Position numbers and translations under genes: made by a program
Part shown: positions 1 through 64,000 of the stretch, piece after piece
Numbering within the stretch: the stretch's first letter is position 1
Layout: each line of letters starts with the position of its first letter
The notes under the pieces: model-generated
What the model saw: only the letters and a program-made list of their open reading frames with translations
The model's database searches: none
Told to the model about the DNA's origin: nothing
Assembly: GCA_946965045.2 (NCBI GenBank)
Contig: OX337228.1
Span: forward strand, 2,108,001-2,172,000
Direction of reading: 5' to 3'
Origin: Epithemia pelagica
Lineage: Eukaryota; Protista; Bacillariophyta
Length of the DNA stretch: 64,000 nucleotides

Positions 1-91
1 ATTTTGTTTCATCCGAATAGTGTGATGGCAATGGCATTACTAGATTAACCAAACTTCATTTTGTCGGTACTCCTTCATTGTTTCCCTAGCC

Positions 92-2082
92 ATGTCCATT
101 CAGTCAGATCAACGAGCACAGACACAACGACCAGCAGTGAAGCTGCCTCAAGTCATTGCTTTCATGCTGGTCAGCTGGCGTATCTTTGTCGCTTCTCTGG
201 TCGGACCTGTAACTGTGGCGGTTTTCCCTCTTGTCGTTCTCCTCATGGGATGGATTTCGACAAGTACAAATGGACTGCTGACCCTACTACTTTGGCTCAG
301 CTTTTATACTGGATTCACTCTGGTGGTTCGTCGCATGACACCGACGAAAAAAGATTATGATGATTGCATGGCCAGGTTATCATCACGGTACCTGTTTCAA
401 TCATTTTTGCTGACAATCCTTGTCATTCGATTTTTCGTCTTCCCACTGAGTGAAACATTGGGGGTCTCCATTGCTTGGTATCCCGATGTTTTTTCTTTTT
501 TCCGGTTTTCTACAACTCTATTGGTCATAGAACTATCAGTGATTGCTCGATACATCGGACCTCAGTCTATTAGTGAGTGCGGCATTGTCAATCTACAGAC
601 ACTCGTGGCCATTCTGCCCACTCACCCTTCCTGCCTCTTGCGTTCACAGTGCGATGCTCCTCGTTCCCACTTGCGTCGAGTCCACTAGTTTCTTTCTTGA
701 GGTTTATAGTCAAACAAGCCATCGACGTGTTTCTTCCACCGACACACATCAATAAGCATGCTTCAACAGGTTTTCTGCCGGGTTCCTCGTCACGTTGGCG
801 TGGACGCCGTTTTCGATATCCGTCATTCTTGACATTCATCGCCCATACGATCATTGCAATCTTCTCTGGATTCGCTCTATTTTATGGTGGTTTTGTGTTT
901 GAGAACAACAGGCCGATTGGCTTTGCACTGGCCAGTAGTATATTCACAATGCTTCTTCCCCTAGCTTGGTTTGTGGCATGGGATGATCATGAGCTAGATC
1001 CCTGTCTCTATAGTGGGGGAATGGAGAGAACATACATCAATGTGTGCTTTCGGCTGTTTCGTGGTGCTTTGGTTTCCTCGGCAATGGCTATTGGAATGAC
1101 GTTTGTCACTGTCTATCTCTCCAACCAATCGTTTCCCGACAATTGGGCACTGATGAGTGGTCGTCTTTTCGTTTCTCTTCTTCTTCTCAGCCTCTGGAGT
1201 TTTCTTTTTGATGACATGCTGAGGCGAATCATATTGTTCGAGACAAATTTTGAGGAAGATGTAGGCACAACGATTCGCTGTCTAATTGAAAATGAAACTA
1301 TTTCAGAAAGGGCATTGTCGACCGGGGCCCAAGGAGCGATGGGGCTACATCAAACTCACCTTGTCGAGGCTCTAATCACGGACATGGGAATCCACTTAAC
1401 GACGAGAGTTGAGAATCAAGTTGAGTGTCCATTGGAACAGGATGTTTTACGATTCCTCATTTTACGGGCAATGGGTGGTGGTGGCGGCGACAAGAAGTTT
1501 TCCTCTATCGAGTCTTTGTGGATTCCTGACCGACAACGAGAAAATATTTACAAATATGTGGTTGCAAACTATTCCTCCACTGCATTTCTGTTTGGGCAGC
1601 ATCGCACTCATATTCTTATTCGGGGCCTTTGTGTGTTTGCCGGAGGGCTTGGCGAGGCACTCCGTCTCGCTTCTGAGAAGCAAGTCTTCCGCTTCAGAGA
1701 AGAGCGTTGGACTGTTCCTCCGGCAATGATTACCGAAATGCAGTTTACTGTTCGGGCCCTCTTACGAATATTACATGTCGTTTCAACTTGCTCAGGCCAG
1801 TCTAGCTCTGTCCAACTCAGTATACTTGTACCTGAGGTGGTGACAGCCCTCTTTCGACTTCGCAGTGGAATATACTCGATGAAGGGCGTGAATAATGGAG
1901 AAGCATCCAATTTTCAAGCAAATGCCATGCTGTCTTTACGACTGGACGAGATTGTGGAGCAGTGCGATAACGCAGCAGTTCTTGTTTGGTCAACTCAATC
2001 CAACACTACAGAAAGTATCCGCACGCTCCCAGTGGACAAGATGACGGCCCAGTGGCTACAGATGTGCGTTTCCGGCTCGTAA
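92..2082 (+). CDS. Multi-pass membrane protein, possibly nucleoporin Ndc1-like (2 exons: 92-572, 650-2082; 637 aa)
   Basis: A GT-AG intron at 573-649 (gtgagt...cacag) joins the 92 and 577 ORFs in frame. The N-half has several hydrophobic helices and the C-half is soluble. Size and topology resemble Ndc1, but no diagnostic motif is certain. Confidence 0.45.
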
Positions 2083-2183
2083 GTTCAATCATCGCACCAC
2101 AATGCATCTCCTGAAGAAAACCAGATTCCACGGACTCATAACGATAAATAGTAGTCGAAAACTGTTGTCCATGCTTGGAGTAA

Positions 2184-3687
2184 TCATGAGCGAACAACAG
2201 GACTGAAAACAACAATACCGAGCACCATTGCAACCAACAAGGAACCTAGGGCGTACGTCAGAGATCGTCCATTTCCTTGAAACAGAAACATTTCTTTCAC
2301 CATGGTTGATACCGTGCTCAGACTGCCAGCAAACCCGACTTTTATTGCAGGTACCACAGATGACGACCAGGGAGTGTCAAAGTCCGCAAGGTATCGTAGG
2401 CTTACTGCGGCAATCAAAGCCGAAACGACAGACGCAACAATGTTTGCTGTCAAAGTTCCCCACGGGATCCACTGAAGCGATGATAGGCAGCCTTTCCTTG
2501 AATTCAGACAACTGAGTTTTAGCCGGACAACAGCACCAATGGACGAGAAAGCAGATGAAAGGACTAGTTCTTGGTAAAAAGCAATGTTGAACTTCAGTGC
2601 CCCAATCAAGAAAGCGGGGATCAACACCGCCAATGAAAGAAGAGGGAGAACAATACCAATGTGCCAGTAGTTTGTGTTGTCGTTCCGCGAACAAGAACTA
2701 TCATGAGGAGAATCGGGTGGTTGATCCTGTGGCTGTGGGCCGAGTATTCGCCCTTTGTTTTTGACGTTGCTTATTCTACCAGGGAATAAGCGGAGCCACT
2801 CATGAGTGTGGTACCCCATAATGTATGAGGAAACTGCTGCACACAGGCCAATTACGTATCCAAACAAAGCAGTGACTACCTGTGGTCCCAACACGGTGAA
2901 AGTGCCGTCCATCATATGAACCATTTGCGTGTTCCATGATGCGACTGTTCAACAATAGAAAAATGTAAGAGAAAGAAAAAGTATTGAAGTACATACTCGT
3001 ATGTCTCGTCAAGCACTTACAGCTTGTGAGAGTGCCACAAAATCCGATCCTTAACCCTTCAATCAAAGCCTTGTTGCGTTGAAAGGAGTGATTAGGATGC
3101 AGCCATGGAAATGGAAGATTCAGTGAATGTGGATTTGTTATGACTCCAAGGAGAAAGCACCCAAGCATGTTGGCCGGCAGGTCCAGAAACAATGCTCCTC
3201 CTGTCTGAAGCGTTGTTCCACTTGTGGTTACACATACTCGAGAGAAGAACGGTGAAAAGATATCGTCCGGTGTTTCATATCCTTCGTCACAGTCCGCCCC
3301 GAATAATCGCCCAATGAAAACTCTACCTATACATCCCAGTATTCCATAGAGGGCAACAAGTGGTATAACCCAGTAACTTGTCTCCCTGGTTACACAACCG
3401 GTTGAGGTGCGTTGATTCTCCAAGTCAACAGAGGAAGATTCATCACGCAGACGATTCGACAGAGCCTCACTCTCAGGAACAACCTGTGTGTCAGAGGAAC
3501 CTTCATCAGAGTCAAAAGTCGACTTGACCTCTATTGGCGATGAAACAGTTGTTGTCGCCTCTGGCCGACTGCGTAGGATGCTAGAGGGACTCTCCAAAGA
3601 TCCAGAAGATTCCCATGACACACCGCCGCGGCAGAAAGCCTTGCTCTGTTCGCCGTCCGAATGAGAGGACAACTGCGTCTCTATCAT
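2184..3687 (-). CDS. FEX: Fluoride export protein (two CrcB/Fluc domains)
   Basis: Two Fluc repeats: LPANMLGCFLLG...GLRIGFCGTLTSFASW and WGTLTANIVAS...KVGFAGSLSTVST. Intron 2945-3020 restores GTLTSFASWN. Confidence 0.88.
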
Positions 3688-4258
3688 CTCATCTCCTTAC
3701 TCTTATATGCTGGAAGCTGGAACTGCAAAGTGTTGCAGAATGAAAAATGAAAAACACAAAACACGGTGGCGAGTGGCGATGCCGAAGCTGGGTGGGGAGT
3801 ACAAGCTTGTAATCGTAATCCTCCAACAACCCAGCAGCAGAAAGAAAAGATATCGTCCGTTGGATCCGTTGAAGTAGAAGATCCATATGGATAAATAGGA
3901 GAGGCAATGATGGAAAATCATTCAGATTGATGTCTGAGTTCCGAGTTGCGACATGCACTTCGTAGGAGTACGAGTCATTCTCTACACTACTATTAATATT
4001 GGAATATTATTTGTACAGTACTTGTAGACTACTTACAATTAAACAATTATTTGTTTCTGGTGTCTCACGTCTCATTCTCACGTCACGATTCACGATGGGA
4101 CAACCGGGATGGCGTGGGCTGGGGGACCAGCACGCGCGTAAATGAAGAAATGCGTCGGAAGCAAATATTACGGCGACGACAATGATGCCGTGCTCCTGCT
4201 TTGATTGGTGGCTCAGAGTCAAGTCCAACTCCAGACAGTGTGAGAAAAGAGGAAGTCA

Positions 4259-7159
4259 ATGCCAAGAACAAGTCAAATCGTCTCGAATCAGTCCGAGCAA
4301 GATTTCAATCCGGACGAAAGGGATCGATTGAATGCCTTGTGGAGAACCTACTGGAGAGAACTTGTGGACATTCGTCCAACGACGGAACACAAACGAAAGA
4401 TCCCCGGCCCTTCCTACCGCTTTGCTTTCCGACTTCATCGATTTGCTACCGCGGTCCTCCACAAAGCTATTTCTCCTAATGGACAAGGAGGCCCGACGAC
4501 TGATTCAAGCCATGTCAAAAACCCAGATGACTCGTGCTTGAGGGACTTTATATCGTGCGTTGTTGTTGATGGGTCCACAAGCTCAGGTGAAAAATGCCGA
4601 ACTATGAGGCTTCCGTGCAGTGGAAGAACTGTTTTCCCCATTTATTTTCAGGAATTCTCATCGGAATTGAAGGAATTTGAAAATCGCGGCCAGGAACCAA
4701 GTCCAGATTATGTTCGCAAAAACTCTTTCGATGCCTTTCTCTACCATTTATCAGGTCAAGCATTGGCGGTACTTGGATGCTCCCTAGCCTTGGCAACTAC
4801 TTCTGCGGTGATGGGATCACGAACACCGGAATCGACGGAAGGACTCATGGAAGACATTAACCGCTTTGTGGATGGTATTCAATTTGTCGTTCGTTTCCTC
4901 CACGTCGAACCCGCAATCCAAATGATGAATGTCAAAACATGTTTGGTTGGAAAATTTGTTTCCGTGAAAGGGCATATAGTCAAAGCGAGACCCAAACGAT
5001 TGAGACTGGCCACAGCAGACTTTGTTTGCCCCAAGTGTGGAGGTGCTATTACACACGCCTTTGAAGCAGGGCGTTTCTCTACACCAACCTCTTGCCCAAC
5101 CAAAGGCTGTCTTAGCCGGAGCTTCGAAATGTCTAGGGCAACCGCTCGTTACATCAATATACAGGAGCTTCGACTGCAGGAATCACAGGATGAGAGCACT
5201 GCTCATGCTGGTCGCGCTCCTCGTCAACTTGTGGTGGAGGTTGCCCATGATCTCGTCGAATCCTGTCGTCCAGGCGATATGGTTCAGATTGCCGCTACTA
5301 TTGAAGCAGTGAACACGGCTCTCGCGGCAGGACAACGGGGGAAACGAGCAAAGGAGACGAGTACCTATCAACTGTATTTGATCGGGCATTCAATCAGCAC
5401 TCTCTCCCAGAGTAACAATCCCCAAAAGAAGAAAGGTAAATCTCGACAGAAGGTCTACTCTCAGGAACAACTGCAATGCATAACTCAGCTGTGCCATGCT
5501 GACCATCAATACTTTGGGCTGATCGAACGGCGAGCGTTCCCGTTTGACCTCCTGGTGAGAAGTCTATGTCCTTCAATCATTGGTGTAAGTCTGTTTGTGC
5601 TTGTCAATATAGAGTTGAGTTGATACACTCCGTGTTGACGACTTGCCCTTTCCGAATTTACAGCATAATGAAGTGAAAGCAGGCCTTCTTTTATGTCTTC
5701 TCGGGGGTACCCCAAATACAGACAGAAACAACTCGATCCGATCTAACTCGCACATGTTGATTGTGGGAGATCCTGGTATGGGGAAAAGCCAAATGCTTCT
5801 TGCTGCGAATCAACTTGCGGCGAGAAGTGTGTATGTTGGTGGAAATACGTCTAGCACAACAGGTCTAACAGTCACATTGACAAAAGAAGACAAGGGAGGA
5901 CAGTCAGCCATTGAAGCCGGGGCCTTAGTTCTCGCTGATCAAGGAATATGCTGCATCGACGAATTGTAAGGTATCTTGCAGCAACACTATGAAGTATGCT
6001 TTCTTGTGGTAGTCTCATTACCATTGTTGTTTCTTTTGAAAATCCCAGTGACAAGATGGCCAAGAACCATCAGGATGGACTCCTGGAAGCAATGGAACAA
6101 CAACAAGGTATGTGTTCTTAGATTTCTTGGAATGGTCTTGGAATGACTGAGATGCATGCACTCAACTTTGTGCTGTGTAAGTGTCAATCGCCAAGGCTGG
6201 TGTTGTTGCTTCTTTACCTGCACGCTGCAGCCTTATCGCCGCAGCAAATCCGAAACAAGGGACCTATAACATGGACAAATCGGTCTCGGAAAATCTGAAC
6301 ATGGCAAAACCGATTCTCTCGCGTTTTGATTTGGTGTATATTCTCCGTGATCGCGTCGATTCAAATCTTGATCGTATGGTTTCGAGTAATATTATGAATC
6401 TTTACAGACAGAACCCCTCCTCTCGCGGTGTTACCCACCCGACCCACATGTCTTCAAACTCTGTGCCGACCATGGACGCAGAAAATAGATTGTCTCTTTC
6501 TGACCGTCTAAGTTGGGTCACGGAGATGCAGAAAGAACCACTCCCCGCCGATCTTGTTCGGGACTATATTGCATACGCTAGAGAATACTGCAAGCCCAAG
6601 CTCACACGGGAGGCTGCGGCAGTCCTAAAGAACTACTTTATGGAGCTAAGGTAAATCAGTTAATGTCTCATATTTGTCTGTGTTTCTCTTTCTAACGCTT
6701 TTCTGTTTCCCTCGACGTTTCAGGTATCCTGCCGATGGCCGTCGCAAGGCGGACACTGTTCCAATAACATCCAGACAACTTGAGGCTTTGATACGATTGT
6801 GTCAAGCTAGAGCAAAGGCCTGTCTGCGTGAGCTTTGCCTCGAAGAAGATGCTTTGGACGTAGTTGAATTGATGAAACGGTCCGTCGAGCAAGTCCACAC
6901 AGACGAGGCCGGGGGCATTGATGCAATTCGCGGAGGAGCAGGAGGCATTAGCAACCGGAAAATGAAGAAGGCTTTTCAGAAGGAGTTACTTTCGTTAGTT
7001 GGCGCCAAAGGCGGCGAAGTTTCTCTCGACGACATGCGACGCATAGCAGAACGGGTACACTGTGGTCTTGGGGAATTCCATAATCTTATTGAAGACCTCA
7101 GAACAAACGCCTTTCTTGCGAGAGGAAAGAACGGTACCTACAAAGTTTTATCGACGTAA
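4259..7159 (+). CDS. MCM8: MCM8 DNA helicase (5 exons)
   Basis: CPKC/CPTKGC zinc finger, Walker A GDPGMGKSQ, Walker B CCIDEFDKM after splicing, EAMEQQQVSIAKAG, SLIAAANP, arginine finger SRFDL, ITSRQLEALIRL. Introns 5585-5663, 5966-6048, 6108-6181, 6651-6723. IQELRLQE...GRAPR and FDLLVRSLCPSIIGH are MCM8-like. Confidence 0.88.
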
Positions 7160-7227
7160 AAATACTCAAATGGTATTTGTCCGTAACTGGTGAAATTTTT
7201 AAGGGCTATATCAATCTATAGTTGCAC

Positions 7228-10200
7228 TTAGAAATTCCCATTATCCTTTTTGTTGCGAGGTGCAGGTAGCCACTGAATCAAGCCTTTCTCGTACCAAACT
7301 GTGTATGCCCAGTCGAAGCCATCGCCTCGTGTGTCAACGAAGTTGGTATACTGAGCGACGGGAATCGCTCCTGGAGCAGATTGGGTTTCTTCCGACCAGG
7401 TCCGTGCCACAACAGGACGGTCCTGCGCAGGGCCATAATTGACAGCCCCTTTGTAGTGAGTTCTCTGACTTGGCTCTCCGTCATCGTACACTCTGCAACC
7501 TTCCCATGACTTCTCATCACCGGATACACGGGACTTGTCATTGGAGAGCCGTGATGGCATTCTGTTTGTCTGAAACCTCTGTGCTTGCGAATGTTGATGA
7601 ATACTCGTTGGAGTGTGTTTCCCCTCAGCACTTGGATGTCGCATGCGATCCATGTTGCTGTTAACGTCGCGACTCTGCTGCGGCAAACTGCTACTATGGG
7701 GAGCCGCTCTGTCCTCCTCTTCCCCATCCAGCTCAAATTGATGCACTGCCACAACCCTGTGGTTGCTAGATGATCCTTCCACTTTGTAGCTTGAGTTCAG
7801 TTTGCGAGATAGAGCGGCACTTTCCTGGAACGGAGCCCGGCCAATCGTAGCTTTTGAAATGTTGTTGTTACGTACATCTCGGGTCCCCAAGTTGTTGGGG
7901 ACTGTCCTGTGACCATTTTCCATTCGAACTACTTGAGATCGACGTGAATCTTGGCTGCTTGTCCTTGATGGCGGCTGATATGATGCTGATCGGGATGAAC
8001 TTTGCGTGTTTCGGTAGTCGACCGAAGCAATTGATCGGCTGGGATTTCGGACTGACCAACTTGCCGCAGCAGCACGACGAGAACGCGATTTAATTTGGGC
8101 ATCACGTGCGGCTCTCATTGAAGCAGCCAATTTCCGCGCTCGCCATCCTCTTACCACACATTGGATAATCAGCGCACAAAGAAGTTCGTTGTAACGCACC
8201 CAGCAAAAGTGCATCCTCCAGGCACTTTGTATACGGGTCGCGGATATATCCCCAATCTCCTGGGATCTTCTCCAATAAAGATCTTCAGTAGCCCGACGGG
8301 CAATGAAGCCTCTTGCCGTGGATTGGATCAATATTGCGTATGCAAGTAAGTAAGCTACTCTCTCTCGGGCAATACACTTGCGCCAAACGGATTGAACCTT
8401 CACGATTCGATATCGGTCATAATGGAAATTCATCCGACAAACATAACCTCTAAAAATTCTCTGAATTGCTGTTGCACAGAAAAGATCAACGTTGAGGCAA
8501 TCCCTGGCCCAAAACCCTCTGAATACGGCTTGAATGGTCACGGCGGCCGCGATGTAAATCGGCATTCCTATGGACTCATCATTTGCTTCTTGGCCGCGTT
8601 GAAGTGAATCTGTGTCGGCATCAATCTGGAATTGCGAAGCGAGTTCTCTATCTCGTTCTTGTTTCAGATAGATGACAAATTCTCGAGCTACGTGCCTTCT
8701 GTATGCTGTTTGAATTACGACAGCTGCAACAGCCTCGATGAACGCCAGACGAGCAGATGCAATGGACTCATTCTGTCAAGAAAAAGGATTTGTAAGTGCA
8801 TGCGAACACGAGAAGTGGTACCAAGACTGACAGCCTACTTACGTCAGTTGATTGCGTTGAACTTTGTTTCTCCTGTTGTTGGTGATGTTCGTATGGTTGA
8901 GACTTTTGACTGCTACTGTTGGCCGACAGGTGTTCCTCCTCAACCCGTTCGTAATCGATTGAGTAGTCCGACCGGTATATGGGGGACACTTCTGACCCGG
9001 TGTCATCAAGAAAAGGTGGTGGGCCCTCTAGTTTGGAGCGTTGATCTGACACATAGTCCCGTCCCTGTTGATTTCGCTTTGCCACCTGCATCCCATGGTT
9101 TGCGGCCTCAAGTGCGGCGTTGGCGTTATCCAAGTAATATCTTATAAACGCAGGGTCTCGAGCATGGGCGGCCCTGTTTGGCAGTAAACACTTGTATTTG
9201 GAATCGCGCAAAATGGACTTGGGAGGTTTTCGCAGATTGTTGGCGGGGTGATCGAGCACAGAAGATGGAGAGACGTCGGAGTTGTGTTGTGGACGCTGTA
9301 GATTTGCATTGTTATTTGGTAAGGCATGCTCGTCCTTGAGAAAAACTGTAGAGTGTTCCAGTTTAGCAGAGAAGCGGACATTTCTGGAAAGAGTGGTTGG
9401 CTCTTCGTCTGCCACCGTCTCTGGGGCTTCTTCTTCAATGCTCTGGCGATTAGCGGACGCCGACGCAACGGAACGTTGCTCGCTGACTCCTCCCATGGCA
9501 TTGGTAGAAAGAAGTGGAAAGGAATATTCATCAATGGAACACGTTTCGTCTTTTCGTTCCAAGTGTTCGTCCTCTACCCACTGGGACGGCGAAGTCGCCG
9601 GAGCGCCTTCTTCACTATTGACAACAACAGGTGGAAGAGGAACCGACGAATAGGGAAGATCGAATGGTTTACTCGATGAGTTGGAATCTGTCACGGTACT
9701 TTCCGCTGTGAGAGACTCCTTTTCATCTATTGATGCCCTTGAATTCACCATCCATCCAAGTGAATGACGGCCCAGAGAGGACGTGGACTTGTTATTCCCA
9801 CCTGTTTCCAGATGATGCTGACTTTTGGATTCTGCTTTGCCACCAATTCGATCTTTTGCATTCGCAGATCGTGATCGGTCGGAAAACACTAAACTTGGAG
9901 GCATATTAACAATTTTGGGTTCTCGTTTCTTTTTCTTCCCCCCTACAAAGCGCTTTTGTCTTTTCTTCGACTCAGACCGTGCTTTCTTGCGTAATAGTTC
10001 CTGCTGACTAGTCCCTGTGTTCACACTTCCCCCGTCTGCTGCCGTTGCGTCACCTCCAAATATGAGAGGAAAGTCTGAAGGTGTCGAGGGTCGCTGACGA
10101 TGTGGAGACGAAATGAGAGCGATTCCGTTGCCTGTAGTTATTCTCTGGCCATGAGACCGACTACTGCTCTCGATAACCCCCGTCCCCTGCGAGACACCTC

Positions 10201-10459
10201 TCACCACTAGTTTGGCAGAGCCCACGCCTCCGCTCGGTGGAAGGGCCCCTCCTCTCTTCATTTGTTGAGGACCGGTCATTCGTATTATATTGTTGTTTGA
10301 GCCGTAGTGCTGTTGTTGATCCATTGTCGCTTGTTCTTCTCTTAGCCTCTCCTTTCTGACACTAGAGCGGTGTCCATAGTAGTACCTGCGAATATCAGGC
10401 GAATCACCTCCGGACCTTGAGGTATTCCTTATTGTCTTTGTCGAGCCTTTCGTTGCCAT
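7228..10459 (-). CDS. Large low-complexity protein with a cluster of IQ calmodulin-binding motifs (2 exons)
   Basis: Intron 8773-8842 joins the 563-aa and 445-aa ORFs. At least six IQ-like motifs: IQTAYRR, IQAVFRG, IQRIFRG, IQSTARG, IQSAWR, IQCVVRG. Confidence 0.75.
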
Positions 10460-11085
10460 TGGCGATCATGAGATGGCAAAAACTTATTTTTTCGTGTTGC
10501 CATGTCCGGCCCTCTCCGTTGTTTCTTGTCTGTATGTGTTTGTTGGGTGGAAGACAACCGCCTTTTTTGGCAGGCGCACCACTATTGCTGCCTATGCGCG
10601 CCACCACAGTTCGTATAACTCCTCCAAACGTATGATTGAATGGCCCCTTATTTCTTATTAGTGTAGATCAAGTCGTCTATTTATGCTGGTGGTGGGAGAA
10701 CCGGAACCAACAAGAAAAAATGAAAGGAAATTTGATTGGCCCTTCACGCAGGCAGGGACACAAAGAGTCGTTTATGAGAAATTTGTTGGTTCTTTTTCGG
10801 GCAAAAAATCGTTGGGATTGGCGTTGGGGCTGAGAAGAGAGAAACCGACCGCAGTGACAACCGCCCTCTCGCTCTCGCCCCTGGGCGCGTCAAAGAAATC
10901 GCTCCAGAAATCGCTAAGACAAGAGCTACTATACCTACCCTTGGCGGGATCATCGGATCTCGTCTGAATATGGAGTAAGAGTATGAAGGAAGCAACTTGT
11001 CTGGGAAACCTCCCTATATGAAATGAAATGAACCTTGCCACGAACAAGCACACAAGCTTTGAGAACCAGCTACAACGTTGCGTCA

Positions 11086-11964
11086 TCAGGATCTCTCATT
11101 GACCCAATCCATGATATCCTTGGCTATCTCCTCAAACAATGGTGAAGGTTCACACATTAATCCATGAAGAGCAGGGTACCTTTTCATCGTCTTGTCCGTG
11201 ACTGGTGCTTTTTCAAAGAGCTCTAGAGAGCCCTCACTGTTCACAACAACATCTTCATCCGCCACGCCTACCCAAAATGGGACACGCACCGAAGTGAAGC
11301 TTACCCGATTGGCCAACGAGACACAGGTATGGGCCGTTCCCACCCGAATCGCCGAGCCTTTGGATGTATAGGCGTCATTTTCACATTCTTCTCTTTTCTT
11401 TGAATCACGATATTGCTTTTCAGCGTTCGTAGAGGACGAGGGAATCAGTCTCCACGTTGATAGCATGGTTGAAAGACCTGCCAGTAAAGATTGCTCGATA
11501 CTGGAAACGGAGAGTTTCAACATAGGAGCTAAGAGAATAATCCCCGCTACTTTGTGGTTGCTGTCACTTTTTTCGTTTTCAGCCAGTTTTTGTGCCACTT
11601 CCAGCGCAATCGTCCCTCCCATGCTGGAACCAGATAAAAGGAGTTTTTTGGGTGTGTATTTCGCAATAGCGTAATTGGCAACTTTGCAGGCATCCTCCAC
11701 AACCACGTCCGCGCTAGGTAAGTACCCTTGCAATCCTGGTGACTTTCCGTGTCCTCTCATATCCGGTGCCAAAACCTTGTACTTGCGATCTGTATCTGAA
11801 GCAAAGACTTCGGCTGCGTATCGAACTGTTGGATACAGTCCATGGGATCCCATACCGTGAAAGATCAATATCAAAGCTTCACCGTCACCGCTGGCATTCC
11901 ACGAATGAATGCAAAACTCATCATGGTCTAACTTGACCATTTCGGAATGAGGAGACTCCATCAT
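11086..11964 (-). CDS. Alpha/beta hydrolase, monoacylglycerol lipase/lysophospholipase family
   Basis: FHGMGSH oxyanion region, DMRGHGKS, nucleophile elbow GSSMGG, acid D in DVVV, catalytic His in HGL. Confidence 0.88.
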   Translation of the reverse strand: MMESPHSEMVKLDHDEFCIHSWNASGDGEALILIFHGMGSHGLYPTVRYAAEVFASDTDRKYKVLAPDMRGHGKSPGLQGYLPSADVVVEDACKVANYAIAKYTPKKLLLSGSSMGGTIALEVAQKLAENEKSDSNHKVAGIILLAPMLKLSVSSIEQSLLAGLSTMLSTWRLIPSSSTNAEKQYRDSKKREECENDAYTSKGSAIRVGTAHTCVSLANRVSFTSVRVPFWVGVADEDVVVNSEGSLELFEKAPVTDKTMKRYPALHGLMCEPSPLFEEIAKDIMDWVNERS

Positions 11965-12180
11965 GGTGTTCTCGGATTCTGAAATCTCGAGATCTTCAGA
12001 TCATTGCTTGCGAGGCGGGGGGTGACCACCAAACAAGACCGTGAATGAATATTTATCTACCACGACTGAATCTATGTAGGTGAAAGGTGCATCGTTTATC
12101 ACTGGGACTATTTAGGAGTACCACACTCCTAGAACTTTTCAAGTACTCCTTAGGAGAGAGACGAGCAACAACGACGATGT

Positions 12181-13812
12181 CTATCGTGCTACTCCCATTC
12201 TACCGATAAACTCATCGAGTTCATCCGAATGACCGCCCGTAGCGGATCCACGCGGTAAGGTGGCGGGGCGGACCAAATCTAGAATCAAAACAATCCTTGC
12301 TTCGGATGAATAATTGAAGGCCCGATGTGTTTTAGAGTCATCAAAGCACAGAGCTTCACCTTCTCGATGCAACTGGACACATCCATCCACCCATACGCCA
12401 CACAAATCACCTGGTGGAAGGACCAAAGGAATGTGTACCCTCAATACGTGGTTGGCCAAATCTTCCCATCCCGTGTGTGCTTCCAAAACAGACTCAGGAT
12501 CCAGGCGGCTAAACAGCGCTGTGCGAAGTGTGTCACCAAGTTTTGATTTCAAGTGAGCGACCGTCTGCGGAACTACGGCACAAGTGGTTGGCACCCATTG
12601 ACGCTTGGTCAAGTCGTCTGCTGGAAAGGTATGACAAAGTGGAAACACATTCCACGGAGCTTCTCCCGTTTCTGAGGTTGCCTTGTAGTGCTGTTGTTCC
12701 GGCCATGCCGTCCAATGAGCAATCTGAATGGCCTCACCTCGTAGTACATCAATTGTGTTTGGTTCTAGCAGGCTTTCCAATAGATTGGGGTATTCTTCCC
12801 TTGGATCTAGAATTGGTGGTCCCACAATCTGGTATCGAATCTCTGGTGGAGTTCCTTCTTCCTTCACCTTCAATGACTGCTCCCATAAGCAACCTCTGAG
12901 ATGCACAGGTTGTTGTGATTGGGGATGAAGATTCGATAAGCCAATGCGAGGAGACAGTCGACGATAAATCAACATAGCAGCTTCATTGGCGTTTCCACTA
13001 TCCTCTGCTTGTTCCACGTTAGTGGAGAGCCACGGCATGGCCACTGCATTCACGTTCTTGATGTGCCCTACAGCGTGAAGAAACCAAGAGGGACAGGCAT
13101 CACTGACACGAAAATTGATCAACTTTTCCGGCGTGGATTGACGATCGACAACAAGCACAACCATGTCCTTGTCGTCTTCGTGGTCCGTACCACTAGATTT
13201 TGCAGGGATCACCCAGGGTGATGCGTCATGCCGTGCATCTAACAAACTTCGTAGGAAATAAGCACAATCGGCATTCGAAGTGAGTACAAAGTCCGTTTTG
13301 AGAGCACGACCATCAACCCATTCTATGACAATAGGAATCCCTGTTGAAGAAACTTCTTTGTTCATCGAGGTCGAAGCTTGAGGTATGGTCATTCGTCTGT
13401 GAACAAGAGGTGCTATATCAGTTGTGAAAGGATGACAGTCGGCACTCGAGTCCATTGGCGATAGACTGTAGGTGACAATGGAGACCATCCGCTGCGACGG
13501 AGGTATCTCGCTCTCTTCTTCCAAACCAAAGACACTCTCTAGATGGTACAATGGTCGGCGACAATTCAACCAAACGAAATCATCGCGATTGATGTAATGC
13601 AATGGCTGCTGACTATCATCCAAAAAATTTTCGGCAACTTCTTCCACATCAGCCAAGGAGAAGGAGTTGTATCCTTGTTGCGGAATGTGGGACATGACCC
13701 AATGGGTGTGTTTGTTGTAGCGATACAGCAACCTTGTGCTTCTGTTAGATCTAGAGAGCATTGATACTTTTTCATCATCGCCGTGAGCATGTGGATTGGG
13801 TATTGATGCCAT
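12181..13812 (-). CDS. Aspartyl/asparaginyl beta-hydroxylase-domain protein (2OG-Fe(II) oxygenase) with an unknown N-terminal domain; start uncertain
   Basis: C-terminal FSRLDP...HTG...LRVHIPL...FDDSKTHRAFN...RIVLILD matches the AspH fold (two Fe-binding His, 2OG-binding Arg). The start is set at MASIPN; the longer ORF to 14166 overlaps the next gene. Confidence 0.8.
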   Translation of the reverse strand: MASIPNPHAHGDDEKVSMLSRSNRSTRLLYRYNKHTHWVMSHIPQQGYNSFSLADVEEVAENFLDDSQQPLHYINRDDFVWLNCRRPLYHLESVFGLEEESEIPPSQRMVSIVTYSLSPMDSSADCHPFTTDIAPLVHRRMTIPQASTSMNKEVSSTGIPIVIEWVDGRALKTDFVLTSNADCAYFLRSLLDARHDASPWVIPAKSSGTDHEDDKDMVVLVVDRQSTPEKLINFRVSDACPSWFLHAVGHIKNVNAVAMPWLSTNVEQAEDSGNANEAAMLIYRRLSPRIGLSNLHPQSQQPVHLRGCLWEQSLKVKEEGTPPEIRYQIVGPPILDPREEYPNLLESLLEPNTIDVLRGEAIQIAHWTAWPEQQHYKATSETGEAPWNVFPLCHTFPADDLTKRQWVPTTCAVVPQTVAHLKSKLGDTLRTALFSRLDPESVLEAHTGWEDLANHVLRVHIPLVLPPGDLCGVWVDGCVQLHREGEALCFDDSKTHRAFNYSSEARIVLILDLVRPATLPRGSATGGHSDELDEFIGRMGVAR

Positions 13813-14056
13813 GGTCCATGGTTGCTTCTTTTCCTCCTTGGGTCTTGATGCGCAACAATGACGCTCCTGCCGTTTAAAAGACGCGACTGAAAAGGTGCAC
13901 CTGCGACCGCCGCACGCATTGGATGCATTGGATGCCGCGAGCCGCGCGCCACCAATTTCCCCTTGTTGTTGTCGTTTGTCGTCTCTCATCTGCTTTCTCA
14001 CTCTTTTTCTGTCCCAAAAGACCTCGCCAGCAAAACTGCCGGGGCATTGATCGACG

Positions 14057-15741
14057 ATGGATTCAATATGGAATGCATTCGATGAATGGGTGCATTCTGT
14101 TTCCCGCTCCGAGTTTGTCGATGTGGGTTTGCGAGGGGTCCATCGACTGTTGCGTGGTTTCGGCATTGACAGAGCATATTTCCCATCACATCACGAATTC
14201 GTGTACGCAATGGTCTTTACGTATTTGGCCCTGTTGATATCCATTTATTGGTTTCGGTCGAGACGAAGAATTCGTCTGAACAAAGAGCTCCATGAAGCTC
14301 GAGCAAAACTCAAGTACTTGCAAGAAAAGTTGTCACAATTGGATCCAGACAAAAGAGAAGTTCGGATTTTCATGGATGGAGCATTTGATTTAATGCATTA
14401 TGGTCATGTCAACGCCTTTCGACTCGGTCGTTCCTTGGGAACACATCTTGTGGTTGGAATCAACTCGGATGAATCCATTACCGAATGTAAGGGGGCTCCC
14501 CTTATGAATGACCAAGAACGCTTGACAATGGTTTCAGGCTGCAAGTTTGTTGATGAAGTTATTCCAGGGTGCCCATACATTCTAACCCCACAGTTTTTGG
14601 AATATATTGTGGACAAATACAAGATAGATCTTGTTGTTCATGGAGATGATCCTTGCATTGTTGACGGAAAGGTACGTCAATGGTTTCCCCCTCTCGCTTC
14701 TGTTGGTGCCGATTTGATCTGACAGATGAGGGATCCGTAAATCATTGGACAGGATGTTTACGCCTCGGCAAAGGCTGCTGGCAAGTATCGATCCATTCCT
14801 CGTACTGAAGGTGTATCGACCACGGATATTGTTGGACGTATGTTGCTCATGACGAAGGAACATCATTTGCCACAAATGGATTCATCCCTTAGGACAAACG
14901 CCACCACATCCCAAAACGATGGAACGGCAATCACAAGCACCAAAGAGAGTGATCCTCTATTGTTGGGTCGGCAATCAAAATTCCTCACAACAAGTCGCAT
15001 GTTGCGTCTCTTCAGTGCAGGAGTCAAAGCCCCGACACCTGGAATGAAGGTGGTCTACATTGATGGTGCATGGGATATGTTCCATCCAGGTCACGTATCC
15101 TTACTAAAAGCAGCCAAAGAGGTATGACTTGTTTGAACAAAGCTTCGTTGCTTCGAGGCCATCCTATGCTTTAAGAGTATTCTCACATATTTGCATTTAC
15201 CCACACTGTTCGTTCAAAGAGGGGTGATTATCTCATTGTTGGCGTCCACGGAGACACAGTTGTAAATCGAGCTCTTGGAATGAATCTGCGTAAGTACCCA
15301 CCTGACCTCGTGGTAAGCCTCAGTCGTAGTCTTACCTCTTATGCTCCTACGATTTCTACAGCACTCATGAATCTCCATGAACGAGTTCTTAGTGTGCTTG
15401 GTTGCCGGTTCGTAGACGATGTCTTGATTGACGCTCCCTACGAAATAACTGAAGATATGTTGTCGTCTCTGAGAATATCAGAGGTACTAGAGTCACCTGA
15501 TACTGGTTACGAGACGGCTTCTGTGAACGGATCGTTAGACAGGTTCCGATTTGTTCCCAAAGAATCACGACAGCCCATAGACAACCCTTCTAACTTCAGC
15601 TTGCAAAACATTCTGCAGAGAATCCGTCGAAACCAAGATAAGTTTCAGGCTCGGTTCGAACGTAAAATGAATGTTGAAAAACAATTCTTCCAGACGAAAC
15701 ACTCTTCCGGAAATGGGCAAGAACATGTAGCAAAAGAGTAG
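14057..15741 (+). CDS. PCYT2: Ethanolamine-phosphate cytidylyltransferase (PECT/ECT1-like), N-terminal TM anchor, 4 exons
   Basis: Two cytidylyltransferase domains with HxGH motifs (DGAFDLMHYGH, DGAWDMFHPGH) and RTEGVSTTDIVGRML. Introns 14672-14752, 15122-15219, 15290-15361. Confidence 0.92.
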
Positions 15742-15871
15742 GTCGTTGGAACAAAAGATAAGGCCTTTCATTATTTTACACGTACAAAAGACTCTATCTG
15801 ACCATGTTGTTTTGTACATTAGCAATCGTATGAACAAGTTTGTCGTATTTCCCTGGATACCAACATATGCG

Positions 15872-16684
15872 CTAGTTGGAGTCCTTGCTATTTCCCAATT
15901 CATTTATCCGTTGTGTCTTCATCCTTTTGCGTGGAGGACCTTTGCTGGTCGACGTCCGACCTTGGGGTTCTTTGTCGGAATCCTCACTTGATGACGGATC
16001 AGTCTTCTTGTCAGAGTTCCAGTCCGAATCTTCGACAGAGCTTTCAACCAAAGCCTGTGAACTTGACATCCCTGACGAGTCTGTGACAAGTCGTGCTGCA
16101 CTGTCTTCAGATTCTGCTCCATTCGAAGAAGCGCGAGCCATACTTTGAGCCATTGCCAATGGAATGTTGCCAACATTGGCAAGAGCTCCTTTCTCCTTTT
16201 CCAATGCTTCTTCATAAGAATGTCTCAAAGAGCTCAGAAAACCCAGAAGAATAGACCCAGCTTGCTTGTCCTCTTCAGTTCGTGGCTTTTGCTGCTGTTG
16301 TAGGGTCACTGGTTTGGATGCGAGAGTTTTCTCCGCGGCAGCAGCAATGTTGATATTCGCAACAGCAACGTCTTCGAGTGGCTTTTTCTTAGGTGGCTTA
16401 CGCGAGGCACGAGCAGCAGGTGGCTTTTGAGACGGTTGGTTACTATTTTGAGTAACGGAACCTATCGGTTGAGGTGATGCTTCCCTTGGTTGCGTAGATG
16501 ACGCAGGAACAGTCGGTGTGACTTCCGTCGACGGCACCGTAGGGGCTGGCAAGATATTCGACGGCACTGGAGCAGGCGGTGCCACCGACTTCTTTAGCTG
16601 CTGCTCAAAGCTTTGTTGAAGCTGCCTTGTGTACTCTTTCACTGATTCAGCCGTAGAAGCCTGCTTTAACCGTTGCTGTAGCTC

Positions 16685-16715
<31 letters not shown>

Positions 16716-17872
16716 CGAAGGTGTTCCGATGCAAGCTGTGTTATGGCTGGTGCCAACGAAGCAGCTGCTTGTGCAAATGCCCAGTTTGCCATAGATGCAT
16801 CAACTCCGTTCGATACTGCTGGGGCGGGGGCCCACGTTGGTCTAAAGGAATGTAAACACAAAGCGTAAGTCAACACAAAACAAGAACGACTGAACTCCAC
16901 ACACATACGTACGGTACTGGATTCACTGGGTTTAAAGGATTCCCTAGTCCAGCATTTGGAAGTAACCACGAGGGTTGGACCCCCAGTGGCGCAGGAGGCA
17001 TTGCAGGGACAGGAGGCTGACTCTGTTGTTGCCCAACCATTCCTAACAGCCAAGACTGAAAGAGAGCTTGTGAGCCATCATTTGCGCCAGGAACCATCAT
17101 TCTATTCACGTTTGCTAGTGATTGCAGGAGATCCGTTGGTGGAGGAAGTGGTACTGAAGAATGACCTTCTTCGACTCTCATACGAAACCTTCGTTCCAAA
17201 TGATCCAGTTCAGCTCGTGCGAGCTGAATCTCTGCGACCAACGGTTGAGCACGATCTCGAAAGTGTTGGGCTCGGCGACCCAAACATGCTGCTCCAGCAT
17301 ATTTTTTTGTTATCCTCATTGGATCACAATTCAGCTTCTCAGCGAGATACGAACGAAGTGTTGCCCCGTCTGGCAAGCTAAGTAGCCCCGAGTTAAAGTA
17401 ATGGATAATCCTGGAAGTATATTCTTCTTCTTCCACCTGAAGAACCAAAGTGTTAGTGATCGATCGAATTCATGATAGTTACTCTATCTCTGTCACAATC
17501 CGAACTTACAGTCCATTTCCCCTTTCGAAGCGGAGTCCGCTCACTCTTGCCATTCTTGTCTTTGAGCTGAGCCATTCCTGGGTCTGCGTTTGAAAGGCTA
17601 CCGCCATTCTCTGATTGCTTGGATGAAGTGTTGTTGTCTGGAAGAGACGATGATGAAGACGTCCGGCTTGACGACACCAGTCCTACTGCAGCTTTGCCCT
17701 CCTCTTGCCTTTGTGACGGGTCTTGGTTTTCCATTGCATTCGTGAAGTCGACTGCTCCAGACGATGTTGTCGTGTATTGTGATTGATCGGCTTGAGATGA
17801 TACAATCCCCTGATCTTTGCTGGAAGTGTCCTCTCCCTTACATTTCAGATGTTGCTCCATTTTGCAGTGCAT
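15872..17872 (-). CDS. Myb/SANT-like putative transcription factor with poly-Q tract (3 exons)
   Basis: Spliced RKGKWT|VEEEEYTSRIIHYF...TLRSYLAEKLNCDPMRITKKY, a Myb-like motif typical of stramenopiles. Introns 17437-17509 and 16842-16912. Q-rich tract and basic NLS-like C-terminus. Confidence 0.7.
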
Positions 17873-18666
17873 GTATCAACGATTTCTGTCTTCTTCGCTT
17901 TGATTCAATACACTTTGTTGCCCACAAAAAGTGCTCGATGGGCTGAATTTTGCTGTTGCGGCTATCAAAGTTGCAGTGATCTTGCACTGACAAGCTGGAC
18001 CGTTCGGAAGCCTTGCGTCAAAGTCTACGATGATTTTGTAGGAAATATACGGGTTACCAAAAAGTTTTTCGGATTTTCAGAAAAAGGATCCAGAAAGAGA
18101 CATAAACTCATACAAGCGGTACTAAATTTAATAATTACCGTGCTTCATTCGTCACTTTTACTGCAGTGACTGCAGTGACATCATTCCCGCTGATATGACG
18201 CATACTCGAGTCACCTTGTGTTGCCGAACGCATTGTTCTTCACAAAAAAGGAATTTCATCCGAACCCACATCGTTCTTCGTTCGTGCGTCTAGCTAACGC
18301 TATCTCGCTCGTTACCTATCTACCCCTATCACTATGAATAGTGACAAGTGCGAAATGGATAATGGGTGCTCCTAGAGTCGACGATCTCGAGTAGCAGTAG
18401 ATACGAACTCTCTACCTAGAGCTATTGGTACCAATGGAATGAGGGAGCAACTGTCTATTCAAGGCGAAAAATGACTTATCCAGATGATATTAGGCCTCCG
18501 ACTCCGATAGTTTCAATCGATTGAATGACCATTGAATCGCAACAAGGCTTCTTTGGCTCGTGAACTGAAATCTGACTTTCTCGGAAAACAGAAAGGCAAG
18601 TGTACCTGATATGTAAGATGAAGCGCTAGCAGGCGGCGTTACAGAGACAAAAACATATCTCGTACG

Positions 18667-20799
18667 TCATGAACATTCACCATCCGAAAGCAATTCATTG
18701 AGAGGCAAATCAAATAGTGGCTTGAGCTCACCCATGCTATCGCCACCATCGAAGTCACTATCGAAGTGCCTTCGTCGTAGTCGGCAATGGTAGGCCCCTT
18801 GTTTGTTGTTCTTGCAACGGGGACATGGCTTAATCCCAGCATGAGCTGCGAATGCCTTGCCGATATCAGGATAAACTTTATCTCCCGCGGAGAACGGCTG
18901 GCCATGATTCCCTGTCCGACTTGCATGCACTGCCGCCCGTATGATGCGCCGCCGAAGGGCACTTGCCGAAGATCCACCCTCTTCCATAACTTTACGTAGA
19001 GCAGAAGCGGATGCTGTTGGAGCAGGAGATGACTGTTTTTCCGGTTCCTCAGACGAGGCCTTCTTCTCTGTCTTCTTTTCCGTCGTGGGTTTTTTCGAGG
19101 CAACAGGTTCCGAACCCATGGGCTCTGATGCAGTTACCAGCTCCGACGTGACAACAGACGGTAGAGAAGAGTTGTGAAATGACGACGTGAGTGTTAACGT
19201 TGCACTTGCTGAGCCGCTTCCTCCCGTACAAGTAGCCAACCCCGCTCCCCCAGCGGAAGTCACTCCGGCTATCCCCGGGGCATTAGGTCCAACGAAGTTA
19301 GGATCAGCAATGTTGTTTGACATGAGTCCAAAATACCGGCCCTCTGTTAGATGAAAACAACTCTTGTCCAAGTGGGAGACGAAAGCGGGATGAGCCTTTG
19401 GAAAGATCAGGGGGTGGTTTGTACTATCATGGTTCTCCATGAATGCAGGTTCATCAAACATTGAGGGCGGAGATGGTTTTTGCGGTATTGGTGGGATTTC
19501 AATCTTGGGAACATCTTCTGTAGTATCAGTGTTATCTTCCTCGGCTTCCTGTTTCCGAACAATAGCTCTTTCTCGTTCATGAACTTTGTGCACATACTCC
19601 AATCGCTCTTCAACATGGGATTCAGGATAGGGAATCGTCAAAGTCACAGGGAGCATATCCCTGCATGACAACGGTCTTGGTCTTTTTCGATTGTGGTAAG
19701 CACCATTATGTTTGGACTCGACTTTGGACTTGGCTGCACGTAGCGCGGTCACTAAACGGCGATGGCCACATGGCTTTACTTCAGCTTCTCCGTTGGCTTC
19801 CTTTTGCGTCTCCTTTTCCGACTTGTCCCATATCTCTGGAGGAACAAGAGGTGGAAAATGAAGACTAAGCCTGACGTCGCTATCAAACATATCTCCCACT
19901 TCCCGGTCTACACTTGAACCTCTGTGAGGTCTTTCGGTCCGTCCTTCTTTTGTGTACCCCGCAGAAGTCATTGCCTGTTCAAAAATCTCGGCTGGGTTGG
20001 AGTAACTTTCTTGCTGTCGACTAGATTGAGGAGTTAACATCTTCAATCCAGGAGAAAGCAAAGGTGGAATTCTAACTCTGACAGGTCCCAGTCTGCGCTT
20101 TCCGCCGATAACCTTGGAGGAACCTGGGACCATCGAGGCGTTTGAAGATGAAACAACGGTCGCAACGGCAGTTCCATCTCCTTCATCTTCTGAGTTCACG
20201 ACAGTCGCATGCACTGTTCGGCCAGCGATTGACGACTTTTGACTAAGCGGCAACTTGAGGGAACGGATCCTGGATTTGGATTTCTCGTGGGAACCCTGTG
20301 AGGCGTGTTCTGACGAAGACGGTCCAAGAGGAGCCGTTGCTCCCATCTTCCTGGCCTTTCCGGAATGAAAGGAGATCCGTGGTTTCTTGGCGAGTGGAAG
20401 CATCTTCTCTTCTTGTGGTTTGGCATTTTCCAATTGTAAGTTGTCGGGAGAAGATTTGCGCGCATTTACCTTTGGAAGTTTCAACTTGATCCTCATGGCC
20501 TTGGCCTTTGGAGGCTTGGGAGTCTCTGTTGAGGCAGTGACACTGCTTCTCGTGGAAGATTCAATATCTAGATCTTCTCCGGTCGTATCCTCGCTTGGTT
20601 CCAAAGTCGCGGCCGAACCCTTTTCGGCAACAGGGCTGGTTTCCTCTGCCTCCGACGACGTCTCATCGTCGTCATCGTCATTGTCTCCGATATCATTAGC
20701 TTCGCCTACAGTGGTGGTATCATCATCGCCGTCGTCATCGTTGTCCGGTTCTAATTTCTTCTCGAGATGATTGTTGTTGACGGTTCCGTCCTTCTCCAT
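18667..20799 (-). CDS. Uncharacterised nuclear-type protein with acidic N-terminus and C-terminal Cys/His motif
   Basis: Intronless ORF of ~710 aa. First ATG is MEKDGT at 20799. Basic clusters and a C-terminal PCPRCKNNKQGAYHCRLRRRH motif. Confidence 0.65.
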   Translation of the reverse strand: MEKDGTVNNNHLEKKLEPDNDDDGDDDTTTVGEANDIGDNDDDDDETSSEAEETSPVAEKGSAATLEPSEDTTGEDLDIESSTRSSVTASTETPKPPKAKAMRIKLKLPKVNARKSSPDNLQLENAKPQEEKMLPLAKKPRISFHSGKARKMGATAPLGPSSSEHASQGSHEKSKSRIRSLKLPLSQKSSIAGRTVHATVVNSEDEGDGTAVATVVSSSNASMVPGSSKVIGGKRRLGPVRVRIPPLLSPGLKMLTPQSSRQQESYSNPAEIFEQAMTSAGYTKEGRTERPHRGSSVDREVGDMFDSDVRLSLHFPPLVPPEIWDKSEKETQKEANGEAEVKPCGHRRLVTALRAAKSKVESKHNGAYHNRKRPRPLSCRDMLPVTLTIPYPESHVEERLEYVHKVHERERAIVRKQEAEEDNTDTTEDVPKIEIPPIPQKPSPPSMFDEPAFMENHDSTNHPLIFPKAHPAFVSHLDKSCFHLTEGRYFGLMSNNIADPNFVGPNAPGIAGVTSAGGAGLATCTGGSGSASATLTLTSSFHNSSLPSVVTSELVTASEPMGSEPVASKKPTTEKKTEKKASSEEPEKQSSPAPTASASALRKVMEEGGSSASALRRRIIRAAVHASRTGNHGQPFSAGDKVYPDIGKAFAAHAGIKPCPRCKNNKQGAYHCRLRRRHFDSDFDGGDSMGELKPLFDLPLNELLSDGECS

Positions 20800-21224
20800 G
20801 GTGTCCCAAGAACACTTCGACCAAGCCGAGAGCAAACAGGCAACTACTACGGGGGAACTCTCTTATGTAGACAGGATCATGTAGAGACATACGATCAGAA
20901 ATCACAACACGACGGGTCGGCCCTCACAACACTGTGCTGTTGTGCAGCAGCCGCAACACAGGGCTACAGCAAGCCGTCAGACCGCCGAAACGCCATGGCG
21001 GATCGTGATCACCCGCACGCGTGGTTTTCTCACAGATGTAGACCTTCTGTATGCTCCAAAATTACCGTTTGGACCCTGGGGAGTAAAAGTGAAAAAGCGA
21101 CCATGGTCGCACCTTGCGATTTTCATTTTTCATCGGTGCGGGTGCAGGGGGAAGATTTTGCCGTCTCCACTCTCGATCCCCAAAGCCATTGTGAAGACAT
21201 TGTTGATGATAGATAACAGTTTCA

Positions 21225-22786
21225 ATGGCAACTTATTATGCTGATGAAGAGACACTGCAATCTGCTTCTGCTTCGGTTACCACAACCTCGCCGGATCCTA
21301 CCTCCAACTCTATGCGAGATGAGAGCGACGCATTGACTACAAATTCGACTTTGGAGGCTGCTCACCTTATCAAGACGTTGGACTCGGCGTTTGCCAATAT
21401 GAATCAGAACGCTGTAGCGGCGGCACGGGATGCCGAAGAAGCGAGACGGAATGCCCGCACCGCGTCCGAACTAGCTCGGCTGTACCAACATCCTTCTTCG
21501 ACACAACCGACAAAATCATCAATCTGGCCGCTGTTTTCACATGACACCAATGGAGGGCATCGCTATCCAAGTACTCCTGCTACATCCTCTTTTCTGGGAA
21601 ACAATTCAATGCATACGCCCTTTACGCCCTTCTCTCCTGCGCCTGCCTCCACAACATCGGACAAAGCTCGTGGACAGCTATCAACAGCCGAAGATATGCT
21701 GTCACTTTCCCTGGAACTGGAACGAACAAAACAAGCCATGGCCGACGAGCGGACATTGCATGAAGAAACCAAATCGGAGCTGGAATCATTTCAGAGACGA
21801 TCGCGCGATTTTGAAAACCAAATGGAAAAAATGTTGGAACAGCAAGAAAGCGAACGACAAAAATACGACAACCACATTGAGGAACTCGAGACTGATTTGG
21901 AAACCTCGAACCGACGAGCGGAAGCAGCCGAAGAGGATGCTCAAACAGCACTAGAGTTGGCGAAAACAAATGCTGAATCCAGAGAACAGGTGGAAGAATG
22001 GCTGCAACAAGCATTGGACGAAATCCAGACACTTCGTGCGCACATTCAACAATTGAATCCTCCTCCAAAAAGTACTCCCAGTGAATCTCTGAACCAATTG
22101 ATCAATTCACCTCGAAAGGACATGACGACGACGACGGCTTCTTCACTTGAGAGCATTGCGGAGGAGGAATCCGAAAGCAGTGGCGCAGGTAGTGCTATCG
22201 CGGCTCGACCGGCACGGGCTTTGGTTGCAGCAGGCCGTCAAATGCTTCAACGGAGTCAAGCCATGGTAATGGTCTCTTCACCTGACGACGCAGATGAACG
22301 CCGACGAATGCTCAAAGAACACCTTCAATCTCTTTCAGCCAATGATAAGCCAATTTCTATCGACAAAGTATCGCTTCCTGCCCAAAACGAATCTACGCAG
22401 CAACTGCATCCTCTCGGAGCCTCAATGGAAGCCATGGATATTTGTCGGCGAACGACCAAAATCTTGAAGGAGAGTGGCAAGCGACTGCAGCTATCTGGAA
22501 GGTGGTGGACTGGTTTGTCCTATCATGGACCAGACGAGTTGCACCTTGACAAAATGACACGGCATTACTGCCATGAGATTGAGGTAAGAGGAACACACCA
22601 TGTTTCGGCGGTTTTGCTATGGATGAGTCAAAGGCCTCACTTGACACGCGCTATTTCTTTTGTGGCATTTTGTATATAAAGAACATGGTGGATGAAAAGA
22701 GTAAACATATTGCAGAGATGGAATCGCTTTGCGCTTTGTGGGAGTCTGGTGTAGCCTCCAATACCAATGGAACAACAGGGCATTGA
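21225..22786 (+). CDS. Coiled-coil protein of unknown function (2 exons)
   Basis: Long E/Q-rich heptad region. Donor gag|gtaag at 22584 and acceptor taaag at 22681 give a last exon NMVDEKSKHIAEMESLCALWE...GH*. Confidence 0.65.
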
Positions 22787-23042
22787 CTACACTAGAACAG
22801 AGAGTATCCGAAAATCCCACATCAACTGCTTTGGTTCCAAAACGATCGCAACGACATTGCATATCGTCCATTGACAAGATTGTCTGGTTCGCTCATTGAC
22901 CTTACTACTATCACTATTTTGCTCAGGAGAAAATACAAAGAAGATGACAAAGAGGATGATGGCAAGTCAATCCATCACATCAAGATTAGGTAGAGGAAAT
23001 ACGAGGACACCTCGTTGATACTTTCATAGAGATGCAACATTA

Positions 23043-23380
23043 GACTCGTCGAAACCATTGGCTCTGTCGATGTGGAAATCCATGTATCAAAAATTACATT
23101 AGAGAATTCCATGAAGATGATACATTATACTCTCCAAAACGTGGGCTCTGTCGAGTCGATTGGAGATGAAGAAACACTTGACTCTCCCAAACCATGGGCT
23201 CTGCCGACACGTACGACGATAGAGCAATCCATGTATCTAATCAAGAACTGGTGGAAGAAAATGAGGAGTACTTCATTGATACTTTCCCCAGAACGTTGGC
23301 GCTATCAACGCGATTCGACAATTCAATGTATCAAACACAATACATTTGACTCTCCGAAACGTTTGGTTCTTTCGACGCGT
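23043..23380 (+). repeat. Degenerate tandem repeat, five copies of a ~27-bp core; possibly a decayed LRR gene fragment
   Basis: The core actctccnaaacnntggctctgtcga recurs at ~23043, 23128, 23180, 23280 and 23348; aatccatgtatc-like segments follow three copies. Confidence 0.5.
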
Positions 23381-23851
23381 AGATTCGATCCTTCTTCTAT
23401 CTATCTAGCGACAGATACATCACCCATTCCTCACTCCACATTCAGCCATTCTCACACTGCAACATGAGAAGAGGTGGCCCCAAACCAAGAACCCAGCTTC
23501 GTTTAATCCGTGGCCGAACCATTGACGACGACGACGACGGTCTCAACAAAGTTATATTGAAGATTTTCGACGCTTGCATGGGGATGGGAAATGGGGAAAC
23601 CACAACATCTGGTTCTTGGGGCGCTTGATTTCTGATTTCTTCTCGTGTTTGATTGACATTATTTTTTGCATCTTGGGATCTTGGGGGTCCTTCTCCATCT
23701 TCCATTTTCCATTCACGCTCTCTTGTGTCCCTCGTTTCTTCCCCCATCTGCACTGAATCTGACGAACGACGACGACTTTGATCTGACTCGGCTCTCTCTG
23801 TTCAAACGGAAGCAGATGCTTTGCAAGCATGGCTGTATCTTTTGTCTTTGG

Positions 23852-23939
23852 TCGTCTCGCTTTCCGGGACTTCCGAGACTCGAAAAATGAGGTCTCGTCT
23901 CGCTTTCCGGGACTTCCGAGACTCGAAAAATGAGGTCTC
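23852..23939 (+). repeat. Perfect 43-bp tandem duplication
   Basis: cgtctcgctttccgggacttccgagactcgaaaaatgaggtct occurs twice head-to-tail. Confidence 0.95.
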
Positions 23940-24230
23940 TGATGGGTTATGAGCCTCTTCCGAATGGGGTTCGTGGTCCGGAAACAGCACTTCCATCACG
24001 AGTTTCCACGGTCCAGCACGCGCCGCGACCGAAAAAGAGTATCTTTTTGGATACTCTACTACCAAATCGCAAAGATCCATGGCATGTGCCGAAGTGTGTC
24101 CTCGAACTCGAACACCGACAGCTTTGGTCTGCTGGCTGTTCTGGAACTCTGATGCTGTCACCACGGACACACATTCCCCCTTCGTTGTCATAAATTTTGG
24201 TACGCAGATATACTTCATTCGACCTTCACC

Positions 24231-25990
24231 ATGTTCCGCTTTTCCTCTCTTGTCCTTGCCTCGATCCTTGGTGGAGCTTCGGCTTCGAACCCTTCCATTG
24301 CCGGCTATGAACCCGTCACACTTGTCACTGATCATGTAAGTATCTTTTGGGCACTGTGGACATGAAAGACCCAAAAGATTTCTCAACAGGAAACCGTATC
24401 TTTTTCGTCTTGCCATTTTGTCAGGCTGGAATTGCGGGTGATCAAGCCGTCATTGAAAAGCTTTGTGGTTTGGGTACCACCGCTGGATTGGACCAATCCC
24501 TTGCTGTGTATGAGCAAGGAGGTCATTCCAAATCTTTTGCCGAAATCACTATTACTGGTGGTTTGCAAACCACCGTTCTCAAGGGAACTAACATGGAACA
24601 AGGAAGTATCTCCGGTAAGGCTCTTGAGGATACTCCCTCCGGTTCCCCCACCATCAAGATGCAGTACTCGACGAGCGACTCTGTCCTTGAATACGTCAAC
24701 TGCAAAGTCGGAGGGCTTCCCGACGATGAAACGGTCACGGCCGGATGTAAGTTACGAAACAGATCGTACAGCGTTGAAAGATACTTTTTTCTTACGTGTT
24801 TACCTCTTTTTTCTTACAGGCCTCGAGCCAAATGGAGTTATCTCCATTACTGGAGCCGGAGGAGATCTTGACTACACCACTGTTGAAAACGGCAATGCTC
24901 GTACCATCAAGGGATTCAGCACCGGGGCCAACCGCAGAATGCGACCTGGTGATGATTTGAATGAAGATTTCTTCAGCTTCTATGTTCCCTACCTCAACTA
25001 TTATGGATCTGGTAACTTTGACTTTGGAGACACTATTGCTCTTGCCGGATTCACCGGTTTGTCGACCAACTTGGCCAATGGAAATGTGGACCTTGCCGGA
25101 TATGGCGAAGTCGCCCGTTGTCGTAAGTGTCTGTACATGGAATATTTCTTGACATGTAGTCGGGCCCGGCATTCATATTCTCACCAACTTTGCTTCTTTC
25201 TACAGAGGTTGCCAAGAAGGCCACAGCCTACATTATCACGTCTCTTTATGCCCAACGTGAAATGTTTGATGCCATTTACGATTGTAACGAAGAATGTGCC
25301 ACCGTTGAATGTAACGATGATGCCGTCCACGCCTTGGATGAAGCCGTCGCTTTCTACGTTGGTAACCTCCATTCCGAAGATGGTCGTGGAAACCTTGCCT
25401 ATGCACTCGCCGAGAAGCGTTGCAAGAACTTTGCCACCTGCGTCGATGGAACCAGTGGCATGTCGAATGTCAACAAGGAAATTATGCAACTTTTCAATAC
25501 CCTCAAGGGACAGTTTTCTCAAGCACAATGTGACGAGACACAAGCCAATGTTGATGAAGTTGTCGAGCTCATGCAGATTCCCATGGTCCAAGGTACTCTT
25601 CGTTACGCTTACTTTACTGACATCAACGAGACCCCTACCGAAGCAATGCAAGCTGAGGGTTACATTTTTGCTGCCGGAATCTTGCCCAAGGTCCACGCCT
25701 GTAGCGAGACTGACGCCAAGACAATCTATGACAACATGGTCTTGAAGAGAAACCAAAACACCAAGGCCGATTTTGCCGCCGTCAAGAAAGCCTTTGAAAA
25801 CAACTACAAGTGCATGGGCATCACCTGTGCCGATGTTGGTGGTCTCGTCGATGAAACCACTGGAAACACTTACTATAAGGGTGCTGAACCATGCGGAGGA
25901 GTTGTAGGTGTTGGCATGTCCGCCGGTGTCACTCACACGTTGAGTGTGGTTGGCGGTATCGTCGCTGTCGTCGCGGCATTCATGATGTAA
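24231..25990 (+). CDS. FEA1/low-iron-inducible periplasmic-family cell-surface protein, paralog 1 (4 exons)
   Basis: Signal peptide MFRFSSLVLASILGGASA, then IAGYEPVTLVTDH|AGIAGDQ, YEQGGHSKS, LDEAVAFYVG, YALAEKRCKNF, PMVQGTLRYAY, AEGYIFAAGILP, YKCMGITCADVGG. Hydrophobic C-terminal tail. Confidence 0.78.
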
Positions 25991-26328
25991 ACGTGACGAC
26001 CGAATGTTTTATCTACCTACGTACGACGATCATGAACAATTTTCTGTACCTTGTGATGAATGGAAAACCGATAATGCACAGTTTGTAGTGGGAGCATTAG
26101 AGCCTCTTCTACGATACATACTTTCCTGCTTAAAATAAGGAATGCATAGCGGTGCCAATTGTACTTTTATTTTGTAGCTCTCGTGTGAGCAGTCGGTTTA
26201 TACCCCTGTCAAGATCTAAGTAGCCATGTATGCGGTTGTTCTACAACATATTGGACGATCCACGCATGTAATACCAATGATTCACACAGACACTGCGTTA
26301 CTACTCATATTAGATATCGTCGTATCCT

Positions 26329-27461
26329 TTAGTACTCTTCACCTTCCATATCCGCTTCCGCGCCGTCGTTGGCAACTTCTTCGTAATCCTTTTCCAATGC
26401 GGCCAAATCCTCACGAGCCTATGAGAATTCACCTTCCTCCATACCTTCACCAACATACCAGTGCACGAACGCACGCTTGGCATACATGAGATCAAACTTG
26501 TGGTCAATGCGAGACAAGGCTTCCGCAATGGCGGTCGTATTGGCCACCATGCAAACAGCACGATCAATGTCGGCCAAGTCACCATCCGGCACACGGGCAG
26601 GCTTCTGGTAGTTGATACCACACTTGAAACCAGAGGGACACCAATCCACAAATTGAATGGTGCGCTTGTTCTTGATAGCGGCCACGGCTGCATTCACGTC
26701 CTTCGTAACAACATCTCCGCGGTACATCAAACAGCAAGCCATGTACTTTTCGTGACGAGGATCACACTTTGTCATCATGCTACCAGGTTCAAATACCGTG
26801 TTGGTAATTTCTGCAACACTCAAGTTCTCGTGACCAACCTTGCTGCTGGAAATGACAGGAGCGTAGGCAGTCAACATAAAGTGGATACGCGGGTAAGGCA
26901 CCAAGTTGGTCTGGAACTCTGTCACATCGACGTTCAAGGCACCATCAAAACGCAGCGAGGCCGTCAACGAAGAGATCACTTGAGCAATCAAACGGTTCAG
27001 GTTCGTGTAGGAAGGGTGACCAATGCCAAGGTTACGATTTCACACATCGTAGAGAGCTTCATTGTCCAAGCAGGATCATGGCAGTCATAATGAGCTTGAT
27101 TCCGATCTGATCAAGATGGTTGCTCTAGAGGACAACGCAAGCTAACACACTGCACTTACGGAAGCACGGACTTCATCGCAAACGGAGGGTTCCAAATCAA
27201 CATAGACAGCGCGAGCGACATGCTTTCCTGAAGACGTTTCACTGAAGAACGTGTTGAAGGAATCATTCTCCACACCTACGGTTGTATCCGAAGGCATGGT
27301 ACCATCTGGTTCAATGCCATGTTCCAGACAGTAGAGTTCCCAGCACTGGTTTCCGACCTGCACACCGGCTTGACCAAAATGAAGGGAGATAATTTCTGAA
27401 GATTCATTTGACAATATAGAGACGGAACGATTTAGTGAATCCACAGGGGAACACAACGCAT
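26329..27461 (-). pseudogene. TUA: Alpha-tubulin pseudogene
   Basis: Clear alpha-tubulin sequence ([28 protein letters not shown]; [14 protein letters not shown]; [16 protein letters not shown]). In-frame stops at 27040-27042 (TGA) and 26419-26421 (TAG). Roughly residues 82-200 are missing between DEVR and LDNEALYD. Confidence 0.9.
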
Positions 27462-27683
27462 TGATCGAGGCATTGATTGGGGCCAAAGGACACCCGACGA
27501 GAACTAAGGCGAGGCTAATTTCAGACATGATTCAACGTGAACTTTGCACGTGCTTCGTCACCCAGTTTGGTAGCCTTCATCCGAAAAGCAGCCCCAGTCA
27601 GGATCTCATCGGCACGCCAGACGCCAGCATTACGTGAATACTTACCACGCATTAATTGAAGAAGAGCAAATATAGAACAAGGA

Positions 27684-28547
27684 TGTCAGGATAGTGTAGT
27701 CTGTACGCCGTACGGTCCACCAATCCGGTCCGCTTGGGAGTGTATGCCCCGTAGCCATAACACACCTACCCCCCAGCGGGGGTGGCTTTGAGGGTGTAAT
27801 TTCGTGTAGCCACCCCCATCTCTAAGAGCAAATAATAACCTATTTCTTGACGGTAGGCATATCTCATTTCCTCCACCACGATAACAACACGGGCCATGGT
27901 GTTGCACAGGTTGTTGTGCACCTATTTGGACTCTTGAAACCTGTCTTCCCAGTCATAGACCTCAAACCAATAGTGTAGAATGCATCTGCATCACCAAAAT
28001 TGAAAGGTTAAGGCTATTATGCGTCAGACTCATAGGCGCCATGCCTCGTGGCACAGGCACGGAAGCGACGTCTCACAATTTCGAACGAAGCAACTCAAAG
28101 GGACAATATGGCTCTTATCTTGCATTGTTTGAGCACCTATTGATACACAATACACATAGCAGTAGTAGTTACGCACAGCATTGATAACAAAACATCAACT
28201 CTCATGTATTTTCATGCCATCATTGTCTCGTATTGTGCCCGTATTACGCGTCACTGTATTGGTCATTTCCTAGAGTGGCCCGTATCCACTGTGTCCCTCA
28301 CAATGCACTGCCATGGTACCATTATGAAGCATATGATGGTCGGATCATGATGGGGTGGCCATTGGAGGTCACCAGCAACAACAAAGTTTGATTGTCGTGT
28401 TGTTATCGTGGTGGAGGAAATGAGATATGCCTACCGTCAAGATCCAGCGAAAAGAGAAGGGGGTGTTTCAACGAAATTACTCCCTCAAAAACACCCCCGC
28501 TGGGGGGTAATAACACACCCAATAGTCACTTCTTTCTTGTGCATGAC
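27684..28547 (+). repeat. 5' LTR (27684-27766 + 28520-28547), split by a TIR element
   Basis: Matches 34355-34464 exactly once the 743-bp insert and one TSD copy are removed. Confidence 0.95.
27767..28509. mobile_element. Non-autonomous TIR DNA transposon (MITE-like, Mutator-type TSD length)
   Basis: 10-bp TSD ATAACACACC (27757-27766 / 28510-28519). TIRs of ~115-125 bp have a perfect outer 18 bp (taccccccagcgggggtg) and a perfect inner 47 bp (27845-27891 / 28396-28442). No internal transposase ORF. Confidence 0.93.
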
Positions 28548-28560
28548 GATTAACAGTCTC
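28548..28560 (+). promoter_or_regulatory. Primer-binding site complementary to a tRNA-Asn(GUU) anticodon arm
   Basis: GATTAACAGTCTC directly follows the LTR. Its reverse complement GAGA-CUGUUAA-UC reads as tRNA positions 28-40 with anticodon GUU. Confidence 0.6.
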
Positions 28561-28619
28561 ACCGTCTTTTGGTTTGTTGTTGTGTTGTTGTTGCTGAAAT
28601 TTTATTTTTCTATTTGACC

Positions 28620-30104
28620 ATGTCAGATCCTGCCAGTAATTCAAACATGCCTGACACGATGGAGGCGGCAGAAGCGACGCCCGTCACCCCTGTCAGGAGA
28701 TCTCCCGGTATGCCTGCAGTGGTAGAAACCATGGCTTTATTGCTGGCAGCTCCTGATGACGATGCATCCGCCTTGAGGACTGCTCTTGTGGCCATGTTCT
28801 CGGTGTGGCATGTCACTACGTAGGAAGACTTGTCAGTTTTTAGTGACACAGACGTGGCAGAATATATTGCAGACAAAAAGCCCGATCAACTCTCCCCCCT
28901 TATCATCAAGAAGCGTTTGGGTTACCTGGTCCGGTATGCCAAGCTTGGTAAGCCCTTGACTAGCACTCTCGCGATGACTTCCATAATTCGGGAGGTGGAT
29001 GAGTACTCGGTAGCCATTTCTTCTCGCTCTGTTCGATTTCAAAATTCCCCTTCACGTTCCAGTGCTATGACCACTGACAAGAAGACCGTCCCCGACTTGG
29101 ATAAATTTTCTGGCAAGGACGAGGATTATTATTCTTGGCGTGACTCCACGGTCAATAAAATGGGGCAATCCAGATTGAGCTCTTTTCTCTCCGACGCAGC
29201 CTACGTTGCCAAGCATAATGACCTCGCCGTCAGTGTTTTTTATTCCATGCGTGCGGCTTTGCAGGATGGGACTGCTGCAAATCTTGCTACTGCTTTGTAT
29301 GACAAGAAACGCTATGATCCCCAGCTGCTCTGGCAGGAAATTGAAAATTACTATGATACCAGCGTGAATCGTGCTAACGTCGTTTTGTTCGAAGTTAAGC
29401 GTCTCCTTAATTTACGCTTGGATGCTGATACTTATCCGACACAGTTCATTTCGGATTTTCGTGCGTGTTTGCTTCGGTTGGACAAGAACCAAGCAAGTTT
29501 GGCGACGGATACGGACACTCTCCGAGCTTTGCTCTTGGTTGCGATTCAAGACGACCAATTTGAGCCTGTCCGTGATTCCATCGTCAATGATCCTACACGG
29601 GATGTTGATGCAATTTTGAAGGAGTTACGTGATCGGGACACATCCTTGCAGATTAAGGATAGTGCCAACTCAGATATGACCTCTTCCAGGACCATTCGAC
29701 GTGCTTCTCACACCCAAGGTAATCAGAAACGACCTACGACTTCGGGCTCGACGGCGTGGACTATTCCCCGTTTCCTGGACTCCTGGAAAGCTGCCTTTGG
29801 GTTGAAACTGTTCCAGTTGCTTTTAGATTGGCGCTCCATGGCGATGTACAAGAAAGCTACCCAGGACGCTCTCAATTCGTCTTTCGACACAATTGTGGAG
29901 ACTGTCACTGGCCACAGCAAGAACAAACGCAAGAGTCGCCGTGGAGGTACCGATGCTGCTTCTGGAAGTGAGAATGCTACCGATGGTCACGATGGGGCCG
30001 GGGCTGCCCAGGCATCTGGTGTAAATGAGGACTCTGAGGACCGTCCACGTAAACGCATCCGTCTGCGTAAAGGCCGTTGCGTAGTGACGGAACGAAACGC
30101 CTGA
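28620..30104 (+). pseudogene. gag: Copia gag ORF with one premature stop
   Basis: ATG at 28620, in-frame TAG at 28821, ends TGA 30102-30104. Contains VPDLDKFSGKDEDYYSW and a basic C-terminus RPRKRIRLRK. Confidence 0.8.
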
Positions 30105-33100
30105 CTGGTTGCGGCTGAAGAGGAGCCATGCGGCACGTTACGACGAGTCGTGCGGTTGGCAAGTGGGTTATCTCAAGCCGATGCCTCTCAGCACATCTTG
30201 ATTGCTGATAGTGGTTGTGACCAAATGTTGATTACGTCTGTTTGGAAGATTTTGCACCACACAGGACGGTCAATGGTGATGACTGGCGCATTTGCTGGAC
30301 GCGACGCTGGACAGCAATTCCCGGTTGTGACTGCAACGGCCAAAGTCATTGACGAATATGGCAAGGCATACGCAGCAGTTGTTCATGAAGCTTTGTATGA
30401 TGGTAGTCCACATCAGGTTGAGTCTTTGCTATCTATCCATCAGTCGTTGGCAAACCATGACAATGGAATTGATGACCGAGCTCGCTGTGAGAAGGATGTG
30501 GACGGCAATCCTGGTAAGCAGAAGGCACGCTTTAATGACAAGGAACTTTCATTTCATTTCGATGGAGTGAAGTGTTTCTTTGAGGTAGCGGCCATTAGTG
30601 ATACCGAGTTGTCCCAGCTTCCCAAAATTTATTTGACAAGTCGTGAGCCGGGGCTTTACCAGCCGACCGAGCGCACGCATACTATGCGGGCCACGAAAAG
30701 TTCTAAGGTGCCTCCACATTTACCCCCGTGGAAGCATTGCCTGGGTTTTATTCCCGACCATGTTGTGGACAAAACACTTCAGGCAACAACTCAAATGGTT
30801 CCGACAGTAGAGGCTGAGACCCGAGAGCATATGCGGGACCATATTTTGACCCGTTTGCCTGAATTGAAGCGCCGGCGATTGAACGTTACAGTTTGTGTTG
30901 ACACGTTTTTCTCATCAATCAAATCGGTGAGACGCTTCACGTGCTGGACCCAGTATTCATTTGTTGAATCTGGGTTGGACGTTGTTTTCCCGATGCGTCG
31001 TCGATCTCAAGTCTATCCTACCTTACCCAAGTTGTTCTCTGAGTATGGGATACCCCGGCTCGGCGTGTCCATTCGGACAATGCACCAGAGTATAAGTCTG
31101 CACGGTGGACAAGCTGTCTTGGGAAACACGCAGTAACTTCATCCTTCACTGAGCCTGACCATCCCAATGAAAACCTTTGTGAACGTCGGGGTGGTACTAT
31201 TAAGGCAGCAGTTGTGCACTTGTTGTTGACCACTGGTGCAGAGGTGGAGTTCTGGTGTTATGCTCTTGAGTACATTGCGTTACTTCAGACCATAATTGCT
31301 CGTCGCACACTGGGTTGGCGTTGCGCTCATGAGTGCCATTTTGGGGATACTCCTGATATCAGTGTCTTCCGGTTCATATTCTGGTGTCCGGTATGGTACT
31401 ACGCTCCCAGTCAATCTTTCCCGAGGTCCAAGATGCTTCCTGGACGGTTTGTGGGTATTGCTCGCAACGTCGGGGATGCCTTTTGTTTCTTCTTGATATT
31501 AACAGAACCCGATGATTCTACGGCCACCCGCCAAGTTATTGCTCGGTCAGTGGTACGGCGTCGGTTTCCACAGGAAAGCCCTCCGGTAGTGGAGGAAACT
31601 AATGTGAATTCGTTACGCTTTTGCAAAAGCAACGGCGTTACGGTGTTGGAAGACCCACATGAAGATGCGGGGTCTCCTTTATCGGACTTTGTTTCAGAGG
31701 AGAAACCCTCTGCCCTTCCCTCTGAATACACTGCTCCCGATGTCGATCCAATGGATGATCCACTTCGTGATGCGATTGCTGAGGTCTATGGACCGCCTAC
31801 CAAGCGTCAGCGTGTGGACTTTGTGAACCCATTGGATGCAGCAAGAGTGGCGTTCAAGGATATTGATCCTGTGTATACTCAGTCTCCTCTGGCTGCTCCG
31901 TCTGTTCCAGTTGAAGATCCCAAGCCGACAGCAAACCCAACTATGGTTTCAGAGGAGTGTCTGATGGTGGAGGAGGATGTTAGTTTGGCGCCACCTGAAG
32001 TCACCCAGGTCCCACATGATGACGATCGTACGGTGAGGGATACAGAGTCCACTGGCCAAGCAGCAACTCCATTTACATCATCAGGGTCCCAGGACTGTAC
32101 GCCAGAAATCTTTGAGGACACGACCCAACATTTCGAAAACCTCGCAGAGGGTGTCGATGATGATGAGGGCTTTGACAAGATAGTTGGTCACACGTGGGAG
32201 AATGGAATCCTGATGCTGGAGATTTTGTTTCGGACAGATGAGAAGTCTTTATTACCCTTCACTGTGGTGAAGCGAGACCATCCATTGGTTGTTGCCCGTT
32301 ACATCCTAGATAAAGGTGTCGGGACAGCAGATGGTCGTTATACGTCTGGTAGATACACACGGTGGGCACATGGGTTGGTCCGTCAAGTGAATCGTACTCT
32401 CCGTCGGGTCCTTCGAATGGGTAATGGTGATACCATTTGTCTTCCGGACGGCCAGCGTTTCCAAGTGAGTGAGTCGACAGGTGACGCTCGTTTGGTGCGG
32501 CGCACTGGTGTGAAACAGAAAGGCCACCAGCAGCCCGCTCGTTCCTCCCGGAAAAGGAAGAAGCCAGGCAGAATCAGTCGTGGCCAACCTGTGATCAAGT
32601 ATGGTGTGGAAGTTCCCAAGGATGTTTCCCATGCTTTTGAGTTGGATGAGCAGAATGGTAACACTTTGTGGCGTGATGCAACTGAGAAGGAAATTGCCTC
32701 GTTGCTTGCTCTTGGTTGTTTTGACTTTCGCTCTCCAGACTACAAACCCGGTTCGGATTATCAGTTTGCCAAGCTAACCATGATTTATGAGGTCAAACAG
32801 GATGGCCGCCGCAAGGCACGTTTGGTTGCTGGCGGACATTTAATTGATCCGAGGGGTGTCAACTCCAGGTCTACCGTGGTGAAGGGAATCAGTGTTCGCC
32901 TGTTGGATGTCATTGCACACCGCGATAAACTGACAACCCTCTGTGGCGACATCGGTAATGCGTTCGTCACAGCACCATGCCTTGAAAAAGTGTATTCTCG
33001 TGCAGGCCCGGAATTTGGCGACCGACAAGACTCTGTGATGATTTTGGTAAAGGCTCTTTACGGGTTACGATCGTCGAGTCGTGCGTTTCGCAGCCATTTT

Positions 33101-34309
33101 GCAGATTTTCTTCGCTCAATGGGATTCTCTGCATCACGGTATGACCGTGATGTGTGGATGCGTCTTCGTGATGAAGGCGACGGCTACGATTACATTGCAC
33201 CCACGTGGACGATTTCAAAATCGTTGCAAGAGACCCCCAATGTTGGTTATCACAGATTGCGTCCGTGTTTTTGCTGAAGTCAACTGGACCACCGTCCTAT
33301 TACCTTGGCAATGACTACAGCTGGTCGAAGGATGAAAGTACTTGGGTTCTCGGCTGTGCCACATACGTTAAAGAGTGCATCCGCCGTCTAGAAGATGATT
33401 CCATGATCGACGGTAAACTGTGGGAACACAAGAATCCTTTGCCAGCCGAGTGCCATTCGGAAATGGATGAAACTCCTGATCTGAATGAGGACGGTATCAG
33501 GTTGTACCAGACATTGATTGGCATGGCCCAATGGGCGTGTACAATTGGACGACTGGACATTTCTTTTGCCGTGTCCTCACTCAGTCGGTTTTCGGCAGCC
33601 CCAAGGGAAGGTCATTTGGAGTTAGCAGTGCATCTCTTTGGTTTCCTCAAGAAGCATCCAAATCGCCAGATTGTTATTGACTCGCGACCATTGGTGGTTC
33701 CAGAGGAGTTTTGCCAGGAGACCTTTCACCCCGATTTCCTTGAGGACTATCCTGATGCTAACGAGGAGATAGATCCTGGATTGCCGAAAGCTTTTGGTAT
33801 GGAACTTGAGACATCGATTTTCTTTGACGCTGACCACGCTCATGACCAGAAAACACGCCGTTCGATCACTGGACTGATCATGTTCGTTGGACGTACACCG
33901 GTGCTGTGGTCAAGCAAGCGACAGGGATGCATTGCCACGTCGACGTATTGCGCAGAATTTGTGGCCATGCGTACGTACGGCAGTGGAGGAAGCTGTATCA
34001 TTGCGCTATATGTTGCGTTGCCTGGGGGTTCCGGTCTCGGCACCTACCCAACTTTATGGCGACAACTATGGTGTCGTTTAGAGTGCATCAATTCCGGAGT
34101 CTGAGTTGAAGAAGAAACATATTGCCATTTCCTACCATTTTGTGAGAGAAGCTATCACAGCGAAGATTGTCAACGCTGTCTGGGTGCCTACTGACCAAAA
34201 TTGGAGCGATATTTGTACGAAGGCCTTGGGTCCGAACATATTCAATGATTTGGTTAGCGACGTTATGACTACCTTACCACTTTCTTTCCCTGTGTTGGGT
34301 TTGAGATGA
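30105..34309 (+). pseudogene. pol: Copia pol (protease-integrase-RT-RNaseH), disrupted
   Basis: ADSGCDQ protease; VDTFF/HSDNAPEY/ENLCER integrase; KYGVEVP, RKARLVAGGH, GDIGNAF, KALYGL, HVDD RT; DADHAHD, AEFVA, KHIAISYHFVRE RNaseH. Frameshifts at ~31050, ~33196 and 33970; TAG at 34079. Confidence 0.93.
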
Positions 34310-34346
34310 GGTGGAGTCCGGCTTGTGGAGAACCACGGTACAGCCT

Positions 34347-34354
34347 AAGAGGAG
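34347..34354 (+). promoter_or_regulatory. Polypurine tract of the copia element
   Basis: aagaggag immediately precedes the 3' LTR core. Confidence 0.6.
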
Positions 34355-34465
34355 GTCAGGATAGTGTAGTCTGTACGCCGTACGGTCCACCAATCCGGTC
34401 CGCTTGGGAGTGTATGCCCCGTAGCCATAACACACCCAATAGTCACTTCTTTCTTGTGCATGACA
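34355..34465 (+). repeat. 3' LTR
   Basis: gtcaggatagtgtag...gtgcatgaca, followed by the TSD aagga. Confidence 0.95.
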
Positions 34466-34788
34466 AAGGAGAAGAAGCAACAAGTCAATCGATCTCTCGT
34501 GACAAGAGGAAAGATTTGTGTGCTATTGGGGATTGGGAGTCCTAATTCCTATTAACTCCCAGCGGCTAAGAAAGTATGAATTTGAGTTTTGACTAACATT
34601 CAGATCTCAAAGTACTTGAGCGACCCAAACATGACTTATCGACTCTGGAAAGTACACTACCTGCTCTTCAAGGACCTGTGACGTGCAGCCAGAATTTGCA
34701 AAGCACCGCATTTTCGGTGCAAGTCTCTCAATTATTCGCGAAGTGTTTCCAGAGTCAAACTGTTGTACGACAAGGTCTAAACGAAATA

Positions 34789-36543
34789 ATGGTCGTTCGA
34801 TTCGTAGTTTCATCTGCCTTTTTAGGTGCCGCAGTCGCAAAGACGATGTATGCCAGCTATGAGCCGATCACCGTTGTTACTGATCACGTAAGTTTTGCTC
34901 ATTTCCCCTGTACCAGCGTTGTTCTCGGCCGTTCTGGGATTCAGTTTCCTCATGATGAATTTGTTTCACACAGGCTGGAATTGCGGGAGATGTCGCCATT
35001 ATCAAAAAGTACACGGAATACCTTGATGAGGAAATGTTTGCTAATGCAGAGAAAGTACATGAGATGGGTGGCAACTCAAAGAGCTACGCAGAGCTCGTTC
35101 TAACTACACCATTGGGGAGAGACCTGAAGATGGGTACGAACATCACAGGCATCAACAATAAAAATAAGAAAGTGGTTGGAAAGGCACTGCAAAACTACCC
35201 GGCAGGATCGCAGAAAATTGGCTTCCAATACCCTATTCAAAACCATCACGTACGCTACCTGATTTGTAAAGTCGGGGCCTTGCTCGCCGCGGATCAAACC
35301 ACCCGAGGATGTACGTACCACCTTGTGATTGTCCTTAGGAGTGATTCTCAGATCGCTCACATTTTGGGTTGTTCGTTGTATCAGGTCTTCAGGAAACAGG
35401 ATTCATTTCAATCGACGGATTCCCAGACGCATTCACTTACGTCTCGAGTGTCAACAAGAACTCCAGGACCATCGAGAACTTCAGCACTGGGGCTGATTCT
35501 GCTTTTCGACCAGGGAACGACTTAGAAGAAGATTTCTATCCATTCTTCAAGCCATACGTCGAGTATTATGGAACCTACGATTTTGCACACCAGGTGGCCA
35601 TGGCTGGTTTTAACGGAGGCAAAACTGCTTTCGACAATGGTGATATAGACCTCACAGGATATGGATTTGCTGCACGAGCACGTAAGTTGAACATCGTCGA
35701 CCCATCCTTAACCACGCTACTGTTTAGCGACTCACATCTGCTCGTGGAACCCCAGAGATCGCTCGAAAAGCCATCATTCACCTGAATCTTGCCTTGTTCG
35801 CGCAGCGTGAGATGTATATAGCAATTGATCACTGTAATCCCAAATGTACGAAACCCTTGTGCAACAGCTACTCCGAACATAAATTGGATGAAGCTGTGGC
35901 ATTCTACGTGGGAAACCAGCTTGCTATTATTGATGACGGTCTAGGTAACCTTGCGTATGCACTTGCGGAAATACGATGCCCAAACACGGCCACGTGTGAA
36001 AATGTTCTTGAAGGTCAGTCCATGGTAAACAAGAACATTATGATGCAGTTTGATGAGTTCAAATCCAAGCTTTCAAAAGCGCAATGTTCGGAATTAAAGG
36101 AGAATGCAAACGAAATCGTTCGTTTGATGATGATTCCCCATATCCAAGGGACCCTTCGATACGCATCACGCACAGAGGCGTTTGCTTTCCCCTCGGAGTC
36201 CATGCAGGCTGAAGGAGCCCTCTTTGCTGCTGTCATCCTTCCAAAGGTGAATGACTGCAACAGTGATGCTGCTGAAGTAATTTACAACAACATGAAGTTG
36301 TTGCCAACGAAGAATACCAAAGCCGTTTTCAGAGAAGTAAAGAAAGCTCTCGAAGAAGTTTACTCGTGCCTGGGTATTACTTGCGAGGAAATCGGTGGAG
36401 TTGTGGATGAACGTGCCAAGGATAGGTACATTGAGGGAGCGGAACCATGCGGCAAGGTAAACGCGCTGACTTCCGATGGCTTAACGGTGGGTTTGGGCAT
36501 GTCGGTTGTTGGACTCTGTGCCGTCATAACCTTTTTGATGTGA
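34789..36543 (+). CDS. FEA1/low-iron-inducible periplasmic-family protein, paralog 2 (4 exons)
   Basis: Signal peptide; YASYEPITVVTDH|AGIAGD with the intron at the same position as paralog 1; HEMGGNSKSYA, LDEAVAFYVG, PHIQGTLRYA, YSCLGITCEEIGG. Hydrophobic tail. Confidence 0.78.
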
Positions 36544-36910
36544 GAAAAATGGAATCCATGTCTTCATTCATTCTTGATGTCACTTAATTGTTGAAATCAG
36601 TGTTGAGTTGCGGGTTTTGTAATTCGGTTGTACATACCCTCTTTCACTTCCTTGCAATCCATGCCCGTTATCATATCTTATTCTCTTTGCTAACTGTCTT
36701 GTAACGAGTTGATCGTGCAAGAAACGGAGTCGCCACGGCAAATTTTTTTCTCCGATGTGTTCAATGATGTCAGAGCTGCACGTAAATTAGAAGATTAAAA
36801 ATTAGAACTTGTCGTTGCCAGTATCGGCTAAATCAACAAAACCACAACTGCTAAAGGAAGATGCGTTAATGAACGACGAGCAACAATTTCAGTTGGCAAC
36901 TTGTATCAAA

Positions 36911-38774
36911 ATGCAGTACGTCCTATGCGCAACCTTGTTTCTGGCTGTGGGTGCTGATTCAAGGTTGTTTCCATCAATATGTGGCTACGCTCCAAGAACA
37001 TCGGTCGTCGACGAATCACTACTTGACATGGTAAGCATCCTTATCGCACAAAGTGCTACAAACGAAGAATCTTACCCTTGTGGACTGGAAGGACTTGATG
37101 TCCATCAGGGAGCGGCTTTCGAAGGGACAAATGATGAATGCTCGAAATATATATGAGAGAGGGGGGCATTCATCTGCGGCAGCGGTGCTGACTCTTATAG
37201 ATCTCCCAGCACCACGCAGTTATCCCAGAGGGACACAAGTATTTGGTCTGACCAAGGCTCATCGTCGACCTGTGAGGGGCACATTGATGAACCAAATTCA
37301 GTGGAAGAATCAGGCTTCTAACGAAACAGTCATGGTGAAGTATGATCACTTTAATGGTTCTGATTCTCAACTCGTTTGTCACGTGGGTGGACTATACACT
37401 TTCGAATCGGCAAACCTCGATGGATGTAAGGATTCCAATCAAGACCATGTGATGTATTTGTCTTTCGTCGGCCTCACACAGCTTTCTATTCCCAGGTTTC
37501 CACGACGGAATTGGAGAAGTGGAGTTCGTGCTCCCTGGTAATGACAAAGGCACCGGCGAGATGTTCCCGTATACATACGACATTCGTGCTGGGAACATCA
37601 ACCTCAGAACATTTCAACGGTTCAGCGTAGCTGCAGATTCGACCATGAAACCATGCGAAAACTGTCCTTATATCGAATCCTTCCAGGCGTTCATGGCGTA
37701 CTATGGCGACTCAGACTATGGGGATAAATGGATCTTGGCAGCGTCTTTCGGAAATGGCACGTCGTATTCTAACACGAGGCGGGAGACGAACTTTGGTACA
37801 TTCTCGAAACTTGGAAGGTAAGCTGCTTGTGAGCAGTATCAAATCTGAGAAGTGGAAAAGTTCGGCTAAAACGTGTCCTGAATCACCTTTATCATCGCAG
37901 AGCTGAGGGATTTCTTCACGGCATCATTGCCTTGAATTTGCTGATGCAGGTTGTTAAGGAACTGGAACAGTCCGTCGAGCTTTGCAGTCAATGTGCCCAA
38001 GGACACTGTCAGAACAACGCTCACATTAACGCCATTGACAGATCGGTGGCCTTCTTTTGTGGATCGCTTGCTGGAGAAAACGGAGAAAAGAGCGGGTTTC
38101 TTCTCTATGACTTGGCCAGAAAAAGGCACAACCAGTTCCACCAGGAACCCCACCACATGGGTGACAAGATTGCTGACAACTACCGGCTGGGCCAGTCGAA
38201 CTTACTTGAGAAAAACTGCAACGGTGCTAGAAAGCAAAAAGATGTCATCATTGGTCTGCTGAAGGTGACTCTTATCCAAAGCGTACTGCGATATGCGTTT
38301 GTCAGAGAACAAGATAATTTTGAGGACGACCTGGAACGTGAGAAAGCAGTGTCACTCGGAGTAACGTACGCTGCAGCTCTACTGCCATTTGTTCATGTAT
38401 GCAGCGAGAATGATGCACAAATCGTCCATGAAAACATGCGTGTGGACGCGCAAGATCCTTCTTTTGTGGCTGTGAAATCTGCTCTGGAACGCCAGTATAA
38501 ATGTATGGGCATTACTTGTGCGGAAGTCGGCGGTGTGCTGATAGACGGTGGCTTTGTACAGATGGCTTCGCCTTGCATAGATGAGTATTCCCTTGTCCCA
38601 AGCGAGAAAGAACATGACGTCAAGAAAAGAGGACCAATCATTGGTTGCACTGCCACCATTGTTACGTTGCTTTCTGCCTGGTTCATCTACAAAACGCGAC
38701 GAATTCGGCGGCGTCATCACTATACTCCAAATTCCGCGGGAGTAAATATTGCAGCTGTTTCCGATCTTGCATGA
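36911..38774 (+). CDS. FEA1/low-iron-inducible periplasmic-family protein, paralog 3, type I membrane form (4 exons)
   Basis: Signal peptide, ICGYAPRTSVVD, YERGGHS, IDRSVAFFCGSL, LIQSVLRYAF, YKCMGITCAEVGG. Ends with a TM helix and a basic cytoplasmic tail KTRRIRRRHH. Confidence 0.72.
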
Positions 38775-38788
38775 ACGTGGGTATAAAA

Positions 38789-39711
38789 TCATTCTCGGAC
38801 TTTCCAACAATCGGGAGTCTTGTAGATGTATATCCCTTTATCAGAAATGGTGTGTTTCCACCCTGGAATAGTGAATACGTTTGAAAGCACAAAAGATCCC
38901 TCTGGAAGCTCGGTCTGCAGCTTCTTCCCCAGTTTCCCCATTATTGGAGCCAAACCATACTATCGCATGTCGCATCGAGGATTAGCCTTTAAACAAAATC
39001 TCAACAACAGTTTTCTCACTGGAATCTATACTCACCACGGCAACAACATGACTAGATCGCAAGTCTGTTTTCCAAATGTCTTTCAAGAAGAACGAGGTCG
39101 ATGACCAATACCTTGGTCCGTAGAGTAGTTTCTGTACAAGTGCCATGGAATGCAAGAGAGGCTACAATAGAAGCATACAGGGTGAGCGGAAAATGCTGAG
39201 TGAATTCAACGACTGCCAACACCACATCTTACGTTGATTTCGTAGCCCGAAGACGAATCAAATATACCCTCTCGCGCTGCTCGAAAGACCAAACGCCCGT
39301 CACCACTCCCCAGGTCAACGAAACGCAATCGCTCTTTCGATGTAACTCGTCGTTGGAGACATTTCTGTAAGCGGGACACCATGAGTTAACACTCATGAAT
39401 ATTGCATTCGAAGCAGCTCCAAGCATTCACACGAACCTCTTGTCGGAGTAGACGAAACATGGTTTCCATTTGACTTTGAAAGGTTGGTACGTAGGGTGCA
39501 CCTCGTCGCCAGAGAACGGGAGGGAGACTCAACAAGGGGACAAGTTGCACCAGAATCAAAGCTCCCAAGCTAAACGAAGCCACCACAAGGTGAGAATATC
39601 CTCAATAGATCCGTGAACAGTCAAGTATGGCCTTTTTTGGACTCACCCGACGGCAACTGCTGGATGCAACTTCGGCGAAGGCAACCTTTTGCCATCATCG
39701 ATCTTCTCCAT
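38789..39711 (-). CDS. FAM173/ATPSCKMT-like SAM-dependent protein methyltransferase (5 exons; not in the ORF track as one piece)
   Basis: Spliced reading gives MEKIDDG...N-terminal TM...GAPYVPT...FVDLGSGDGRLVFRAA...GYEINP...KDIWKTDL...VYGLAPIM...VLSNVFTIPGW. Confidence 0.8.
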
Positions 39712-39924
39712 TTCCTTCCTTGAAATTCCAAGCTCGCTCCATAGATCCTTCTCGCTCTCGACCCTTGAATCCGTAACGACGATATCTTTCCTTGACGACA
39801 TTGTTTTTTGTTTGTTGTGTCGAGGTTCCTAGATTGAGATGGGGGGTGTCAAAGAAATCTTTTTGGGGTACATCCTTGTTCACGCGACTCCGACTCCCCC
39901 TTAAATCCGATCGACGGAACATAC

Positions 39925-40406
39925 TCAATGTACACCCAAGTTAAGATGGGACCAAGGAACACGGTCAGGCCACGTCATGAAGTCTGAGCATTGGCGTTGG
40001 AGTGCAAGTCGGGCGGTCCACCCAAAAGAAGAGCCGGCCTCGCTGTCACACAAAGAATGAGGCAGAACGGGCGCGCAACTCGGAAGAGGAAATTCCAAAA
40101 AGAACATGTGCATCCCATCTACTGCGACAAAGCCTCTTCCATTCCATATCTCAAAGTGGACTGCCTCCAAATAGAGGATCGTCCGATTCAAGAGGCATGG
40201 GCACTCTTGAATCAAACAACAATGCGCCAACAATGGATCCCTAATGGAGCGCGACATGCGATCCATGACAGACAAGCAAAGACGCAGCAAACAAAACAAG
40301 AGGGACACGGAGAGCTCACTCTTTGGGTTTTCTACGGTTCGTCGGCGAAGGTCTGATCCCCTTTGGCGCCGTTCTTGATTTCTAAAGAGTTGAAACTCCA
40401 ACTTTC
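39925..40406 (+). repeat. Split direct repeat A1 (482 bp)
   Basis: Matches 48667-49148 with 2 transitions by eye (cacgg/catgg, tggag/tgaag). Confidence 0.95.
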
Positions 40407-40442
40407 TCTGCTCACTTCGCTCTCTTACTTACTCCTTCTACC

Positions 40443-42899
40443 ATGTCGGTTCCTCCTCCTCCTCCTCCTGCACAGGATGCTGATACGCTCCTCTCTGCGC
40501 TCGTCGCTTCGGCCTCCGTGGCTAACACCCCTGCGGCTGGGGCCGCCCGTCCTTCTACGGCGGCTCTGGGGGGGGATCGCGGTCAAATCTCCTTTGCTGC
40601 TGACCCTCCCACGGATGAGATGATGGTTCAAGGCACGGAAACCGCATTGTTTCCTGAGAGCACCATGGACCCTACTGTCCTTGGACGCTCTACTGGTGGT
40701 AGTAAGTTTGGTGTCGTGGCACTTCGCGCAAGCGAATGTGCAGACAAGTTGTTGTGTTTGGGTCTCAAGCGCGGCGGGGCAACCTTTTGCATCGACCCCA
40801 AGTGCGCTAAAGCCGGGGACCATGGAACTGGTCTAGCTCCCGTCGACTTGGGACCCTCAGGAGGATTGTTCATTACCAAGAACCCTGCCTCTGCCTTTTG
40901 CACTCCGGTTATCTCGTTGAGTGAGATCTCTCAGGAGACACTGGACCAAGTCCAGCATGAAAAACACACTATGGAAGAATGGACGAAGAAATTCGTTGCT
41001 ATGAAACGTCTTAATCAAGTTAAGAAAGAAGGTCACCTGGATGCCAGTCTGAAGGAAACGGAGCATAAAATCTCCAAGGCTGACTCCCTCCGTACCCCGT
41101 TTACACTCAAGAAAGCTACCTCTACCTCCACCTCCTTCGTCGTTGAAAATTTCTCTCCTCACCACAAGATTTTGGACGGGGATCTGCAGGATGTGATTCG
41201 GAAGATTACGGTTGACTCCTCCTTGGTTCCGATAACTCTTCGCGAAATCGAAGACTCGGTGATGGAAGCAGGAGAAGTGATCCAGACTTTGTCCTTGGAA
41301 CAACAAGCCATTTCGCGTCAAAACAGCACAGCCGTTGAAGCTCTAGGAATCAAATTTGATAAACTGTCCATGGAAATTGGACCTCGAGAGGACTTGCCAG
41401 ACGAGTACCAAGCCCCGACCCTCTGGGGAATCATCTCTTCGATGATTCGTTCCATTCAAGAATCCTCTCCCTTGACGACTGAATCTCACCAACGTGCTGT
41501 GGATAGTCGCCTTGCCGCGGTTGAGTCCTCTGTCGCTACTTTCTTCTCAACCATCCAAGGCCAAGTCTCTTCGAAGTTGTCCTCGACCCAAGTTGAGACT
41601 CGTAACTCGGTAGACAAGCTTCGAAACCAATTCGTTCAAGGCTTCAAAGGAATCCTCGATCGCTTGTCGGCCCTTGAATCCAACACGACGCTCACCAACC
41701 GTATCTTGACCATTGAAAACAAGATGTCGTCCCATGAAATTTTGCTTAGCCAACTGGGAACCTCCCCGCAGATGTTTGGTGCAACACAGACGACATCCAA
41801 CACAGGATCACCAGCCCTTCAAAACAAAGTCACTGCTCTTGAAGGGGAAATCGCGAATTTGAGGACCCTCTTGGGAGATGCCAATTTGGAAATGCAACGT
41901 CTCAAGGGCAAGGTCGACACTTCCACCATCAAGTTCGGAAATCTCGGCGTAGCAACGGTTGATGACTGCAAAGCCTGGGTGGCCCTCAAGTTCGGGTCAA
42001 GAGCGTACGGTCTTTTGTTTGATCTCAACTTGGTGCTTGAATGGTGTGCCCCGCAGGAGAATGGGGATGTTTTATCCATGCTGACTACCATGGAAAAACG
42101 ACACAAGATGCAGATCGCGACAACAAATGAAGCTCGAGCGATTTATGCGATGAAGAATGAATTTCCCCAGCTCTTGTACAAAGATTTCCCTGGCACCGGG
42201 CGGGACCCTTCGTTTCTCACTGCGATGAAAGAGTACTCGGATTGGGAGTCGCCCGAGACGGGAGTTCGTGACCGAATCCTGAACCGTCTAGGCAATATGA
42301 ATTCTATGTTCGGAGAACAAATTGCCACAACGATGGCCAATGAACCTGAAGCCCGTTCCTTAGCTTTATCTATGCTATCTGTTTCGGTGGGTTGTTGCCG
42401 TGAATTGGTAACCTATTTTGATGAAACCATGAATGAACTCACTATCAAGTCGAAGTTCACTACCCGCAAGGCCTTCAGTTTGGTTACCCAAGTGGTCAGG
42501 CGCTTCTTCATGGACTTATACAAGGTTAGGGCTCAAGTCTACTCGTCCCTTTCGACCACTGATAGTGCTGGCCAGTGCGCATGGATACTCTACGGCGTTC
42601 TTCGTACCCACGATGTTATGAGCGATTACGTCAAAGCTCGTTTCAAGAACCATCCGTCCGTTTCAAGCGAATACATTCGCTTCCTTTCCACCAACTCGGG
42701 CTTCGAGTCCCTCAAGACGCTAGAAGATCAAGTGGAATCCTTGAAGCGTACCTCTGCTCAGTTGGTCAAAGATGTTACCTCGGCCAAGAAAGCTTCCGAC
42801 ACGGCCAGCAGCACTGTGGACAGTGTAAAAAAGGATGTGAACGAATTGAAGAAACAAGCCCAGCGTCGTGGTGGATCTACCAACGGTGACAAGAAGTGA
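40443..42899 (+). CDS. Gag-like ORF1 of the YR retrotransposon (818 aa)
   Basis: First ORF after A1. N-terminal Cys/His cluster CLG...FC....C....H, coiled coils, C-terminal FKNHPSVSSEYIRFL. Confidence 0.75.
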   Translation: MSVPPPPPPAQDADTLLSALVASASVANTPAAGAARPSTAALGGDRGQISFAADPPTDEMMVQGTETALFPESTMDPTVLGRSTGGSKFGVVALRASECADKLLCLGLKRGGATFCIDPKCAKAGDHGTGLAPVDLGPSGGLFITKNPASAFCTPVISLSEISQETLDQVQHEKHTMEEWTKKFVAMKRLNQVKKEGHLDASLKETEHKISKADSLRTPFTLKKATSTSTSFVVENFSPHHKILDGDLQDVIRKITVDSSLVPITLREIEDSVMEAGEVIQTLSLEQQAISRQNSTAVEALGIKFDKLSMEIGPREDLPDEYQAPTLWGIISSMIRSIQESSPLTTESHQRAVDSRLAAVESSVATFFSTIQGQVSSKLSSTQVETRNSVDKLRNQFVQGFKGILDRLSALESNTTLTNRILTIENKMSSHEILLSQLGTSPQMFGATQTTSNTGSPALQNKVTALEGEIANLRTLLGDANLEMQRLKGKVDTSTIKFGNLGVATVDDCKAWVALKFGSRAYGLLFDLNLVLEWCAPQENGDVLSMLTTMEKRHKMQIATTNEARAIYAMKNEFPQLLYKDFPGTGRDPSFLTAMKEYSDWESPETGVRDRILNRLGNMNSMFGEQIATTMANEPEARSLALSMLSVSVGCCRELVTYFDETMNELTIKSKFTTRKAFSLVTQVVRRFFMDLYKVRAQVYSSLSTTDSAGQCAWILYGVLRTHDVMSDYVKARFKNHPSVSSEYIRFLSTNSGFESLKTLEDQVESLKRTSAQLVKDVTSAKKASDTASSTVDSVKKDVNELKKQAQRRGGSTNGDKK

Positions 42900-44290
42900 C
42901 GGTGTGCCGCGCCTAAACTAGATGAAAACGTTTCGTATGTTGACTCTGGTTTAGACGCTGGTAGTATTGCATCATCTTTAAGCAGTCTGGGACCTGGCTC
43001 TCCTGGTGGTGTTGGTGCCAAACGTCCAGCCTCACCACCCCCTAGCATTGTCGTTTCGGTCAAACGCTCCAGGCATCGTCCTACTGATCGCGGATCACGG
43101 ATCTTCCGAAGTGATTTGTCGTGTCTTATCCTTGGTCAAACATCCCTTTCGTGGGGACTTGGTCTCAGTCTCGGGGACTGGCACGGCATTTACATGTTGG
43201 CTGCTGAGTATGAAGCACGACGAGAGAACCCCTTTTGGCGTGCCGTTTTGCTTCATTTTGGGGATAAGCTCCACTTAGTCCCCAGCATCGATGTTGTTCT
43301 GGGACGAGGGATCATTTCGGTTGTACTGTTGGAAGGCGATCCTGATTACCTCGCGTCTTCCTTGCTTTTCGTCCCTCCGAGTTGGCCTGTTTTATTGTTG
43401 CTTCCTTCGGGATGGAGTCGCCCCACCCTTCCTCAAGTCCAATGGTTGTCGGTCACCCATCGTCAATGTGGTGGTGTCACGACCGCTCGTGTCCACGTTG
43501 GGCGTCGTGGTATACCTCCGTTGTTTTTCCATGTCACCACGCGGCGCACGCTGGGTTCGATCATCTCGCATTCAATCCGTCCTTCCCCGTGTGGGGCGCC
43601 CACTATCCCTGATCCTTATTACTCCTGTGACGATCAGTTGCACACCCGTGCTCTTTTCAAGTCTATTCGGTTGTCCACACACTTTTCAAAGACGGGTTGG
43701 GGTTGTCGTCCGCTTACTGAAGAAGAAATTGGAACGGCGTTCGATTTGCCGCTTTGGGTCATCAATGATTCGATTGCTTTTCGTTGGTGGTCCTCCCACA
43801 TGATTCATCCGCGAGTTACTCCCATCAAGATCCCAGCTTTAGTGTTGAATTCCGCTTTACCACACTTGGACCCTGTTCTGATTCACCACACTAGTACCGC
43901 CGGCAACAAACATGGTGGACCCTCATCCCCGTTTCGTCCCTGCAAACGCGGCCGTTGGTTGACCCCTCTTTCGGAAACTGTCCAAGATGGCGTCCTGGGT
44001 ACCACCTTTTCCTTCTTGCCCGCTTTTCTCCCTCATGACGCGTGGCTCGACGATTCCAAGATTGCGGATATTGCGGTTAAGGCAGACGACGCCCTGGCCC
44101 CTTTTTGGATTTGGGATGGGCGGATTCGGGGCATCTACCCTTGGATCACAGATTCGGCGCTTTCAGGCTTCCGCTTGTTGGCTTTGCTTTGGTGGCGTCG
44201 CTCCTTGGTGCGGAGTTTCTTGGCTTATTTACGCTTGCGGTTTGGTGCGAATTGGCCAGCCTTAGTGGCCTCTTCACCACTCCAGGGGGG
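42900..44290 (+). CDS. ORF2, in frame with ORF1 after TGA; degenerate C5-cytosine-methyltransferase-like region
   Basis: Open in the ORF1 frame from 42900 (CGG TGT GCC...). Motif remnants VVLLEGDPDY, WLSVTHRQCGGVTTARVHVG and RPLTEEEIGTAFDLP. Confidence 0.55.
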
Positions 44291-46827
44291 GGGAGGAGTC
44301 TTTCAATTTCGATTCGTTTCCCGTCCTGCTAGCCGCTGGCCGCTGTGTCTTGTCCCAACTTCTTCGTTCCACCTGGTGGGACTGGGATGCGGGTTCTTCG
44401 TTGATTTTTTGGCGCTGGAACGGCCTCTCCCAACAAGCAGATGCCTGGTTTGGCACTCCCATCCATGTCACCGATGCTCTTCCTTCTTATCATCGGCGTC
44501 AGCGTGCCCCTCCTGCGGACATGCTCCCTCAAGTTTCCAAGAAATTATCAACCGTGCTCGAGCGTGGTTATTTGGACGGTGTCTCTCCTCCCTCCAGCAT
44601 GACCGACTATTTCGCTGTTCCAAAAGGCGACAATGACATTCGGATGGTCTATAATGGCACAAGCTGCGGGTTGAATAAGTCTCTGTGGGCACCGAATTTT
44701 TGGTTACCAACGTCTGAGTCGGCTCTACGACTATTGACCACCGATTCCTACTGTGGGGACATGGATTTGGGGGAAATGTTTTTGAATTTCCCCATGGACG
44801 TACACCTTCGACCCTATGCTGGTGTAGACATGAATCCTGTCCAGTCACACCTCACCCCAGAAGCTACAGCCCTCTCTCCTGAATCTGGTAGGGTGCGGTG
44901 GAATCGTTTATTTATGGGTATGCTTCCGAGTCCGTTCCACGCCGCCCGCCAATACTACCTGGCTGAGGAAATAGCAAAAGGAGCACCACAGGATCCAACC
45001 AATCCGTGTGGTTTTGATTCAATTCGCTTCAACATCCCTGGCTCCGCCGATTATACCCCAACTTTGCCTTGGGTCATGAAGTGGAGCTCTAGACTCGACA
45101 ACATTACGGGAGATGTAGTTACCTACATGGACGACTTGCGAACGGTCGGTTCCTCAGCCGAACATGCATGGCAGGTGGCACGCCAACTGGGGGCTAGATT
45201 GCAATATCTAGGAATTCAAGACGCACCTCGAAAGCGGAGACCACCTTCCAAAACTCCCGGCGCATGGGCTGGCAGTGTACACCATATCTCAGCCACGACC
45301 ATATCAAAAACCCTCACCCAAAAGAAATGGGACAAGGGCAAGAAACTCCTGGAAAAATACGTGGATGCATATACCAAGAGTGACTCTCCCACGTTCGATC
45401 ACAAGCAAATGCAACGAGACGTGGGCTTCTTCGTTCATCAAGCGCTGACCTACAATTCGCTAATGCCCTTCTTAAAGGGATTCTATTTGACTATGAATGT
45501 TTGGAGACCCGGGCGCAATGGCGAGGGATGGAAGCTGTCAACAAGGGAGTGGCTTTCCCAGTTACAAGAAAAGTTTGGGGACGAAGAAATCAACACCATT
45601 TGTGGTTTCTTAGACACAGATGAAGATGAAGACTCGCATGCAGAATCAACCAACAAAGAAAAGGACATTCCACCAGCACGGGTCAAGGCAGTTCCGAGGC
45701 TGCGAACCGATGTACGAGCCATTGCGGTCATGCTAGGTTCAGAGGATCCTCCCAAGGTCCAAGTCAGGTCGGACACTATCTTTGTTGCATTATTCGGATG
45801 TGGCGATGCTTCGGGATGTGGATTCGGGGCAGCCTTCCAACTCCCTCAAAAGAAACTGTCGTATAGAGTGGGAGCATGGGGAAAGGACATCGTGGTAGGT
45901 GAATCTTCCAACTGGAAGGAGTTTACCAACTGTGTAGAGTCGCTGGAGGAAGAAGCGTCCTTGGGCCATTTGGACAACACAGAAGTCTTCTTCTTCACAG
46001 ACAACTCAACCGTCGAACGTTGTTTCTACAAGGGCTCATCATCAAGTCCAAAACTGCTAGAACTAGTGATCCGTCTACGACGACTAGAGATGCGCCATGC
46101 GATACGGCTGCATATCTCCCACGTATCAGGAAAGAGGATGATCGCTGTGGGAGTGGATGGCATTTCTAGAGGGCAATTGAACGAGGGAGTCATGGCTGGG
46201 ACTCCCATGTTATCCTATATTCCTCTTCACAAGACCCCATTCCAGATGTCCGAGAATCTGTTCGAATGGGTTCGTTCTTGGTTGGGACCCAAAGCAGAAG
46301 CACTAACCCCCATGGACTGGTTCACAACAGGCCACGACATCCGGGGATGGTCCCTCCCAACAGAACATAACAAACTGTCCCTGCCTATCCTTCGGCCAGG
46401 ACATTTTGTGTGGGCTCCGCCTCCAGGAGCAGCTGATGTGGCTCTCGAGGAATTGAGAAAAGCACGTCACAAAAGACAATCTTCCATGCATGTTTTTCTT
46501 TGTCAGCGTCTGCTTACTCCGAAATGGTATAAGCAGTTACACAAGGCATGCGATTTGGTTATGGAGATCCCTGCTGGAACTTCTTTTTGGCCTGAAGGAA
46601 ATTATGAACCTCTCATCGTTGGTCTTGTTTTTCCTTTTATTAGGGCACAGCCGTGGCAATTGCGGGGCACCCCAAAAATGTTCTCAATGGACCGCCAATT
46701 GCGCAAATTGTGGAAAGAAGATCCAGTAGGTGGAAGGGATCTTCTGCGGAAATTTTGCGTTCAGTGTTGGAAAATGCAGTCCATGTCGAAACGCATGGTG
46801 CGCAAGTTGTTATTCTTCGAACGATGA
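44291..46827 (+). CDS. Reverse transcriptase - RNase H - MT-like ORF of the YR retrotransposon
   Basis: YFAVPKG..DIRMVY, DMDLGEMFLNF, LFMG, YMDD (45124-45135); RNaseH GDASG, NWKE, FTDNST, VDGISRG. C-terminal FVWAPPP...HVFLCQRL..PKW resembles the DIRS MT domain. Confidence 0.9.
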
Positions 46828-48214
46828 GGGTCGGTTCTTTGTGGCTTCCAGGAACTTGATGGTGGAAGAGTCGGACGCGGACCGGATCGTGGCAGCCACT
46901 TGGAGAGCGCGTACAAAGGACCGACGAGAAGATTATAGTCATGCACGAGCGGGTGATCACTTGATGACCCCTTTCGAGTGTGATTGGTGCATCTTTCGAA
47001 AGTTGAGAGGTGAGGAACCGGACCCGAAAAGCGTGCAAGACAAGTACTTGATGGTGTGTGTGAGACGCATGAATCTCGATGCATTTTGGAGTCGGGCAAC
47101 AAGCACGGTTGCGCAAAACACTAGAAATGCCAAAAAGATGATTGAGAAGTCAATGAAAGTGGGAATCCCTTATGGACCGTTCATGAGCCATGGCCCGTTC
47201 CCGAGTTACGATCATTGTGGGTACCAAGTGGCATATTTGATGTTGGACAGTTCGTTGGACGAAGGAAAGTATCATACGGATAGAAAGCAATTTGACACCA
47301 TCCGGAAATTACGATCGGTGTACTCCAATCACGTGAGAGCAACACCGGCCACTTTGGTTGATAATCGACCCCTGGTTTTGACGGACAATAATGGGAAAGC
47401 CTTCTCTCGGTTGGGCCAAGACGAGAGCGGATCATTATGGTTTTCAAGATTTGTTGAAGGTTGTCGCCGACGGATGGGCCAAGACTGGCGCCCGGACCAA
47501 GCAATATCTAGCGAGTTGGTTGTTGCGTTGCTGGGTTCCTTGGAGGAAGAATTGAGGCACGCAAACAATGTGACGGACCCATTTGTGACGGTTATGGCGG
47601 GAACCTTTTATGCTGTGTCTTTCGCTTTGTCCTTGAGAGGGCCGGAAGGGCTGCTCCTTGATTTAGGAGCCATGACTCGATATGCAGATCTTTACAAGGA
47701 CCGGGATTGCGTGGTGGTTTGTCTTTGGGGCCAATTCAAAGGCGAGCATTCTGAACGGGCTCATCTCCTCCCCTGCTGCAATGTAACAGGGAGTGGAATC
47801 AAAGTTCGCCAATGGTTGAACAGAGCAATGGTCTTGTCTCGGGACATTGGACGAACGACCGGGCCGTTGATGATGGATCGAAAGGGTGTACCCATCGCGC
47901 CACGAATGCTGGATGACATCCTGCATCGACATTTGTGCAAACTTTTCGACAACGATAAAAACCTTTTTCCTCTGACTGTCATCAAAGGGGAAGAGGACAT
48001 CGTCACAAAATACTTTGTGTTCCGATCTTTCAGACGGGGTTCGAATACAAGAGCAAAAGAGGTGGGCGTCGAGCAGCCAGACCTTGAAACTGTCAACCGA
48101 TGGAGAATAAAGGAGAGAGCAGGAGCCAATAAACCAGGCGGGGCCATTGACCACATGTATGCAGACCTGTCGATGCTTGTGGGGCCGTTTCTCCGGTACA
48201 GTTCTGCAATGTGA
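46730..48214 (+). CDS. Tyrosine recombinase of the retrotransposon
   Basis: SLRGPEG (catalytic R), RSFRRG (H-x-x-R position), NRW and HMY (catalytic Y). Cys-rich N-terminus. Overlaps the RT ORF by 98 nt. Confidence 0.85.
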   Translation: MEGIFCGNFAFSVGKCSPCRNAWCASCYSSNDEGRFFVASRNLMVEESDADRIVAATWRARTKDRREDYSHARAGDHLMTPFECDWCIFRKLRGEEPDPKSVQDKYLMVCVRRMNLDAFWSRATSTVAQNTRNAKKMIEKSMKVGIPYGPFMSHGPFPSYDHCGYQVAYLMLDSSLDEGKYHTDRKQFDTIRKLRSVYSNHVRATPATLVDNRPLVLTDNNGKAFSRLGQDESGSLWFSRFVEGCRRRMGQDWRPDQAISSELVVALLGSLEEELRHANNVTDPFVTVMAGTFYAVSFALSLRGPEGLLLDLGAMTRYADLYKDRDCVVVCLWGQFKGEHSERAHLLPCCNVTGSGIKVRQWLNRAMVLSRDIGRTTGPLMMDRKGVPIAPRMLDDILHRHLCKLFDNDKNLFPLTVIKGEEDIVTKYFVFRSFRRGSNTRAKEVGVEQPDLETVNRWRIKERAGANKPGGAIDHMYADLSMLVGPFLRYSSAM

Positions 48215-48242
48215 CGACCAAACCAAGATTCTCGGTGGAGGG

Positions 48243-48666
48243 GGTTTCTGGAACTGGCAAGTTGCGTTGAGGCTGACATGGCAAGGCCTCTTCGCTTCTT
48301 GTCCATTAGAGAGAGAGTTTGAGCCGATTGCGTCCCCTGTCCGTTTCCGCCTTTGCGATTGCATGGTGCAACCTGATCGCGTTGGTGGGCCACAAGCGGA
48401 TCCAACAGGAGTCTTGATTTGGGTCTTTCTTTTTGTTCTTTTGGGCCGGTTCCCCTGTCTGAGCATTATGCCAGATCGGACCCTGAGTGGTGAAGGATTA
48501 CCCTTCCCCCCACAACACAACCTAAACTAGAGTTTACGGTTGCGAGAATCTAATGAGATAAGTTTATGATTTGATTCTGCTGTTTGTCTTTGTGTTTGCG
48601 CGAGAGAAAGGGATCCTGAGGTTGGATGGCGACATGGTGGGTGCTGAGCAGGGTTTGCGAGTGCCC
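48243..48666 (+). repeat. Split direct repeat B1 (424 bp)
   Basis: Identical by eye to 49199-49622. Confidence 0.95.
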
Positions 48667-49148
48667 TCAATGTACACCCAAGTTAAGATGGGACCAAGGA
48701 ACATGGTCAGGCCACGTCATGAAGTCTGAGCATTGGCGTTGGAGTGCAAGTCGGGCGGTCCACCCAAAAGAAGAGCCGGCCTCGCTGTCACACAAAGAAT
48801 GAGGCAGAACGGGCGCGCAACTCGGAAGAGGAAATTCCAAAAAGAACATGTGCATCCCATCTACTGCGACAAAGCCTCTTCCATTCCATATCTCAAAGTG
48901 GACTGCCTCCAAATAGAGGATCGTCCGATTCAAGAGGCATGGGCACTCTTGAATCAAACAACAATGCGCCAACAATGGATCCCTAATGAAGCGCGACATG
49001 CGATCCATGACAGACAAGCAAAGACGCAGCAAACAAAACAAGAGGGACACGGAGAGCTCACTCTTTGGGTTTTCTACGGTTCGTCGGCGAAGGTCTGATC
49101 CCCTTTGGCGCCGTTCTTGATTTCTAAAGAGTTGAAACTCCAACTTTC
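48667..49148 (+). repeat. Split direct repeat A2
   Basis: Copy of A1, abutting B1. Confidence 0.95.
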
Positions 49149-49198
49149 GTGGGTACGGATAGTACCCATTTCTTCTTTTTTCCCTCCCTTCCCACCCT

Positions 49199-49622
49199 GG
49201 TTTCTGGAACTGGCAAGTTGCGTTGAGGCTGACATGGCAAGGCCTCTTCGCTTCTTGTCCATTAGAGAGAGAGTTTGAGCCGATTGCGTCCCCTGTCCGT
49301 TTCCGCCTTTGCGATTGCATGGTGCAACCTGATCGCGTTGGTGGGCCACAAGCGGATCCAACAGGAGTCTTGATTTGGGTCTTTCTTTTTGTTCTTTTGG
49401 GCCGGTTCCCCTGTCTGAGCATTATGCCAGATCGGACCCTGAGTGGTGAAGGATTACCCTTCCCCCCACAACACAACCTAAACTAGAGTTTACGGTTGCG
49501 AGAATCTAATGAGATAAGTTTATGATTTGATTCTGCTGTTTGTCTTTGTGTTTGCGCGAGAGAAAGGGATCCTGAGGTTGGATGGCGACATGGTGGGTGC
49601 TGAGCAGGGTTTGCGAGTGCCC
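49199..49622 (+). repeat. Split direct repeat B2
   Basis: Copy of B1; right terminus of the element. Confidence 0.95.
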
Positions 49623-49889
49623 AGCATGGCGATGGCGTGTGTGTGGGGGGGGGGGCGTGCCGATCTGCTATGAATGATGGATCGCATGGCCGACTTTCCG
49701 TTATATTCAATAAATGTTTTCCTTACCACTTCCTCGCGCAGACGGAGAGGACACGCGCCAACTCCATCGAGGTGCACAACCTGCATCCAGCGTCCAATAA
49801 ATGAGCAAGAATCATTGTCAATACAAGTTCATCGAGAAAGAAGCATTCGGACGACTCATTCCAGTGGACTGTGCTTGCTTGTGGAATCT

Positions 49890-51701
49890 ATGTCGACAGT
49901 CCTTCCACTCGTAAATGGCGGACAGGGGAATGGCGCCAACAACAGCGAAAACCAAGGAGCAGGAGTTGAATATGGTGAACAGCAACAACCGAAAAATGAG
50001 AAAAGTGGTGCTCGTGTTAGACGAGCACATCCACCCGTCAACGACAAAACTCCATTCACCAGTCCTGGGATGAGTGGACATCCCAGCAAATCACACCATC
50101 TATTGGTGGGATTGACTGTTGCTGGAGTGGCATCTACCTTGCTGACAACAGTGTTTAGCCTTTTTCATGTGGATGTATTTTTGAGTGCCTACGAACTACC
50201 CTTGGCTTCCTACTCGCGAGGGAGCTTCATCTTTTCCGTCATCAATACTCTCAATGATGTCGTGGGAGCTTGGGTGGTGGATCAGTCTTCCGCTGCCTCG
50301 ATCGATCGGAGCGATATGGTTGGCCTCGCGGGCTGCGTCTTTTGTCTTTGTTTTCTCACTCCCTTCTTTCGATGGAGACACCAACAACCAATTCAAGCAC
50401 AGAACCATCTAATATCCCCTGCTTGGAAAGATACATGTCATTTTGTAATGACAATGTCTCTCTATGATACGCTCTACTCTTTTACATCCATTCTCATGGG
50501 TTCCATAGTCGTGGATGATCACACAATGACAGACAATAATCGCGTCCAGTTTATGGCCAGTGGCAAAGTTGTCAACCTCTTTGCTTCGTTCATCGTTGCG
50601 AGGATTGGACTGGCAGTTTTTGATGTGAACGATTTGTTTGATTTTCGGGTGTTTGTGGTTGTCGTTGCAACGGTGGCAACAGGTCTATTTGTGGCTTCTC
50701 AGTTTCTCATGAACGGAATACCTACGTTTTTTCGAGACCTTCGGTGGCCACGGGACAACAGTCGCAAACATACACGTGGGAGTTTTCAAACAGGGTCTCC
50801 TGCACGCCCATCAGCATCGTCAGGTACCTTTTCTCCAAGACGACGGCGCGATCAGGATCATGACACACACCAACTGCGCAAGTTGCAGTGGAGAACTGTT
50901 ATATCCGACTTTTGGAAGCATAGCAACTTCCATAAATGGATTGTAATGGAGATGCTCCTGGAAGCTCAGGTCACATTTTCAGCGTTTTTCCTGAAAACCT
51001 TTGTCGATGGGCTCATACACGTGGACGGCGGTCTTAGCCGAGAATCGTGTGACTGGTTCATGGCAACGGTTCGGCCAATGAAACAAATAGCAACCATTTT
51101 TGCCTACATTCCAATCCGCCATTATGGGTATCCCAAAATGTACACCGCCCTTTTTGTTGCCAACTTTGCTGTAGCGGGACTGATGTTCCTTTACTCAAAT
51201 TCGCAATCCCCGGTGACAATCCTTGTCTTTCTCACATTTTACTGTGTGGCCACTGGAGCCGTCAAGTCTTCCGGTAAGACATCGCTCCTCTGTTAAGTGT
51301 TTTCCTGGTTGCTCGAACAAACATGGTCTCACAACGGACGTTGTATCTCTGTGGATTTCATCGTAGGATTCCACTTGGCCATGGCGGACATGGTGCTTGA
51401 AATGAAACAGATTCATGCGACAGAAGGCCGTATGGTTGAACCCTCCTTGGCCGCGTTATTCATGGGTATGAACGCCCTCTTTTGTAAACCAGCTGAGGCC
51501 ATTTTACCTGTCATTGCGGCAAGCGTGATGGACCGAAACTCGTCGGACGAGCGCAGCTTGTTTTATTTGCTTGTGGGCCCCCCAATCGTTTGCTCGGTGA
51601 TTCAGTTTGTAGTTTGGCAACGTTTTAGCTTGACATCATCCAAAACTGCGTCAATGCGGTCAGAGCTCCTTTCACTCAAGGAGCATGACATGGTCTCTTA
51701 A
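49890..51701 (+). CDS. MFS-fold transporter, MFSD13A/TMEM180-like (2 exons)
   Basis: SLFHVDVFL...IFSVINTLNDVVG, multiple TM helices in two halves, C-terminal LFMGMNALFCKPAEAILP. Intron 51274-51366. Confidence 0.7.
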
Positions 51702-52078
51702 AACTTGCCAGAACAACGTCTTGTTAAGTTGACGTTCCAAGTTCCAACGTGTTCTGGTGTCCAAAACCGAGTGAGAGGTCTGAGGCTCTCCTCAACCCCA
51801 TCATCTTGCGTACGAAAAATGACTACAAGTATGAGCTTCGACGCAGGTATGGGACGGGGACAAGGCATCTTGAATCTTGATTCCGAACTAAAGCGTTCTG
51901 TCTAGTCGCTTGAAGAATTGGCCAATTGGCTTTGCCTGACCTCAACTTGACAGGCAAATGGCTTGCCACAACAACCTACTACAGACACTCCAGATTGGTG
52001 CCAGAAAACGCACATGGCTGGGTTCGTACCAATGGCAATAGTGGAATCTACCTAGATAGAATCTGCCAAGTTGATCAA

Positions 52079-53203
52079 CTAGGTAGTGGATTTGCGTGCT
52101 TTTTTGGCTGGTACTTGATCTTCTGGTATGAGACATGCCTGTAATTCAAATTCTTCCATATCTTGCGACTCCACAAGATAGCTTCCATAACGATGAAGGT
52201 GTGCTTCATCGTCAAATACGACATGGAAGAGTTTGGCCGGGAGACCCGTTTTCTCCGACACGTAGCCTGGCTGTCCGGCCGTGTCGACATCCGACTCGGA
52301 TATCCACCCCGTCACTTTGCCAATCTGTTCGACCGTAATGGTTCGACGAGCGGATACTGCGTGCTCTTGTGCATAGAGTACCAATCGTCCCAAATATTCG
52401 TGATCTGTGGTCCTCCATGGCGGATCCCCTTCATCCTTGCCCACGGAAGAGGCTGTTGTGGTCTCATTGGCAAAGTGACTCAAGGCCGTCTTTTTGCTGG
52501 TAAAAATTTTGCCATTGGGAGCCGTTATTTTCCATCGATTATTCCCCGTCGAAACTGCCTGCCAACCTTGGCCTAACCCCATTTGAATGGCAATCTCTCC
52601 TGGGTCTTTGTGCCCCGATACCAACGACCGAATTTGCTCCTCGGGGATTCCATTTTGTTTTGATTTGTCAATCCCATAATAGACCTGATACCGGAATCCC
52701 TCATGATGCTCTTTGCGTCGCAGGATTTTTGCTTCAAACCAGTCATCTTCAAAGAGGACTTCTACTTTGTCACCTTTTTCAAACAATGCCATCCTTGGCA
52801 ACATGTGTCCGCCCTTGAAGCGAAAGGGATCGGCACCGTCCTCCTCCCAGTTTTGACAAGCCGCCATGGCACCATGGTGGTTGTACCACATGTCGCAACC
52901 AGTGCCAGGCTTGCCGGCATAAATCCGATCCACAATGCATAGTTTCGAGTGACGCTTTGGGTCCTTGGTTTGGTCGCCTCCCGTGGTTGTGGCGGTGGTG
53001 GTTGTGGTTGCAGGTTCCTCGGATGGGTCGGCGGCTTTTTTGGGTGGTACTAATAGTTGCGCTTCGAGCGTTCGAACCACATGCCATTCACTGGGGTATC
53101 CCAGCGCAAATGCCAATTGCTGCTCTTCTTCATCGGATCTTGTGGGCCGAGGCTCCCATAATGCTCGACCTAAAGCATCCAAGACCGATTGCTCCGACGC
53201 CAT
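52079..53203 (-). CDS. Putative chromatin reader with Tudor/Agenet-like and MBD-like segments
   Basis: FEKGDKVEVLFEDDWFEAKIL...YQVYY (Tudor-like); GQGW...WKITAPNGKIFTSKKTA (MBD-like); C-terminal NLS-like PAKKARK. Start is set at MASEQ. Confidence 0.55.
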   Translation of the reverse strand: MASEQSVLDALGRALWEPRPTRSDEEEQQLAFALGYPSEWHVVRTLEAQLLVPPKKAADPSEEPATTTTTATTTGGDQTKDPKRHSKLCIVDRIYAGKPGTGCDMWYNHHGAMAACQNWEEDGADPFRFKGGHMLPRMALFEKGDKVEVLFEDDWFEAKILRRKEHHEGFRYQVYYGIDKSKQNGIPEEQIRSLVSGHKDPGEIAIQMGLGQGWQAVSTGNNRWKITAPNGKIFTSKKTALSHFANETTTASSVGKDEGDPPWRTTDHEYLGRLVLYAQEHAVSARRTITVEQIGKVTGWISESDVDTAGQPGYVSEKTGLPAKLFHVVFDDEAHLHRYGSYLVESQDMEEFELQACLIPEDQVPAKKARKSTT

Positions 53204-53730
53204 GTCTCGAGATTCTGGACCCTTCTCGAACTCATGTGCCGCGACGACCTTCCCATTGGTTTCGATCGCTCCAAAGTCGCGCTCGTGAAAGCGCGATCGA
53301 TGGGCTGGAGTTACAATACCCCCTAACTTATCACCGGAACATTGATGCGGGTGAAGAAGCCCCCGCACTCGCATCAACATTCCTACTAGAAACTTAACAG
53401 TTATCCGTAGTTTTGTCATGCGAGTGTGCTTTAACGGATAGAATGACAGACGATTACCGATACTCTTCAGCTTTGGCGCGGCAAATCGTTGCCCTCGCAG
53501 CCCTTGCATGCCCGCAGTGACTTGCACGCAATTTTTGCGAGCGCCCGCGCTAAATTTTTAGATTTGGAGTCCCCCCTCGCACTCGCACCTGCCCCCGCAC
53601 CAAAAAGTAGCCTGATAAGTTACCGTGTTAATCCCGCCGTCCGTCCGGCGGATGCGCTTGAATCGCTCGACACGACACAGGGTGTCGATTCGTTCGAACC
53701 AGAACGCCGCCGCAAACAGCATACTCCACC

Positions 53731-55182
53731 ATGGAAGCCTTGCATCCGGAACAACACTATCCACAACAACAACAACAACAACAACAAGGCCACTATTATG
53801 ACGATCGTCAAGAAGAGTATCGACAGGCTCAACGAGCGGCGGTGGAAGCCGTCCATGTCGGACGGGAAACCTTGCAACACTCGGTCCAACAAGGCGAACA
53901 GCTGAATCGTGCCCTATCGATGGCCGACGAAACGGAATACAAACTCGACAAGGCGGGAAGGATCTTACGAGGAATGACCTGGAGTGGATGGGTGGCCAAC
54001 ATGTTTACCAAACCCGTCGGACCCACCACCCAAGACACGGAACCCACCAGCAGCAGCAGCAGCAGCCGTACAGCCGCCGCCGTTCCAGCCGTGTACGACC
54101 AGGTGACGCCCGAATGCCAAGAGACGGCTCAGGCCTTGCAGAATTACAATGCCAATGTCACTGTACTGGAATCCTGTGATACAGAAGACCAAAAGCAAAC
54201 GCTCCAAACCATTTGCGATACCATGTACGACAACGCCCACCGTTCGTTGGGGCAACTCAAAGAAGATCATCCCAAACTCGATGCCTATGCCATTCAGTTC
54301 GAGAGAGACTTGGCAATTCTGAGAAACCGCCAGAAACAATCACAGGAAAGAACGAGGCAGCTTGGCTCTCTTCCATCCACCACAGGTACTCGAAATGTTG
54401 AGAACGAAACGGATCAGGACCGAGCCGAACTTTTTTCGTCCGTGGTGTCGTCTCAGAAAAAGCCCCAAGATTCTACGGGAGTTGACCGGAAACGAAACAC
54501 GGAGATTCACCCACACCAACGAGAACAAGACCAACATTTGGCCGTCATGGCGCAGTCGTTGGGAGAACTGGGTACGATTGCTCAAAACTTGCATACATCC
54601 ATTGGCCAGCAATCTCATACCATTGACTCATTGGATACACGGACCGACACAATAACGGAAAAGTCGAAAATGGTGACTCGACGTGCCGATCGCATGGTTC
54701 AGAAACGATCCTGGACCCCGGTCAAGGCAACCTTTTATTCACACGTGGTCATTCGCCACGTTGCCACAGGTCGTTACCTGGCCTCTGTGGATACGAGCAA
54801 CTTGGTCCTCGTCCCCCGGTACCATCCGGACACGAGTGTGTTTGGATTGTGGAATCGACAGGGCACCATTTTTGGCCTGCAAAACAAACACAACAACCGA
54901 TGGGCCGGTCAAAGTGTGTTTGGTTCCTTGGCCTGTTCGGCCTCTTGGTTTGGTCGGAGAGAAGAATGGGAGGCCGGCGACGATGATTGGAAGAGTACCC
55001 GCCTCTTGTGTTGTTCGGCGGGATGGGGGGCCGGAGGCTACTTGACCGTCCGGCCCCACGATTTTGCCGTCTTGATTGGGGGATGTACCGTCGAAGAACG
55101 CAACAAGGCCGATGTCTGGTCCATTGTTTCCCAGGACGATCACGAACCCACCACCCTGGCGGCCGTTGCTCCGTCGGGATAA
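53731..55182 (+). CDS. SNAP25-like Qbc SNARE with a C-terminal beta-trefoil (fascin/ricin-like) extension
   Basis: Qb motif GRETLQHSVQQGEQL...RILRGMTW; Qc motif QDQHLAVMAQSLGELGTIAQNLHTSIGQQ; C-terminal IRHVATGRYL...FGLQNKHNNRW repeats. Confidence 0.72.
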   Translation: MEALHPEQHYPQQQQQQQQGHYYDDRQEEYRQAQRAAVEAVHVGRETLQHSVQQGEQLNRALSMADETEYKLDKAGRILRGMTWSGWVANMFTKPVGPTTQDTEPTSSSSSSRTAAAVPAVYDQVTPECQETAQALQNYNANVTVLESCDTEDQKQTLQTICDTMYDNAHRSLGQLKEDHPKLDAYAIQFERDLAILRNRQKQSQERTRQLGSLPSTTGTRNVENETDQDRAELFSSVVSSQKKPQDSTGVDRKRNTEIHPHQREQDQHLAVMAQSLGELGTIAQNLHTSIGQQSHTIDSLDTRTDTITEKSKMVTRRADRMVQKRSWTPVKATFYSHVVIRHVATGRYLASVDTSNLVLVPRYHPDTSVFGLWNRQGTIFGLQNKHNNRWAGQSVFGSLACSASWFGRREEWEAGDDDWKSTRLLCCSAGWGAGGYLTVRPHDFAVLIGGCTVEERNKADVWSIVSQDDHEPTTLAAVAPSG

Positions 55183-55789
55183 AACTCCCAGTCACAACAA
55201 CAAGGAGAATCCAGTATATTATATGAAAGTCAGGATTGGCCTTTCATACTATCATACTACTCATACCAACGGTGGTCTCTGTGGTTGTCTACCGAGGTAG
55301 GTAGGTAGATCCATTATTAGGAGTACCTAGTTTTGAACCAGGAGCCTCTAGCTACCAGCAATCTTTTAGCGGTCCTCATCCCCTTTTATATTGGGGGCGG
55401 GGCGGGGGTGGAGTTTTTTTCACTCCACGGGAACACACGACCCGGCGCATCGTCCAAGAACTTTTTGCAAGTTGCTCGTCGAACGAGAAAATGACAATAC
55501 GAACGGGAGCATAATTTATTTTAGAAATCCATTGCTTCTTGTCTCTTCATTGAGAGCATTGGCAAATCATTCTCTTGTGTGTGACAGATTGATTGTTGGC
55601 GTACATCTCTGTTCGAGCTAGTGTGTGTGTGTGACCCAAACCACGCCGTGGCTGCCAAAGAAAGACTATTCCATCCAAGAGAGTGTAGCGGTGGTAAAGG
55701 AAGACACATATCTGCTCGAAACCAGGACGACGAGCAGCACTCCTAGTACCAGGAGCACAGTCTTGGATTTCATTGTTGCTCCTCCCACA

Positions 55790-58700
55790 ATGACAACCAA
55801 ACCTCAATATTCGAGTGTGCAACAACACGACGACGACCAAGACCAAGAAGAACCCAATCCCATGTTCCATGACGACGACGACGACGATGAAGAAGATCCC
55901 CTCGCTGCGAATTCGCAACACCGCGACAAGCAACAGCACCCAAGACCTCGGCAACATTCCAATCACCACAACAACAATAACAACAATCAAGTAGTGTATT
56001 TGCTGTGGGTCGTGTTGATCACCTTGGTGGGTGCGATTCTGGTGGGATTGCTCCTCGTTCGGAGAGGTGCATCCAACAGCAGCATCAAGGACGCCACCCA
56101 CAACGACAACGACAACAACGACCCACTGGTGGGCTTGACGCACACAACATCCGGTTCCTCGTCGTCATCGTCGTCGTATGTGGTTTCGCACACGAGTCAA
56201 CCACTTCCCTGGGATCCCTTGAATCTCAACCACAACAACAAGAAGAATGAATGGGCTTTGCCACAATCACCTTTGCCCTGGATGGACCATTCTGGCACCC
56301 ACCCGGAGGACAACAATGACGACGACGAGGACGAACCAGGTGGCGCCTATCTGATTCAGCCGCACATTGTCAATGATACCTTGGTGTTTGTGGCCGAAGG
56401 GGATTTGTACATGACTCGACTACTCGATACTACTACTTCTACTACCGTGACAATGTCGGCGGCTTGGAAATTGACCACGACGGTGGGCAATGTGCGGACA
56501 CCCCGCTGGCATCCGACCCTCCCTCTGGTGGCCTACACGGCCACCTACACGGCGCATCGACAAGTCTACCTGACCGATTTTCGATCCACCAGCAATAGCA
56601 GTCCTCGACAGTACCAACTCACGTATTGGAATGGACCCGGCGTGTGGGACGTTGTGGGGTGGAAAACGGACGATACACTCCTCGTGGCAGCGCCGTCCCA
56701 GGCCGTCTCCTTGCCCGATACACGATTGTACGAAATTACCTTGTCGTCCTCGTCGTCGTCGTCGTCATTGTTGTTTGAGGAGGGAGCTGGGAAGACTCTG
56801 AGTGCGTCTCCCACTACCACCACTCCCTTGCAAATTACCCCCATCCCCTTGGCACAAGCCATTGATGGAGTGTATTATCCTCCTTCTTCATCATCAACCA
56901 CCACCAGCACCAAGAATCAAGAGGACCACAAGAACCACCAGGACTGTTTGGTCTTTACCCGCGTCCAGCAATCGTCTCATACCATTCGCTATGTGGGCGG
57001 TACGGCCGAATCCTTGTGGCTCTATTGTCACGGTCAAGACCAAGCCTTGGCCTTGACGCACGATTACAATGGAACCAGCAAACACGCGCAGTTTTATCGA
57101 CTGCCCAACGACCCCGAGGACGAAGATACTCGTATGTGGGACTTTGTCTTGTTTCTCAGTGATCGCTCCTGGAATTCCGAGACGGCGTCCTGGTATCCCA
57201 CCACCATGAATTTGTGGGCCTTGCCCTTGTCCACGACTGGGGGACTGGAGGCCTATTATGACCATCCTTCTCCGCCAGAGTCGCCGCAGTATTCGGACCA
57301 GGGTGCCGCGGTAGACGTGTCGGCCATGACGCGTCCCATTGCGTTGACGCAAATTTCGTGCGATTTAAATGGTCAATCGCTTCAAGAATATTCCGTGGAT
57401 GCCGTCACGGGGCGGATCGTTCTACGAGTCGGTGCCGATCTCTATACACTCTCGGCGCACCAAATGGCGCCCCGCTTGCGGTATGCCGCTCGACAGGTCG
57501 TCAACAACAACAACAACGACGACAAGAATCCAGGCACGACGGATACGGCTTCCTTACCGCCCCTGGTGCCGCCGACCCGCTTGTCCATTTCCGTGTTCAG
57601 TGATTTTCACGAAACACACGAACGACTCATTCCCTTGCAAATGCACAAACATTTTGAGTTTGCCGATGTCATTGTCATGGGAGATTCCGAGGATGCAATA
57701 CCTCCCGCAGCTCTCTTGACGGTTCGAGGACAAGCTTGGATGACGCCACGATTGTCGTCGTCGTCGTCATCGCCAACACCCTATCAAGGGGGCGGACAGA
57801 ACTTGCCGGGTCGAACCTACCGATTGGCACCCAGCAGTTTGACCGGAGGATCCCTGCGCGTTTTGGTGGCCAAAACCATTCCTCCTCCGCAGTCTTTTTC
57901 GTCTCACAAGAGCAGTCGCACTCGTTGGGCCGTGATTCTTGCAACCAATCCCAAGAGCCCCACGGCCGAATTGGCCTTTTACGTTCTTCCCAGTCACCCT
58001 GGAGCACCCAATTCCTTTTCGACGCCATCACAACCTCCTCCCTTGTTGGAGGAGGGTCTGGGCAGTATCTATGCCGAGTCTGTCGTGGTCAGTCCCTGTG
58101 GCCGACGACTGGCCTGGGCCGATACCAATGGACGAATTTGTGTCATGAATCTACCACTGGTCTACCAAGAGGATTGGGCCGAAACCAACACCAACAGCAC
58201 CACGAATGAGTCAGGGTTCAACCGCACGAACAACAGCAACAAAAGCAGCAACTCCAATTTGTACACTGTATTGCCATCTCACAATGAATATGGGGAACCC
58301 ATGGTGGCCAGTCACGACTTGACCCTTACCTGGAGTCCAGGAGGACGCTATTTGGCCGTCAATCATTTGGCACAGAACCAATTCTTTGTGATTACATTGG
58401 TAGATTGTGGTCTTGCTCCCAGCCCCCAATCGTCCACGACGACAACTACCCGGAGCAACACCACCACGACTCGTACCGTCACCACCACGGAGGCTCGCCG
58501 TATGACACTGGGACGTGCCGTCCAAGTGACACCCAGTCGATTCAACTCGGTCGGATGCTATTTTGGTAGCACACGAGCGGATACAAAGTTGGATCAATAC
58601 CGTCAACAATGGATGGAACAACAAGCCAAGGACAAGGATACTCCCAACGACGACGACAACAACAAAGACACGAGCTCATCACCATCCTATAGCACCTTGT

Positions 58701-60895
58701 ACTTTTTGACCGATCGCAATGTCATGACCGACACGTCGAGTCCATGGGGAACACGCATGCCCTTGCCGCACTTTTCCAAATCCATGGTCTTGTATGCACT
58801 TCCCTTGGACGACCACCGTGACAAAGAGGGCAACTCTCCATTGCCAATGGGACGGTTCTCGAGTGGTGGAGCCATGGAAGTCATGGTCGATCGTATTGCG
58901 GCCTGGGATGAGCAACAGGGATCGCAAGAGAAGGACGACCAAGTCGACGAATCCCTCAAGAATACTGACAAGGATGACGACAAGGACACAACCAAAGAGG
59001 AAGAGGACGAAGAAGCGGAAATCGTCTTTCCAAATGATGTGGATATTGAGTTTGGTGATAAGGATTTGTCCTTGGCCAGAACTGCCTATCGCGTTGTGCA
59101 CATTCCCAAAGATAGATATATCAGTCTGCTTTCGCAAACGTCGGACGGAAGCTTTGTCTTTGTGTCGACCAACGAACAAAAACAGGTACTGCTAAAAATT
59201 TTTGCCGCCAAGGACTATCCCTCGGACGCCTTTGAAGATGCGAAGTCGGTACCCATGACTTCCATGATTGCTTTTGGGCTCAGTACTTGTGGCAAGTGGG
59301 TGATTTTGGTTCACAAAGATGGAGAACTCCAGGTGGTTTCCAATACGCTTTCGGGAATCACGGCAGCAGCTCAAGACAAGGAATTGGACAAGGTTGCGTC
59401 CGATGATGTGGTCATGTCAGTATGGCCTCAACTGGAATATCAACAAATGTACAGTGATGCTTGGAGAATGTTACGTGACTATTTTTATGATGCCGATATG
59501 CACAAGGTGAACTGGGAAGACATCCATAAACGGTATGCGCCCTTAGTAGCACGGGTGAAGAAACGAGAAGATTTGGATGACATTTTGGGACAAATGGCTT
59601 CCGAATTGAGTGCCCTCCATGTGTTTGTTAGCGGTGGTGAATACAGCTCACCCTTCAAAGACGACCGAATCTTGGTGTCAGCGCACGAACCCGCTAGTTT
59701 GGGTGCTACGCTTCAACGTAGTGCGGAGTGGAACGGCTATCTCATCACGGAAATTGCCCATCGTGATCCCGATTATAACATGGTCGAAAGCCATGCAGTG
59801 TACTCGCCCTTGTCTGATCAAGCCCTCAGACCCTCGGGGCAGAAAGGATTACAGGTGGGAGATGTTATTGTAGGCGTGAATGGAGAAAGCGCCTTTTGGG
59901 GCGTACCCGATGTACACATGTTGTTGCGTGGCCAAGCAGGGTGGACGGTTCGATTGGAAGTTCTTCGTCTTGCGTCAGGAACGGCAACTTCCGACGTAGC
60001 TCCAGAGACGGTCATATCGGAACCGGTCGTAGTGGTCCCAATCACACAAGCGGCGGCTTCAGATCTGCGCTACAACGCCTGGGAATACCAGACTCGTCAA
60101 AAGGCCAAGAATATGGCTGAGAGTTATGGATTTTCGGTTGCATACATTCATTTACGGAGCATGTCGAGAGAGGACATGGACGCGTTTGCCAGGTCTTATT
60201 TCGAAGATTACAACAAGGACGCCATGATTCTAGACCTGAGACATAATCGTGGAGGGAACATTGACTCTTGGATCAGTTCTGTCCTGCAACGGAAGCCAGT
60301 TTACTACTTTGGTGATCGTTTCAATAAACGTCCGTCTGGCAGAGATATGGACTGGAATCAGCACTTTGCCTTTAATGGCATGATTATAGTCGTGCTGATT
60401 GATGAGAAAACATCCAGTGATGGCGAAGGTTTGGCTCGTGTCATTTCCGAACTTGAACTGGGATTTCTCATTGGCAAAAGAACGTGGGGAGGCGGCATTT
60501 GGCTATCGCAAGACAACCGGTTAGTGGATGGTGGCATTGCCTCAGCTCCGGAAGATGGCGTGTATGATGAAAAATGGGGTTGGGGCTTGGGAATTGGTAA
60601 GTGTGTTTCTGCGTTTTGTTTCGAGTACCACGGGATAGTTCTCGTTGCAGACACAGTATGTTTCTCATTTCATGTGGGCTTGTTTCTATCATTTCCAGAA
60701 CAACAAGGCGTGATGCCCGACTTGGAGGTTGACAACAATCCTCGTATATGGTTTGATGGAAAGGACACTCAGCTCGAACGTGCCATTGAAAAGATTCAAC
60801 AAGAATGGCAAAAGATTGGTAGTCAAAATCCCAATCCGCCACTTCCACCTGATAAGCCGGACATGTCCCTAAAGAACGAACAGTGTCAATCATAA
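55790..60895 (+). CDS. Tricorn protease homolog (peptidase S41B) with N-terminal TM anchor (2 exons)
   Basis: LVFVAEGDLY, FLSDR, WSPGGRYLA propeller motifs; QMYSDAWRMLRDYFYD; ELSALH (His); PDZ VGDVIVGVNG; YIHL; LDLRHNRGGN; SSDGE (catalytic Ser); GKRTWGG; GVMPDLEV; GKDTQLERAI. Intron 60597-60698. Confidence 0.92.
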   Translation: MTTKPQYSSVQQHDDDQDQEEPNPMFHDDDDDDEEDPLAANSQHRDKQQHPRPRQHSNHHNNNNNNQVVYLLWVVLITLVGAILVGLLLVRRGASNSSIKDATHNDNDNNDPLVGLTHTTSGSSSSSSSYVVSHTSQPLPWDPLNLNHNNKKNEWALPQSPLPWMDHSGTHPEDNNDDDEDEPGGAYLIQPHIVNDTLVFVAEGDLYMTRLLDTTTSTTVTMSAAWKLTTTVGNVRTPRWHPTLPLVAYTATYTAHRQVYLTDFRSTSNSSPRQYQLTYWNGPGVWDVVGWKTDDTLLVAAPSQAVSLPDTRLYEITLSSSSSSSSLLFEEGAGKTLSASPTTTTPLQITPIPLAQAIDGVYYPPSSSSTTTSTKNQEDHKNHQDCLVFTRVQQSSHTIRYVGGTAESLWLYCHGQDQALALTHDYNGTSKHAQFYRLPNDPEDEDTRMWDFVLFLSDRSWNSETASWYPTTMNLWALPLSTTGGLEAYYDHPSPPESPQYSDQGAAVDVSAMTRPIALTQISCDLNGQSLQEYSVDAVTGRIVLRVGADLYTLSAHQMAPRLRYAARQVVNNNNNDDKNPGTTDTASLPPLVPPTRLSISVFSDFHETHERLIPLQMHKHFEFADVIVMGDSEDAIPPAALLTVRGQAWMTPRLSSSSSSPTPYQGGGQNLPGRTYRLAPSSLTGGSLRVLVAKTIPPPQSFSSHKSSRTRWAVILATNPKSPTAELAFYVLPSHPGAPNSFSTPSQPPPLLEEGLGSIYAESVVVSPCGRRLAWADTNGRICVMNLPLVYQEDWAETNTNSTTNESGFNRTNNSNKSSNSNLYTVLPSHNEYGEPMVASHDLTLTWSPGGRYLAVNHLAQNQFFVITLVDCGLAPSPQSSTTTTTRSNTTTTRTVTTTEARRMTLGRAVQVTPSRFNSVGCYFGSTRADTKLDQYRQQWMEQQAKDKDTPNDDDNNKDTSSSPSYSTLYFLTDRNVMTDTSSPWGTRMPLPHFSKSMVLYALPLDDHRDKEGNSPLPMGRFSSGGAMEVMVDRIAAWDEQQGSQEKDDQVDESLKNTDKDDDKDTTKEEEDEEAEIVFPNDVDIEFGDKDLSLARTAYRVVHIPKDRYISLLSQTSDGSFVFVSTNEQKQVLLKIFAAKDYPSDAFEDAKSVPMTSMIAFGLSTCGKWVILVHKDGELQVVSNTLSGITAAAQDKELDKVASDDVVMSVWPQLEYQQMYSDAWRMLRDYFYDADMHKVNWEDIHKRYAPLVARVKKREDLDDILGQMASELSALHVFVSGGEYSSPFKDDRILVSAHEPASLGATLQRSAEWNGYLITEIAHRDPDYNMVESHAVYSPLSDQALRPSGQKGLQVGDVIVGVNGESAFWGVPDVHMLLRGQAGWTVRLEVLRLASGTATSDVAPETVISEPVVVVPITQAAASDLRYNAWEYQTRQKAKNMAESYGFSVAYIHLRSMSREDMDAFARSYFEDYNKDAMILDLRHNRGGNIDSWISSVLQRKPVYYFGDRFNKRPSGRDMDWNQHFAFNGMIIVVLIDEKTSSDGEGLARVISELELGFLIGKRTWGGGIWLSQDNRLVDGGIASAPEDGVYDEKWGWGLGIGKCVSAFCFEYHGIVLVADTVCFSFHVGLFLSFPEQQGVMPDLEVDNNPRIWFDGKDTQLERAIEKIQQEWQKIGSQNPNPPLPPDKPDMSLKNEQCQS

Positions 60896-60979
60896 TGATT
60901 GGAAATTCAAGTTGGAGCGTGAGTGGTGATATGAAAGTATCGGGTTTGGAAATTTAACGTAAAATTTTGGCTAGGTGTG

Positions 60980-62548
60980 TTAGATCGACGTGTGTTGTTT
61001 GCTTTCATCATCACCCACATGACTCAAGAGCCGATCTAATCTGCGGTTGTAGGGTGCGAAAAACTCGTTCAACCACCTCTTGAATTGGGGAGAAATTTTA
61101 TGCGTTGTGTATTGCGTAACCATGGCCCTTTCTGTTTGCTCGAATTCGGGCATGGCTGAGAGACCTAGCCATTCCAAGATGTCATTGGTCGTATTGGGAG
61201 TCTCCTTGAGAGCATTGCTCCACACAATCTTCATATCACGAGCTGGATCTTTGTTTGCCAATCGTAGATTACGATACCAATCTTCGAGTTGCAACGCATA
61301 GAGGGACCTCGCCACGGGGCGATCGCCCAAACCGACATGGACCGTTCGTTGGTACTTATGCCATGCTTCCAGCTCCGCGGAACTTCCCATGTACTGGGGA
61401 ATTTCCTTCAGATTTTGAGGCAGCACCCCTGCTTGTTGCAACAAGTGGATATCGTGCTGGACCCACGTCTCGAACGGTGGAAGTTTATAATTTGCGCGCA
61501 GTGGATCGCGGAGAAAGTTGTAATGAGAAAACAAACGATCGACAGGATCCCGTAGAATAACAATCATCTTGACCCATGGTATGGTGCACAAAATAGCTTG
61601 TGACGAATACTCGGAGTATAAGAGATAATCGGGTGTGGCTTCTCCCGTTATGACGGATGGGTTTCGTATGATCCTGGATACAGGGAATGCTGGAAACAGC
61701 ATGGTTCGCGCCGCCTCCACTTGCACTGGACTACCGATCGTCGTCTGCTCCTTCCAATGAGGAAATCTCATGGGAATAAAGTAGAGGAGTTCTTTGTGTG
61801 GACCAATCATGATTTGTGGGTGATGGGACAATGTCTGAAAGAGAGCTGTTGTTCCTCCCTTCTTGGCTCCGAGAATCAAGAAACCTGGCGTACGTCGTTG
61901 CCACTCTGTCGGTGTCTGCCAATTCTCCACATTTGTCAAGTTACAGTGTTGCCGAATGTACGGTGGAATAGCATAGTCATGGCTGCCAGTGTCGGGAGAG
62001 TTGGAGACTGATGCTTGGCCCATTGGCGAGTACTTTGTGCTTGCCCAACGAATCGGACCCCGTGTAAAATTCTGGTGATTCCACGGTGGTTGATGAAAGG
62101 GCTCCGCCATCCATTGGTTCATGGATCTTCTCCTCATTCTCCATTTCCGTGCTCTATCAAGATTTGGAGAGTCGGGAGATGGAAGAGTCTTTGGCCTGTG
62201 GATGGTATGTTCCTCTTTTCTTCGGTCGGCCTCCAAATCCACCCAATCTTGTGATCCTTTGACTGTCGAAATAGTCGTGGTGGCAGATACAGAAGAATTT
62301 GCGGTGACGGGGAGGTTGTCAGCAAAGGAAGACTGATCCGCAACAAGCTTGAGTGTTCGAACATCCAATCCCATGGTCGTGGAGTCCACCAGAAGGGACT
62401 CCAGAAGAATCAGGCGTAGTACGCCAACGAAAAACGATAAAGCCATGATGGGCACAAGAATACGACGCATTCCTCTGCTGTCCGCTTGGGTACACGAGTC
62501 GAACGAGAGGAAGCGAAGCTTGTGTTTTCTGTTCCATTGGATGGTCAT
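60980..62548 (-). CDS. Type II membrane sulfotransferase (heparan 3-O-sulfotransferase-like family)
   Basis: 5'-PSB loop ILGAKKGGTTAL, EATPDYL, 3'-PB ILRDPVDRLFSHY, FFAPYNRRL. N-terminal TM helix. Start uncertain. Confidence 0.85.
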   Translation of the reverse strand: MTIQWNRKHKLRFLSFDSCTQADSRGMRRILVPIMALSFFVGVLRLILLESLLVDSTTMGLDVRTLKLVADQSSFADNLPVTANSSVSATTTISTVKGSQDWVDLEADRRKEEHTIHRPKTLPSPDSPNLDRARKWRMRRRSMNQWMAEPFHQPPWNHQNFTRGPIRWASTKYSPMGQASVSNSPDTGSHDYAIPPYIRQHCNLTNVENWQTPTEWQRRTPGFLILGAKKGGTTALFQTLSHHPQIMIGPHKELLYFIPMRFPHWKEQTTIGSPVQVEAARTMLFPAFPVSRIIRNPSVITGEATPDYLLYSEYSSQAILCTIPWVKMIVILRDPVDRLFSHYNFLRDPLRANYKLPPFETWVQHDIHLLQQAGVLPQNLKEIPQYMGSSAELEAWHKYQRTVHVGLGDRPVARSLYALQLEDWYRNLRLANKDPARDMKIVWSNALKETPNTTNDILEWLGLSAMPEFEQTERAMVTQYTTHKISPQFKRWLNEFFAPYNRRLDRLLSHVGDDESKQHTSI

Positions 62549-62869
62549 GGTAAAAGGAGCACGCTGGTCCACTAATGAATGAACAACTGTCCCAGGGGAG
62601 AGAGGCAAGAGGTGCGCGTCCGGATCTTGGTCTGTGCGCGTGGTGGGCACTTCCGAATGCGCGTGGACCGTTGAATGAAGTGCGCCGTCCTCAAGCACTC
62701 ACACGACAAGATAGCTTAGGTAGCGAAAACTAGAGGAATAGCCAAAGTAACAAGTAATGTCATTGTCCACCAGAAAAGAAGAGACAAAAGGGAAAAGGAC
62801 TACTATACCTTTGTTTAACAGGATATATGCTTCCCCATCTCATCGCATCGCTAAAGAGAATGGCACTTC

Positions 62870-64000
62870 CTAAAAGAGAGAACGCAACCACTTCTTGGAC
62901 GACATTGTCAAACGCATGATGAACTCCTCGTCTCTCGGCGCTGTGCTTTTCACATGACCCATGGGGAAATAGAGCGACGCGAACTGACCGACCATGGGGA
63001 AGACAGACATGGGTTCGTCAACTCGTGCCACCTGAAAGACAACTAAGGAGTCCTTCCCCGTACCACCATTGTCAGCTACTCGATGTTGCAGTTCTTGTTC
63101 CGTTTCCACAACATATGACAACTTGTGCTTGTCACAGATGCTCTTCATGGCAGAGTTACCCGGTGGCAGCGACAGTTGAAGCTGATCACGAGCTGACGAA
63201 GCATGAAATAGGATCGAGATGGGAGCGCAAGCATCCCATGTTGTACTGTCCGAACCACACCGCACGATCGTTGTGGTTTGCAAAGGCGGACGTTGAATAC
63301 CCCACAAAACGGTGCGGGCCTGGTCAGTCAACCTCACTTCTTTTGGATTGCAAACATCAACGTTTCGCAAATACTCAACCAGTAAGCAACAATAGCCACG
63401 AATCTCTTCACTCTGCACTTCTTCCACCAGATTTGCAGACGATTTGATCCATGTGGTCCCAACCGATTGTTGACGCAAAAAGTCGGATTGGTATGTGGTA
63501 TCATAGGACGGGTTCGAGCTGGGTACATAAACGGGAAACTTGGTATATTTGGCCATTTCATTACGTGGTGGAACTTCCCCAAAGATTTCGCCTTCTTGAG
63601 GACGAGCCTGGCAAGTCAAAGCAGGAGGGAAAAGTTTAGGTAATGGATTGGTAGGAATCACGTCACTATTACGTCCGCCCACTGTATAAACAGCCAACGC
63701 TGTTCGATCAAAGAGACGACGAAGATTTTTGTACGAGTCGACCATATTTCCATTAATGGCCAAGGAAATGGGCTGCGTTTGATTCAACCAATGAGCCAAC
63801 TTGTCCACTGTCGCGTAGTCCCATGGATCGGTTTCAAGCTTGGTGTAGTCCACAACAACTTTGCGCCAATATTCGGGCAACCCATTCTTGCCTTCCTCTG
63901 TCGTTGGTTCTGGTAATTTGTCGTTGAGCTTCCAGTAGGAGTGAGATTTTTCGTCGAATATGTACCCAGCTGATTCCGGAGGACCTTTCGAATCTGTATT
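62870..64000 (-). CDS. Uncharacterised protein, 5' end outside the window
   Basis: The reading frame is open from the window edge (NTDSKGPPESAGYIF...) to the stop at 62870. No recognised motif. Confidence 0.6.
   Translation of the reverse strand, partial: NTDSKGPPESAGYIFDEKSHSYWKLNDKLPEPTTEEGKNGLPEYWRKVVVDYTKLETDPWDYATVDKLAHWLNQTQPISLAINGNMVDSYKNLRRLFDRTALAVYTVGGRNSDVIPTNPLPKLFPPALTCQARPQEGEIFGEVPPRNEMAKYTKFPVYVPSSNPSYDTTYQSDFLRQQSVGTTWIKSSANLVEEVQSEEIRGYCCLLVEYLRNVDVCNPKEVRLTDQARTVLWGIQRPPLQTTTIVRCGSDSTTWDACAPISILFHASSARDQLQLSLPPGNSAMKSICDKHKLSYVVETEQELQHRVADNGGTGKDSLVVFQVARVDEPMSVFPMVGQFASLYFPMGHVKSTAPRDEEFIMRLTMSSKKWLRSLF

Follow-up and report, generated by a model that had tools for sequence, protein, structure and literature searches.

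The inner LTR edges of the yeast retrotransposon Ty1 (Saccharomyces cerevisiae) themselves encode TG and CA, with RNA as the template. In Drosophila copia and in Ty5 of yeast, an initiator tRNA-Met serves as primer and the CA/PBS junctions are ordinary (a slash marks the border between two features). In Tf1 (Schizosaccharomyces pombe) and in retroviruses, extra bases are added beyond the encoded CA and are trimmed by integrase 3' processing, and in HIV-1 the terminal U5 pair has as its template a tRNA ribonucleotide that RNase H leaves behind, and is later trimmed. Untemplated addition by reverse transcriptase (RT) is usually treated as noise for integrase to trim.

The element analyzed here lies in a 64,000-nucleotide stretch of contig OX337228.1 of the diatom Epithemia pelagica (hereafter, the window). 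It resembles Ty1 in its RVT_2 superfamily, 5-bp TSD and integrated TG...CA ends; unlike Ty1, it belongs to a clade that lacks the T and A at both inner LTR edges. Its PBS, like those of copia and Ty5, complements a tRNA anticodon stem-loop, with the primer ending at the second base of the stem's 3' arm, whereas the tRNA region involved is nt 26-40 of tRNA-Asn and the junction is TGAC/GATTAAC. The features of the element are as follows (window coordinates).

27679..27683, + strand: left TSD copy, AAGGA, 5 bp
27684..27684, + strand: outer T, whose sole site is the outer edge of the 5' LTR
27685..27766, + strand: 5' LTR core, first 82 nt, starting GTCAGGAT
27767..28509, no strand assigned: non-autonomous TIR element of the foldback-transposon type, 743 bp with 57-nt TIRs, a later insertion in the 5' LTR and foreign to the retrotransposon
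27757-27766 and 28510-28519: 10-bp TSD of the TIR element, ATAACACACC
28520..28547, + strand: 5' LTR core, last 28 nt, ending CATGAC with no A thereafter
28548..28562, + strand: PBS GATTAACAGTCTCAC, starting at 28548, exact complement of tRNA-Asn(GTT) nt 26-40
28620..30104, + strand: gag-like ORF, with an in-frame premature TAG at 28821-28823 and a terminal TGA at 30102-30104
30150..34104, + strand: pol region in three pieces (30150-31136, 31214-33277 and 33205-34104) with two frame changes between them
34347..34354, + strand: PPT AAGAGGAG, directly adjoining the LTR core with no intervening T
34355..34464, + strand: 3' LTR core, 110 nt, GTCA...TGAC, same sequence as the rejoined 5' core
34465..34465, + strand: outer A, whose sole site is the outer edge of the 3' LTR
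34466..34470, + strand: right TSD copy, AAGGA, 5 bp

The insertion in the 5' LTR was absent from the preliminary description of this locus, which otherwise gave the anatomy as listed here.

After removal of the 743-bp insertion, the rejoined 5' core matches the 3' core without a single difference (110/110), in agreement with the templated LTR of 110 bp (GTCA...TGAC) proposed in the preliminary description. The outer ends read AAGGA/T-GTCA and TGAC-A/AAGGA, as had also been claimed. At the inner junctions, AAGAGGAG/GTCA and TGAC/GATTAAC, neither T nor A is found, bearing out the reading that TGAC runs straight into the PBS and the PPT straight into GTCA: the position before the 3' LTR equivalent to the outer T is the last G of the PPT, and that after the 5' LTR equivalent to the outer A is the first G of the PBS. 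Neither LTR copy thus reads TG...CA from end to end (the 5' LTR has no final A and the 3' LTR no first T), and the same holds clade-wide. The outer edges are one base longer than the inner edges, the reverse of the pattern for integrase 3' processing. At 28547/8, 34354/5 and 34464-66 the letters recur in contigs built from short reads of the same organism (three runs), an independent confirmation of the element's anatomy; among the same-organism contigs compared, none skipped the element as an empty allele would.

The middle pol piece (31214-33274) encodes an RVT_2-type reverse transcriptase (PF07727, E 8.9e-10), which is also present in relatives of the element. No rve match was found at E 0.01 or better in the window pol pieces; three relatives (L182-L184) have a weak rve match upstream of RVT_2. 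With RVT_2, direct LTRs with a 5-bp TSD, a PBS at the 5' LTR and a PPT at the 3' LTR, the element is a Ty1/copia (Pseudoviridae) LTR retrotransposon of a diatom clade. Searching the same genome with the LTR and leader revealed one full copy and a duplicated 490-bp fragment. A fragment on another chromosome is 89% identical, starts T-GTCCGGAG and retains TGAC/GATTAAC. Relatives of the RNase H piece within the genome reach no more than 42% identity.

Because the window family has a single full copy in its genome, relatives were sought in other diatom assemblies (Epithemia, Fragilaria and three ENA assemblies; at least five other sources). Their inner junctions are uniform, with GAGGAG/GTCA on the left in all eight cases (8/8) and GAC/GATTAA on the right in all nine (9/9), and canonical TG and CA were not seen at the inner ends of any copy in this census. 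The outer-left base is T in seven of eight insertions (P about 7e-4) and the outer-right base is A in six of six (P about 3e-4), showing that these bases do not follow the target, a dependence that the preliminary description had singled out for testing. Both flanks are intact in three elements only, namely the window element (AAGGA), L183 and L187, and in all three (3/3) the T and A sit between the LTR core and the 5-bp TSD, which is GTGCA in L183 and TTGTT in L187. Since the target of L187 is repetitive, this element can alternatively be read as carrying two additional T at its left end and no additional base at its right. The single exception on the left, L184, has A instead of T before the core and no TSD, and its left flank may be rearranged. 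A scan of metagenome contigs for an exact 16-mer (PPT plus LTR start) yielded related pol in none of 80 loci, from at least 120 stretches; some of the matches came from contigs labelled gut-metagenome, of which none was taken for human DNA, and these were screened together with the rest and then set aside.

Elements that lack the inner T and A form one RT clade with 99/100 support, and the next relatives outside it (L060 and L061) have an ordinary AAGAGGAG/TG junction after the same PPT. The trait has a single phylogenetic origin. Since the clade is supported at 99/100 and contains members with uninterrupted gag and pol (L188, L190 and L059), the trait has persisted through many rounds of retrotransposition, and the T and A must be regenerated in every cycle from templates that do not contain them. 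Three other copia families of the same genome (B, C and F) share with the window element the half tRNA-Asn PBS, the 5-bp TSD and the terminal 3' A. Their termini (TA...TA, TG...CA and TC...GA) are present also at the inner edge between 5' LTR and PBS. In family B, the control, where both LTRs and TSDs are comparable, eight elements with exact 5-bp TSDs have the same PBS, inner ends equal to outer ends and no extra base between LTR and TSD. Integrated ends in other copia families of the genome are TA or GA, which leaves the terminal A as the one base that all share.

The PBS is a 15-nt exact complement of tRNA-Asn(GTT) nt 26-40 (the tRNA gene was found in L016), and about 76 loci in the genome carry the same PBS. 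Judged from this complementarity, the PBS fits a predicted half-tRNA primer ending at C40, of the copia and Ty5 type, which would pair through the anticodon stem-loop and not the 3' CCA. Self-priming of the Tf1 type, a mode reported for other copia elements of this genome, was considered and rejected (the longest PBS complement within the LTR is 5 nt). The half tRNA ending at nt 40 would prime the minus strand and the PPT the plus strand, and these two primers would set the templated ends of the linear cDNA at GTCA...GAC.

The best explanation for the outer bases, in our view, is probably that each cDNA 3' end receives one A without a template, giving CA-3', as the preliminary description had proposed; the counts at inner and outer junctions, the RT clade and the exclusion of templated sources all support it. 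Each strand would be copied to the end of its template and would then gain a single untemplated A. The likeliest agent would be the element's own RT, acting as a terminal transferase with a preference for A at blunt DNA ends. A poor ...AC-3' end would become ...CA-3', and making such an end may be the role of the A. Integrase would join only CA-3' ends, at target cuts staggered by 5 bp, and host gap repair would supply T opposite each added A. Integrated copies would then read TSD-T-(GTCA...GAC)-A-TSD, while the inner LTR edges, the sole ones reaching RNA, would never bear T or A. Untemplated nucleotide addition to blunt ends by RTs, especially that of Tf1, is documented (PMC3035444). A statement on Ty1 integrase in PMC2939329, which cites Moore and Garfinkel 2000, has the enzyme requiring CA-3' and handling AC-3' poorly, with AC-3' ends used more than 100-fold less well than CA-3'. 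The addition of A to both 3' ends despite different neighboring primer bases also argues for an untemplated origin. Several points count against this explanation, among them the left base of L184, the alternative reading of L187 and the small number of elements with both flanks intact. Untemplated additions by RTs usually vary in length and base, so that integrase would have to select strongly to leave a uniform single A; that CA is strictly required is itself not established, because TA or GA ends are used by other copia families of the genome. We also lean, somewhat more cautiously, towards the broader claim that the whole clade does not encode the terminal base pair joined by integrase and that an untemplated A at both cDNA ends is obligatory in each cycle.

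The data are neutral as to which enzyme acts: they show no more than the lack of a template and the constant A on the 3' strand, and a host activity (a nuclear or cytoplasmic polymerase or transferase on linear cDNA, or repair coupled to integration) could thus be responsible. We consider this unlikely, although it is the strongest of the alternatives, because sister copia families, though present in the same cells, show no added base, making general A-tailing of cDNA unlikely, and because the trait tracks the element's own phylogeny. Templating by the primer is improbable, whether through a ribonucleotide left by RNase H as in HIV-1 or through tRNA nt 41. Position 41 of tRNA-Asn is U, which would template A, and A does precede GATTAAC in all other tRNA-Asn-primed families of the genome. 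In the clade, however, C precedes the PBS, so U41 cannot pair, and extension from a U41 mismatch would replace this C instead of appending A. The last primer base, if retained, would leave G instead of A and T at both + strand ends, since the right one would stem from C40 and the left one would be the final G of the PPT, and no source for the left T is available from the primer. Another templated route, such as copying through the junction of a 2-LTR form or a jump to the opposite cDNA end, seems more improbable still: the ends are inverted repeats (GTCAG and CTGAC), which makes end-to-end pairing conceivable with no direct support, but the junction ...GAC/GTC... gives G, not A, as the next base, and no T or A adjoins either core anywhere in the element.

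Two further readings place the cause in the single locus or its target, and both are effectively excluded. The family might normally be GT...AC, with the extra T and A of this copy explained by some singular event, by two mutations that arose by chance or by misassembly of an AAA run. The genome has a single full copy, and that copy is old enough to have gathered an inserted transposon as well as a premature stop and two changes of frame. Against this, the letters are confirmed by independent contigs, a deep clade has kept the inner junctions, and related elements inserted independently in other genomes show the outer pattern at the frequencies given above; the preliminary description's judgment that two chance terminal mutations are unlikely is thereby strengthened. 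Alternatively, the T and A might be target bases from a 6-7 bp duplication at a preferred A-N5-T target, and a 7-bp duplication of this kind would indeed account for a left T and a right A. The 7-mers nevertheless mismatch in the window (CAAGGAT versus AAAGGAG), in L183 (CGTGCAT versus AGTGCAT) and in L187 (ATTGTTT versus ATTGTTG). Only the inner 5 bp are duplicated in each, and the outer T and A lie outside both the LTR core and the TSD, as first described for the window element.

The preferred reading, untemplated addition of one A per 3' end, places the clade beside Tf1 and retroviruses in having untemplated RT bases on finished cDNA ends; in contrast to these, the added A would here form part of CA and stay in place. 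The clade also resembles HIV-1 at the U5 terminus in that the element's own U5 RNA is not the source of a terminal LTR base pair, but a primer remnant would give the wrong base here. A full-text literature search of incomplete coverage, by which novelty is not proven, returned no description of LTRs with terminal bases missing at their inner edges, in keeping with the preliminary description, whose author knew of none. A paper on diatom copia elements reports that LTR length within a pair sometimes differs by a few nucleotides, with nothing further on this point (PMC2806351).

The comparative sequences indicate that a successful and widespread clade relies on untemplated addition to finish its ends. 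If this is true, programs that demand identical TG...CA termini or set boundaries by LTR identity would misplace ends and TSDs in these elements by one base, and the clade would offer a natural system for studying how end-addition by RT is coupled to end-recognition by integrase. The terminal LTR bases would then not need to be element-encoded, and part of the inherited end sequence would be set by a property of an enzyme, not by the element's genome.

Based on the reading of both ends and a script check, the copia LTR retrotransposon at 27679-34470 of the window carries a T and an A that are confined to its outer junctions, and both inner LTR edges lack them, as the preliminary description had claimed. 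Its features are as follows.

27679-27683: left target duplication, AAGGA
27684: outer T
from 27685: core of the 5' LTR, first bases GTCAGGAT
27767-28509: TIR element (743 bp) inserted in the 5' LTR, with 57-nt terminal inverted repeats starting TACCCCCCAGCGGGGG
from 28548: inner-right edge, the 5' core running directly into GATTAACAGTCTCAC
34347-34354: polypurine tract (PPT) AAGAGGAG, running directly into the 3' core
end at 34464: core of the 3' LTR, last bases CATGAC
34465: outer A
34466-34470: right target duplication, AAGGA

The further claim of a 110-bp LTR (GTCA...TGAC) with identical copies holds once the 5' insertion is set aside: with the 743 bp and one copy of their duplication removed, the cores match at 110/110 positions (script check). 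A first pass with a repeat finder recovered only 87 common bases, because the later insertion splits the 5' LTR. This insertion is non-autonomous and contains, inside its terminal repeats, another inverted repeat, perfect over 47 nt, and its 10-bp duplication (ATAACACACC at 27757-27766 and 28510-28519) suggests a Mutator-like element. Contigs derived from short reads (three runs of this organism) gave identical letters at three of the four junctions, the two inner ones and the outer-right one, and one 80-nt contig spans TGAC-A-AAGGA. Read depth in these contigs indicates a single copy, and none of them was seen to skip the element. The internal region encodes an RVT_2 reverse transcriptase but is degenerate: a TAG at 28821 interrupts the frame, and pol changes frame twice. 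At 30102-30150, a TGA ends gag and the next pol piece begins 45 nt on in the same frame; gag and pol are separate ORFs in relatives too, and pol could be expressed by stop-codon readthrough.

Protein searches with the pol and gag pieces of the element led to relatives in further diatoms, among them Epithemia clementina and Fragilaria crotonensis, and in several ENA assemblies; we collected eleven contigs (L-numbered loci) for junction comparison. Within its own genome, the family is represented by a single full copy plus a 490-bp fragment (89% identical) on another contig, C16. The junctions (slash, LTR edge) compare as follows.

Inner-left, GAGGAG/GTCA: 8/8 (window, L059, L183, L184, L185, L187, L189, L190)
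Inner-right, GAC/GATTAA: 9/9 (window, C16 fragment, L059, L183, L184, L186, L187, L188, L189)
Outer-left, T: 7/8 (window, C16 fragment, L183, L186, L187, L188, L189; the exception, L184, has A in place of T, without a duplication)
Outer-right, A: 6/6 (window, L183, L184, L185, L187, L190)

Given the local base composition, the chance probability is about 7e-4 for the outer T and about 3e-4 for the outer A. The preliminary description had assigned these bases neither to the LTR nor to the target duplication, and the relatives bear this out: inner ends of the other copies show no TG or CA, and the outer bases do not follow the target. Both flanks were intact in only three of the elements compared. 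The duplications of L183 (GTGCA) and L187 (TTGTT) lie outside T...A, the same layout as in the window; since the target of L187 is repetitive, its ends can also be read as carrying two T on the left and no extra base on the right. Mismatches at the outer positions exclude a duplication of 6-7 bp. The C16 fragment retains the inner junction TGAC/GATTAAC, and at the start of its LTR the alignment gives T-GTCCGGAG, this alignment serving for comparison of termini only. The fragment lies in a segmental duplication of C16 (2533381-2543115 and 2554268-2563970; 20.9-kb offset, ~9.7 kb aligned, 99% identity), which holds this related LTR-leader-gag fragment twice. The L059 contig wraps onto itself (1-109 matches 6056-6164), so that the assembly either merged its two LTRs or represents a circular form. 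L183 has a nested, reverse-oriented copia element within the leader (1900-7995), and in L189 the 3' LTR core gives way to foreign sequence after only four bases (14678 onward).

The PBS of the window element, there with an A in front of it, occurs at about 76 other loci of the genome, from other families; this A is missing only in the window family and in one copy of family B that has a local 2-nt insertion. Family B, our control, is a numerous group of copia elements, with LTRs of 766 bp (at least 40, on many contigs, L029-L058), the same half tRNA-Asn type of PBS and non-canonical TA...TA termini (TAGTAG...CTACTA). Eight of its elements have exact 5-bp duplications and inner ends equal to the outer ends, with no extra base. 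In the copy with the extra bases (L029/L030, contig C10 at about 1804600-1812000), the additional AC between 5' LTR and PBS repeats the start of its TSD (ACGAT), so that the same 13 bases follow the LTR at the PBS and in the 3' flank; gene conversion of the LTR may have extended into the flanking DNA. Two more families share the PBS (L015/L019 and L017/L022): one has TC...GA termini (TCGCA...TGCGA), and the 5' LTR of the other begins (G)TTCGCAC and ends TGTCA, its termini therefore not being inverted repeats. Sister copia families in this genome integrate with TA or GA ends, and all families share a terminal 3' A, not CA.

In the established scheme of LTR reverse transcription, the first base from the PPT primer sets the left cDNA end and the first base from the PBS primer the right one, and the 3' LTR is the sole source of U3, the 5' LTR that of U5. 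Given the inner edges, RNA of the clade therefore holds neither the T nor the A. The PBS of the window element is exactly complementary to nt 26-40 of a tRNA-Asn(GTT) gene in the same genome, which means a predicted half-tRNA primer ending at C40, of the kind that primes copia and Ty5. The tRNA base after C40 is U and the base preceding the PBS is C, and therefore pairing and the templated U5 end stop at ...GAC. Self-priming, which has been reported for other copia families in this genome, was rejected for the window element, since the LTR contains at most 5 nt of PBS complement. In L059, the deepest clade member, the PBS (GATTAAGAG..., 4824-4841) looks like half tRNA-Lys(CUU) instead of tRNA-Asn.

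A leftover PPT ribonucleotide at the left end, or leftover tRNA C40 at the right, would yield G at these positions. U41 cannot pair as a template for the A, and if the mismatch were extended, the C would be replaced and no base gained. The candidate source that remains is one A at the 3' end of each strand: a single A would be joined to each cDNA strand, and the T's would be fill-in opposite the added A's. Polymerases and RTs prefer A when adding to blunt DNA ends, which fits the same base appearing at two ends with different neighbours; the enzyme that would add it is most likely the element's own RT. It is known that bases can be added without a template and that integrase trims them; in the literature searched we found no clade that keeps the added base and obtains its terminal base pair from it. 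End-addition is documented for RTs, most strongly for that of Tf1 (PMC3035444), and Ty1 integrase uses AC-3' ends >100-fold less efficiently than CA-3' (PMC2939329). Selection of A-tailed ends by integrase would explain the uniform outer bases.

Trait-bearing elements share 53-79% RT-region identity with the window element. The next relatives, L060 and L061 (39-41%), have LTRs that open with an ordinary TG immediately behind the same PPT. The eight trait-bearing elements formed one clade on a long branch of a maximum-likelihood tree (99/100 support), and its members L059, L188, and L190 have uninterrupted gag and pol. The clade has therefore inherited this architecture, which is compatible with further transposition.
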